Of a DNA stretch of 64,000 bases, positions 1 to 64,000 are shown piece by piece. Source of the DNA: Antedon mediterranea (Eukaryota > Animalia > Echinodermata); NCBI RefSeq assembly GCF_964355755.1, contig NC_092675.1:12519812-12583811 (forward strand), written 5' to 3'. Position 1 is the first letter of the stretch; every line of letters starts with the position of its first letter. Below the pieces are notes generated by a model, which had not been told where the DNA came from, did no database searches, and saw nothing but the letters and a program-made list of their open reading frames with translations. Both the position numbers and the translations under genes were made by a program.

Positions 1-3000
1 CTTTTTCACACAAAACACCAAAGTGCTTAGAATAATTTCAAATCGCATTTGGAGACGTTTTAGACCAATTTGTGCATTTCGATGAAACTTGGTTACACAA
101 AAACATCAAAGTGCTTAAAATCACATTATAAACCGTTTTAGACCATTTTGAGCATTTCGACAAAACTTTTTCACACAAAACACCAAAGTGATTAGAATAG
201 CTTCAAATCGCATTTGGAGACGTTTTAGACCATTTTGTGATTTTCGAAAAAACTTGGTAACATAAAAACACCAAAGTGCTTAGAATAGCTTCAAATCGCA
301 TTTGGAGATGTTTTAGACAATTTTGTGATTTTCGAAAAAACTTGTTAACATAAAAACACCAAAGTGATTAGAATAGCTTCAAATCACATTTGGAGACGTT
401 TTAGACCATTTTGTGGTTTTCGAAAAAACTTGTTAACATAAAAACACCAAAGTGCTTAGAATAGCTTCAAATCGCATTTGGAGACGTTTTAGACAATTTT
501 GTGCATTTCGATGAAACTTGGTTACACAAAAACATCAAAGTGCTTAAAATCACATTATAAACCGTTTTAGACCATTTTGAGCATTTCGATAACACTGTTC
601 ACACAAAAACATCAAAGAGCACAAAATAGCTTAATATCGTATTTAAAAACGTTTTAGACCATTTTGAGCATTTCGACAAAACTTTTTCACACAAAACACC
701 AAAGTGCTTAGAATAATTTCAAATCGCATTTGGAGATGTTTTAGACCAATTTGTGCATTTCGATGAAACTTCGTTACACAAAAACATCAAAGTGCTTAAA
801 ACCACATTATAAACCGTTTTAGACCATTTTGAGCATTTCGATAACACTTTTTCACACAAAACACCAAAGTGCTTAGAATAGCTTCAAATCGCATTTGGAG
901 ACGTTTTAGACCATTTTGTGATTTTCGAAAAAACTTGTTAACATAAAAACACCAAAGTGATTTGAATAGCTTCAAATCGCATTTGGAGGTGTTTTAGACC
1001 ATTTTGTGATTTTCGAAAAAACTTGTTAACATAAAAACACCAAAGTGCTTAGAATAGCTTCAAATCGCATTTGGAGACGTTTTAGACCAATTTGTGATTT
1101 TCGAAAAAAAATTGTCAACATAAAAACACCAAAGTGTTTAGAATAGCTTCAAATCGCATTTGGAGACGTTTTAGACCAATTTGTGATTTTCGCAAAAACT
1201 TATCAACATAAAAACACCAAAGGGTTTAGAATAGCTTCAAATCGCATTTGGAGACGTTTTAGACCATTTTGTGATTTTTGAAAAAACTTGTTAACATAAA
1301 AACACCAAAGTGCTTAGAGTAGCTTCAAATCGCATTTGGAGACGTTTTAGACCATTTTGTGATTTTCGAAAAAACTTGTTAACATAAAAACACCAAAGTG
1401 ATTAGAATAGCTTCAAATCGCATTTGGAGATGTTTTAGACCATTTTGTGATTTTCGAAAAAACTTGTTAACATAAAAACACCAAAGTGCTTAGAATAGCT
1501 TCAAATCGCATTTGGAGACGTTTTAGACCAATTTGTGATTTTCGAAAAAAATTGTCAACATAAAAACACCAAAGTGTTTAGAATAGCTTCAAATCGCATT
1601 TGGAGACGTTTTAGACCAATTTGTGATTTTCGCAAAAACTTATCAACATAAAAACACCAAAGGGTTTAGAATAGCTTCAAATCGCATTTGGAGACGTTTT
1701 AGACCATTTTGTGATTTTCGAAAAAAAGTGTTAACATAAAAACACCAAAGTGCTTAGAATCACATTATAAACCGTTTTAGACCATTTTGAGCATTTCGAT
1801 AACACTTTTCACACAAAAACATCAAAGAGCACAAAATAGCTTAATATCGTATTTAAAAATGTTTTAGACCATTTTGAGCATTTAGACAAAACTTTTTCAC
1901 ACAAAACACCAAAGTGCTTAGAATAGCTTCAAATCGCATTTGGAGACGTTTTAGACCATTTTGTGATTTTCGAAAAAACTTGTTAACATAAACACACCAA
2001 AGTGCTTAGAATAGCTTCTAATCGCATTTGGAGACATTTTAGACCAATTTGTGATTTTCGAAAAAACTTGTCAACATAAAAACACCAAAGGGTTTAGAAT
2101 AGCTTCAAATCGCATTTGGAGACGTTTTAGACCAATTTGTGATTTTCGAAAAAACTTATCAACATAAAAACACCAAAGTTCTTAGAATCACATTATAAAC
2201 CGTTTTAGACCATTTTGAGCATTTCGATAACAATTTTCACACAAAAACATCAAAGAGCACAAAATAGCTTAATATCGTATTTAAAAACGTTTTAGACCAT
2301 TTTGAGCATTTCGACAAAACTTTTTCACACTAAACACAAAAGTGCTTAGAATAGCTTCAAATCGCATTTGGAGACGTTTTAGACCAATTTGTGCATTTCG
2401 ATGAAACTTGGTTACACAAAAACATCAAAGTGCTTAAAATCACATTATAAACCGTTTTAGACCATTTTGAGCATTTCGATAACACTTTTCACACAAAAAC
2501 ATCAAAGAGCACAAAATAGCTTAATATCGTATTTAAAAACGTTTTAGACCATTTTGAGCATTTAGACAAAACTTTTTCAAACAAAACACCAAAGTGCTTA
2601 GAATAGCTTCAAATCGCATTTGGAGACGTTTTAGACCATTTTGTGATTTTCGAAAAAACATGTCAACATAAAAACACCAAAGGGTTTAGAATAGCTTCAA
2701 ATCGCATTTGGAGACGTTTTAGACCATTTTGTGATTTTCGAAAAAACTTGTTAACATAAAAACACCAAAGTGCTTAGAATAGCTTCAAATCGTATTTGGA
2801 GACGTTTTAGACCATTTTGAGATTTTCGAAAAAACTTGTTAACATAAAAACACCAATGTGATTATAATAGCTTCAAATCGCATTTGGAGATGTTTTAGAC
2901 CATTTTGTGATTTTCGAAAAAACTTGTTAACATAAAGACACCAAAGTGCTTAGAATAGCTTCAAATCGCATTTGGAGACGTTTTAGACCAATTTGTGATT

Positions 3001-6000
3001 TTCGAAAAAAATTGTCAACATAAAAACACCAAAGTGTTTAGAATAGCTTCAAATCGCATTTGGAGACGTTTTAGACCAATTTGTGATTTTCGCAAAAACT
3101 TATCAACATAAAAACACCAAAGGGTTTAGAATAGCTTCAAATCGCATTTGGAGACGTTTTAGACCATTTTGTGATTTTCGAAAAAACTTGTTAACATAAA
3201 AACACCAAAGTGCTTACAATAGATTCAAATCGCATTTGGAGACGTTTTAGACCATTTTGTGATTTTCGAAAAAACTTGTTAACATAAAAACACCAAAGTG
3301 CTTAGAATCACATTATAAACCGTTTTAGACCATTTTGAGCATTTCGATAACACTTTTCACACAAAAACATCAAAGAGCACAAAATAGCTTAATATCGTAT
3401 TTAAAAATGTTTTAGACCATTTTGAGCATTTAAACAAAACTTTTTCACACAAAACACCAAAGTGCTTAGAATAGCTTCAAATCGCATTTGGAGACGTTTT
3501 AGACCAATTTGTGATTTTCGAAAAAACTTATCAACATAAAAACACCAAAGGGTTTAGAATAGCTTCAAATCGCATTTGGAGACGTTTTAGACCATTTTGT
3601 GATTTTCGAAAAAAATTGTTAACATAAAAACACCAAAGTGCTTTAGAATCACATTATAAACCGTTTTAGACCATTTTGAGCATTTCGATAACACTTTTCA
3701 CACAAAAACATCAAAGAGTACAAAATAGCTTAATATCGTATTTAAAAACGTTTTAGACCATTTTGAGCATTTCGACAAAACTTTTTCACACTAAACACAA
3801 AAGTGCTTAGAATAGCTTCAAATCGCATTTGGAGACGTTTTAGACCAATTTGTGCATTTCGATGAAACTTGGTTACACAAAAACATCAAAGTGCTTAAAA
3901 TCACATTATAAACCGTTTTAGACCATTTTGAGCATTTCGATAACACTTTTCACACAAAAACATCAAAGAGCACAAAATAGCTTAATATCGTATTTAAAAA
4001 CGTTTTAGACCATTTTGAGCATTTAGACAAAACTTTTTCAAACAAAACACCAAAGTGCTTAGAATAGCTTCAAATCGCATTTGGAGACGTTTTAGACCAT
4101 TTTGTGATTTTCGAAAAAACATGTCAACATAAAAACACCAAAGGGTTTAGAATAGCTTCAAATCGCATTTGGAGACGTTTTAGACCATTTTGTGATTTTC
4201 GAAAAAACTTGTTAACATAAAAACACCAAAGTGCTTAGAATAGCTTCAAATCGTATTTGGAGACGTTTTAGACCATTTTGAGATTTTCGAAAAAACTTGT
4301 TAACATAAAAACACCAATGTGATTATAATAGCTTCAAATCGCATTTGGAGATGTTTTAGACCATTTTGTGATTTTCGAAAAAACTTGTTAACATAAAGAC
4401 ACCAAAGTGCTTAGAATAGCTTCAAATCGCATTTGGAGACGTTTTAGACCAATTTGTGATTTTCGAAAAAAATTGTCAACATAAAAACACCAAAGTGTTT
4501 AGAATAGCTTCAAATCGCATTTGGAGACGTTTTAGACCAATTTGTGATTTTCGCAAAAACTTATCAACATAAAAACACCAAAGGGTTTAGAATAGCTTCA
4601 AATCGCATTTGGAGACATTTTAGACCATTTTGTGATTTTCGAAAAAACTTGTTAACATAAAAACACCAAAGTGCTTACAATAGATTCAAATCGCATTTGG
4701 AGACGTTTTAGACCATTTTGTGATTTTCGAAAAAACATGTTAACATAAAAACACCAAAGTGCTTAGAATCACATTATAAACCGTTTTAGACCATTTTGAG
4801 CATTTCGATAACACTTTTCACACAAAAACATCAAAGAGCACAAAATAGCTTAATATCGTATTTAAAAATGTTTTAGACCATTTTGAGCATTTAAACAAAA
4901 CTTTTTCACACAAAACACCAAAGTGCTTAGAATAGCTTCAAATCGCATTTGGAGACGTTTTAGACCAATTTGTGATTTTCGAAAAAACTTATCAACATAA
5001 AAACACCAAAGGGTTTAGAATAGCTTCAAATCGCATTTGGAGACGTTTTAGACCATTTTGTGATTTTCGAAAAAAATTGTTAACATAAAAACACCAAAGT
5101 GCTTTAGAATCACATTATAAACCGTTTTAGACCATTTTGAGCATTTCGATAACACTTTTCACACAAAAACATCAAAGAGCACAAAATAGCTTAATATCGT
5201 ATTTAAAAATGTTTTAGACCATTTTGAGCATTTAGACAAAACTTTTTCACACAAAACACCAAAGTGCTTAGAATAGCTTCAAATCGCATTTGGAGACGTT
5301 TTAGACCATTTTGTGATTTTCGAAAAAACTTGTTAACATAAACACACCAAAAGGCTTAGAATAGCTTCTAATCGCATTTGGAGACATTTTAGACCAATTT
5401 GTGATTTTCGAAAAAACTTGTCAACATAAAAACACCAAAGGGTTTAGAATAGCTTCAAATCGCATTTGGAGACGTTTTAGACCATTTTGTGATTTTGGAA
5501 AAAAATTGTTAACATAAAAACACCAAAGTTCTTAGAATCACATTATAAACCGTTTTAGACCATTTTGAGCATTTCGATAACAATTTTCACACAAAAACAT
5601 CAAAGAGCACAAAATAGCTTAATATCGTATTTAAAAATGTTTTAGACCATTTTGAGCATTTAGACAAAACTTTTTCACTCAAAACACCAAAGTGCTTAGG
5701 ATAGCTTCAAATCGCATTTGGAGACGTTTTAGACCATTTTGTGATTTTCGAAAAAAAACTTGTTAACATAAAAACAACGAAGTGCTTAGAATAGCTTCAA
5801 ATCGCATTTGGAGACGTTTTAGACCATTTTGTGATTTTCGAAAAAACTTGGTTACACAAAAACATCAAAGTGGCTTAAAATCACATTATAAACCGTTTTA
5901 GACCATTTTGAGCATTTCGATAACACTTTTCACACAAAAACATCAAAGAGCACAAAATAGCTTAATATCGTATTTAAAAACGTTTTAGACCATTTTGAGC

Positions 6001-8194
6001 ATTTCGACAAAACTTTTTCACACAAAACACCAAAGTGCTTAGAATAGCTTCAAATCGCATTTGGAGACGTTTTAGACCATTTTGTGATTTTCGAAAAAAC
6101 TTGTTAACATAAAAACACCAAAGTGCTTAGAATAGCTTCAAATCGCATTTGGAGACGTTTTAGACCATTTTGTGACTTTCGAAAAAAATTGTTAACATAA
6201 AAACACCAAAGTTCTTAGAATCACATTATAAAACCGTTTTAGACCATTTTGAGCATTTCGATAACACTTTTCACACAAAAACATCAAAGAGCACAAAACA
6301 GCTTAATATCCTATTTAAAAATGTTTTAGACCATTTTGAGCATTTAGACAAAACTTTTTCACACCAAAGTGCTTAGAATAGCTTCAAATCGCATTTGGAG
6401 ACGTTTTAGACCATTTTGTGATTTTCGAAAAAACTTGTTAACATAAAAACACCAAAGTGCTTAGAATAGCTTCAAATCGCATTTGGAGACATTTTAGACC
6501 AATTTGTGATTTTCGAAAAAACTTGTTAACATAAAAACACCAAAGTGCTTAGAATAGCTCCAAATCGTATTTGGAGACGTTTTAGACCATTTTGTGATTT
6601 TCGAAAAAATTTGTTAACATAAAAACACCAAAGTGCTTAGAATAGCTTCAAATCGTATTTGGAGACGTTTTAGACCATTTTGTGATTTTCGAAAAAACTT
6701 GTTAACATAAAAACACCAATGTGCTTAGAATAGCTTCAAATCGCATTTTGAGACGTTTTAGACCATTTTGTGCATTTCGATGAAACTTGGTTACACAAAA
6801 ACATCAAAGTGCTTAAAATCACATTATAAATCGTTTTAGACCATTTTGAGCATTTAGGTAAAACTTTTTCACACAAAACACCAAAGTGCTTAGAATAGCT
6901 TTAAATCGCATTTGGAGACGTTTTAGACCATTTTGTGATTTTTGAAAAAACTTGTTAACATAAAAACACCAAAGTGCTTAGAATAGCTTCAAATCGCATT
7001 TGGAGACGTTTTAGACCATTTTGTGATTTTCGAAAAAACTTTTTAACATAAAAACATCAAAGTGTACAGAATAGCTTCAAATCGCATTTGGAGACGTTTT
7101 AGACCAATTTGTGATTTTCGAAAGAACTTATTAACATAAAAACACCAAAGGGTTTAGAATAGCTTCAAATCGCATTTGGAGACGTTTTAGACCATTTTGT
7201 GATTTTCGAAAAAACTTGTTAACATAAAAACACCAAAGTGCTTAGAATAGCTTCAAATCGCATTTGGAAACGTTTTAGACCATTTTGTGATTTTCGAAAA
7301 AACTTGTTGACATAAAAACACCAAAGTGCTTAGAATAGCTTCAAATCGTATTTGGAGACGTTTTAGACCATTTTGTGCATTTCGATGAAACTTGGTTATA
7401 CAAAAACATCAAAGTGCTTAAAATCACATTATAAACCATTTTAGACCATTTTGAGCATTTCGATAACACTTTTCACACAAAAACATCAAAGAGCACAAAA
7501 TAGCTTAATATCGTATTTAAAAACGTTTTAGACCATTTTGAGCATTTCGACAAAACTTTTTCACACAAAACACCAAAGTGCTTAGAATAGCTTCAAATCG
7601 CATTTGGAGACGTTTTAGACCATTTTGTGATTTTCGAAAAAACTTGTTAACATAAAAACATCAAAGTGTACAGAATAACTTCAAATCGCATTTGGAGACC
7701 GTTTTAGGCCAATTTGTGATTTTCGAAAAAACTTGTTAACCTAAAAATACCAAAGTGTTTAGAATAGCTTCAAATCGCATTTGGAGACGTTTTAGACCAT
7801 TTTGTGATTTTCAAAAAAACTTGTTAACATAAAAACACCAAAGTGCTTAGAATAGCTTCAAATCGCATTTGGAGACATTTTAGACCAATTTGTGATTTTT
7901 GAAAAAACTTGTTAACATAAAAACACCAAAGTGCTTACAATAGCTTCAAATCGTATTTGGAGACGTTTTAGACCATTTTGTGATTTTCGAAAAAACTTGT
8001 TAACATAAAAACACCAAAGTACTTACAATAGCTTCAAATCGCATTTGGAGACGTTTTAGACCATTTTGTGCATTTCGATGAAACTTGGTTACACAAAAAC
8101 ATCAAAGTGCTTAAAATCACATTATAAACCGTTTTAGACCATTTGAGCATTTCGATAACACTTTTCACACAAAAACATCAAAGAGCACAAAATA
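1..8194 (+). repeat. Satellite DNA array, block 1 (88-bp major monomer plus 78- and 87-bp variants)
   Basis: Tandem AACATAAAAACACCAAAGTGCTTAGAATAGCTTCAAATCGCATTTGGAGACGTTTTAGACCATTTTGTGATTTTCGAAAAAACTTGTT. AGCTTCAAAT recurs at 1321 and 1409 (88 bp). GTTTTAGAC anchors at 486, 564, 651 and 738 give 78/87/87-bp variant monomers. Confidence 0.98.
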
Positions 8195-8236
8195 CACAGC
8201 TGTTTCAAACATACGAATTAAGTCATGCGCCCTCAA
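8195..8236 (+). repeat. Left bipartite TIR (14-bp terminal + 11-bp spacer + 17-bp subterminal motif)
   Basis: CACAGCTGTTTCAA (8195-8208), then AAGTCATGCGCCCTCAA (8220-8236), which matches the right-end motif at 16/17 positions in inverted orientation. Confidence 0.85.
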
Positions 8237-8789
8237 CGTTACAAGTCGTATCGCTGGAGTAACAATACATAAACAATTACTTACAAATCCACGTGTGCAG
8301 AGTGGAGTCAAACGTCATTTAAAGACATGTTTTAAACAGCCAATGAGAATGAGATAAAAAAATAAAGGGTCGCTAAAAATATGAATATTCATTAAAGAGT
8401 CCCTGGATGAAACAAGCACGTTGTCGTTTTGTTTTTTTACAAGGAATGTAACGCTGAAAATTAATGGAAGGGTGGACCATAAAATACAAGCATATACCAA
8501 TTTACGCACGTGAGTGACATTTCCAAATTTGGTACATGTTTGTTTGTCCGTATCTTTAAAAAATGTAATTTTCACTCTAATTCTTTGGTACTGCATGATA
8601 ATTTAGTTATCTGTGAATGTTATAACATAGTAATGGTCGAGAGGTGATGGTTGAATTTTTGAGCTACGGCCGTTTCAAATTGTTTCATTTTTAGGCTTAG
8701 GCTTGTGTCTACTCTAGTTGCAACACTGCCTTTCATGTGACAGCTGACACAAATGAGTTTGGAAATGTTACATTATATTAATTATTTAG

Positions 8790-11400
8790 GCCTGGCTGGG
8801 TAGGGTAGGCATATACCAATATTATAGGCCCTATTTTTATTTTAATACTAGGCCTAGGCCCTAGCTAGACCTGTGCTCTCTAGCAGCCTACTACAGAGAA
8901 GCAGCTTTCCGGCTTAGTTAGCCTGGCCTTGAGTAGGCTAGCCTACTACTAGCCTACTACTAGCCTAATAGGTATTAGTAGGCTACCTAATTAAAATTAG
9001 GCCCAGGATCTAGGCCTAGGCCTATATATTTTTAATATTATTTAATCAGTATAATTAATTTTAGTTTTAATAAATTTACAGTATTCATTACAAAAACTGT
9101 AAATTTAATATTATGAGGATTATATATACCATGTATGCAATGACATAGGGAATATTATAGGCCTACCCTGTATGTAATAATTACAATATAAATAATGACA
9201 AGCATCATATTAACATTCGGTTTTGCTCATCACTGCATATTCAAATTAGTATGCAATCATATTAAATTTAATAAGTTAAATTAATTTTATAAAATTGTTA
9301 TAATAATTATTAATGTTATACTATTGTAGGTAGCCTACATATATAGAGCAGTAACCTGAAGTGGCTAAGCAGATTTGGACCATACCTACCATCTATATAG
9401 GTAAGATTATTTTGCTGTTCAAGAAGTAGCAAATATTAAATTGTGTTTACCATGCTATTAATTTTCAATATTAACAATCAATCACTACCTCTGGCTGGGT
9501 AGGCTAGGCCTATATGATAGGCCCTATTTTTATGTTAATATACTAGCTAGACCTGTGCTCTCTATCACTAGCAGCAGCCTACAGAGAAGCAGCTTTCCAG
9601 CTTATTTAGCCTAGCCTAGAGCAATTAGGCTAGGTATAAGTAGACTACCTAATTAGGTCTAGGCTCTACGCCTATATATTATTATTTAATTATTATTAAT
9701 TTTAATTTAATATATTTACAGTATTTATTTAAATAATGTTTCTTATGAGAATACCTGGTTATATATACCCTATGCAATGACATAAGGCATATATGCCTTC
9801 CCTGTATGTAATAATTACAATTAATAATTATTATAAATAATGAATTTTAACATTCGTTTTTGCTCATCACTGCATATTCAAATTAGTATGTATGCAACCA
9901 TATTAAATTTAATAAGCTAATTTTAAGTAATTCTTATAATAATGTTTTACTATTTTGTAGGTACATAGCGGCAACCCAAAGTGGCAAAAACATTTTAAAC
10001 AGATTTGGACCAATACCTAGCAGCCTACCATCTATATACAGTAGGTAAGTTTATTTTACTGCTCAAGAACTAGTAAATTTTAAATTGTGTTTACCATGCT
10101 ATTAATTTTCAATATTAACAATCAATCACTACCAGTGGCTGGGTAGGCTAGGCCTATATTATAGGCCCTATTTTTATTTTAATATACTAGCTAGACCTGT
10201 GCTCTCTAACACTAGCAGCCTACAGAGAAGCAGCTTTCCAGCTTATTTAGCCTAGCCTAGAGCAATAGGCTAGGTATAAGTAGACTACCTAATTAGGTCT
10301 AGGCTCTACGCCTATATATTATTATTTAATTATTATTAATTTTAGTTTTAATATATTTACAGTATTTTATTTAAATAATGTTTATTATGAGAATACCTGG
10401 TTATATATACCCTATGCAATGACATAAGGCATATATGCCTACCCTGTATGTAATAATTACAATTATTATAAATAATGAATTTTAACATTCGTTTTTGCTC
10501 ATCACTGCATATTCAAATTAGTATGTATGCAACCATATTAAATTTAATAAGCTAATTTTAATTAATTCTTATAGTAATGTTTTACTATTTTTTTAGGTAC
10601 ATAGCGGCAACCCGAAGTGGAAAAATCATTTTAAACAGATTTGGACCAATACCTATACCTACCATCTATATTATAGGTAAGTTTATTTTACTGTTCAAGA
10701 ACTAGTCAATTTTAAATTGTGTTTACCATGCTATTAATTTTCAATATTAACAACCAATCACTACCACTGGCTGGGCTAGGCTAGGCTAGGCCAGGCTAGG
10801 CTAGGCCCTATTTTTATTTTAATATACTAGCTAGACCTGTGCTCTCTTGCACTAGCAGCCTAAGAGAAGCAGCTTTCCAGCTTATTTAGCCTAGCCTAGA
10901 GCAATAGGCTAGGTATTAGTAGGCTACCTAATTAGGCCTAGAGGCTATTATTAATTTTTATTTTTAATATATTTACAGTATTTATTACAAATAATGTTTA
11001 TTATGAGGATACCTGGTTATATATACCCTATGCAATGACATAAGGCATATATGCCTACCCTGTATGTAATAATTACAATTATTATAAATAATGAATTTTA
11101 ACATTTGTTTTTGCTCATCACTGCATATTCAAATTTGTGTGTATGCAACCATAGTAAATATAATAAGTTAATTTTAATTAATTCTTATTATAATGTTATA
11201 CTATTACTATTAATATTTTTTAGGTACATAATAATATAGTATAGCGGCAACCCAAAATGGCTAAAACATTTTAAACAGATTTGGACCAATACCTATACCT
11301 ACCATCTATATAGGTAAGTTTATTTTACTGTTCAAGAACTAGTAAATTTTAAATTGTGTTTACCATGCTATGAATTTGTAACTTTAACAATCAATCACTA
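8790..11400. repeat. Internal tandem repeat of the transposon, 4 copies of ~640-680 bp
   Basis: Anchor GACCTGTGCTCTCT at 8868, 9550, 10194 and 10834 (periods 682, 644, 640). Shared blocks GAGAAGCAGCTTTCC, TGCTCATCACTGCATATTCAAATT and CAGATTTGGACCA. Rich in TAGGCCTA/CCTAG motifs. Confidence 0.93.
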
Positions 11401-11666
11401 ACACATGTACAGTACAGCAGTAGTACTATCAATCAATAGTAATTAGTTAGTAATTGAAATATAGACATACTACTGTATAGTATTACTTTTACATGTTCAT
11501 TATCATTAGGCATTGTTAATAGGAAATCAATACAATGCAATATTCCTTTAACATTTAAAAATGTACAATATTTTATGATCATTAATGTTAATGAATCATT
11601 CTTTGTTGGCTTTCTTGCATTTGTTGGGTTTTATTATTTCATTTTGTATCATTGGAGATGTGAAAG

Positions 11667-11867
11667 TCAGATGAGTCTAAGTTTGACTCTAATCCACACT
11701 GCTGTTTTGTGACGGTTGAGTTTGGCATGTATTAGCTCCCCGCCTTGTTCAGAGACCACCTTCCATTCTCTCATGAATGCAATAGCATGGTGCTCAAGCA
11801 TATGTAGCTTAGGCTGTATTACACCTGGTGCAATATGCCTGTATTCTGCTAAAAATACTTGTATCAT
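11667..11867 (-). pseudogene. Transposase C-terminal catalytic fragment (Chapaev/Transib/RAG1-like)
   Basis: IQPKLHMLEHH...SEQGGELIHAKLNR parallels the HxxxxH zinc ligands and downstream catalytic Glu helix of RAG1-family transposases (RAG1 YFHKTLAH...SEGNESGNK). The spacing looks shortened by a small deletion. Recognised by eye. Confidence 0.75.
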
Positions 11868-12299
11868 ATTTTTTATGTAATTAAAAAAATACTTATTTTA
11901 CACATTAATACATTTTATAATTTCAGAAATTTTGTGATGAAAAAGTCAATCTGTGGTGACTGTAGAATGGACCCGAGTCCTGACTATCTTAGACATTTAA
12001 ATAATAGAAAGTTCTGACAATTTAGTTGAATAGAAATGTACAATGTATGATGTAATCTTAATTGAAAATTGGCAGTTTTTAAACTATGTATATAAATTAG
12101 GATGAGAAAACAGTTATTTGATTATGAGGTATGTTCATTTAAATAAATTTGTTAGTATAAACTTTCAAAAAGAGTGAAGATATAAGGAAGAAAAGCAGAT
12201 TATGGAGCAGCTGTACCAAATAAAAAAACTGTTCCCTTAAACGCCAGTGTGTTCTTTCACTTGTGAATGTAGTTTTTGCCCAGGTCATAGTTGTTGTAA

Positions 12300-12561
12300 G
12301 TTGTTGGTGTAGCATGCCAAGCAATTTTTCCATGCCCTGTTAATTTAAATGTTAGCGTGGTAGTATACAGTATCCATTGCAAATTCGTGAATGGCAGGTT
12401 GTACAAATGTATATAGGTTGTGATTTTACATTTGTTAGATTTAGTGCAAATTTGTGACGGCTTTTCATATTTTAAAAATTGTATTTTTTATCTTTTTCTT
12501 TAAATTTTGTTCCACAACAAAAGCAAGTAGAACGTAAAGCCTTTTCGTGAAACTGTGTTGC
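12300..12561 (-). pseudogene. Transposase N-terminal zinc-finger remnant (Chapa / RAG1 N-terminal-like)
   Basis: Manual translation after a TTTTTGTAG acceptor (12561 to 12352): ATQFHEKALRSTCFCCGTKFKEKDKKYNF*NMKSRHKFALNLTNVKSQPIYICTTCHSRICNGYCILPR*, then a frameshifted KNCLAC. The pattern H..L..CxxCG / PxxxCxxC / CxxC resembles RAG1 HQANLRHLCRICG...HPTEFCHNC...CDIC. Absent from the ORF track because of the stop codon. Confidence 0.65.
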
Positions 12562-13384
12562 CTACAAAAATGAAAAGAAATGTTAATTTTACCAACCTTT
12601 AATTTTATATTATATTTATCATACAGTAGTTTGAGTATTTTTGTATAGGCTTTAATTTTAAAAGCCTAGGCCTGGTAGTTAGTAGTTTTACTAAATTTTT
12701 ACATTTATGATGAATTATATTCAGTTGAAATAAATACAATGATAATAATTAAGCTTATTATTTAATCTATTGTAAATTAAAATGATATATAGCATGATTA
12801 CACTACTTATACGTACCAACTAGGCCTAGCTACAACCTAGGCCTAGTTGCGTACAGCCTAGCGAGCGGTTATCAGACGCGTTCATCGACCTCTCGCCAAA
12901 TACGCTGTTTCGCATTTAACAAAACAGTCGAGTTTTTCAATGAAAATTTCTTGAGATTTTCACCGTCACCTCCTAACAATTCAATGTCTCATGTAAGCAT
13001 ATATAATCAAACTTTTACCTAGATTTTCCAAGTATTATGAAAATTACGAATAAAAACAAAAAGTGTACAATTTGACAAGCATTTTTTCAAACTTTCCATT
13101 GTTTACATTTGCTAGGCCGATCGATGTTAATTTTTAAAACTTCCGGGTGTAAATAATTTCGTAAACTTGGTGTTATGCTTAATTACTTATTATTTCCAAA
13201 AAATCGGTAATTAAAAAACTTATTTTCTAACAAATAGTATAAAAATGGTTTTATAATATTTATGACGAAATTGATTAAAATAATTTAAAGTGTAGTTATA
13301 AAAGTTGCAAATGTCGCGAAAGTTGAACGAGATTCAACCACTCGCGCGGCGTCACGCTCAGGCACATATCGCCGTCTGACAATA

Positions 13385-13436
13385 TTGAGGGCGCTTGACT
13401 TTCTCTATTTATTTTACATTGGTTGAAACAGCTGTG
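13385..13436 (-). repeat. Right bipartite TIR (17-bp subterminal motif + 21-bp spacer + 14-bp terminal)
   Basis: TTGAGGGCGCTTGACTT (13385-13401) and TTGAAACAGCTGTG (13423-13436). Confidence 0.85.
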
Positions 13437-16400
13437 AATAGCTTAATATCGTATTTAAAAACGTTTTAGACCATTTTGAGCATTTCGACAAAACTTTTTT
13501 ACACAAAACACCAAAGTGCTTAGAATAGCTTCAAATCGCATTTGGAGACGTTTTAGACCAATTTGTGCATTTCAATGAAACTTGGTTACACAAAAACATC
13601 AAAGTGCTTAAAATCACATTATAAATCGTTTTAGACCATTTTGAGCATTTTGATAACACTTTTCACACAAAAACATCAAAGAGCACAAAATAGCTTAATA
13701 TCGTATTCAAAAACGTTTTAGACCATTTTGAGCATTTCGACAAAACTTGTTAACATAAAAACACCAAAGTGCTTAGAATAGCGTCAAATCGTATTTGGAG
13801 ACGTTTTAGACCATTTTGTGATTTTCGAAAAAACTTGTTAACATAAAAACACCAAAGTGCTTAGAATAGCTTCAAATCGCATTTGGAGACGTTTTAGACC
13901 ATTTTGTGATTTTCGATAAAACTTTTTAACATAAAAACACCAAAGTGCTTAGAATAGCTTCAAATCACATTTGGAGACGTTTTAGACCATTTTGTGATTT
14001 TCGAAAAAACTTGTTAACATAAAAACACGAAAGTGCTTAGAATAGCTTCAAATCGCATTTGGAAGCGTTTTAGACCATTTTGTGATTTTCGAAAAAAATT
14101 GTTAACATAAAAACACCAAAGTGCTTAGAATCACATTATAAACCGTTTTAGACCATTTTGAGCATTTCGATAACACTTTTCACACAAAAACATCAAAGAG
14201 CACAAAATAGCTTAATATCGTATTTAAAAACGTTTTAGACCATTTTGAGCATTTAGACAAAACTTTTTCACACAAAACACCAAAGTGCTTAGAATAGCTT
14301 CAAATCGCATTTGGAGACGTTTTAGAACATTTTGTGTTTTTCGAAAAAAACTGTTAACATAAAAACACCAAAGTGCTTAGAATAGCTTCAAATCGCATTT
14401 GGAGACGCTTTAGACCATTTTGTGATTTTCGAAAAAAATTGTTAACATAAAAACACCAAAGTGCTTAGAATCACATTATAAACCGTTTTAGACCATTTGA
14501 GCATTTCGATAACAATTTTCACACAAAAACATCAAAGAGCACAAAATAGCTTAATATCGTATTTAAAAATGTTTTAGACCATTTTGAGCATTTAGAAAAA
14601 ACTTTTTCACACAAAACACCAAAGTGCTTAGAATAGCTTCAAATCGTATTTGGAGACGTTTTAGACCATTTTGAGATTTTCGAAAAAACTTGTTAACATA
14701 AAAACACCAAAGTGCTTAGAATAGCTTCAAATCGTATTTGGAGACGTTTTAGACCATTTTGTGATTTTCGAAAAAACTTGTTAACATAAAAACACCAAAG
14801 TGCTTAGAATAGCTTCAAATCGCATTTGGAGACGTTTTAGACCATTTTGTGCATTTTGATGAAACTTGGTTACACAAAAACTTCAAAGTGCTTAAAATCA
14901 CATTATAAACCGTTTTAGACCATTTTGAGCATTTCGATAACACTTTTCACACAAAAACATCAAAGAGCACAAAATAGCTTAATATCGTATTTAAAAACGT
15001 TTTAGACCATTTTGAGCATTTCGACAAAACTTTTTCACACAAAACACCAAAGTGCTTAGAATAGCTTCAAATCGCATTTGGAGACGTTTTAGACAATTTT
15101 GTGATTTTCGAAAAAACTTGTTAACATAAAAACACCAAAGTGCTTAGAATAGCTTCAAATCGCATTTGGAGACGTTTTAGACCATTTTGTGATTTTCGAA
15201 AAAACTTGTTAACATAAAAACACCAAAGTGCTTAGAATAGCTTCAAATCGTATTTGGAGACGTTTTAGACCATTTTGTGATTTTCGAAAAAACTTGGTTA
15301 CACAAAAACATCAAAGTGCTTAAAATCACATTATAAACCGTTTTAGACCATTTTGAGCATTTCTATAACACTTTTCACACAAAAACATCAAAGAGCACAA
15401 AATAGCTTAATATCGTGTTTAAAAACGTTTTAGACCATTTTGAGCATTTCGACAAAACTTTTTCACACAAAACACCAAAGTGCTTAGAATAGCTTCAAAT
15501 CGCATTTGGAGACGTTTTAGACCATTTCGTGATTTTCGAAAAAAACTTGTTAACATAAAAACACCAAAGTGCTTAGAATAGCTTCAAATCGTATTTGGAG
15601 ACGTTTTAGACCATTTTGTGATTTTCGAAAAAACTTGTTAACATAAAAACACCAAAGTTCTTAGAATCACATTATAAACAGTTTTAGACCATTTTGAGCA
15701 TTTCGATAACAATTTTCACACAAAAACATCAAAGAGCACAAAATAGCTTAATATCGTATTTAAAAATGTTTTAGACCATTTTGAGCATTTAGACAAAACT
15801 TTTTCACACAAAACACCAAAGTGCTTAGGATAGCTTCAAATTGCATTTGGAGACGTTTTAGACCATTTTGTGATTTTCGAAAAAACTTGTTAACATAAAA
15901 ACAACGAAGTGCTTAGAATAGCTTCAAATCGAATTTGGAGACGTTTTAGACCATTTTGTGATTTTCGAAAAAACATGTCAACATAAAAACACCAAAGGGT
16001 TTAGAATAGCTTCAAATCGCATTTGGAGACGTTTTAGACCATTTTGTGATTTTCGAAAAAACTTGTTAACATAAAAACACCAAAGTGCTTAGAATAGCTT
16101 CAAATCGTATTTGGAGACGTTTTAGACCATTTTGAGATTTTCGAAAAAACTTGGTTACACAAAAACATCAAAGTGCTTAAAATCACATTATAAACCGTTT
16201 TAGACCATTTTGAGCATTTCGATAAAACTTTTCACACAAAAACATCAAAGAGCACAAAATAGCTTAATATCGTATTTAAAAACGTTTTAGACCATTTTGA
16301 GCATTTCGACAAAACTTTTTCACACAAAACACCAAAGTGCTTAGAATAGCTTCAAATCGCATTTGGAGACGTTTTAGACCAATTTGTGCATTTCGATGAA

Positions 16401-18137
16401 ACTTGGTTACACAAAAACATCACAGTGCTTAAAATCACATTATAAACAGTTTTAGACCATTTTGAGCATTTCGACAAAACTTTTTCACACAAAACACCAA
16501 AGTGCTTAGAATAGCTTCAAATCGCATTTGGAGACGTTTTAGACCATTTTGTGATTTTCGAAAAAACTTGTTAACATAAAAACACCAAAGTGCTTAGAAT
16601 AGCTTCAAATCGTATTTGGAGACGTTTTAGACCATTTTGTGATTTTCGAAAAAACTTGTTAACATAAAAACACCAAAGTTCTTAGAATCACATTATAAAC
16701 CGTTTTAGACCATTTTGAGCATTTCGATAACAATTTTCACACAAAAACATCAAAGAGCACAAAAAAACTTAATATCGTATTTAAAAATGTTTTAGACCAT
16801 TTTGAGCATTTAGACAAAACTTTTTCACACAAAACACCAAAGTGCTTAGGATAGCTTCAAATCGCATTTGGAGACGTTTTAGACCATTTTGTGATTTTCG
16901 AAAAAACTTGTTAACATAAAAACAACGAAGTGCTTAGAATAGCTTCAAATCGAATTTGGAGACGTTTTAGACCATTTTGAGATTTTCGAAAAAACTTGGT
17001 TACACAAAAACATCAAAGTGCTTAAAATCACATTATAAACCGTTTTAGACCATTTTGAGCATTTCGATAACACTTTTCACACAAAAACATCAAAGAGCAC
17101 AAAATAGCTTAATATCGTATTTAAAAACGTTTTAGACCATTTTGAGCATTTAGACAAAACTTTTTCAAACAAAACACCAAAGTGCTTAGAATAGCTTCAA
17201 ATTGCATTTGGAGACGTTTTAGACCATTTTGTGATTTTCGAAAAAACATGTCAACATAAAAACACCAAAGGGTTTAGAATAGCTTCAAATCGCATTTGGA
17301 GACGTTTTAGACCATTTTGTGATTTTCGAAAAAACTTGTTAACATATAAACACCAAAGTGCTTAGAATAGCTTCAAATCGTATTTGGAGACGTTTTAGAC
17401 CATTTTGAGATTTTCGAAAAAACTTGGTTACACAAAAACATCAAAGTGCTTAAAATCACATTATAAACCGTTTTAGACCATTTTGAGCATTTCGATAACA
17501 CTTTTCACACAAAAACATCAAAGAGCACAAAATAGCTTAATATCGTATTTAAAAACGTTTTAGACCATTTTGAGCATTTCGACAAAACTTTTTCACACAA
17601 AACACCAAAGTGCTTAGAATAGCTTCAAATCGCATTTGGAGACGTTTTAGACCATTTTGTGATTTTCGAAAAAACATGTCAACATAAAAACACCAAAGGG
17701 TTTAGAATAGCTTCAAATCGCATTTGGAGACGTTTTAGACCATTTTGTGATTTTCGAAAAAACTTGGTTACACAAAAACATCAAATTGCTTAAAATCACA
17801 TTATAAACCGTTTTAGACCATTTTGAGCATTTCGATAACACTTTTCACACAAAAACATCAAAGAGCACAAAATAGCTTAATATCGTATTTAAAAACGTTT
17901 TAGACCATTTTGAGCATTTCGACAAAACTTGTTAACATAAAAACACCAAAGTGCTTAGAATAGCTTCAAATCGCATTTGGAGACGTTTTAGACCATTTTG
18001 TGAATTTCGAAAAAAATTGTTAACATAAAAACACCAAAGTGCTTAGAATCACATTATAAACCGTTTTAGACCATTTTGAGCATTTCGATAACAATTTTCA
18101 CACAAAAACATCAAAGAGCACAAAATAGCTTAATATC
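13437..18137 (+). repeat. Satellite DNA array, block 2
   Basis: Same monomers and orientation as block 1; resumes exactly at the duplicated AATA. Confidence 0.98.
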
Positions 18138-19094
18138 TAGTCTGGGTTCCAGACGGAGTTTTGTCTTAATATTAGTTAAAAGATAAATATTTTGGCACAT
18201 ATGGCGTTTCATACGTATACTACTTGATTTTGGATACTCCGTCTGGGGAAACACGCACAAGTCACGTGGTTTGACACCAAGAATTCTTGGTGCATACGAT
18301 TATCCGGTTGACTAGTTTCAGCTGCATGCGATTGGCTACTCTCTCGTACACCGTTTAAATATTCATATTTAAGAATTTCAAAGACTCAACAAATAAGATG
18401 ATGCGCATGCGCTATGTTACGTTTAGACAATGTGTACTTGTTGGGTACATTTATGAAAGTTCTGAAGGCTAGAAATTATTTTATATGCCTAGTAGTCTGG
18501 TAAACATTTGATGGGATCTTTGAAATATGAAAACTCGTCTTGATATATGATAGGCTAGCTTCTCCGCAAATCAAACATTGAATGGATCATTTATTACGCG
18601 GACATAATTTTGATTTAATTCTCACTCAGACCCTGTCCTGTTCTGTGTGGTGGTGTAGCCCTGTTGTGTGCCGGTGGTATGTAGGCCTACTTCATTGGCG
18701 TTTTATTTGGCAGGTCATACGTGCGAGTTGAGTAGGACCTACGAAAGAGGCCTAGGCCAAAGACTAAACAATTAATAAACAAAACAACTTGGCATTACTA
18801 TTTTATATTTCAACAGTCTCGATCGTACATTAAGCACTGGTAGGCCTACGTACTCGATCTCTTTCATTTTGAAACAAAATGATCATTGGTTGATTCGAAA
18901 TCCATATTTACATACCGCCCGCCCCATATAGCCAAATACGGTATGATAACCTACGTCATTCTTATCGTATGTTTGCGGTCTGCAAATCGATTTCTATACG
19001 TGTTTCACAAGTCTGTATTTTCAGAAAAAAATCGCGGTCGAAATAAAAACAAATAAATAAAAAAAAAAGATAATACAGACTTGGGGCAAGTCTA
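18138..19094. mobile_element. 957-bp non-autonomous DNA transposon with 9-bp TSD and TAG...CTA hairpin termini (possibly Academ/AcademH-like; family uncertain)
   Basis: TSD CTTAATATC at 18129-18137 and 19095-19103. Left end TAGTCTGGGTTCCAGAC; right end GACTTGGGGCAAGTCTA. No credible ORF. The family assignment is inferred only from TSD length and TAG ends. Confidence 0.85.
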
Positions 19095-22000
19095 CTTAAT
19101 ATCGTATTTAAAAATGTTTTAGACCATTTTGAGCATTTAGACAAAACTTTTTCACACAAAACACCAAAGTGCTTAGAATAGCTTCAAATCGTATTTGGAG
19201 ACGTTTTAGACCATTTTGAGATTTTCGAAAAAACTTGGTTACACAAAAACATCAAAGTGCTTAAAATCACATTATAAACCGTTTTAGACCATTTTGAGCA
19301 TTTCGATAACACTTTTCACACAAAAACATCAAAGAGCACAAAATAGCTTAATATCGTATTTAAAAACGTTTTGGACCATTTTGAGCATTTCGACAAAACT
19401 TTTTCACACAAAACACCAAAGTGCTTAGAATAGCTTCAAATCGCATATGGAGACGTTTTAGACCAAGTTGTGCATTTCGATGAAACTTGGTTACACAAAA
19501 ACATCAAAGTGCTTAAAATCACATTATAAACCGTTTTAGACCATTTTGAGCATTTCGATAACACTTTTCACACAAAAACATCAAAGAGCACAAAATAGCT
19601 TAATATCGTATTTAAAAACATTTTAGACCATTTTGAGCATTTAGACAAAACTTTTTCAAACAAAACACCAAAGTGCTTAGAATAGCTTCAAATCGCATTT
19701 GGAGACGTTTTAGACCATTTTGTGATTTTCGACAAAACTTGTTAACATAAAAACACCAAAGTGCTTAGAATAGCTTCAAATCGTATTTGGAGACGTTTTA
19801 GACCATTTTGTGATTTTCCAAAAAACTTGTTAACATAAAAACACCAAAGTGCTTAGAATAGCTTCAAATCGCATTTGGAGACGTTTTAGACAATTTTGTG
19901 CATTTCGATGAAACTTGGTTACACAAAAACATCAAAGTGCTTAAAATCACATTATAAACCGTTTTAGACCATTTTGAGCATTTCGATAACACTTTTCACA
20001 CAAAAACATCAAAGAGCACAAAATAGCTTAATATCGTATTTAAAAACGTTTTAGACCATTTTGAGCATTTCGACAACACTTTTTCACACAAAACACCAAA
20101 GTGCTTAGAATAGCTTCAAATCGCATTTGGAGACGTTTAGACCATTTTGTGATTTTCGAAAAAACTTGTTAACATAAAAACATCAAAGTGTACAGAATAG
20201 CTTCAAATCGCATTTGGAGACGTTTTAGACCATTTTGTGATTTTCGAAAAAACTTGTTAACATAAAAACACCAAAGTGCTTAGAATCACATTATAAAACC
20301 GTTTTAGACCATTTTGAGCATTTCGATAACACTTTTCACACAAAAACATCAAAGAGCACAAAACAGCTTAATATCCTATTTAAAAATGTTTTAGACCATT
20401 TTGAGCATTTAGACAAAACTTTTTCACACCAAAGTGCTTAGAATAGCTTCAAATCGCATTTGGAGACGTTTTAGACCATTTTGTGATTTTCGAAAAAACT
20501 TGTTAACATAAAAACACCAAAGTGCTTAGAATAGCTTCAAATCGCATTTGGAGACATTTTAGACCAATTTGTGATTTTCGAAAAAACTTGTTAACATAAA
20601 AACACCAAAGTGCTTAGAATAGCTTCAAATCGTATTTGGAGACGTTTTAGACCATTTTGTGATTTTCGAAAAAACTTTTTAACATAAAAACACCAAAGTG
20701 CTTAGAATAGCTTCAAATCGCATTTGGAGACGTTTTAGACCATTTTGTGCATTTCGATGAAACTTGGTTACACAAAAACATCAAAGTGTATAAAATCACA
20801 TTATAAACCGTTTTAGACCATTGTGAGCATTTTGATAACACTTTTCACACAAAAACATCAAAGAGCACAAAATAGCTTAATATCGTATTTAAAAACGTTT
20901 TAGACCATTTTGAGCATTTCGACAAAACTTTTTCACACAAAACACCAAAGTGCTTAGAATAATTTCTAATCGCATTTGGAGACGTTTTAGACCAATTTGT
21001 GCATTTCGATGAAACTTCGTTACACAAAAACTTCAAAGTGCTTAAAATCACATTATAAACCGTTTTAGACCATTTTGAGCATTTCGATAACACTTTTTCA
21101 CACAAAACACCAAAGTGCTTAGAATAGCTTCAAATCGCATTTGGAAACGTTTTAGACCATTTTGTGATTTTCGAAAAAACTTGTTAACATAAAAACACCA
21201 AAGTGATTATAATAGCTTCAAATCGCATTTGGAGATGTTTTAGACCATTTTGTGATTTTCGAAAAAACTTGTTAACATAAAGACACCAAAGTGCTTAGAA
21301 TAGCTTCAAATCGCATTTGGAGACGTTTTAGACCAATTTGTGATTTTCGAAAAAAATTGTCAACATAAAAACACCAAAGTGTTTAGAATAGCTTCAAATC
21401 GCATTTGGAGACGTTTTAGACCAATTTGTGATTTTCGCAAAAACTTATCAACATAAAAACACCAAAGGGTTTAGAATAGCTTCAAATCGCATTTGGAGAC
21501 GTTTTAGACCATTTTGTGATTTTTGAAAAAACTTGTTAACATAAAAACACCAAAGTGCTTAGAATAGCTTCAAATCGCATTTAGAGACGTTTTAGACCAT
21601 TTTGTGATTTTCGATGAAACTTGGTTACACAAAAACATCAAAGTGCTTAAAATCACATTATAAACCGTTTTAGACCATTGTGAGCATTTCGATAACACTT
21701 TTCACACAAAAACATCAAAGAGCACAAAATAGCTTAATATCGTATTTAAAAACGTTTTAGACCATTTTGAGCATTTCGACAAAACTTTTTCACACAAAAC
21801 ACCAAAGTGCTTAGAATAGCTTCAAATCGCATTTGGAGACGTTTTAGACCATTTTGTGATTTTCGAAAAAACTTGTTAACATAAAAACACCAAAGTGCTT
21901 AGAATAGCTTCAAATTGCATTTGGAGACGTTTTAGACCATTTTGTGCATTTCGATGAAACTTGGTTACACAAAAACATCAAAGTGCTTAAAATCACATTA

Positions 22001-25000
22001 TAAACCGTTTTAGACCATTTTGAGCATTTCGATAACACTTTTCACACAAAAACATCAAAGAGCACAAAATAGCTTAATATCGTATTTAAAAACTTTTTAG
22101 ACCATTTTGAGCATTTCGACAAAACTTTTTCACACAAAACACCAAAGTGCTTAGAATAGCTTCAAATCGCATTTGGAGACGTTTTAGACCATTTTGTGAT
22201 TTTCGAAAAAACTTGTTAACATAAAAACACCAAAGTGCTTAGAATAGCTTCAAATCGTATTTGGAGACGTTTTAGACCATTTTGTGATTTTCGAAAAAAA
22301 TTGTTAACATAAAAACACCAAAGTTCTTAGAATCACATTATAAAACCGTTTTAGACCATTTTGAGCATTTCGATAACACTTTTCACACAAAAACATCAAA
22401 GAGCACAAAACAGCTTAATATCCTATTTAAAAAAGTTTTAGACCATTTTGAGCATTTAGACAAAACTTTTTCACACCAAAGTGCTTAGAATAGCTTCATA
22501 TCGCATTTGGAGACGTTTTAGACCATTTTGTGATTTTCGAAAAAACTTGTTAACATAAAAACACCAAAGTGCTTAGAATAGCTTCAAATCGTATTTGGAG
22601 ACGTTTTAGACCATTTTGTGATTTTCGAAAAAACTTGTTAACATAAAAACACCAAAGTGCTTAGAATAGCTTCAAATCGCAATTGGAGACGTTTTAGACC
22701 ATTTTGTGCATTTCGATGAAACTTGGTTACACAAAAACATCAAAGTGCTTAATATCGTATTTAAAAACGTTTAAGACCATTTTGAGCATTTCGACAAAAC
22801 TTTTCACACAAAACACCAAAGTGTTTAGAATAGCTTCAAATCGCATTTGGAGACGTTTTAGACCATTTTGTGATTTTCGAAAAAACTTGTTAACATAAAA
22901 ACATCAAAGTGTACAGAATAGCTTCAAATCGCATTTGGAGACGTTTTAGACCATTTTGTGATTTTCGAAAAAACTTGTTAACATAAAAACACCAAAGTGC
23001 TTAGAATCACATTATAAAACCGTTTTAGACCATTTTGAGCATTTCGATAACACTTTTCACACAAAAACATCAAAGAGCACAAAACAGCTTAATATCCTAT
23101 TTAAAAATGTTTTAGACCATTTTGAGCATTTAGACAAAACTTTTTCACACCAAAGTGCTTAGAATAGCTTCAAATCGCATTTGGAGACGTTTTAGACCAT
23201 TTTGTGATTTTCGAAAAAACTTGTTAACATAAAAACACCAAAGTGCTTAGAATAGCTTCAAATCGCATTTGGAGACATTTTAGACCAATTTGTGATTTTC
23301 GAAAAAACTTGTTAACATAAAAACACCAAAGTGCTTAGAATAGCTTCAAATCGTATTTGGAGACGTTTTAGACCATTTTGTGATTTTCGAAAAAACTTGT
23401 TAACATAAAAACACCAAAGTGCTTAGAATAGCTTCAAATCGCATTTGGAGACGTTTTAGACCATTTTGTGCATTTCGATGAAACTTGGTTACACAAAAAC
23501 ATCAAAGTGTATAAAATCACATTATAAACCGTTTTAGACCATTGTGAGCATTTTGATAACACTTTTCACACAAAAACATCAAAGAGCACAAAATAGCTTA
23601 ATATCGTATTTAAAAACGTTTTAGACCATTTTGAGCATTTCGACAAAACTTTTTCACACAAAACACCAAAGTGCTTAGAATAATTTCTAATCGCATTTGG
23701 AGACGTTTTAGACCAATTTGTGCATTTCGATGAAACTTCGTTACACAAAAACTTCAAAGTGCTTAAAATCACATTATAAACCGTTTTAGACCATTTTGAG
23801 CATTTCGATAACACTTTTTCACACAAAACACCAAAGTGCTTAGAATAGCTTCAAATCGCATTTGGAAACGTTTTAGACCATTTTGTGATTTTCGAAAAAA
23901 CTTGTTAACATAAAAACAACAAAGTGATTATAATAGCTTCAAATCGCATTTGGAGATGTTTTAGACCATTTTGTGATTTTCGAAAAAACTTGTTAACATA
24001 AAGACACCAAAGTGCTTAGAATAGCTTCAAATCGCATTTGGAGACGTTTTAGACCAATTTGTGATTTTCGAAAAAAATTGTCAACATAAAAACACCAAAG
24101 TGTTTAGAATAGCTTCAAATCGCATTTGGAGACGTTTTAGACCAATTTGTGATTTTCGCAAAAACTTATCAACATAAAAACACCAAAGGGTTTAGAATAG
24201 CTTCAAATCGTATTTGGAGACGTTTTAGACCATTTTGTGATTTTCGAAAAAACTTGTTAACATAAAAACACCAAAGTGCTTAGAATAGCTTCAAATCGCA
24301 ATTGGAGACGTTTTAGACCATTTTGTGCATTTCGATGAAACTTGGTTACACAAAAACATCAAAGTGCTTAATATCGTATTTAAAAACGTTTTAGACCATT
24401 TTGAGCATTTCGACAAAACTTTTCACACAAAACACCAAAGTGCTTAGAATAGCTTCAAATCGCATTTGGAGACGTTTTAGACCATTTTGTGATTTTCGAA
24501 AAAACTTGTTAACATAAAAACATCAAAGTGTACAGAATAGCTTCAAATCGCATTTGGAGACGTTTTAGACCATTTTGTGATTTTCGAAAAAACTTGTTAA
24601 CATAAAAACACCAAAGTGCTTAGAATCACATTATAAAACCGTTTTAGACCATTTTGAGCATTTCGATAACACTTTTCACACAAAAACATCAAAGAGCACA
24701 AAACAGCTTAATATCCTATTTAAAAATGTTTTAGACCATTTTGAGCATTTAGACAAAACTTTTTCACACCAAAGTGCTTAGAATAGCTTCAAATCGCATT
24801 TGGAGACGTTTTAGACCATTTTGTGATTTTCGAAAAAACTTGTTAACATAAAAACACCAAAGTGCTTAGAATAGCTTCAAATCGCATTTGGAGACATTTT
24901 AGACCAATTTGTGATTTTCGAAAAAACTTGTTAACATAAAAACACCAAAGTGCTTAGAATAGCTTCAAATCGTATTTGGAGACGTTTTAGACCATTTTGT

Positions 25001-28000
25001 GATTTTCGAAAAAACTTGTTAACATAAAAACACCAAAGTGCTTAGAATAGCTTCAAATCGCATTTGGAGACGTTTTAGACCATTTTGTGCATTTCGATGA
25101 AACTTGGTTACACAAAAACATCAAAGTGTATAAAATCACATTATAAACCGTTTTAGACCATTGTGAGCATTTTGATAACACTTTTCACACAAAAACATCA
25201 AAGAGCACAAAATAGCTTAATATCGTATTTAAAAACGTTTTAGACCATTTTGAGCATTTCGACAAAACTTTTTCACACAAAACACCAAAGTGCTTAGAAT
25301 AATTTCTAATCGCATTTGGAGACGTTTTAGACCAATTTGTGCATTTCGATGAAACTTCGTTACACAAAAACTTCAAAGTGCTTAAAATCACATTATAAAC
25401 CGTTTTAGACCATTTTGAGCATTTCGATAACACTTTTTCACACAAAACACCAAAGTGCTTAGAATAGCTTCAAATCGCATTTGGAAACGTTTTAGACCAT
25501 TTTTTGATTTTCGAAAAAACTTGTTAACATAAAAACACCAAAGTGATTATAATAGCTTCAAATCGCATTTGGAGATGTTTTAGACCATTTTGTGATTTTC
25601 GAAAAAACTTGTTAACATAAAGACACCAAAGTGCATAGAATAGCTTCAAATCGCATTTGGAGACGTTTTAGACCAATTTGTGATTTTCGAAAAAAATTGT
25701 CAACATAAAAACACCAAAGTGTTTAGAATAGCTTCAAATCGCATTTGGAGACGTTTTAGACCAATTTGTGATTTTCGCAAAAACTTATCAACATAAAAAC
25801 ACCAAAGGGTTTAGAATAGCTTCAAATCGCATTTGGAGACGTTTTAGACCATTTTGTGATTTTCGAAAAAACTTGTTAACATAAAAACACCAAAGTGCTT
25901 AGAATAGCTTCAAATCGCATTTAGAGACGTTTTAGACCATTTTGTGATTTTCGATGAAACTTGGTTACACAAAAACATCAAAGTGCTTAAAATCACATTA
26001 TAAACCGTTTTAGACCATTGTGAGCATTTCGATAACACTTTTCACACAAAAACATCAAAGAGCACAAAATAGCTTAATATCGTATTTAAAAACGTTTTAG
26101 ACCATTTTGAGCATTTCGACAAAACTTTTTCACACAAAACACCAAAGTGCTTAGAATAGCTTCAAATCGCATTTGGAGACGTTTTAGACCATTTTGTGAT
26201 TTTCGAAAAAACTTGTTAACATAAAAACACCAAAGTTCTTAGAATAGCTTCAAATCGCATTTGGAGACGTTTTAGACCATTTTGTGCATTTCGATGAAAC
26301 TTGGTTACACAAAAAAATCAAAGTGCTTAAAATCACATTATAAACCGTTTTAGACCATTTTGAGCATTTCGATAACACTTTTCACACAAAAACATCAAAG
26401 AGCACAAAATAGCTTAATATCGTATTTAAAAACGTTTTAGACCATTTTGAGCATTTCGACAAAACTTTTTCACACAAAACACCAAAGTGCTTAGAATAGC
26501 TTCAAATCGCATTTGGAGACGTTTTAGACCATTTTGTGATTTTCGAAAAAACTTGTTAACATAAAAACACCAAAGTGCTTAGAATAGCTTCAAATCGTAT
26601 TTGGAGACGTTTTAGACCATTTTGTGATTTTCGAAAAAACTTGTTAACATAAAAACACCAAAGTGCTTAGAATAGCTTCAAATCGCATTTGGAGACGTTT
26701 TAGACCATTTTGTGCATTTCGATGAAACTTGGTTACACAAAAACATCAAAGTGCTTAAAATCACATTATAAACCGTTTTAGACCATTTTGAGCATTTCGA
26801 TAACACTTTTCACACAAAAACATCAAAGAGCACAAAATAGCTTAATATCGTGTTTAAAAACGTTTTAGACCATTTTGAGCATTTCGAAAAAAACTTTTTC
26901 ACACAAAACACCAAAGTGCTTAGAATAGCTTGAAATCGCATTTGGAGACGTTTTAGACCAATTTGTGCATTTCGATGAAACTTGGTTACACAAAAACATC
27001 AAAGTGCTTAAAATCACATTATAAATCGTTTTAGACCATTTTGAGCATTTCGATAACACTTTTCACACAAAAACATCAAAGAGCACAAAATAGCTTAATA
27101 TCGTATTTAAAAACGTTTTAGACCATTTTGAGCATTTAAACAAAACTTTTTCACACAAAACACCAAAGTGCTTAGAATAGCTTCAAATCGCATTTGGAGA
27201 CGTTTTAGACCATTTTGTGATTTTCGAAAAAACTTGTTAACATAAAAACACCAAAGTGCTTAGAATAGCTTCAAATCGCATTTGGAGACATTTTAGACCA
27301 ATTTGTGATTTTCGAAAAAACTTGTTAACATAAAAACACCAAAGTGCTTAGAATAGCTTCAAATCGCATTTGGAGACGTTTTAGACCATTTTGTGATTTT
27401 CGAAAAAACTTGTTAACATAAAAACACCAAAGTGCTTAGAATAGCTTCAAATCGCATTTGGAGACGTTTTAGACCATTTTGTGATTTTCGAAAAAACTTG
27501 GTTACACAAAAACATCAAATTGCTTAAAATCACATTATAAACCGTTTTAGACCATTTTGAGCATTTCGATAACCCTTTTCACACAAAAACATCAAAGAGC
27601 ACAAAATAGCTTAATATCGTATTTAAAAACGTTTTAGACCATTTTGAGCATTTCGACAAAACTTTTTCACACAAAACACCAAAGTGCTTAGAATAGCTTC
27701 AAATCGCATTTGGAGACGTTTTAGACCAATTTGTGCATTTCGAAAAAACTTGTTAACATAAAAACACTAAAGTGCTTAGAATAGCTTCAAATCGCATTTG
27801 GAGACGTTTTAGACCATTTTGTGATTTTCGAAAAAACTTAACATAAAAACACCAAAGTGCTTAGAATAGCTTTAAATCGTATTTGGAGACGTTTTAGACC
27901 ATTTTGTGATTTTCGAAAAAACTTGTTAACATAAAAACACCAAAGTGCTTAGAATAGCTTCAAATCGCATTTGGAGACGTTTTAGACCATTTTGTGTTTT

Positions 28001-31000
28001 TCGAAAAAACTTGTTAACATAAAAACACCAAAGTGCTTAGAATAGCTTCAAATCGCATTTGGAGACGTTTTAGACCATTTTGTGCATTTCGATGAAACTT
28101 GGTTACACAAAAACATCAAAGTGCTTAAAATCACATTATAAATCGTTTTAGACCATTTTGAGCATTTAGATAACACTTTTCACACAAAAACATCAAAGAG
28201 CACAAAATAGCTTAATATCGTATTTAAAAACGTTTTAGACCATTTTGAGCATTTCGACAAAACTTTTTCACACAAAACACCAAAGTGCTTAGAATAGCTT
28301 CAAATCGCATTTGGAGACGTTTTAGACCATTTTGTGATTTTCGAAAAAACTTGTTAACATAAAAACATCAAAGTGTACAGAATAACTTCAAATCGCATTT
28401 GGAGACCGTTTTAGGCCAATTTGTGATTTTCGAAAAAACTTTTTAACCTAAAAATATCAAAGTGTTTAGAATAGCTTCAAATCGCATTTGGAGACGTTTT
28501 AGACCATTTTGTGATTTTCGAAAAAACTTGTTAACATAAAAACACCAAAGTGCTTAGAATAGCTTCAAATCGCATTTGGAGACGTTTTAGACCATTTTGT
28601 GCATTTCGATGAAACTTGGTTACACAAAAACATCAAAGTGCTTAAAATCACATTATAAACCGTTTTAGACCATTTTGAGCATTTCTATAACACTTTTCAC
28701 ACAAAAACATCAAAGAGCACAAAATAGCTTAATATCGTATTTAAAAACGTTTTAGACCATTTTGAGCATTTCGACAAAAACTTTTTCACACAAAACACCA
28801 AAGTGCTTAGAATAGCTTCAAATCGCATTTGGAGACGTTTTAGACCATTTTGTGATTTTCGAAAAAACTTGTTAACATAAAAACACCAAAGTGCTTAGAA
28901 TAGCTTCAAATCGCATTTGGAGACGTTTTAGACCATTTTGTGATTTTCGAAAAAACTTGGTTACACAAAAACATCAAATTGCTTAAAATCACATTATAAA
29001 CCGTTTTAAACCATTTTGAGCTTTTCGATAACACTTTTCACACAAAAACATCAAAGAGCACAAAATAGCTTAATATCGTATTTAAAAACGTTTTAGACCA
29101 ATTTGAGCATTTCGACAAAACTTGTTAACATAAAAACACCAAAGTGCTTAGAATAGCTTAAAATCGCATTTGGAGACGTTTTAGACGATTTTGTGATTTT
29201 CGAAAAAAATTGTTAACATAAAAACACCAAAGTGCTTAGAATCACATTATAAACCGTTTTAGACCATTTTGAGCATTTCGATAACAATTTTCACACAAAA
29301 ACATCAAAGAGCACAAAATAGCTTAATATCGTATTTAAAAATGTTTTAGACCATTTTGAGCATTTAGACAAAAACTTTTTCACACAAAACACCAAACTGC
29401 TTAGAATAGCTTCAAATTGTATTTGGAGACGTTTTAGACCATTTTGAGATTTTCGAAAAAACTTGGTTACACAAAAACATCAAAGTGCTTAAAATCACAT
29501 TATAAACCGTTTTAGACCATTTTGAGCATTTCGATAACACTTTTCACACAAAAACATCAAAGAGCACAAAATAGCTTAATATCGTATTTAAAAACGTTTT
29601 AGACCATTTTGAGCATTTCGAAAAAAACTTTTTCACACAAAACACCAAAGTGCTTAGAATAGCTTGAAATCGCATTTGGAGACGTTTTAGACCAATTTGT
29701 GCATTTCGATGAAACTTGGTTACACAAAAACATCAAAGTGCTTAAAATCACATTATAAATCGTTTTAGACCATTTTGAGCAATTCGATAACACTTTTCAC
29801 ACAAAAACATCAAAGAGCACAAAATAGCTTAATATCGTATTTAAAAACGTTTTAGACCATTTTGAGCATTTCGACAAAACTTGTTAACATAAAAACACCA
29901 AAGTTCTTAGAATAGCTTCAAATCGCAGTTGGAGACGTTTTAGACCATTTTGTGATTTTCGAAAAAAATTGTTAACATAAAAACACCAAAGTGCTTAGAA
30001 TCACATTATAAACCGTTTTAGACCATTTTGAGCATTTCGATAACAATTTTCACACAAAAACATCAAAGAGCACAAAATAGCTTAATATCGTATTTAAAAA
30101 TGTTTTAGACCATTTTGAGCATTTAGATAAAACTTTTTCACACAAAACACCAAAGTGCTTAGAATAGCTTCAAATCGTATTTGGAGACGTTTTAGACCAT
30201 TTTGAGATTTTCGAAAAAACTTGGTTACACAAAAACATAAAAGTGCTTAAAATCTCATTATAAACCATTTTAGACCATTTTGAGCATTTCGATAACACTT
30301 TTCACACAAAAACATCAAAGAGCACAAAATAGCTTAATATCGTATTTAAAAACGTTTTAGACCATTTTGAGCATTTCGACAAAACTTTTTCACACAAAAC
30401 ACCAAAGTGCTTAGAATAGCTTCAAATCGCATTTGGAGACGTTTTAGACCAATTTGTGCATTTCGATGAAACTTGGTTACACAAAAACATCAAAGTGCTT
30501 AAAATCACATTATAAATCGTTTTAGACCATTTTGAGCATTTCGATAACACTTTTCACACAAAAACATCAAAGAGCACAAAATAGCTTAATATCGTATTGA
30601 AAAATGTTTTAGACCATTTTGAGCATTTAGACAAAACTTTTTCACACAAAACACCAAAGTGCTTAGAATAGCTTCAAATCGCATTTGGAGACATTTTAGA
30701 CCATTTTGTGATTTTCGAAAAAACTTGTTAACATAAAAACACCAAAGTGCTTAGAATAGCTTCAAATCGCATTTGGAGACGTTTTAGACCATTTTGTGCA
30801 TTTCGATGAAACTTGGTTACACAAAAACATCAAAGGGCTTAAAATCACATTATAAACCGTTTTAGACCATTTTGAGCATTTCGATAACACTTTTCACACA
30901 AAAACATCAAAGAGCACAAAATAGCTTAATATCGTATTTAAAAACGTTTTAGACCATTTTGAGCATTTCGACAAAACTTTTTCACACAAAACACCAAAGT

Positions 31001-34000
31001 GCTTAGAATAGCTTCAAATCGCATTTGGAGACGTTTTAGACCATTTTGTGATTTTCGAAAAAACTTGTTAACATAAAAACACCAAAGTGCTTAGAATAGC
31101 TTCAAATCGCATTTGGAGACGTTTTAGACAATTTTGTGATTTTCGAAAAAACTTGTTAACATAAAAACACCAAAGTGCTTAGAATAGCGTCAAATCGTAT
31201 TTGGAGACGTTTTAGACCATTTTGTGATTTTCGAAAAAACTTGTTAACATAAAAACACCAAAGTGCTTAGAATAGCTTCAAATCGCATTTGGAGACGTTT
31301 TAGACCATTTTGTGCATTTCGATGAAACTTGGTTACACAAAAACATCAAAGTGCTTAAAATCACATTATAAATCGTTTTAGACCATTTTGAGCATTTAGG
31401 TAAAACTTTTTCACACAAAACACCAAAGTGCTTAGAATAGCTTTAAATCGCATTTGGAGACGTTTTAGACCATTTTGTGATTTTTGAAAAAACTTGTTAA
31501 CATAAAAACACCAAAGTGCTTAGAATAGCTTCAAATCGCATTTGGAGACGTTTTAGACCATTTTGTGATTTTCGAAAAAACTTTTTAACATAAAAACATC
31601 AAAGTGTACAGAATAGCTTCAAATCGCATTTGGAGACGTTTTAGACCAATTTGTGATTTTCGAAAAAACTTATTAACATAAAAACACCAAAGGGTTTAGA
31701 ATAGCTTCAAATCGCATTTGGAGACGTTTTAGACCATTTTGTGATTTTCGAAAAAACTTGTTAACATAAAAACACCAAAGTGCTTAAAATCACATTATAA
31801 ACCGTTTTAGACCATTTTGAGCATTTCGATAACACTTTTCACACAAAAACATCAAAGAGCACAAAATAGCTTAATATCGTATTTAAAAACGTTTTAGACC
31901 ATTTTGAGCATTTAGACAAAACTTTTTCAAACAAAACACCAAAGTGCTTAGAATAGCTTCAAATCGCATTTGGAGACGTTTTAGACCATTTTGTGATTTT
32001 CGAAAAAACATGTCAACATAAAAACACCAAAGGGTTTAGAATAGCTTCAAATCGCATTTGGAGACGTTTTAGACCATTTTGTGATTTTCGACAAAACTTG
32101 TTAACATAAAAACACCAAAGTGCTTAGAATAGCTTCAAATCGTATTTGGAGACGTTTTAGACCATTTTGTGATTTTCCAAAAAACTTGTTAACATAAAAA
32201 CACCAAAGTGCTTAGAATAGCTTCAAATCGCATTTGGAGACGTTTTAGACAATTTTGTGCATTTCGATTAAACTTGGTTACACAAAAACATCAAAGTGCT
32301 TAAAATCACATTATAAACCGTTTTAGACCATTTTGAGCATTTCGATAACACTTTTCACACAAAAACATCAAAGAGCACAAAATAGCTTAATATCGTATTT
32401 AAAAACGTTTTAGACCATTTTGAGCATTTCGACAACACTTTTTCACACAAAACACCAAAGTGCTTAGAATAGCTTCAAATCGCATTTGGAGACGTTTAGA
32501 CCATTTTGTGATTTTCGAAAAAACTTGTTAACATAAAAACATCAAAGTGTACAGAATAGCTTCAAATCGCATTTGGAGACGTTTTAGACCATTTTGTGAT
32601 TTTCGAAAAAACTTGTTAACATAAAAACACCAAAGTGCTTAGAATCACATTATAAAACCGTTTTAGACCATTTTGAGCATTTCGATAACACTTTTCACAC
32701 AAAAACATCAAAGAGCACAAAACAGCTTAATATCCTATTTAAAAATGTTTTAGACCATTTTGAGCATTTAGACAAAACTTTTTCACACCAAAGTGCTTAG
32801 AATAGCTTCAAATCGCATTTGGAGACGTTTTAGACCATTTTGTGATTTTCGAAAAAACTTGTTAACATAAAAACACCAAAGTGCTTAGAATAGCTTCAAA
32901 TCGCATTTGGAGACATTTTAGACCAATTTGTGATTTTCGAAAAAACTTGTTAACATAAAAACACCAAAGTGCTTAGAATAGCGTCAAATCGTATTTGGAG
33001 ACGTTTTAGACCATTTTGTGATTTTCGAAAAAACTTGTTAACATAAAAACACCAAAGTGCTTAGAATAGCTTCAAATCGCATTTGGAGACGTTTTAGACC
33101 ATTTTGTGCATTTCGATGAAACTTGGTTACACAAAAACATCAAAGTGCTTAAAATCACATTATAAATCGTTTTAGACCATTTTGAGCATTTGGATAAAAC
33201 TTTTTCACACAAAACACCAAAGTGCTTAGAATAGCTTTAAATCGCATTTGGAGACGTTTTAGACCATTTTGTGATTTTTGAAAAAACTTGTTAACATAAA
33301 AACACCAAAGTGCTTAGAATAGCTTCAAATCGCATTTGGAGACGTTTTAGACCATTTTGTGATTTTCGAAAAAACTTTTTAACATAAAAACATCAAAGTG
33401 TACAGAATAGCTTCAAATCGCATTTGGAGACGTTTTAGACCAATTTGTGATTTTCGAAAAAACTTATTAACATAAAAATACCAAAGTGTTTAGAATAGCT
33501 TAAAATCCATTTGGAGACGTTTTAGACCATTTTGTGATTTTCGAAAAAACTTGTTAACATAAAAACACCAAAGTGCTTAGAATAGCTTCAAATCGCATTT
33601 GGAGACGTTTTAGACCATTTTGTGCATTTCGATGAAACTTGGTTACACAAAAACATCAAAGTGTATATAATCACATTATAAACCGTTTTAGACCATTGTG
33701 AGCATTTTGATAACACTTTTCACACAAAAACATCAAAGAGCACAAAATAGCTTAATATCGTATTTAAAAACGTTTTAGACCATTTTGAGCATTTCGACAA
33801 AACTTTTTCACACAAAACACCAAAGTGCTTAGTATAATTTCTAATCGCATTTGGAGACGTTTTAGACCAATTTGTGCATTTCGATGAAACTTCGTTACAC
33901 AAAAACTTCAAAGTGCTTAAAATCACATTATAAACCGTTTTAGACCATTTTGAGCATTTCGATAACACTTTTTCACACAAAACACCAAAGTGCTTAGAAT

Positions 34001-37000
34001 AGCTTCAAATCGCATTTGGAAACGTTTTAGACCATTTTGTGATTTTCGAAAAAACTTGTTAACATAAAAACACCAAAGTGATTATAATAGCTTCAAATCG
34101 CATTTGGAGATGTTTTAGACCATTTTGTGATTTTCGAAAAAACTTGTTAACATAAAGACACCAAAGTGCTTAGAATAGCTTCAAATCGCATTTGGAGACG
34201 TTTTAGACCAATTTGTGATTTTCGAAAAAAATTGTCAACATAAAAACACCAAAGTGTTTAGAATAGCTTCAAATCGCATTTGGAGACGTTTTAGACCAAT
34301 TTGTGATTTTCGCAAAAACTTATCAACATAAAAACACCAAAGGGTTTAGAATAGCTTCAAATCGCATTTGGAGACGTTTTAGACCATTTTGTGATTTTCG
34401 AAAAAACTTGTTAACATAAAAACACCAAAGTGCTTAGAATAGCTTCAAATCGCATTTAGAGACGTTTTAGACCATTTTGTGATTTTCGATGAAACTTGGT
34501 TACACAAAAACATCAAAGTGCTTAAAATCACATTATAAACCGTTTTAGACCATTGTGAGCATTTCGATAACACTTTTCACACAAAAACATCAAAGAGCAC
34601 AAAATAGCTTAATATCGTATTTAAAAACGTTTTAGACCATTTTGAGCATTTCGACAAAACTTTTTCACACAAAACACCAAAGTGCTTAGAATAGCTTCAA
34701 ATCGCATTTGGAGACGTTTTAGACCATTTTGTGATTTTCGAAAAAACTTGTTAACATAAAAACACCAAAGTGCTTAGAATAGCTTCAAATCGCATTTGGA
34801 GACGTTTTAGACCATTTTGTGCATTTCGATGAAACTTGGTTACACAAAAACATCAAAGTGCTTAAAATCACATTATAAACCGTTTTAGACCATTTTGAGC
34901 ATTTCGATAACACTTTTCACACAAAAACATCAAAGAGCACAAAATAGCTTAATATCGTATTTAAAAACGTTTTAGACCATTTTGAGCATTTCGACAAAAC
35001 TTTTTCACACAAAACACCAAAGTTCTTAGAATAGCTTCAAATCGCATTTGGAGACGTTTTAGACCATTTTGTGATTTTCGAAAAAACTTGTTAACATAAA
35101 AACACCAAAGTGCTTAGAATAGCTTCAAATCGTATTTGGAGACGTTTTAGACCATTTTGTGATTTTCGGAAAAACTTGTTAACATAAAAACACCAAAGTG
35201 CTTAGAATAGCTTCAAATCGCATTTGGAGACGTTTTAGACCATTTTGTGCATTTCGATGAAACTTGGTTACACAAAAACATCAAAGTGCCTAAAATCACA
35301 TTATAAACCGTTTTAGACCATTTTGAGCATTTCGATAACACTTTTCACACAAAAACATCAAAGAGCACAAAATAGCTTAATATCGTATTTAAAAACGTTT
35401 TAGACCATTTTGAGCATTTCGACAAAACTTTTTCAGACAAAACACCAAAGTGCTTAGAATAGCTTCAAATCGCATTTGGAGACGTTTTAGACCATTTTGT
35501 GATTTTCGAAAAAACTTGTTAACATAAAAACACCAAAGTGCTTAGAATAGCTTCAAATCGCATTTGGAGACGTTTTAGACCATTTTGTGACTTTGGAAAA
35601 AAATTGTTAACATAAAAACACCAAAGTTCTTAGAATCACATTATAAAACCATTTTAGACCATTTTGAGCATTTCGATAACACTTTTCACACAAAAACATC
35701 AAAGAGCACAAAACAGCTTAATATCCTATTTAAAAATGTTTTAGACCATTTTGAGCATTTAGACAAAACTTTTTCACACCAAAGTGCTTAGAATAGCTTC
35801 AAATCGCATTTGGAGACGTTTTAGACCATTTTGTGATTTTCGAAAAAACTTGTTAACATAAAAACACCAAAGTGCTTAGAATAGCTTCAAATCGCATTTG
35901 GAGACATTTTAGACCAATTTGTGATTTTCGAAAAAACTTGTTAACATAAAAACACCAAAGTGCTTAGAATAGCTCCAAATCGTATTTGGAGACGTTTTAG
36001 ACCATTTTGTGATTTTCGAAAAAATTTGTTAACATAAAAACACCAAAGTGCTTAGAATAGCTTCAAATCGTATTTGGAGACGTTTTAGACCATTTTGTGA
36101 TTTTCGAAAAAACTTGTTAACATAAAAACACCAAAGTTCTTAGAATAGCTTCAAATCGCATTTGGAGACGTTTTAGACCATTTTGTGCATTTCGATGAAA
36201 CTTGGTTACACAAAAACATCAAAGTGCTTAAAATCACATTATAAACCGTTTTAGACCATTGTGAGCATTTCGATAACACTTTTCACACAAAAACATCAAA
36301 GAGCACAAAATAGCTTAATATCGTATTTAAAAACGTTTTAGACCATTTTGAGCATTTCGACAAAACTTTTTCACACAAAACACCAAAGTGCTTAGAATAA
36401 TTTCTAATCGCATTTGGAGACGTTTTAGACCAATTGGTGCATTTCGATGAAACTTCGTTACACAAAAACTTCAAAGTGCTTAAAATCACATTATAAACCG
36501 TTTTAGACCATTTTGAGCATTTCGATAACACTTTTTCACACAAAACACCAAAGTGCTTAGAATAGCTTCAAATCGCATTTGGAAACGTTTTAGACCATTT
36601 TGTGATTTTCGAAAAAACTTGTTAACATAAAAACACCAAAGTGATTATAATAGCTTCAAATCGCATTTGGAGATGTTTTAGACCATTTTGTGATTTTCAA
36701 AAAAAACTTGTTAACATAAAGACACCAAAGTGCTTAGAATAGCTTCAAATCGCATTTGGAGACGTTTTAGACCAATTTGTGATTTTCGAAAAAAATTGTC
36801 AACATAAAAACACCAAAGTGTTTAGAATAGCTTCAAATCGCATTTGGAGACGTTTTAGACCAATTTGTGATTTTCGCAAAAACTTATCAACATAAAAACA
36901 CCAAAGGGTTTAGAATAGCTTCAAATCGCATTTGGAGACGTTTTAGACCATTTTGTGATTTTCAAAAAAACTTGTTAACATAAAAACACCAAAGTGCTTA

Positions 37001-40000
37001 GAATAGCTTCAAATCGTATTTGGAGACGTTTTAGACCATTTTGAGATTTTCGAAAAAACTTGGTTACACAAAAACATCAAAGTGCTTAAAATCACATTAT
37101 AAACCGTTTTAGACCATTTTGAGCATTTCGATAACACTTTTCACACAAAAACATCAAAGAGCACAAAATAGCTTAATATCGTATTTAAAAACGTTTTAGA
37201 CCATTTTGAGCATTTCGACAAAACTTTTTCACAGAAAACACCAAAGTGCTTAAAATAGCTTCAAATCGCATTTGGAGACGTTTTAGACCAATTTGTGCAT
37301 TTCGATGAAACTTGGTTACACAAAAACATCAAAGTGCTTAAAATCACATTATAAACAGTTTTAGACCATTTTGAGCATTTCGATAACACTTTTCACACAA
37401 AAATATCAAAGAGCACAAATTAGCTTAATATCGTATTTAAAAACGTTTTAGACCATTTTGAGCATTTCGACAAAACTTTTTCAAACAAAACACCAAAGTG
37501 CTTAGAATAGCTTCAAATCGCATTTGGAGACGTTTTAGACCATTTTGTGATTTTCGAAAAAACTTGTTAACATAAAAACACTAAAGTGCTTAGAATAGCT
37601 TCAAATCGCATTTGGAGACGTTTTAGACCATTTTGTGATTTTCGAAAAAACTTAACATAAAAACACCAAAGTGCTTAGAATAGCTTAAAATCGTATTTGG
37701 AGACGTCTTAGACCATTTTGTGATTTTCGAAAAAACTTGGTTACACAAAAACATCAAAGTGCTTAAAATCACATTATAAACCATTTTAGACCATTTTGAG
37801 CATTTCTATAACACTTTTCACACAAAAACATCAAAGAGCACAAAATAGCTTAATATCGTATTTAAAAACGTTTTAGACCATTTTGAGCATTTCGACAAAA
37901 CTTTTTCACACAAAACACCAAAGTGCTTAGAATAGCTTCAAATCGCATTTGGAGACGTTTTAGACCATTTTGTGATTTTCGAAAAAACTTGTTAACATAA
38001 AAACACCAAAGTGCTTAGAATAGCTTCAAATCGCAATTGGAGACGTTTTAGACCATTTTAGTGATTTTCGAAAAAAATTGGTTACACAAAAACATGAAAT
38101 TGCTTAAAATCACATTATAAACCGTTTTAGACCCTTTTGAGCATTTCGATAACACTTTTCACACAAAAACATCAAAGAGCACAAAATAGCTTAATATCGT
38201 ATTTAAAAACGTTTTAGACCATTTTGAGCATTTCGACAAAACTTGTTAACATAAAAACACCAAAGTGCTTAGAATAGCTTCAAATCGCATTTGGAGACGG
38301 TTTAGACCGTTTTGTGATTTTCGAAAAAAATTTTTAACATAAAAACACCAAAGTGCTTAGAATCACATTATAAACCGTTTTAGACCATTTTGAGCATTTC
38401 GATAACAATTTACACACAAAAACATCAAAGAGCACAAAATAGCTTAATATCGTATTTAAAAATGTTTTAGACCATTTTGAGCATTTAGACAAAACTTTTT
38501 CACACAAAACACCAAAGTGCTTAGAATAGCTTCAAATCGTTTTTGGAGACGTTTTAGACCATTTTGAGATTTTCGAAAAAACTTGGTTACACAAAAACAT
38601 CAAAGTGCTTAAAATCACATTATAAACCGTTTTAGACCATTTTGAGCATTTCGATAACACTTTTCACACAAAAACATCAAAGAGCACAAAATAGCTTAAT
38701 ATCGTATTTAAAAACGTTTTAGACCATTTTGAGCATTTCGACAAAACTTGTTAACATAAAAACACCAAAGTGCTTAGAATAGCTTCAAATCGCATTTGGA
38801 GACGTTTTAGACCGTTTTGTAATTTTCGAAAAAAATTGTTAACATAAAAACACCAAAGTGCTTAGAATCACATTATAAACCGTTTTAGACCATTTTGAGC
38901 ATTTCGATAACAATTTTCACACAAAAACATCAAAGAGCACAAAATAGCTTAATATCGTATTTAAAAATGTTTTAGACCATTTTGAGCATTTAGACAAAAC
39001 TTTTTCACACAAAACACCAAAGTGCTTAGAATAGCTTCAAATCGTTTTTGGAGACGTTTTAGACCATTTTGATATTTTCGAAAAAACTTGGTTACACAAA
39101 AACATCAAAGTGCTTAAAATCACATTATAAACCGTTTTAGACCATTTTGAGCATTTCGATAACACTTTTCACACAAAAACATCAAAGAGCACAAAATAGC
39201 TTAATATTGTATTTAAAAACGTTTTAGACCATTTTGAGCATTTCGACAAAACTTTTTCACACAAAACACCAAAGTGCTTAGAATAGCTTCAAATCGCATT
39301 TGGAGACGTTTTAGACCAATTTGTGCATTTCGATGAAACTTGGTTACACAAAAACATCAAAGTGCTTAAAATCACATTATAAATCGTTTTAGACCATTTT
39401 GAGCATTTCGATAACACTTTTCACACAAAAACATCAAAGAGCACAAAATAGCTTAATATCGTATTTAAAAACGTTTTAGACCATTTTGAGCATTTCGACA
39501 AAACTTTTTCACACAAAACACCAAAGTGCTTAGAATAGCTTCAAATCGCATTTGGAGACGTTTTAGACCATTTTCTGATTTTCGAAAAAACTTGTTAACA
39601 TAAAAACACCAAAGTGCTTAGAATAGCTTCAAATCGTATTTGGAGACGTTTTAGACCATTTTGTGATTTTCGAAAAAACTTGTTAACATAAAAACACCAA
39701 AGTGCTTAGAATAGCTTCAAATCGCATTTGAAGACATTTTAGACCAATTTGTGATTTTCGAAAAAACTTGTCAACATAAAAACACCAAAGTGTTTAGAAT
39801 AGCTTCAAATCGCATTTGGAGACGTTTTAGACCAATTTGTGATTTTCGAAAAAACTTATCAACATAAAAACACCAAAGGGTTTAGAATAGCTTCAAATCG
39901 CATTTGGAGACGTTTTAGACCATTTTGTGATTTTCGAAAAAACTTGTTAACATAAAAACACGAAAGTGCTTAGAATAGCTTCAAATTGCATTTGGAAACG

Positions 40001-42830
40001 TTTTAGACCATTTTGTGATTTTCGAAAAAACTTGTTGACATAAAAACACGAAAGTGCTTAGAATAGCTTCAAATCGCAGTTGGAAACGTTTTAGACCATT
40101 TTGTGATTTTCGAAAAAAATTGTTAACATAAAAACACCAAAGTGCTTAGAATCACATTATAAACCGTTTTAGACCATTTTGAGCATTTCGATAACAATTT
40201 TCACACAAAAACATCAAAGAGCACAAAATAGCTTAATATCGTATTTAAAAATGTTTTAGACCATTTTGAGCATTTAGAAAAAACTTTTTCACACAAAACA
40301 CCAAAGTGCTTAGAATAGCTTCAAATCGTATTTGGAGACGTTTTAGACCATTTTGAGATTTTCGAAAAAACTTGTTAACATAAAAACACCAAAGTGCTTA
40401 GAATAGCGCCAAATCGCATTTGGAGACGTTTTAGACCATTTTGTGATTTTCAAAAAAACTTGTTAACATAAAAACACCAAAGTGCTTAGAATAGCTTCAA
40501 ATCGCATTTGGAGACGTTTTAGACCATTTTGTGCATTTCGATGAAACTTGGTTACACAAAAACATCAAAGTGCTTAAAATCACATTATAAATCGTTTTAG
40601 ACCATTTTGAGCATTTAGATAAAACTTTTTCACACAAAACACCAAAGTGCTTAGAATAGCTTCAAATCGCATTTGGAGACGTTTTAGACCATTTTGTGAT
40701 TTTTGAAAAAACTTGTTAACATAAAAACACCAAAGTGCTTAGAATAGCTTCAAATCGCATTTGGAGACGTTTTAGACCATTTTGTGATTTTCGAAAAAAC
40801 TTTTTAACATAAAAACATCAAAGTGTACAGAATAGCTTCAAATCGCATTTGGAGACGTTTTAGACCAATTTGTGATTTTCGAAAAAACTTATTAACATAA
40901 AAATACCAAAGTGTTTAGAATAGCTTAAATTCGCATTTGGAGACGTTTTAGACCATTTTGTGATTTTCGAAAAAACTTGTTAACATAAAAACACCAAAGT
41001 GCTTAGAATAGCTTTAAATCGCATTTGGAGACGTTTTAGACCATTTTGTGATTTTTGAAAAAACTTGTTAACATAAAAACACCAAAGTGCTTAGAATAAC
41101 TTCAAATCGTATTTGGAGACGTTTTAGACCATTTTGTGATTTTCGAAAAAACTTGTTAACATAAAAACACCAAAGTGCTTAGAATAGCTTCAAATCGCAT
41201 TTGGAGACGTTTTAGACCATTTTGTGCATTTCGATGAAACTTGGTTACACAAAAACATCAAAGTGCTTAAAATCAAATTATAAACCATTTTAGACCATTT
41301 TGAGCATTTCGATAACACTTTTCACACAAAAACATCAAAGAGCACAAAATAGCTTAATATCGTATTTAAAAACGTTTTAGACCATTTTGAGCATTTCGAC
41401 AAAACTTTTTCACACAAAACACCAAAGTGCTTAGAATAGCTTCAAATCGCATTTGGAGACGTTTTAGACCAATTTGTGCATTTCAATGAAACTTGGTTAC
41501 ACAAAAACATCAAAGTGCTTAAAATCACATTATAAACCGTTTTAGACCATTTTGAGCATTTCGATAACACTTTTCACACAAAAACATCAAAGAGCACAAA
41601 ATAGCTTAATATCGTATTTAAAAACGTTTTAGACCATTTTGAGCATTTAGACAAAACTTTTTCACACAAAACACCAAAGTGCTTAGAATAGCTTCAAATC
41701 GCATTTGGAGACGTTTTAGACCATTTTGTGCATTTCGATGAAACTTGGTTACACAAAAACATCAAAGTGCTTAAAATCACATTATAAATCGTTTTAGACC
41801 ATTTTGAGCATTTCGACAAAACTTTTTCACACAAAATACCAAAGTGCTTAGAATAGCTTCAAATCGCATTTGGAGACGTTTTAGACCATTTTGTGATTTT
41901 CGAAAAAACCTTTTAACATAAAAACACCAAAGTGCTTAGAATAGCTTCAAATCACATTTGGAGACGTTTTAGACCATTTTGTGATTTTCGAAAAAACTTG
42001 TTAACATAAAAACACGAAAGTGCTTAGAATAGCTTCAAATCGCATTTGGAAACGTTTTAGACCATTTTGTGATTTTCGAAAAAAATTGTTAACATAAAAA
42101 CACCAAAGTGCTTAGAATCACATTATAAACCGTTTTAGACCATTTTGAGCATTTCGATAACAATTTTCACACAAAAACATCAAAGAGCACAAAATAGCTT
42201 AATATCGTATTTAAAAATGTTTTAGACCATTTTGAGCATTTAGATAAAACTTTTTCACACAAAACACCAAAGTGCTTAGAATAGCTTCAAATCGCATTTG
42301 GAGACGTTTTAGACCATTTTGTGATTTTTGAAAAAACTTGTTAACATAAAAACACTAAAGTGCTTAGAATAGCTTCAAATCACATTTGGAGACGTTTTAG
42401 ACCATTTTGTGATTTTCGAAAAAACTTGTTAACATAAAAACACGAAAGTGCTTAGAATAGCTTCAAATCGCATTTGGAAACGTTTTAGACCATTTAGTGA
42501 TTTTCGAAAAAAACTTGTTAACATAAAAACACGAAAGTGCTTAGAATAGCTTCAAATCGCATTTGGAAACGTTTTAGACCATTTTGTGATTTTCGAAAAA
42601 AATTGTTAACATAAAAACACCAAAGTGTTTAGAATAGCTTCAAATCGCATTTGGAGACGTTTTAGACCAATTTGTGATTTTCGAAAAAACTTATCAACAT
42701 AAAAACACCAAAGGGTTTAGAATAGCTTCAAATCGCATTTGGAGACGTTTTAGACCATTTTGTGATTTTCGAAAAAACTTGTTAACATAAAAACACGAAA
42801 GTGCTTAGAATAGCTTCAAATCGCATTTGG
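19095..42830 (+). repeat. Satellite DNA array, block 3, with kb-scale higher-order duplications
   Basis: Same monomers. Diagnostic variant blocks recur, e.g. the AATTTCTAAT-containing unit behind the near-identical spurious 86-aa ORFs at 20845, 23566, 25185, 33720 and 36283. Confidence 0.98.
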
Positions 42831-43005
42831 TGTCGAGAAGCGATGCGAGTAAGACGTGTCGAATAATCGCTCCTGGAAATCAAACATTTCACGTGTCACA
42901 CCAGCTGAATGCATTGTTACACATAGTCGCAACCTACGTTTACTATTGTTCATTTACCTCAAGGAATTTTGTTTACTCGATTTCAGTGTTTTATTTGCCC
43001 GCAAC

Positions 43006-43830
43006 ATGGGCGGTGGTAAGCCAAAAGGAGGACAGAGGGACGATTCGCCTGCAGCCAGGCCACGTCGTAACCAAAAAGAGGCTGAAGGAAAAGGCATCCC
43101 TTGCCTTAATGATAAATTAGATAAGTCCAATTGCGACATAGACTCTAAGGAAATCGCTGGCATTATCCAATCTGAATTGAAACTCTTATTTGATGGCAAA
43201 TCGGACATATTGGATAACTTAGCGAAACAAATAACATCGATGATCAAGGACCAACTGGCTGAGCATATTATGCAAATTGTTAGTAAAGCCACTATGGATG
43301 CTCTTAGATTTGAACTTGACGAGTCGAATGATCGCATGAAGAAAATGGAACAGGAAATCGAGGACATTAGGGAATCACTGGATGAAAGTGAACAATATTC
43401 CAGGAGGAACTGTTTGGTGATACACGGACTGGAGGAGAAAGTAGGTGAGAATACCGATAATATTGTTACACAATTATTTAGTTCTAAGATGAACCTTACG
43501 GTGAATCATAATGACATTGATAGGAGTCACAGACTAGGCCCCAAGAAACCAAGTAACGGCAAGCCCCGGGGAGTTATTGTGAAGTTTGCTCAATACAATA
43601 AAAGAAATGAAGTTTATAAAGCAAAAAGAAAACTGAAAGGTACCGATACCTTTATACACGAGAACCTAACAATGAAAAGGATGAAATTGTTAAGAACCAT
43701 CAAAACCCAGCATAATTCCGCCTTGACCGCAGTCTGGACCCAAGATGGACGCATACATGTACTAACTAAGAATAATAAGAAGATTATCGTAACAAAATTT
43801 TCCGATCTCAACAAACTGCATTCCACCTAA
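43006..43830 (+). CDS. LINE ORF1 protein (coiled coil + L1-type RRM/CTD, Transposase_22-like), 274 aa
   Basis: ATG in GCAACATGG context at 43006 (the track's GTG start at 42856 is unlikely). Coiled coil followed by EQYSRRNCLVIHGLEE, DIDRSHRLG, RGVIVKF, IHENLT and WTQDGRIHV motifs typical of this ORF1 class. Confidence 0.9.
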   Translation: MGGGKPKGGQRDDSPAARPRRNQKEAEGKGIPCLNDKLDKSNCDIDSKEIAGIIQSELKLLFDGKSDILDNLAKQITSMIKDQLAEHIMQIVSKATMDALRFELDESNDRMKKMEQEIEDIRESLDESEQYSRRNCLVIHGLEEKVGENTDNIVTQLFSSKMNLTVNHNDIDRSHRLGPKKPSNGKPRGVIVKFAQYNKRNEVYKAKRKLKGTDTFIHENLTMKRMKLLRTIKTQHNSALTAVWTQDGRIHVLTKNNKKIIVTKFSDLNKLHST

Positions 43831-44094
43831 TTTACCGTGTGGTAGTACATTAAATGTGAAATTTTGAGATTTCTTGTTTTTGCCCTGAAACCAGAATTTT
43901 AACTATTGTATACATTATAGACTGCATTAACTGTTTGGTGTGTGTGCTTTATTGTGATTCTTTTTATTGTAAATTGTGTTTTTTTTTATTATTGTATTGC
44001 TAACCTGCCGGTTTTTAGTCATTTATTTGAACGCCATTTTGCTTAACAGCTTTGGTGAATTGATTATATTTTGTTCTTTTTCCAATACTACTTT

Positions 44095-47088
44095 ATGAGC
44101 ACGACTCAATATGAAAATAAATCGAGTCCTACACATTCCATAGATTGCTTTGAAAGTGACGAGGCTGGTTTATGCAAATATTTCACTCCAACACAACTTA
44201 ATGAGCTACAGGCGCAAATTGATAACAATGGTATCTTTACAACGTTACACATGAATGCACGTAGTCTTCCAAAACACTTCGACGAAATTAGCATTATGTT
44301 AGATACCATAGGTCGTGCGTTTGATGTACTTGGTTTCTCGGAAACCTGGATAAATAAGAACACGCCAATTGACTTATTAAATATCAATGGATACAATATG
44401 TACACTTGTAATAGAGAAGGTAGAGTCGGTGGTGGAGTTTGTCTATATTTAAAAGAACAAATCAACACCGTAACACGTGATGATTTTGTATTTAATGATA
44501 ATTCCATTGATTCACTTTTTCTAGAAATAATAAACACAAACGGCAAAAATACTATTGTAGGTATGTTGTATCGACCACCAAATTCAAACGTCAACTCATT
44601 TAACTCTGATCTGGAAGAAATCTTACATAAACTTAATCGCGAAAACAAAAACTGCTATATCTTAGGAGATTTTAATCAAGACTTATTAAAATATGACATT
44701 AAAAAAACAACACAGGAATTCACAAACATTATTTACTCAACATCTTTTAATCCATTAATCAACTTACCCACCAGAATAACATCGTCTTCTGCTACAATTT
44801 TAGATAATATTATTACAAATGATGATAACATTTCGCATTGTGGAGTAATAGTCACTGACATTACCGATCATCTACCCATTTTCATGACAACACACTTGTC
44901 ATTAAATACTAACACACAAGCTCCAATTACAAAACAAAAAGTAATTAATGATACAACATTAAATAACTTGCTTATTGCTATTTCTAATGAGGATTGGGGT
45001 GAACTATATTTATGCACAGATACCAATACATCATATAACCTATTTATTAATAAACTATCCAATCTCATAGATAGTAACATACCTACAAAAAGTAATAAGC
45101 CAAATGGTAATACAAAGAAAAAACCATGGATCACAACAGGAATTTTGATTTCAATAAAAAAGAAAAATAAACTTTATAAAAAATACCTTAAAAACCCAAC
45201 ACAATTATTAAAAAATATATATAAAAAGTACAAAAATAAATTAACTCATTTAATTAGAATTCGGAAAAAACAATATTATTCCAAAAAACTGGATGCAGCT
45301 CGACACGATTCAAAGCAAACATGGAAAGTTTTAAATGAAGTTCTAAATAGAAAAAAATCGAGTGTTAAGCCAAATGAGGTAATTAACCATAGTAATAAAA
45401 CTTTGGTATGTGATCCAAAAGGTATGTCTGACGCTTTTAATGACTTCTTCTCCAACATTGGAAATGAATTAGCAAACAAAATACCAAATGTAAACAATTC
45501 TGACTTTAAACAATATATGAAAGAGAGTCAATCCCAATCCATATTTTTCAATCCTACGAATGAAGAAGAGGTCATTGAAATAGTTAGTCAAATCAAAAAT
45601 TCAAATTCAGAAGGTGTTGATAACTTAAGTAATCGCATTCTAAAACATATTATTGCTGCTGTGGCATCTCCTCTTGTACATATCTTTAACCTCTCTCTTG
45701 AGACAGGCATGGTCCCTGATAGTATGAAAGTAGCTAGAGTAGTTCCAATTTTTAAATCTGGCAATAAAAGTGACGTCAGTAATTATAGGCCGATCTCTAT
45801 TCTGCCTACCGCTTCAAAAATTCTTGAAAAAATTGTTCAAATTAGAGTAAATAATTATATCACAAAGTTTAACATCCTTAATAATGCACAATATGGTTTC
45901 AGAAAAAACAGTTCTACTTTTATGGCTGTTATAGATCTGGTTGAACGAATAACCGATGCGCTTGATAAGAAAAAAAATACCATCGGAATATTTATTGATT
46001 TGTCAAAAGCGTTTGACACCATCAACCATGATATACTTCTTAAAAAATTGGAACACTATGGCATAAGAGGCACGGCCCTTAAATGGTTTAGAAACTATAT
46101 TAGTGGAAGGAAACAATTTACGTCTATTGATAACACAAGTTCGTGTTTGATGGATATAAATTGCGGTGTACCACAGGGTTCAATTCTGGGGCCTCTACTT
46201 TTTATTTTGTACATTAACGATGTATTTAATTGCTCAAACTCGTTATCTTTTGTTTTATTTGCTGACGACACAAACATATCTGCATCTCACGAAAACTTGG
46301 ATACGCTCATAGAACTAGTTAATGGTGAACTAAAAAATGTTTCGGATTGGTTCATGTGCAATAAACTATCAATCAACGTTAAAAAAACTAATTACATAAT
46401 TTTCCGCAATCAGCGAAATCCAAGTAATTTAGAGAATGTAAATATTTATGTCAACAATAAAAGAATAGATAGAGTTAAATCGACTAAATTCCTTGGAGTA
46501 CATATTGATGAATTTCTCACATATAAGAACCACATCAATGTTACAGCTAGGAAAATATCTCGATATGTAGGCATACTATATAAAGTAAGACATTTTTTAC
46601 CAACCTATGCTCTCTGGACAATAAACAAATCACTCATTGAACCAGTATTAAATTATTGCAACATAATATGGTGTAGCACATTTCCAAGTTATTTAGATGA
46701 GTTATTTAAACTCCAGAAAAGGGCATTACGAGCTATAACATGGTCAAAGTTTAATGATTCAATGACTGAATGCTTCTATAAATTTAAACTTCTTAAAATT
46801 GCTGATATCAATAAGTACCAAATTGGGCTTTTCATGTATAATGTTACTACTAATCAGGACGTGCGTTTTTCATCGCTCTTTATTAAAAATGGTTCTTACC
46901 ATAATTATAATACAAGATCTAAAGACAAAATGAGACTCAGAAAACGTAATCGTACTTCTACTAGTTTTACTGTGTCATGTGTGGGACCCAAATTGTGGAA
47001 TGACTTGAATTACGAACTACAAAGTACCAAATCAATATATATATTTAAATCATTGTTTAAAGAACATTTATTATCATTTTACAAATAA
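44095..47088 (+). CDS. LINE ORF2: apurinic-like endonuclease + reverse transcriptase, ~997 aa
   Basis: APE motifs HMNARSL, FSETW, YRPP, GDFN, LDNI, TDHLP. RT motifs NYRPISIL, QYGFR, FIDLSKAFDT, GVPQGSILGPLLF, FADD, KFLGV. No stops or frameshifts. First ATG at 44095. Confidence 0.97.
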   Translation: MSTTQYENKSSPTHSIDCFESDEAGLCKYFTPTQLNELQAQIDNNGIFTTLHMNARSLPKHFDEISIMLDTIGRAFDVLGFSETWINKNTPIDLLNINGYNMYTCNREGRVGGGVCLYLKEQINTVTRDDFVFNDNSIDSLFLEIINTNGKNTIVGMLYRPPNSNVNSFNSDLEEILHKLNRENKNCYILGDFNQDLLKYDIKKTTQEFTNIIYSTSFNPLINLPTRITSSSATILDNIITNDDNISHCGVIVTDITDHLPIFMTTHLSLNTNTQAPITKQKVINDTTLNNLLIAISNEDWGELYLCTDTNTSYNLFINKLSNLIDSNIPTKSNKPNGNTKKKPWITTGILISIKKKNKLYKKYLKNPTQLLKNIYKKYKNKLTHLIRIRKKQYYSKKLDAARHDSKQTWKVLNEVLNRKKSSVKPNEVINHSNKTLVCDPKGMSDAFNDFFSNIGNELANKIPNVNNSDFKQYMKESQSQSIFFNPTNEEEVIEIVSQIKNSNSEGVDNLSNRILKHIIAAVASPLVHIFNLSLETGMVPDSMKVARVVPIFKSGNKSDVSNYRPISILPTASKILEKIVQIRVNNYITKFNILNNAQYGFRKNSSTFMAVIDLVERITDALDKKKNTIGIFIDLSKAFDTINHDILLKKLEHYGIRGTALKWFRNYISGRKQFTSIDNTSSCLMDINCGVPQGSILGPLLFILYINDVFNCSNSLSFVLFADDTNISASHENLDTLIELVNGELKNVSDWFMCNKLSINVKKTNYIIFRNQRNPSNLENVNIYVNNKRIDRVKSTKFLGVHIDEFLTYKNHINVTARKISRYVGILYKVRHFLPTYALWTINKSLIEPVLNYCNIIWCSTFPSYLDELFKLQKRALRAITWSKFNDSMTECFYKFKLLKIADINKYQIGLFMYNVTTNQDVRFSSLFIKNGSYHNYNTRSKDKMRLRKRNRTSTSFTVSCVGPKLWNDLNYELQSTKSIYIFKSLFKEHLLSFYK

Positions 47089-47166
47089 TTTTAAAAATCA
47101 TACTTGTTGCAGGATTTAGCTTTTTTATTATTTATGTTTTAGTTTTTTAGGCTAGTTAGGGACTTA

Positions 47167-47212
47167 GGGGGACACAACTAATCAAGCTCTTTTGAGTTTT
47201 TATGTGTTTCCT
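47167..47212 (+). other. Putative 3' UTR stem-loop of the LINE (RT recognition signal)
   Basis: GGGGGACACA...TGTGTTTCC outer stem enclosing an AAGCTC-TTTT-GAGTTT hairpin, ~70 nt upstream of the tail. L2/CR1-type LINEs use 3' stem-loops; function here is inferred. Confidence 0.5.
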
Positions 47213-47279
47213 TTTCATCTTTTTTATGTTCTCATATATTGTTGTTGTATATTTTCATGATAGAGGATGAATAAAGAAT

Positions 47280-47309
47280 ATTTGATTTGATTTGATTTGA
47301 TTTGATTTG
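47280..47309 (+). repeat. (ATTTG)6 microsatellite tail of the LINE
   Basis: Six perfect ATTTG units directly after AATAAAGAAT. Confidence 0.95.
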
Positions 47310-50300
47310 AAACGTTTTAGACCATTTTGTGATTTTCGAAAAAACTTGTTAACATAAAAACATGAAAGTGCTTAGAATAGCTTCAAATCGTATTTGGAGA
47401 CGTTTTAGACCATTTTGTGATTTTCGAAAAAACTTGTTAACATAAAAACACCAAAGTGCTTAGAATAGCTTCAAATCACATTTGGAGACGTTTTAGACCA
47501 TTTTGTGATTTTCGAAAAAACTTGTTAACATAAAAACACGAAAGTGCTTAGAATAGCTTAAAATCGCATTTGGAGACGTTATAGACCATTTTGTGATTTT
47601 CGAAAAAACTTGTTAACATAAAAACACCAAAGTGCTTAGAATAGCGTCAAATCGTATTTGGAGACGTTTTAGACCATTTTGTGATTTTCGAAAAAACTTG
47701 TTAACATAAAAACACCAAAGTGCTTAGAATAGCTTCAAATCGCATTTGGAGACGTTTTAGACCATTTTGTGCATTTCGATGAAACTTGGTTACACAAAAA
47801 CATCAAAGTGCTTAAAATCACATTATAAATCGTTTTAGACCATTTTGAGCATTTAGATAAAACTTTTTCACACAAAACACCAAAGTGCTTAGAATAGCTT
47901 CAAATCGCATTTGGAGACGTTTTAGACCATTTTGTGCATTTCGATGAAACTTGGTTACACAAAAACATCAAAGTGCTTAAAATCACATTATAAACCATTT
48001 TAGACCATTTTGAGCATTTCGATAACACTTTTCACACAAAAACATCAAAGAGCACAAAATAGCTTAATATCGTATTTAAAAACGTTTTAGACCATTTTGA
48101 GCATTTCGACAAAACTTTTTCACACAAAACACCAAAGTGCTTAGAATAGCTTCAAATCGCATTTGGAGACGTTTTAGACCATTTTGTGATTTTCGAAAAA
48201 ACTTGTTAACATAAAAACATCAAAGTGTACAGAATAACTTCAAATCGCATTTGGAGACCGTTTTAGGCCAATTTGTGATTTTCGAAAAAACTTGTTAACC
48301 TAAAAATACCAAAGTGTTTAGAATAGCTTCAAATCGCATTTGGAGACGTTTTAGACCATTTTGTGATTTTCGAAAAAACTTGTTAACATAAAAACACCAA
48401 AGTGCTTAGAATAGCTTCAAATCGCATTTGGAGACATTTTAGAGCAATTTGTGATTTTTGAAAAAACTTGTTAACATAAAAACACCAAAGTGCTTACAAT
48501 AGCCTAAAATCGTATTTGGAGACGTTTTAGACCATTTTGTGATTTTCGAAAAAACTTGTTAACATAAAAACACCAAAGTACTTAGAATAGCTTCAAATCG
48601 CATTTGGAGACGTTTTAGACCATTTTGTGCATTTCGATGAAACTTGGTTACACAAAAACATCAAAGTGCTTAAAATCACATTATAAACCGTTTTAGACCA
48701 TTTGAGCATTTCGATAACACTTTTCACACAAAAACATCAAAGAGCACAAAATAGCTTAATATCGTATTTAAAAACGTTTTAGACCATTTTGAGCATTTCG
48801 ACAAAACTTTTTCACACAAAACACCAAAGTGCTTAGAATAGCTTCAAATCGCATTTGGAGACGTTTTAGACCAATTTGTGCATTTCAATGAAACTTGGTT
48901 ACACAAAAACATCAAAGTGCTTAAAATCACATTATAAATCGTTTTAGACCATTTTGAGCATTTTGATAACACTTTTCACACAAAAACATCAAAGAGCACA
49001 AAATAGCTTAATATCGTATTTAAAAACGTTTTAGACCATTTTGAGCATTTCGACAAAACTTGTTAACATAAAAACACCAAAGTGCTTAGAATAGCGTCAA
49101 ATCGTATTTGGAGACGTTTTAGACCATTTTGTGATTTTCGAAAAAACTTGTTAACATAAAAACACCAAAGTGCTTAGAATAGCTTCAAATCGCATTTGGA
49201 GACGTTTTAGACCATTTTGTGCATTTCGATGAAACTTGGTTACACAAAAACATCAAAGTGCTTAAAATCACATTATAAATCGTTTTAGACCATTTTGTGC
49301 ATTTCGACAAAACTTTTTCACACAAAATACCAAAGTGCTTAGAATAGCTTCAAATCGCATTTGGAGACGTTTTAGACCATTTTTTTATTTTCGATAAAAC
49401 TTTTTAACATAAAAACACCAAAGTGCTTAGAATAGCTTCAAATCACATTTGGAGACGTTTTAGACCATTTTGTGATTTTCGAAAAAACTTGTTAACATAA
49501 AAACACGAAAGTGCTTAGAATAGCTTCAAATCGCATTTGGAAGCGTTTTAGACCATTTTGTGATTTTCGAAAAAAATTGTTAACATAAAAACACCAAAGT
49601 GCTTAGAATAGCTTCAAATCGCATTTGGAGACATTTTAGACCAATTTGTGATTTTCGAAAAAAACTTGTCAACATAAAAACACCAAAGTGTTTAGAATAG
49701 CTTCAAATCGCATTTTGAGACGTTTTAGACCATTTTGTGATTTTCGAAAAAACTTGTTAACATAAAAACACGAAAGTGCTTAGAATAGCTTCAAATCGCA
49801 TTTAGAGACGTTTTAGACCATTTTGTGATTTTCAATGAAACTTGGTTACACAAAAACATCAAAGTGCTTAAAATCACATTATAAATCGTTTTAGACCATT
49901 TTGAGCATTTTGATAACACTTTTCACACAAAAACATCAAAGAGCACAAAATAGCTTAATATCGTATTTAAAAACGTTTTAGACCATTTTGAGCATTTCGA
50001 CAAAACTTGTTAACATAAAAACACCAAAGTGCTTAGAATAGCGTCAAATCGTATTTGGAGACGTTTTAGACCATTTTGTGATTTTCGAAAAAACTTGTTA
50101 ACATAAAAACACCAAAGTGCTTAGAATAGCTTCAAATCGCATTTGGAGACGTTTTAGACCATTTTGTGCATTTCGATGAAACTTGGTTACACAAAAACAT
50201 CAAAGTGCTTAAAATCACATTATAAATCGTTTTAGACCATTTTGTCCATTTCGACAAAACTTTTTCACACAAAATACCAAAGTGCTTAGAATAGCTTCAA

Positions 50301-53300
50301 ATCGCATTTGGAGACGTTTTAGACCATTTTGTGATTTTCGATAAAACTTTTTAACATAAAAACACCAAAGTGCTTAGAATAGCTTCAAATCACATTTGGA
50401 GACGTTTTAGACCATTTTGTGCATTTCGATGAAACTTGGTTACACAAAAACATCAAAGTGCTTAAAATCACATTATAAACCGTTTTAGACCATTTGAGCA
50501 TTTCGATAACACTTTTCACACAAAAACATCAAAGAGCACAAAATAGCTTAATATCGTATTTAAAAACGTTTTAGACCATTTTGAGCATTTCGACAAAACT
50601 TTTTCACACAAAACACCAAAGTGCTTAGAATAGCTTCAAATCGCATTTGGAGACGTTTTAGACCAATTTGTGCATTTCAATGAAACTTGGTTACACAAAA
50701 ACATCAAAGTGCTTAAAATCACATTATAAATCGTTTTAGACCATTTTGAGCATTTTGATAACACTTTTCACACAAAAACATCAAAGAGCACAAAATAGCT
50801 TAATATCGTATTTAAAAACGTTTTAGACCATTTTGAGCATTTCGACAAAACTTGTTAACATAAAAACACCAAAGTGCTTAGAATAGCGTCAAATCGTATT
50901 TGGAGACGTTTTAGACCATTTTGTGATTTTCGAAAAAACTTGTTAACATAAAAACACCAAAGTGCTTAGAATAGCTTCAAATCGCATTTGGAGACGTTTT
51001 AGACCATTTTGTGCATTTCGATGAAACTTGGTTACACAAAAACATCAAAGTGCTTAAAATCACATTATAAATCGTTTTAGACCATTTTGTCCATTTCGAC
51101 AAAACTTTTTCACACAAAATACCAAAGTGCTTAGAATAGCTTCAAATCGCATTTGGAGACGTTTTAGACCATTTTGTGATTTTCGATAAAACTTTTTAAC
51201 ATAAAAACACCAAAGTGCTTAGAATAGCTTCAAATCACATTTGGAGACGTTTTAGACCATTTTGTGATTTTCGAAAAAACTTGTTAACATAAAAACACGA
51301 AAGTGCTTAGAATAGCTTCAAATCGCATTTGGAAGCGTTTTAGACCATTTTGTGATTTTCGAAAAAAATTGTTAACATAAAAACACCAAAGTGCTTAGAA
51401 TAGCTTCAAATCGCATTTGGAGACATTTTAGACCAATTTGTGATTTTCGAAAAAAACTTGTCAACATAAAAACACCAAAGTGTTTAGAATAGCTTCAAAT
51501 CGCATTTGGAGACGTTTTAGACCAATTTGTGATTTTCGAAAAAACTTATCAACATAAAAACACCAAAGGGTTTAGAATAGCTTCAAATCGCATTTTGAGA
51601 CGTTTTAGACCATTTTGTGATTTTCGAAAAAACTTGTTAACATAAAAACACGAAAGTGCTTAGAATAGCTTCAAATCGCATTTGGAAACGTTTTAGACCA
51701 TTTTGTGATTTTCGAAAAAACTTGTTAACATAAAAACACGAAAGTGCTTAGAATAGCTTCAAATCGCATTTGGAAACGTTTTAGACCATTTTGTGATTTT
51801 CGAAAAAAATTGTTAACATAAAAACACCAAAGTGCTTAGAATCACATTATAAACCGTTTTAGACCATTTTGAGCATTTCGATAACAATTTTCACACAATA
51901 ACATCAAAGAGCACAAAATAGCTTAATATCGTATTTAAAAATGTTTTAGACCATTTTGAGCATTTGGATAAAACTTTTTCACACAAAACACCAAAGTGCT
52001 TAGAATAGCTTCAAATCGCATTTGGAGACGTTTTAGACCATTTTGTGATTTTTGAAAAAAATTGTTAACATAAAAACACCAAAGTGCTTAGAATAGCTTC
52101 AAATCACATTTGGAGACGTTTTAGACCATTTTGTGATTTTCGAAAAAACTTGTTAACATAAAAACACGAAAGTGCTTAGAATAGCTTCAAATCGCATTTG
52201 GAAGCGTTTTAGACCATTTTGTGATTTTCGAAAAAAATTGTTAACATAAAAACACCAAAGTGCTTAGAATAGCTTCAAATCGCATTTGGAGACATTTTAG
52301 ACCAATTTGTGATTTTCGAAAAAAACTTGTCAACATAAAAACACCAAAGTGTTTAGAATAGCTTCAAATCGCATTTGGAGACGTTTTAGACCAATTTGTG
52401 ATTTTCGAAAAAACTTATCAACATAAAAACACCAAAGGGTTTAGAATAGCTTCAAATCGCATTTTGAGACGTTTTAGACCATTTTGTGATTTTCGAAAAA
52501 ACTTGTTAACATAAAAACACGAAAGTGCTTAGAATAGCTTCAAATCGCATTTGGAAACGTTTTAGACCATTTTGTGATTTTCGAAAAAACTTGTTAACAT
52601 AAAAACACGAAAGTGCTTAGAATAGCTTCAAATCGCATTTGGAAACGTTTTAGACCATTTTGTGATTTTCGAAAAAAATTGTTAACATAAAAACACCAAA
52701 GTGCTTAGAATCACATTATAAACCGTTTTAGACCATTTTGAGCATTTCGATAACAATTTTCACACAAAAACATCAAAGAGCACAAAATAGCTTAATATCG
52801 TATTTAAAAATGTTTTAGACCATTTTGAGCATTTGGATAAAACTTTTTCACACAAAACACCAAAGTGCTTAGAATAGCTTCAAATCGCATTTGGAGACGT
52901 TTTAGACCATTTTGTGATTTTTGAAAAAAATTGTTAACATAAAAACACCAAAGTGCTTAGAATAGCTTCAAATCACATTTGGAGACGTTTTAGACCATTT
53001 TGTGATTTTCGAAAAAACTTGTTAACATAAAAACACGAAAGTGCTTAGAATAGCTTCAAATCGCATTTGGAAACGTTTTAGACCATTTTATGATTTTCGA
53101 AAAAACTTGTTAACATAAAAACACCAAAGTGCTTAAAATCACATTATAAACCGTTTTAGACCATTTTGAGCATTTCGATAACACTTTTCACACAAAAACA
53201 TCAAAGAGCACAAAATAGCTTAATATCGTATTTAAAAACGTTTTAGACCATTTTGAGCATTTAGATAAAACTTTTTCACACAAAACACCAAAGTGCTTAG

Positions 53301-56300
53301 AATAGCTTCAAATCGCATTTGGAGACGGTTTAGAACATTTTGTGATTTTGAAAAAACTTGTTAACATAAAAACACCAAAGTGCTTAGAATAGCTTCAAAT
53401 CGCATTTGGAGACGTTTTAGACCATTTTGTGATTTTCGAAAAAACTTGTTAACATAAAAACACCAAAGTGCTTAGAATAGCTTCAAATCGTATTTGGAGA
53501 CGTTTTAGACCATTTTGAGATTTTCGAAAAAACTTGGTTACACAAAAACATCAAAGTGCTTAAAATCACATTATAAACCGTTTTAGACCATTTTGAGCAT
53601 TTCGATAACACTTTTCACACAAAAACATCAAAGAGCACAAAATAGCTTAATATCGTATTTAAAAACGTTTTAGACCATTTTGAGCATTTCGACAAAACTT
53701 TTTCACACAAAACACCAAAGTGTTTAGAATAGCTTCAAATCGCATTTGGAGACGTTTTAGACCAATTTGTGCATTTCGATGAAACTTGATTACACAAAAA
53801 CATCAAAGTGCTTAAAATCACATTATAAACCATTTTAGACCATTTTGAGCATTTCGATAACACTTTTCACACAAAAACATCAAAGAGCACAAAATAGCTT
53901 AATATCGTATTTAAAAACGTTTTAGACCATTTTGAGCATTTAGACAAAACTTTTTCACACAAAACACCAAAGTGCTTAGAATAGCTTCAAATCGCATTTG
54001 GAGACGTTTTAGACCATTTTGTGCATTTCGATGAAACTTGGTTACACAAAAACATCAAAGTGCTTAAAATCACATTATAAATCGTTTTAGACCATTTTGA
54101 GCATTTCGACAAAACTTTTTCACACAAAATACCAAAGTGCTTAGAATAGCTTCAAATCGCATTTGGAGACGTTTTAGACCATTTTGTGATTTTCGAAAAA
54201 ACCTTTTAACATAAAAACACCAAAGTGCTTAGAATAGCTTCAAATCACATTTGGAGACGTTTTAGACCATTTTGTGATTTTCGAAAAAACTTGTTAACAT
54301 AAAAACACGAAAGTGCTTAGAATAGCTTCAAATCGCATTTGGAAACGTTTTAGACCATTTTGTGATTTTCGAAAAAAATTGTTAACATAAAAACACCAAA
54401 GTGCTTAGAATCACATTATAAACAGTTTTAGACCATTTTGAGCATTTCGATAACAATTTTCACACAAAAACATCAAAGAGCACAAAATAGCTTAATATCG
54501 TATTTAAAAATGTTTTAGACCATTTTGAGCATTTAGATAAAACTTTTTCACACAAAACACCAAAGTGCTTAGAATAGCTTCAAATCGCATTTGGAGACGT
54601 TTTAGACCATTTTGTGATTTTTGAAAAAACTTGTTAACATAAAAACACCAAAGTGCTTAGAATAGCTTCAAATCACATTTGGAGACGTTTTAGACCATTT
54701 TGTGATTTTCGAAAAAACTTGTTAACATAAAAACACGAAAGTGCTTAGAATAGCTTCAAATCGCATTTGGAAACGTTTTAGACCATTTTGATTTTGTGAT
54801 TTTCGAAAAAACTTGTTAACATAAAAACACGAAAGTGCTTAGAATAGCTTCAAATCGCATTTGGAAACGTTTTAGACTATTTTGTGATTTTCGAAAAAAA
54901 TTGTTAACATAAAAACACCAAAGTGTTTAGAATAGCTTCAAATCGCATTTGGAGACGTTTTAGACCAATTTGTGATTTTCGAAAAAACTTATCAACATAA
55001 AAACACCAAAGGGTTTAGAATAACTTCAAATCGCATTTGGAGACGTTTTAGACCATTTTGTGATTTTCGAAAAAACTTGTTAACATAAAAACACGAAAGT
55101 GCTTAGAATAGCTTCAAATCGCATTTGGAAACGTTTTAGACCATTTTGTGATTTTTGAAAAAACTTGTTAACATAAAAACACCAAAGTGCTTAGAATAGC
55201 TTCAAATCACATTTGGAGACGTTTTAGACCATTTTGTGATTTTCGAAAAAACTTGTTAACATAAAAACACGAAAGTGCTTAGAATAGCTTAAAATCGCAT
55301 TTGGAGACGTTTTAGACCATTTTGTGTTTTTCGAAAAAACTTGTTAACATAAAAACACCAAAGTGCTTAGAATAGCGTCAAATCGTATTTGGAGACGTTT
55401 TAGACCATTTTGTGATTTTCGAAAAAACTTGTTAACATAAAAACACCAAAGTGCTTAGAATAGCTTCAAATCGCATTTGGAGACGTTTTAGACCATTTTG
55501 TGCATTTCGATGAAACTTGGTTACACAAAAACATCAAAGTGCTTAAAATCACATTATAAATCGTTTTAGACCATTTTGAGCATTTGGATAAAACTTTTTC
55601 ACACAAAACACCAAAGTGCTTAGAATAGCTTTAAATCGCATTTGGAGACGTTTTAGACCATTTTGTGATTTTTGAAAAAACTTGTTAACATAAAAACACC
55701 AAAGTGCTTAGAATAGCTTCAAATCGCATTTGGAGACGTTTTAGACCATTTTGTGATTTTCGAAAAAACTTTTTAACATAAAAACATCAAAGTGTACAGA
55801 ATAGCTTCAAATCGCATTTGGAGACGTTTTAGACCAATTTGTGATTTTCGAAAAAACTTATTAACATAAAAATACCAAAGTGTTTAGAATAGCTTAAAAT
55901 CCATTTGGAGACGTTTTAGACCATTTTGTGATTTTCGAAAAAACTTTTTAACATAAAAACACCAAAGTGCTTAGAATAGCTTCAAATCGCATTTGGAGAC
56001 GTTTTAGACCATTTTGTGATTTTTGAAAAAACTTGTTAACATAAAAACACCAAAGTGCTTAGAATAGCTTCAAATCGTATTTGGAGACGTTTTAGACCAT
56101 TTTGTGATTTTCGAAAAAACTTGTTAACATAAAAACACCAAAGTGCTTAGAATTGCTTCAAATCGCATTTGGAGACGTTTTAGACCATTTTGTGCATTTC
56201 GATGAAACTTGGTTACACAAAAACATCAAAGTGCTTAAAATCACATTATAAACCATTTTAGACCATTTTGAGCATTTCGATAACACTTTTCACACAAAAA

Positions 56301-59300
56301 CATCAAAGAGCACAAAATAGCTTAATATCGTATTTAAAAACGTTTTAGACCATTTTGAGCATTTCGACAAAACTTTTTCACACAAAACACCAAAGTGCTT
56401 AGAATAGCTTCAAATCGCATTTGGAGACGTTTTAGACCATTTTGTGATTTTCGAAAAAACTTGTTAACATAAAAACATCAAAGTGTACAGAATAACTTCA
56501 AATCGCATTTGGAGACCGTTTTAGGCCAATTTGTGATTTTCGAAAAACTTGTTAACCTAAAAATACCAAAGTGTTTAGAATAGCTTCAAGTCGCATTTGG
56601 AGACGTTTTAGACCATTTTGTGATTTTCGAAAAAACTTGTTAACATAAAAACACCAAAGTGCTTAGAATAGCTTCAAATCGCATTTGGAGACATTTTAGA
56701 CCAATTTGTGATTTTTGAAAAAACTTGTTAACATAAAAACACCAAAGTGCTTACAATAGCTTCAAATCGTATTTGGAGACGTTTTAGACCATTTTGTGAT
56801 TTTCGAAAAAACTTGTTAACATAAAAACACCAAAGTACTTAGAATAGCTTCAAATCGCATTTGGAGACGTTGTAGACCATTTTGTGCATTTCGATGAAAC
56901 TTGGTTACACAAAAACATCAAAGTGCTTAAAATCACATTATAAACCGTTTTAGACCATTTGAGCATTTCGATAACACTTTTCACACAAAAACATCAAAGA
57001 GCACAAAATAGCTTAATATCGTATTTAAACGTTTTAGACCATTTTGAGCATTTCGACAAAACTTTTTCACACAAAACACCAAAGTGCTTAGAATAGCTTC
57101 AAATCGCATTTGGAGACGTTTTAGACCAATTTGTGCATTTCAATGAAACTTGGTTACACAAAAACATCAAAGTGCTTAAAATCACATTATAAATCGTTTT
57201 AGACCATTTTGAGCATTTTGATAACACTTTTCACACAAAAACATCAAAGAGCACAAAATAGCTTAATATCGTATTTAAAAACGTTTTAGACCATTTTGAG
57301 CATTTCGACAAAACTTGTTAACATAAAAACACCAAAGTGCTTAGAATAGCGTCAAATCGTATTTGGAGACGTTTTAGACAATTTTGTGATTTTCGAAAAA
57401 ACTTGTTAACATAAAAACACCAAAGTGCTTAGAATAGCTTCAAATCGCATTTGGAGACGTTTTAGACCATTTTGTGATTTTCGAAAAAACTTGTTAACAT
57501 AAAAACACGAAAGTGCTTAGAATAGCTTCAAATCGCATTTGGAAACGTTTTAGACCATTTTGTGATTTTCGAAAAAAATTGTTAACATAAAAACACCAAA
57601 GTGCTTAGAATCACATTATAAACCGTTTAGACCATTTTGAGCATTTCGATAACAATTTTCACACAAAAACATCAAAGAGCACAAAATAGCTTAATATCGT
57701 ATTTAAAAATGTTTTAGACCATTTTGAGCATTTGGATAAAACTTTTTCACACAAAACACCAAAGTGCTTAGAATAGCTTCAAATCGCATTTGGAGACGTT
57801 TTAGACCATTTTGTGATTTTTGAAAAAAATTGTTAACATAAAAACACCAAAGTGCTTAGAATAGCATCAAATCACATTTGGAGATGTTTTAGACCATTTT
57901 GTGATTTTCGAAAAAACTTGTTAACATAAAAACACGAAAGTGCTTAGAATAGCTTCAAATCGCATTTGGAAACGTTTTAGACCATTTTATGATTTTCGAA
58001 AAAACTTGAATCACATTATAAACCGTTTTAGACCATTTTGAGCATTTCGATAACAATTTTCACACAAAAACATCAAAGAGCACAAAATAGCTTAATATCG
58101 TATTTAAAAATGTTTTAGACCATTTTGAGCATTTAGATAAAACTTTTTCACACAAAACACCAAAGTTCTTAGAATAGCTTCAAATCGCATTTGGAGACGT
58201 TTTAGACCATTTTGTGATTTTTGAAAAAACTTGTTAACATAAAAACACCAAAGTGCTTAGAATAGCTTCAAATCACATTTGGAGATGTTTTAGACCATTT
58301 TGTGATTTTTGAAAAAACTTGTTAACATAAAAACACGAAATGCTTAGAATAGCTTCAAATCACATTTGGAGACGTTTTAGACCATTTTGTGATTTTTGAA
58401 AAAACTTGTTAACATAAAAACACGAAAGTGCTTAGAATAGCTTCAAATCGCATTTGGAAACGTTTTAGACCATTTTGTGATTTTCGAAAAAGATTGTTAA
58501 CATAAAAACACGAATGTGCTTAGAATCACATTATAAACCGTTTTAGACCATTTTGAGCATTTCGATAACAATTTTCACACAAAAACATCAAAGAGCACAA
58601 AATAGCTTAATATCGTATTTAAAAATGTTTTAGACCATTTTGAGCATTTGGATAAAACTTTTTCACACAAAACACCAAAGTGCTTAGAATAGCTTCAAAT
58701 CGCATTTGGAGACGGTTTAGACCATTTTGTGATTTTGAAAAAACTTTATAACATAAAAACACCAAAGTGCTTAGAATAGCTTCAAATCGCATTTGGAGAC
58801 GTTTTAGACCATTTTGTGATTTTCGAAAAAACTTGTTAACATAAAAACACCAAAGTGCTTAGAATAGCTTCAAATCGTATTTGGAGACGTTTTAGACCAT
58901 TTTGAGATTTTCGAAAAAACTTGGTTACACAAAAACATCAAAGTGCTTAAAATCACATTATAAACCGTTTTAGACCATTTTGAGCATTTCGATAACACTT
59001 TTCACACAAAAACATCAAAGAGCACAAAATAGCTTAATATCGTATTTAAAAACGTTTTAGCCATTTTGAGCATTTCGACAAAACTTTTTCACACAAAACA
59101 CCAAAGTGCTTAGAATAGCTTGAAATCGCATTTGGAGACGTTTTAGAACATTTTGTGTTTTTCGAAAAAAACTGTTAACATAAAAACACTAAAGTGCTTA
59201 GAATAGCTTCAAATCGCATTTGGAGACGTTTTAGAACATTTTGTGTTTTTCGAAAAAACCTGTTAACATAAAAACACCAAAGTGCTTAGAATAGCTTCAA

Positions 59301-62300
59301 ATCGCATTTGGAGACGTTTTAGACCATTTTGTGATTTTTGAAAAAACTTGTTAACATAAAAACACCAAAGTGCTTAGAATAGCTTCAAATCACATTTGGA
59401 GACGTTTTAGACCATTTTGTGATTTTCGAAAAAACTTGTTTAAATAAAAACACGAAAGTGCTTAGAATAGCTTCAAATCACATTTGGAGACGTTTTAGAC
59501 CATTTTGTGATTTTTGAAAAAAATAGTTAACATAAAAACACGAAAGTGCTTAGAATAGCTTCAAATCGCATTTGGAAACGTTTTAGACCATTTTGTGATT
59601 TTCGAAAAAGATTGTTAACATAAAAACACCAAAGTGCTTAGAATCACATTATAAACCGTTTTAGACCATTTTGAGCATTTCGATAACAATTTTCACACAA
59701 AAACATCAAAGAGCACAAAATAGCTTAATATCGTATTTAAAAATGTTTTAGACCATTTTGAGCATTTAGATAAAACTTTTTCACACAAAACACCAAAGTG
59801 CTTAGAATAGATTCAAATAGCATTTGGAGACGGTTTAGACCATTTTGTGATTTTGAAAAAACTTGTTAACATAAAAACACCAAAGTGCTTAGAATAGCTT
59901 CAAATCGTATTTGGAGACGTTTTAGACCATTTTGTGATTTTCGAAAAAACTTGTTAACATAAAAACACCAAAGTGCTTAGAATAGCTTCAAATCGTATTT
60001 GGAGACGTTTTAGACCATTTTGAGATTTTCGAAAAAACTTGGTTACACAAAAACATCAAAGTGCTTAAAATCACATTATAAACCGTTTTAGACCATTTTG
60101 AGCATTTCGATAACACTTTTCACACAAAAACATCAAAGAGCACAAAATAGCTTAATATCGTATTTAAAAACGTTTTAGACCATTTTGAGCATTTCGACAA
60201 AACTTTTTCACACAAAACACCAAAGTGCTTAAAATAGCTTCAAATCGCATTTGGAGACGTTTTAGACCAATTTGTGCATTTCGATGAAACTTGATTACAC
60301 ACAAAAACATCAAAGTGCTTAAAATCACATTATAAACCGTTTTAGACCATTTTGAGCATTTCGATAACACTTTTCACACAAAAACATCAAAGAGCACAAA
60401 ATAGCTTAATATCGTATTTAAAAACGTTTTAGACCATTTTGAGCATTTAGACAAAACTTTTTCACACAAAACACAAAAGTGCTTAGAATAGCTTCAAATC
60501 GCATTTGGAGACGTTTTAGACCATTTTGTGATTTTCAAAAAAACTTGTTAACATAAAAACACCAAAGTGCTTAGAATAGCTTCAAATCGTATTTGGAGAC
60601 GTTTTAGACCATTTTGTGATTTTCGAAAAAACTTGTTAACATAAAAACACCAAAGTGCTTAGAATAGCTTCAAATCGCATTTGGAAACGTTTTAGACCAT
60701 TTTGTGATTTTCGAAAAAAATTGTTAACATAAAAACACCAAAGTGCTTAGAATCACATTATAAACCGTTTTAGACGATTTTGAGCATTTCGATAACAATT
60801 TTCACACAAAAACATCAAAGAGCACAAAATAGCTTAATATCGTATTTAAAAATGTTTTAGACCATTTTGAGCATTTAGATAAAACTTTTTCACACAAAAC
60901 ACCAAAGTGCTTAGAATAGCTTCAAATCACATTTGGAGACGTTTTAGACCATTTTGTGATTTTTGAAAAAACTTGTTAACATAAAAACACCAATGTGCTT
61001 AGAATAGCTTCAAATCACATTTGGAGACGTTTTAGACCATTTTGTGATTTTTGAAAAAACTTGTTAACATAAAAACACGAAAGTGCTTAGAATAGCTTCA
61101 AATCGCATTTGGAAACGTTTTAGACCATTTTGTGATTTTCGAAAAAAATTGTTAACATAAAAACACCAAAGTGCTTAGAATCACATTATAAACCGTTTTA
61201 GACCATTTTGAGCATTTCGATAACAATTTTCACACAAAAACATCAAAGAGCACAAAATAGCTTAATATCGTATTTAAAAATGTTTTAGACCATTTTGAGC
61301 ATTTAGATAAAACTTTTTCACACAAAACACCAAAGTGCTTAGAATAGCTTCAAATCGCATTTGGAGACGGTTTAGACCATTTTGTGTTTTTCGAAAAAAA
61401 CTTGTTAACATAAAAACACCAAAGTGCTTAGAATAGCTTCAAATCGCATTTGGAGACGTTTTAGACCATTTTGTGATTTTCGAAAAAACTTGTTAACATA
61501 AAAACACCAAAGTGCTTAGAATAGCTTCAAATCGTATTTGGAGACGTTTTAGACCATTTTGTGATTTTTGAAAAAACTTGTTAACATAAAAACACCAAAG
61601 TGCTTAGAATAGCTTCAAATCACATTTGGAGACGTTTTAGACCATTTTGTGATTTTCGAAAAAACTTGTTAACATAAAAACACGAAAGTGCTTAGAATAG
61701 CTTCAAATCACATTTGGAGACGTTTTAGACCATTTTGTGATTTTTGAAAAAACTTGTTAACATAAAAACACGAAAGTGCTTAGAATAGCTTCAAATCGCA
61801 TTTGGAAACGTTTTAGACGATTTTGTGATTTTCGAAAAAGATTGTTAACATAAAAACACCAAAGTGCTTAGAATCACATTATAAACCGTTTTAGACCATT
61901 TTGAGCATTTCGATAACAATTTTCACACAAAAACATCAAAGGGCACAAAATAGCTTAATATCGTATTTAAAAACGTTTTAGACCATTTTGAGCATTTAGA
62001 TAAAACTTTTTCACACAAAACACCAAAGTGCTTAGAATAGATTCAAATCGCATTTGGAGAGGGTTTAGACCATTTTGTGATTTTCGAAAAAGATTGTTAA
62101 CATAAAAACACCAAAGTGCTTAGAATCACATTATAAACCGTTTTAGACCATTTTGAGCATTTCGATAACAATTTACACAAAAACATCAAAGAGCACAAAA
62201 TAGCTTAATATCGTATTTAAAAATGTTTTAGACCATTTTGAGCATTTAGATAAAACTTTTTCACACAAAACACCAAAGTGCTTAGAATAGATTCAAATCG

Positions 62301-64000
62301 CATTTGGAGACGGTTTAGACCATTTTGTGATTTTGAAAAAACTTGTTAACATAAAAACACCAAAGTGCTTAGAATAGCTTCAAATCGCATTTGGAGACGT
62401 TTTAGACCATTTTGTGATTTTCGAAAAAACTTGTTAACATAAAAACACCAAAGTGCTTAGAATAGCTTCAAATCGTATTTGGAGACGTTTTAGACCATTT
62501 TGAGATTTTCGAAAAAACTTGGTTACACAAAAACATCAAAGTGCTTAAAATCACATTATAAACCGTTTTAGACCATTTTGAGCATTTCGATAACACTTTT
62601 CACACAAAAACATCAAAGAGCACAAAATAGCTTAATATCGTATTTAAAAACGTTTTAGACCATTTTGAGCATTTCGACAAAACTTTTTCACACAAAACAC
62701 CAAAGTGCTTAGAATAGCTTCAAATCGCATTTGGAGACGTTTTAGACCAATTTGTGCATTTCGATGAAACTTGATTACACACAAAAACATCAAAGTGCTT
62801 AAAATCACATTATAAACCGTTTTAGACCATTTTGAGCATTTCGATAACACTTTTCACACAAAAACATCAAAGAGCACAAAATAGCTTAATATCGTATTTA
62901 AAAACGTTTTAGACCATTTTGAGCATTTAGACAAAACTTTTTCACACAAAACACCAAAGTGCTTAGAATAGCTTCAAATCGCATTTGGAGACGTTTTAGA
63001 CCATTTTGTGCATTTCGATGAAACTTGGTTACACAAAAACATCAAAGTGCTTAAAATCACATTATAAATCGTTTTAGACCATTTTGAGCATTTCGACAAA
63101 ACTTTTTCACACAAAATACCAAAGTGCTTAGAATAGCTTCAAATCGCATTTGGAGACGTTTTAGACCATTTTGTGATTTTCGAAAAAACCTTTTAACATA
63201 AAAACACCAAAGTGCTTAGAATAGCTTCAAATCACATTTGGAGACGTTTTAGACCATTTTGTGATTTTCGAAAAAACTTGTTAACATAAAAACACGAAAG
63301 TGCTTAGAATAGCTTCAAATCGCATTTGGAAACGTTTTAGACCATTTTGTGATTTTCGAAAAAAATTGTTAACATAAAAACACCAAAGTGCTTAGAATCA
63401 CATTATAAACCGTTTTAGACCATTTTGAGCATTTCGATAACAATTTTCACACAAAAACATCAAAGAGCACAAAATAGCTTAATATCGTATTTAAAAATGT
63501 TTTAGACCATTTTGAGCATTTAGATAAAACTTTTTCACACAAAACACCAAAGTGCTTAGAATAGCTTCAAATCGCATTTGGAGACGTTTTAGACCATTTT
63601 GTGATTTTTGAAAAAACTTGTTAACATAAAAACACCAAAGTGCTTAGAATAGCTTCAAATCACATTTGGAGACGTTTTAGACCATTTTGTGATTTTCGAA
63701 AAAACTTGTTAACATAAAAACACGAAAGTGCTTAGAATAGCTTCAAATCACATTTGGAGACGTTTTAGACCATTTTGTGATTTTTGAAAAAACTTGTTAA
63801 CATAAAAACACGAAAGTGCTTAGAATAGCTTCAAATCGCATTTGGAAACGTTTTAGACGATTTTGTGATTTTCGAAAAAGATTGTTAACATAAAAACACC
63901 AAAGTGCTTAGAATCACATTATAAACCGTTTTAGACCATTTTGAGCATTTCGATAACAATTTTCACACAAAAACATCAAAGGGCACAAAATAGCTTAATA
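47310..64000 (+). repeat. Satellite DNA array, block 4
   Basis: Same monomers; enriched in CACGAAAG, GGAAACG and TCACATTTGG variants. Runs off the window end. Confidence 0.98.

What the first reader, a model, noticed from the sequence alone, without database searches (positions are those of the whole stretch)
8195..13436. RAG1-related (Chapaev-type) transposon with RSS-like bipartite, asymmetric ends differing by one helical turn
Seen: each end has a 14-bp terminal repeat starting CACAGCT (the RSS heptamer is CACAGTG) and a second inverted 17-bp motif AAGTCA(T/A)GCGCCCTCAA. The non-conserved spacers are 11 bp (left) and 21 bp (right), or 12/22 if the motif is taken as 16 bp. Known: V(D)J RSSs use heptamer-12/23-nonamer, and Transib/RAGL TIRs can be bipartite and asymmetric. 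Inference: a 4-bp-TSD Chapaev-type element with a 10-bp spacer offset suggests a 12/23-like asymmetric synapsis rule in this sister lineage. I am not aware of this being described for Chapaev, but I cannot verify that here.
Basis: partly seen in the sequence, partly recalled or inferred. Interest (0 to 1): 0.85.

Follow-up and report, generated by a model that had tools for sequence, protein, structure and literature searches.

The report
Chapaev transposons with short-plus-long ends
This is a disabled cut-and-paste transposon related to the antibody-gene recombinase RAG1; its two ends carry the same second motif at spacings that differ by one turn of the DNA helix, four related families show the same offset, and the enzyme therefore likely pairs one short end with one long end, as RAG does under the 12/23 rule.

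Summary
Observation confirmed. The 5,242-bp element (8195-13436) has perfect 14-bp TIRs, a 4-bp AATA duplication, and a 17-bp inner motif after spacers of 11 and 21 bp. It sits in an 88-bp satellite and keeps only a decayed C-terminal piece of a classical Chapaev transposase. The offset is not a private indel. Among 80 metagenome loci with related transposases, all four families with both ends recovered show a 10- or 11-bp offset (13 of 15 distinct elements; all 9 with intact 4-bp TSDs). No family is symmetric. Spacer length is kept while spacer sequence is not, and the short end can be 5' or 3' of the gene. A relative's predicted transposase matches the RAG1 core (Z 27). Correction: counted from a heptamer, the window's spacers are 18/28; one related family is 12/22. 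Such asymmetry is published for Transib and RAG-like transposons; my searches found none for Chapaev, but Repbase Reports were not searchable. The scan earlier noted a Transib case, no Chapaev one. A pairing rule is inferred (about 0.55), not shown.

The parts
8195..13436 (.). Whole non-autonomous Chapaev element, 5,242 bp, inserted in an 88-bp satellite
8191..8194 (+). Left copy of the 4-bp target-site duplication AATA
8195..8208 (+). 14-bp TIR of the short end (3' of the transposase remnant)
8209..8219 (+). 11-bp spacer (short end)
   Evidence: no gap here in contigs X9 record 24 and X4 record 8
8220..8236 (+). 17-bp inner motif, starting at element position 26
8792..11404 (.). Four internal tandem units of about 630-700 bp, 83-97% identical (filler)
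11635..11927 (-). Decayed C-terminal remnant of a Chapaev transposase, with the H(4)H motif and the EQGGE motif; it has a stop, a 4-codon deletion and a frameshift relative to P0001
13385..13401 (-). 17-bp inner motif, starting at element position 36 from the right end
13402..13422 (-). 21-bp spacer (long end, 5' of the transposase remnant)
   Evidence: no gap in X4 record 15; a -1 and a +1 change in an X7 contig of equal depth, net zero
13423..13436 (-). 14-bp TIR of the long end
13437..13440 (+). Right copy of the 4-bp target-site duplication AATA

Best explanation
This is a non-autonomous Chapaev DNA transposon whose two ends are bipartite and differ by one helical turn, a design shared by related Chapaev families, and its RAG1-like transposase likely binds the second motifs of both ends and favours a short+long pair when it brings the ends together. 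Shown: the ends, the 4-bp TSD, the transposase remnant, the conserved 10-11-bp offset across families, spacer length kept without spacer sequence, and the flip of short/long polarity between families. Predicted: the RAG1-like fold of the transposase. Inferred: (1) an autonomous family member supplied transposase in trans and inserted this copy into the satellite; (2) the catalytic core grips the outer 13-14 bp while a three-helix domain just before the core, at the place of RAG1's nonamer-binding domain, reads the inner motif; (3) an offset of 10-11 bp keeps both inner motifs on the same face of the helix; (4) a tilted dimer of that domain fits one short and one long end better than two of a kind.
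For: Family: the remnant is 74% identical over 50 aa to P0001 and matches 34 of 41 proteins by tblastn, only at the C-terminus; relatives carry the Chapa domain (PF12560), often a RING, and a DUF1280 core. Conservation: in an unbiased scan of offsets -30 to +30, the best was 10 or 11 in 13 of 13 elements tested (window plus 12 relatives chosen for intact ends). Counting all distinct both-end relatives, including those left out of that scan, 13 of 15 have 10 or 11, including all 9 with a 4-bp TSD. No family has offset 0. The five families fall in three separate places on the tree. Long spacers of seven families share 3.8 of 13 positions on average, about chance, against 10.0 of 13 for the TIR. 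Of 15 single ends from 14 further families, 10 have the motif at position 17-18 and 2 at position 27. The short end is 5' in F1, F2, F6 and 3' in F27 and the window. Fold: the model of a relative (L001, pLDDT 96) matches RAG1 4wwx at Z 27.0, rmsd 8.2, 514 aligned, model 30-668 on RAG1 405-1008, which runs into the nonamer-binding domain (Foldseek E 5.6e-15). In RAG the NBD dimer pivots to fit the 12/23 pair (10.1101/2023.08.20.553239, passages).
Against: No biochemistry. Only three independent lineages have both ends, so symmetric families could have been missed; F1, F2 and F6 are one clade in one host assembly. F6's shared block is not significant by itself (shuffle p 0.064-0.074), and F27 is a single contig without a TSD. 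Two both-end relatives break the pattern: L055/L060 has an 8-bp duplication and L064 has lost the 5' motif; neither has a matching TSD. One single 3' end (L024) has a 1-bp deletion. The window's own ends do not match the relatives' core motif (p 0.36-0.40). One X1 contig on the window's right end has 5 gap positions at places not shown. Calling the three-helix domain an NBD rests on its position and the full-length alignment. Against a strict rule by analogy: RAG1 without RAG2 is reported not to prefer 12/23 over 12/12 (PMC8355894, passages); invertebrate RAGL is proposed to be insensitive to TIR asymmetry (PMC7204232, passages); subgroup II Transibs include symmetric families (PMC9435367, whole text).
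Confidence: 0.55

Rival explanations
1. Helical phasing only. Each end needs its inner motif at n or n+1 turns from the tip. The short/long difference was inherited from an ancestor and kept because most indels break the phase, but the enzyme would accept two short or two long ends.
For: It explains the two position classes (17-19 and 27-29) and the kept spacer lengths equally well. Symmetric and asymmetric families coexist in Transib subgroup II (PMC9435367). The amphioxus RAGL NBD is described as auxiliary (PMC7204232).
Against: 0 of 5 families, in three separate lineages, are symmetric. The offset survived a change of motif sequence (window family) and a flip of polarity.
Confidence: 0.3
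2. The two ends have different jobs, for example ordered assembly on one end first, or a host factor or promoter element on one end. The offset would reflect left/right specialisation rather than a geometric pairing rule.
For: Sequence beyond the motif differs between the two ends and looks end-specific within the F1/F2/F6 clade. Non-equivalent ends are common in transposons such as piggyBac, P and Tn7 (recalled).
Against: The offset is always 10 or 11 bp, and which end is short changes relative to the gene. That fits a geometric cause better than a left/right role.
Confidence: 0.12
3. A private 10-bp indel in a once-symmetric TIR of this copy, with no functional meaning.
For: The copy is decayed internally, and the read laying tables hide 131 and 99 weaker indel rows.
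Against: Contigs with other flanks keep each spacer without gaps (X9 record 24, X4 record 15). The two spacers share no alignable sequence. Four other families show the same offset.
Confidence: 0.03

Closest known systems
Classical Chapaev transposons (Kapitonov and Jurka 2007, not seen; described in PMC4079192 and PMC4411706), subgroup of Chapaev-1/2_BF, -1/2_NV and -4/6/7_HM
   Same: CAC...GTG termini, 4-bp TSD, Chapa domain with or without RING in relatives, C(2)C, LH and H(4)H motifs, DDE core. The Chapa domains of the relatives resemble this subgroup by eye against supplement 5 of PMC4411706.
   Different: This copy is non-autonomous, with tandem filler. I found no description of bipartite, asymmetric ends for Chapaev.
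Transib families with RSS12/RSS23-like ends (PMC1131882 section 9; subgroup I Transibs in PMC9435367)
   Same: CAC termini, a second motif, one short and one long spacer, RAG1-like fold (HzTransib Z 17.9).
   Different: Transib has 5-bp TSDs, an A-rich nonamer-like motif and no Chapa domain. Here the TSD is 4 bp and the motif is not nonamer-like.
RAGL transposons: AanRAGL (13-bp element, 4/13 spacers, 10-bp element; PMC9435367) and PflRAGL-A (10-bp asymmetry; 10.1101/2023.08.20.553239)
   Same: AanRAGL's layout is nearly that of families F1, F2, F6 and F27 (13-bp TIR, then 3-5 or 13-15 bp, then a 10-bp motif). The fold matches BbRAGL at Z 26.1.
   Different: RAGL elements have 5-bp TSDs and encode RAG2L. 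The Chapaev core is 13-15% identical to RAG1 and no sequence profile match was seen.
V(D)J recombination signal sequences (heptamer, 12 or 23 bp, nonamer)
   Same: First five bases CACAG, and a one-turn difference between partners. Family F1 has 7 + 12/22 + 9 bp.
   Different: The window element is 7 + 18/28. Positions 8-14 are conserved TIR rather than free spacer, the motif is not the nonamer, and no pairing rule has been shown.

Membership tests
Chapaev (classical) | 5'-CAC...GTG-3' termini | tested here: met
   definition in PMC4079192
Chapaev (classical) | 3-4-bp TSD (4 bp; Chapaev3 has 3-bp TWA) | tested here: met
   AATA, with empty sites; 4-bp TSD in 9 distinct relatives
Chapaev (classical) | DDE transposase with C(2)C, LH and H(4)H motifs | tested here: met
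   The window remnant keeps H(4)H and EQGGE. In the family alignment D203 is kept in 108 of 108, D273 in 118 of 119, E621 in 99 of 101; C292, C295, L362 and H363 are nearly invariant
Chapaev (classical) | N-terminal Chapa domain, with or without RING | tested here: inconclusive
   Deleted from the window copy. PF12560 matches 6 of the 9 proteins scanned (3 above the curated cut-off), a RING 3 of 9; the other three are fragments
Chapaev (classical) | Groups with Repbase Chapaev transposases in a tree with RAG1, RAG1L and Transib | not testable with these tools
   No Repbase, RAG1 or Transib sequences were held; the tree has only family members
Chapaev3 | 3-bp TWA TSD | tested here: not met
   The TSD is the 4-bp AATA
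Transib | 5-bp TSD | tested here: not met
   4 bp in the window; no 5-bp TSD in 17 of 17 relative rows
Transib | Core only, no Chapa or RING domain | tested here: not met
   Relatives carry Chapa and RING; definition in PMC4411706
RAGL transposon | 5-bp TSD | tested here: not met
   definition in PMC7204232
RAGL transposon | RAG2L gene inside the element | tested here: inconclusive
   The window element has no ORF of 120 aa or more. ORFs of four complete relatives were listed but not scanned with a RAG2 profile
RSS-type 12/23 system | Heptamer, 12- or 23-bp spacer, A-rich nonamer | tested here: not met
   Window 18/28 with a GC-rich motif; F1 and F6 12/22, F2 9/20, F27 7/17
RSS-type 12/23 system | One-turn spacer difference between the two ends | tested here: met
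   10 or 11 bp in 5 of 5 families
RSS-type 12/23 system | Nonamer-binding domain | tested here: inconclusive
   Three helices at the matching place, aligned to RAG1 from residue 405 in the full model. Folded alone: RAG1 NBD 3gnb at Z 3.3, rmsd 5.1, 60 aligned, rank 13, not above unrelated rows
RSS-type 12/23 system | Cleavage requires a short+long pair | not testable with these tools
   Needs spacer-swap assays

The most novel reading that the evidence does not exclude
Chapaev transposases enforce a true 12/23-type rule (one short plus one long end) through an NBD-like dimer, without any RAG2 partner. The rule that governs antibody gene assembly would then be ancestral to the whole Chapaev/Transib/RAG clade and still at work in a large, widespread, apparently single-gene transposon family.
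Probability: 0.35. Interest if true: 0.85.

Novelty: new variant of a known kind. Interest (0 to 1): 0.64.

Why it matters
Where the 12/23 asymmetry came from, and whether transposons use it, is an open question in RAG evolution. Published cases are Transib and RAG-like elements. Finding the same one-turn offset across Chapaev, their more distant relative, moves the feature deeper in the tree, or shows it arose again on the same fold. It also offers a simple test: several relatives have uninterrupted 900-980-codon transposase frames (L001, L005, L013) and families with defined ends and varied 4-bp TSDs, so spacer-swap assays could ask directly whether a transposase of this kind has a pairing rule. 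The window copy itself is an ordinary dead element.

Tried and rejected
No genome was held for the window, so copies could not be counted genome-wide. The end pattern found nothing in metagenome contigs. Viral contigs gave no relatives in three scans. Prokaryote genomes gave 2 loci, probably misbinned or weak; L081 showed no family end. Pfam missed the remnant. A sequence profile of the family did not reach RAG1 or Transib in the PDB; it hit only prefoldin coiled coils. The three-helix domain folded alone gave no strong match in either search. A two-copy complex prediction of that domain gave no answer, neither for nor against. No RNA holder was listed. Runs X10 and X13 did not cover the ends. 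I laid 8 of the 14 listed runs; X1 and X2 are one sample and may be the window's source. Inverted-repeat searches found no second end in 21 loci examined, and 21 of 39 clusters gave no end at all, mostly on short contigs. One spurious pairing (L025 6056-12440, offset 6) appeared and displaced that locus's true pair, which is. Rejected as chance: the 6-bp CCTCAA shared with the AanRAGL inner motif, and an A-run at the 23-RSS nonamer position of the window's long end. The N-RAG-TP paper of Panchin and Moroz was not held.
Full report
The observation. The element spans 8195-13436. Both ends start with the same 14 bp, and a 17-bp motif (16 of 17 identical) follows after 11 bp on the left and 21 bp on the right. 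The motif occurs nowhere else in the window with up to 2 mismatches, and 0 of 100 shuffles gave two hits. AATA flanks both ends. Uninterrupted satellite units carry it once, and contigs from 4 of 4 runs skip exactly 5246 bases there, so the TSD is 4 bp. The rest of the window is an 88-bp satellite with two other insertions.

What it is. The interior has no ORF of 120 aa or more. It holds four tandem units of about 640 bp and, on the minus strand at about 11927-11635, a decayed piece of a transposase C-terminus. This piece is 74% identical over 50 aa to an uncharacterised crinoid protein (P0001) and matches 34 of 41 held proteins at their C-termini only. Full-length relatives carry the RAG1 N-terminal (Chapa) domain PF12560, often a RING, and a DUF1280 core. 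That is the architecture described for Chapaev (PMC4411706, passages and supplement 5 part 1 of 2). CAC...GTG ends with a 3-4-bp TSD define the group (PMC4079192, passages). On a short tree (125 columns, window row 43% filled) the remnant groups with two crinoid proteins (99/95 and 99/93). The host is likely an echinoderm; that is inference.

The element's own family. No genome was available, so I laid run contigs on the element. A contig from another organism label covers 8192-8771 without gaps and starts with 26 unrelated letters (X9 record 24). One covers 13096-13436 without gaps and runs on for 19 unrelated letters (X4 record 15). One keeps the left end, with its single gap apparently at 8432, and then diverges (X4 record 8). 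In run X7 a one-base loss at 13408 and a one-base gain at 13412 have equal depth, so the long spacer's length is unchanged, and loose ends before 13373 and 13386 suggest other families that share only the last 51-64 bp. Against: X1 record 7 has 5 gap positions within 13321-13435 at places not shown, and both calls hide weaker indel rows (131 and 99).

Other families. A protein scan of metagenome contigs confirmed 112 of 361 candidates and returned the best 80, in 39 clusters. Both ends were recovered in 4 clusters, single ends in 14, none in 21. The TIR is nearly the window's (for example CACGGCTGTTTCA). I scanned offsets from -30 to +30 between the two ends without presetting a value. The best was 10 or 11 in 13 of 13 elements: window -10, F1 +10 (4 copies), F2 +11 (4), F6 +10 (3), F27 -10 (1). 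Shuffle p was at most 0.012 except for F6 (0.064-0.074). That set left out exact duplicates (L056, L031, L026, L037) and three elements found damaged or later. With L070 (offset 10), L055/L060 (8-bp duplication) and L064 (5' motif deleted), the count is 13 of 15 distinct both-end relatives. All 9 with a 4-bp TSD have 10 or 11, and the two exceptions lack a matching TSD. By distinct flanks, motif position is kept in F1 at 6 of 7 5' ends and 8 of 9 3' ends, in F2 at 4 of 4 and 4 of 5, in F6 at 3 of 3 and 3 of 3. A matrix trained on hand-aligned motifs of those four families placed the motif at 17-18 in 10 and at 27 in 2 of 15 single ends; 3 were unclear, and 9 of 15 had p below 0.05. Seven of the ten short ones are one clade. 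Long spacers of seven families share 3.8 of 13 positions, the TIRs 10.0 of 13: length is kept, sequence is not. The short end is 5' of the gene in F1, F2 and F6, and 3' in F27 and the window. These five families occupy three separate places on the tree, so the independent sample is three lineages, none symmetric.

A correction. The window's shared block starts at positions 26 and 36, further in than in the relatives, and the relatives' core motif is not recognisable in it (p 0.36-0.40). Counted from a heptamer the spacers are 18/28 in the window, 12/22 in F1 and F6, 9/20 in F2 and 7/17 in F27. The conserved feature is the one-turn difference, not the numbers 12 and 23. F1, with 7 + 12/22 + 9 bp, is the closest to an RSS pair.

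The protein. A sequence profile does not reach RAG1, but the fold does. The model of residues 230-902 of the L001 transposase (120-sequence alignment, pLDDT 96) matches RAG1 at Z 27.0 (rmsd 8.2, 514 aligned, 13% identity), amphioxus RAGL at 26.1, HzTransib at 17.9 and P element at 12.6 (Foldseek agrees). The best alignment covers model 30-668 on RAG1 405-1008 and so includes three helices at the place of the nonamer-binding domain. Folded alone, that domain ranks RAG1's NBD 13th at Z 3.3, not above unrelated helical rows, so the assignment is positional. Acidic residues and the C(2)C, LH and H(4)H motifs are conserved. This model is of a relative, not of the window's own lost enzyme.

Mechanism. 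Most likely an autonomous relative mobilised this copy. The core would bind the outer 13-14 bp and the three-helix domain the inner motif, kept on one helical face by the 10-11-bp step, and a tilted dimer would favour one short and one long end, as described for the RAG NBD (10.1101/2023.08.20.553239, passages). I put this at 0.55. The main rival (0.3) is phasing without a pairing rule. It fits reports that RAG1 without RAG2 shows no 12/23 preference (PMC8355894, passages), that invertebrate RAGL is probably insensitive to asymmetry (PMC7204232, passages), and that some Transibs are symmetric (PMC9435367, whole text).

What is known. Asymmetric bipartite ends are published for Transib (PMC1131882, sections 9 and 11), for AanRAGL (13 bp, 4/13, 10 bp, almost the layout of F1-F27; PMC9435367) and for PflRAGL-A (10-bp asymmetry). 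Both later papers treat asymmetry as ancestral for Transib and RAGL. For Chapaev, searches gave no such description. Word look-ups found no 'asymmetr' in PMC4411706, PMC4079192, the Nozomi preprint or PMC12730594, no 'TIR' in the NZD preprint, and no 'Chapaev' in the supplement of PMC9435367. I saw passages only of those papers. Repbase Reports, the 2008 N-RAG-TP paper (content recalled only), subscription reviews and bioRxiv supplements could not be seen and may bear on novelty. The scan's own notes hold a Transib-type case with 30/41 spacers and no Chapaev case.

Verdict. The element is a new, dead member of Chapaev. The conserved one-turn asymmetry of Chapaev ends is a new variant of a known design, well supported as a sequence feature and untested as a rule. 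Interest 0.64.

Noticed in passing
window 18138-19094: A 957-bp insertion in the satellite with TAG...CTA termini, a 9-bp TSD (CTTAATATC) and a short hairpin at each end. It recalls AcademH elements (recalled, not tested). It lies a few bases from the equivalent of the Chapaev target site in the satellite unit.
   Followed up: partly
window 42831-47305: An apparently full-length LINE, CR1/L2-like by recall: ORF1 at 42853-43830, an intact 1009-codon endonuclease plus reverse transcriptase frame at 44059-47088, and an (ATTTG)n tail.
   Followed up: partly
window 1-64000: An 88-bp satellite with higher-order units (252 and 340 bp) fills the window apart from three insertions; possibly centromeric or pericentromeric.
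   Followed up: no
window 11935-12013: A short stretch inside the element is shared with another repeat: many contigs end here with unrelated sequence on both sides.
   Followed up: no
L050 and L057; L031 7781-15715: Chapaev copies caught in long inverted duplications of about 8-11 kb with the two 3' ends facing apart; these could be assembly artefacts or aberrant transposition products.
   Followed up: no
model me5301be107ca, residues about 386-470: The Chapaev core carries a long helical hairpin, which drew the coiled-coil matches. It lies after the LH motif; whether it stands in for a partner such as RAG2 is an open idea.
   Followed up: no
L045 3123-12691: A separate pair of ends starting CACAATG, the Transib heptamer given in PMC1131882, surrounds the F4 copy, with a 13-bp match; possibly a Transib element into which the Chapaev copy inserted.
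   Followed up: no
L081: A Chapaev-type transposase on a 2.9-kb contig of a Gammaproteobacteria MAG, probably a misbinned eukaryotic contig.
   Followed up: partly
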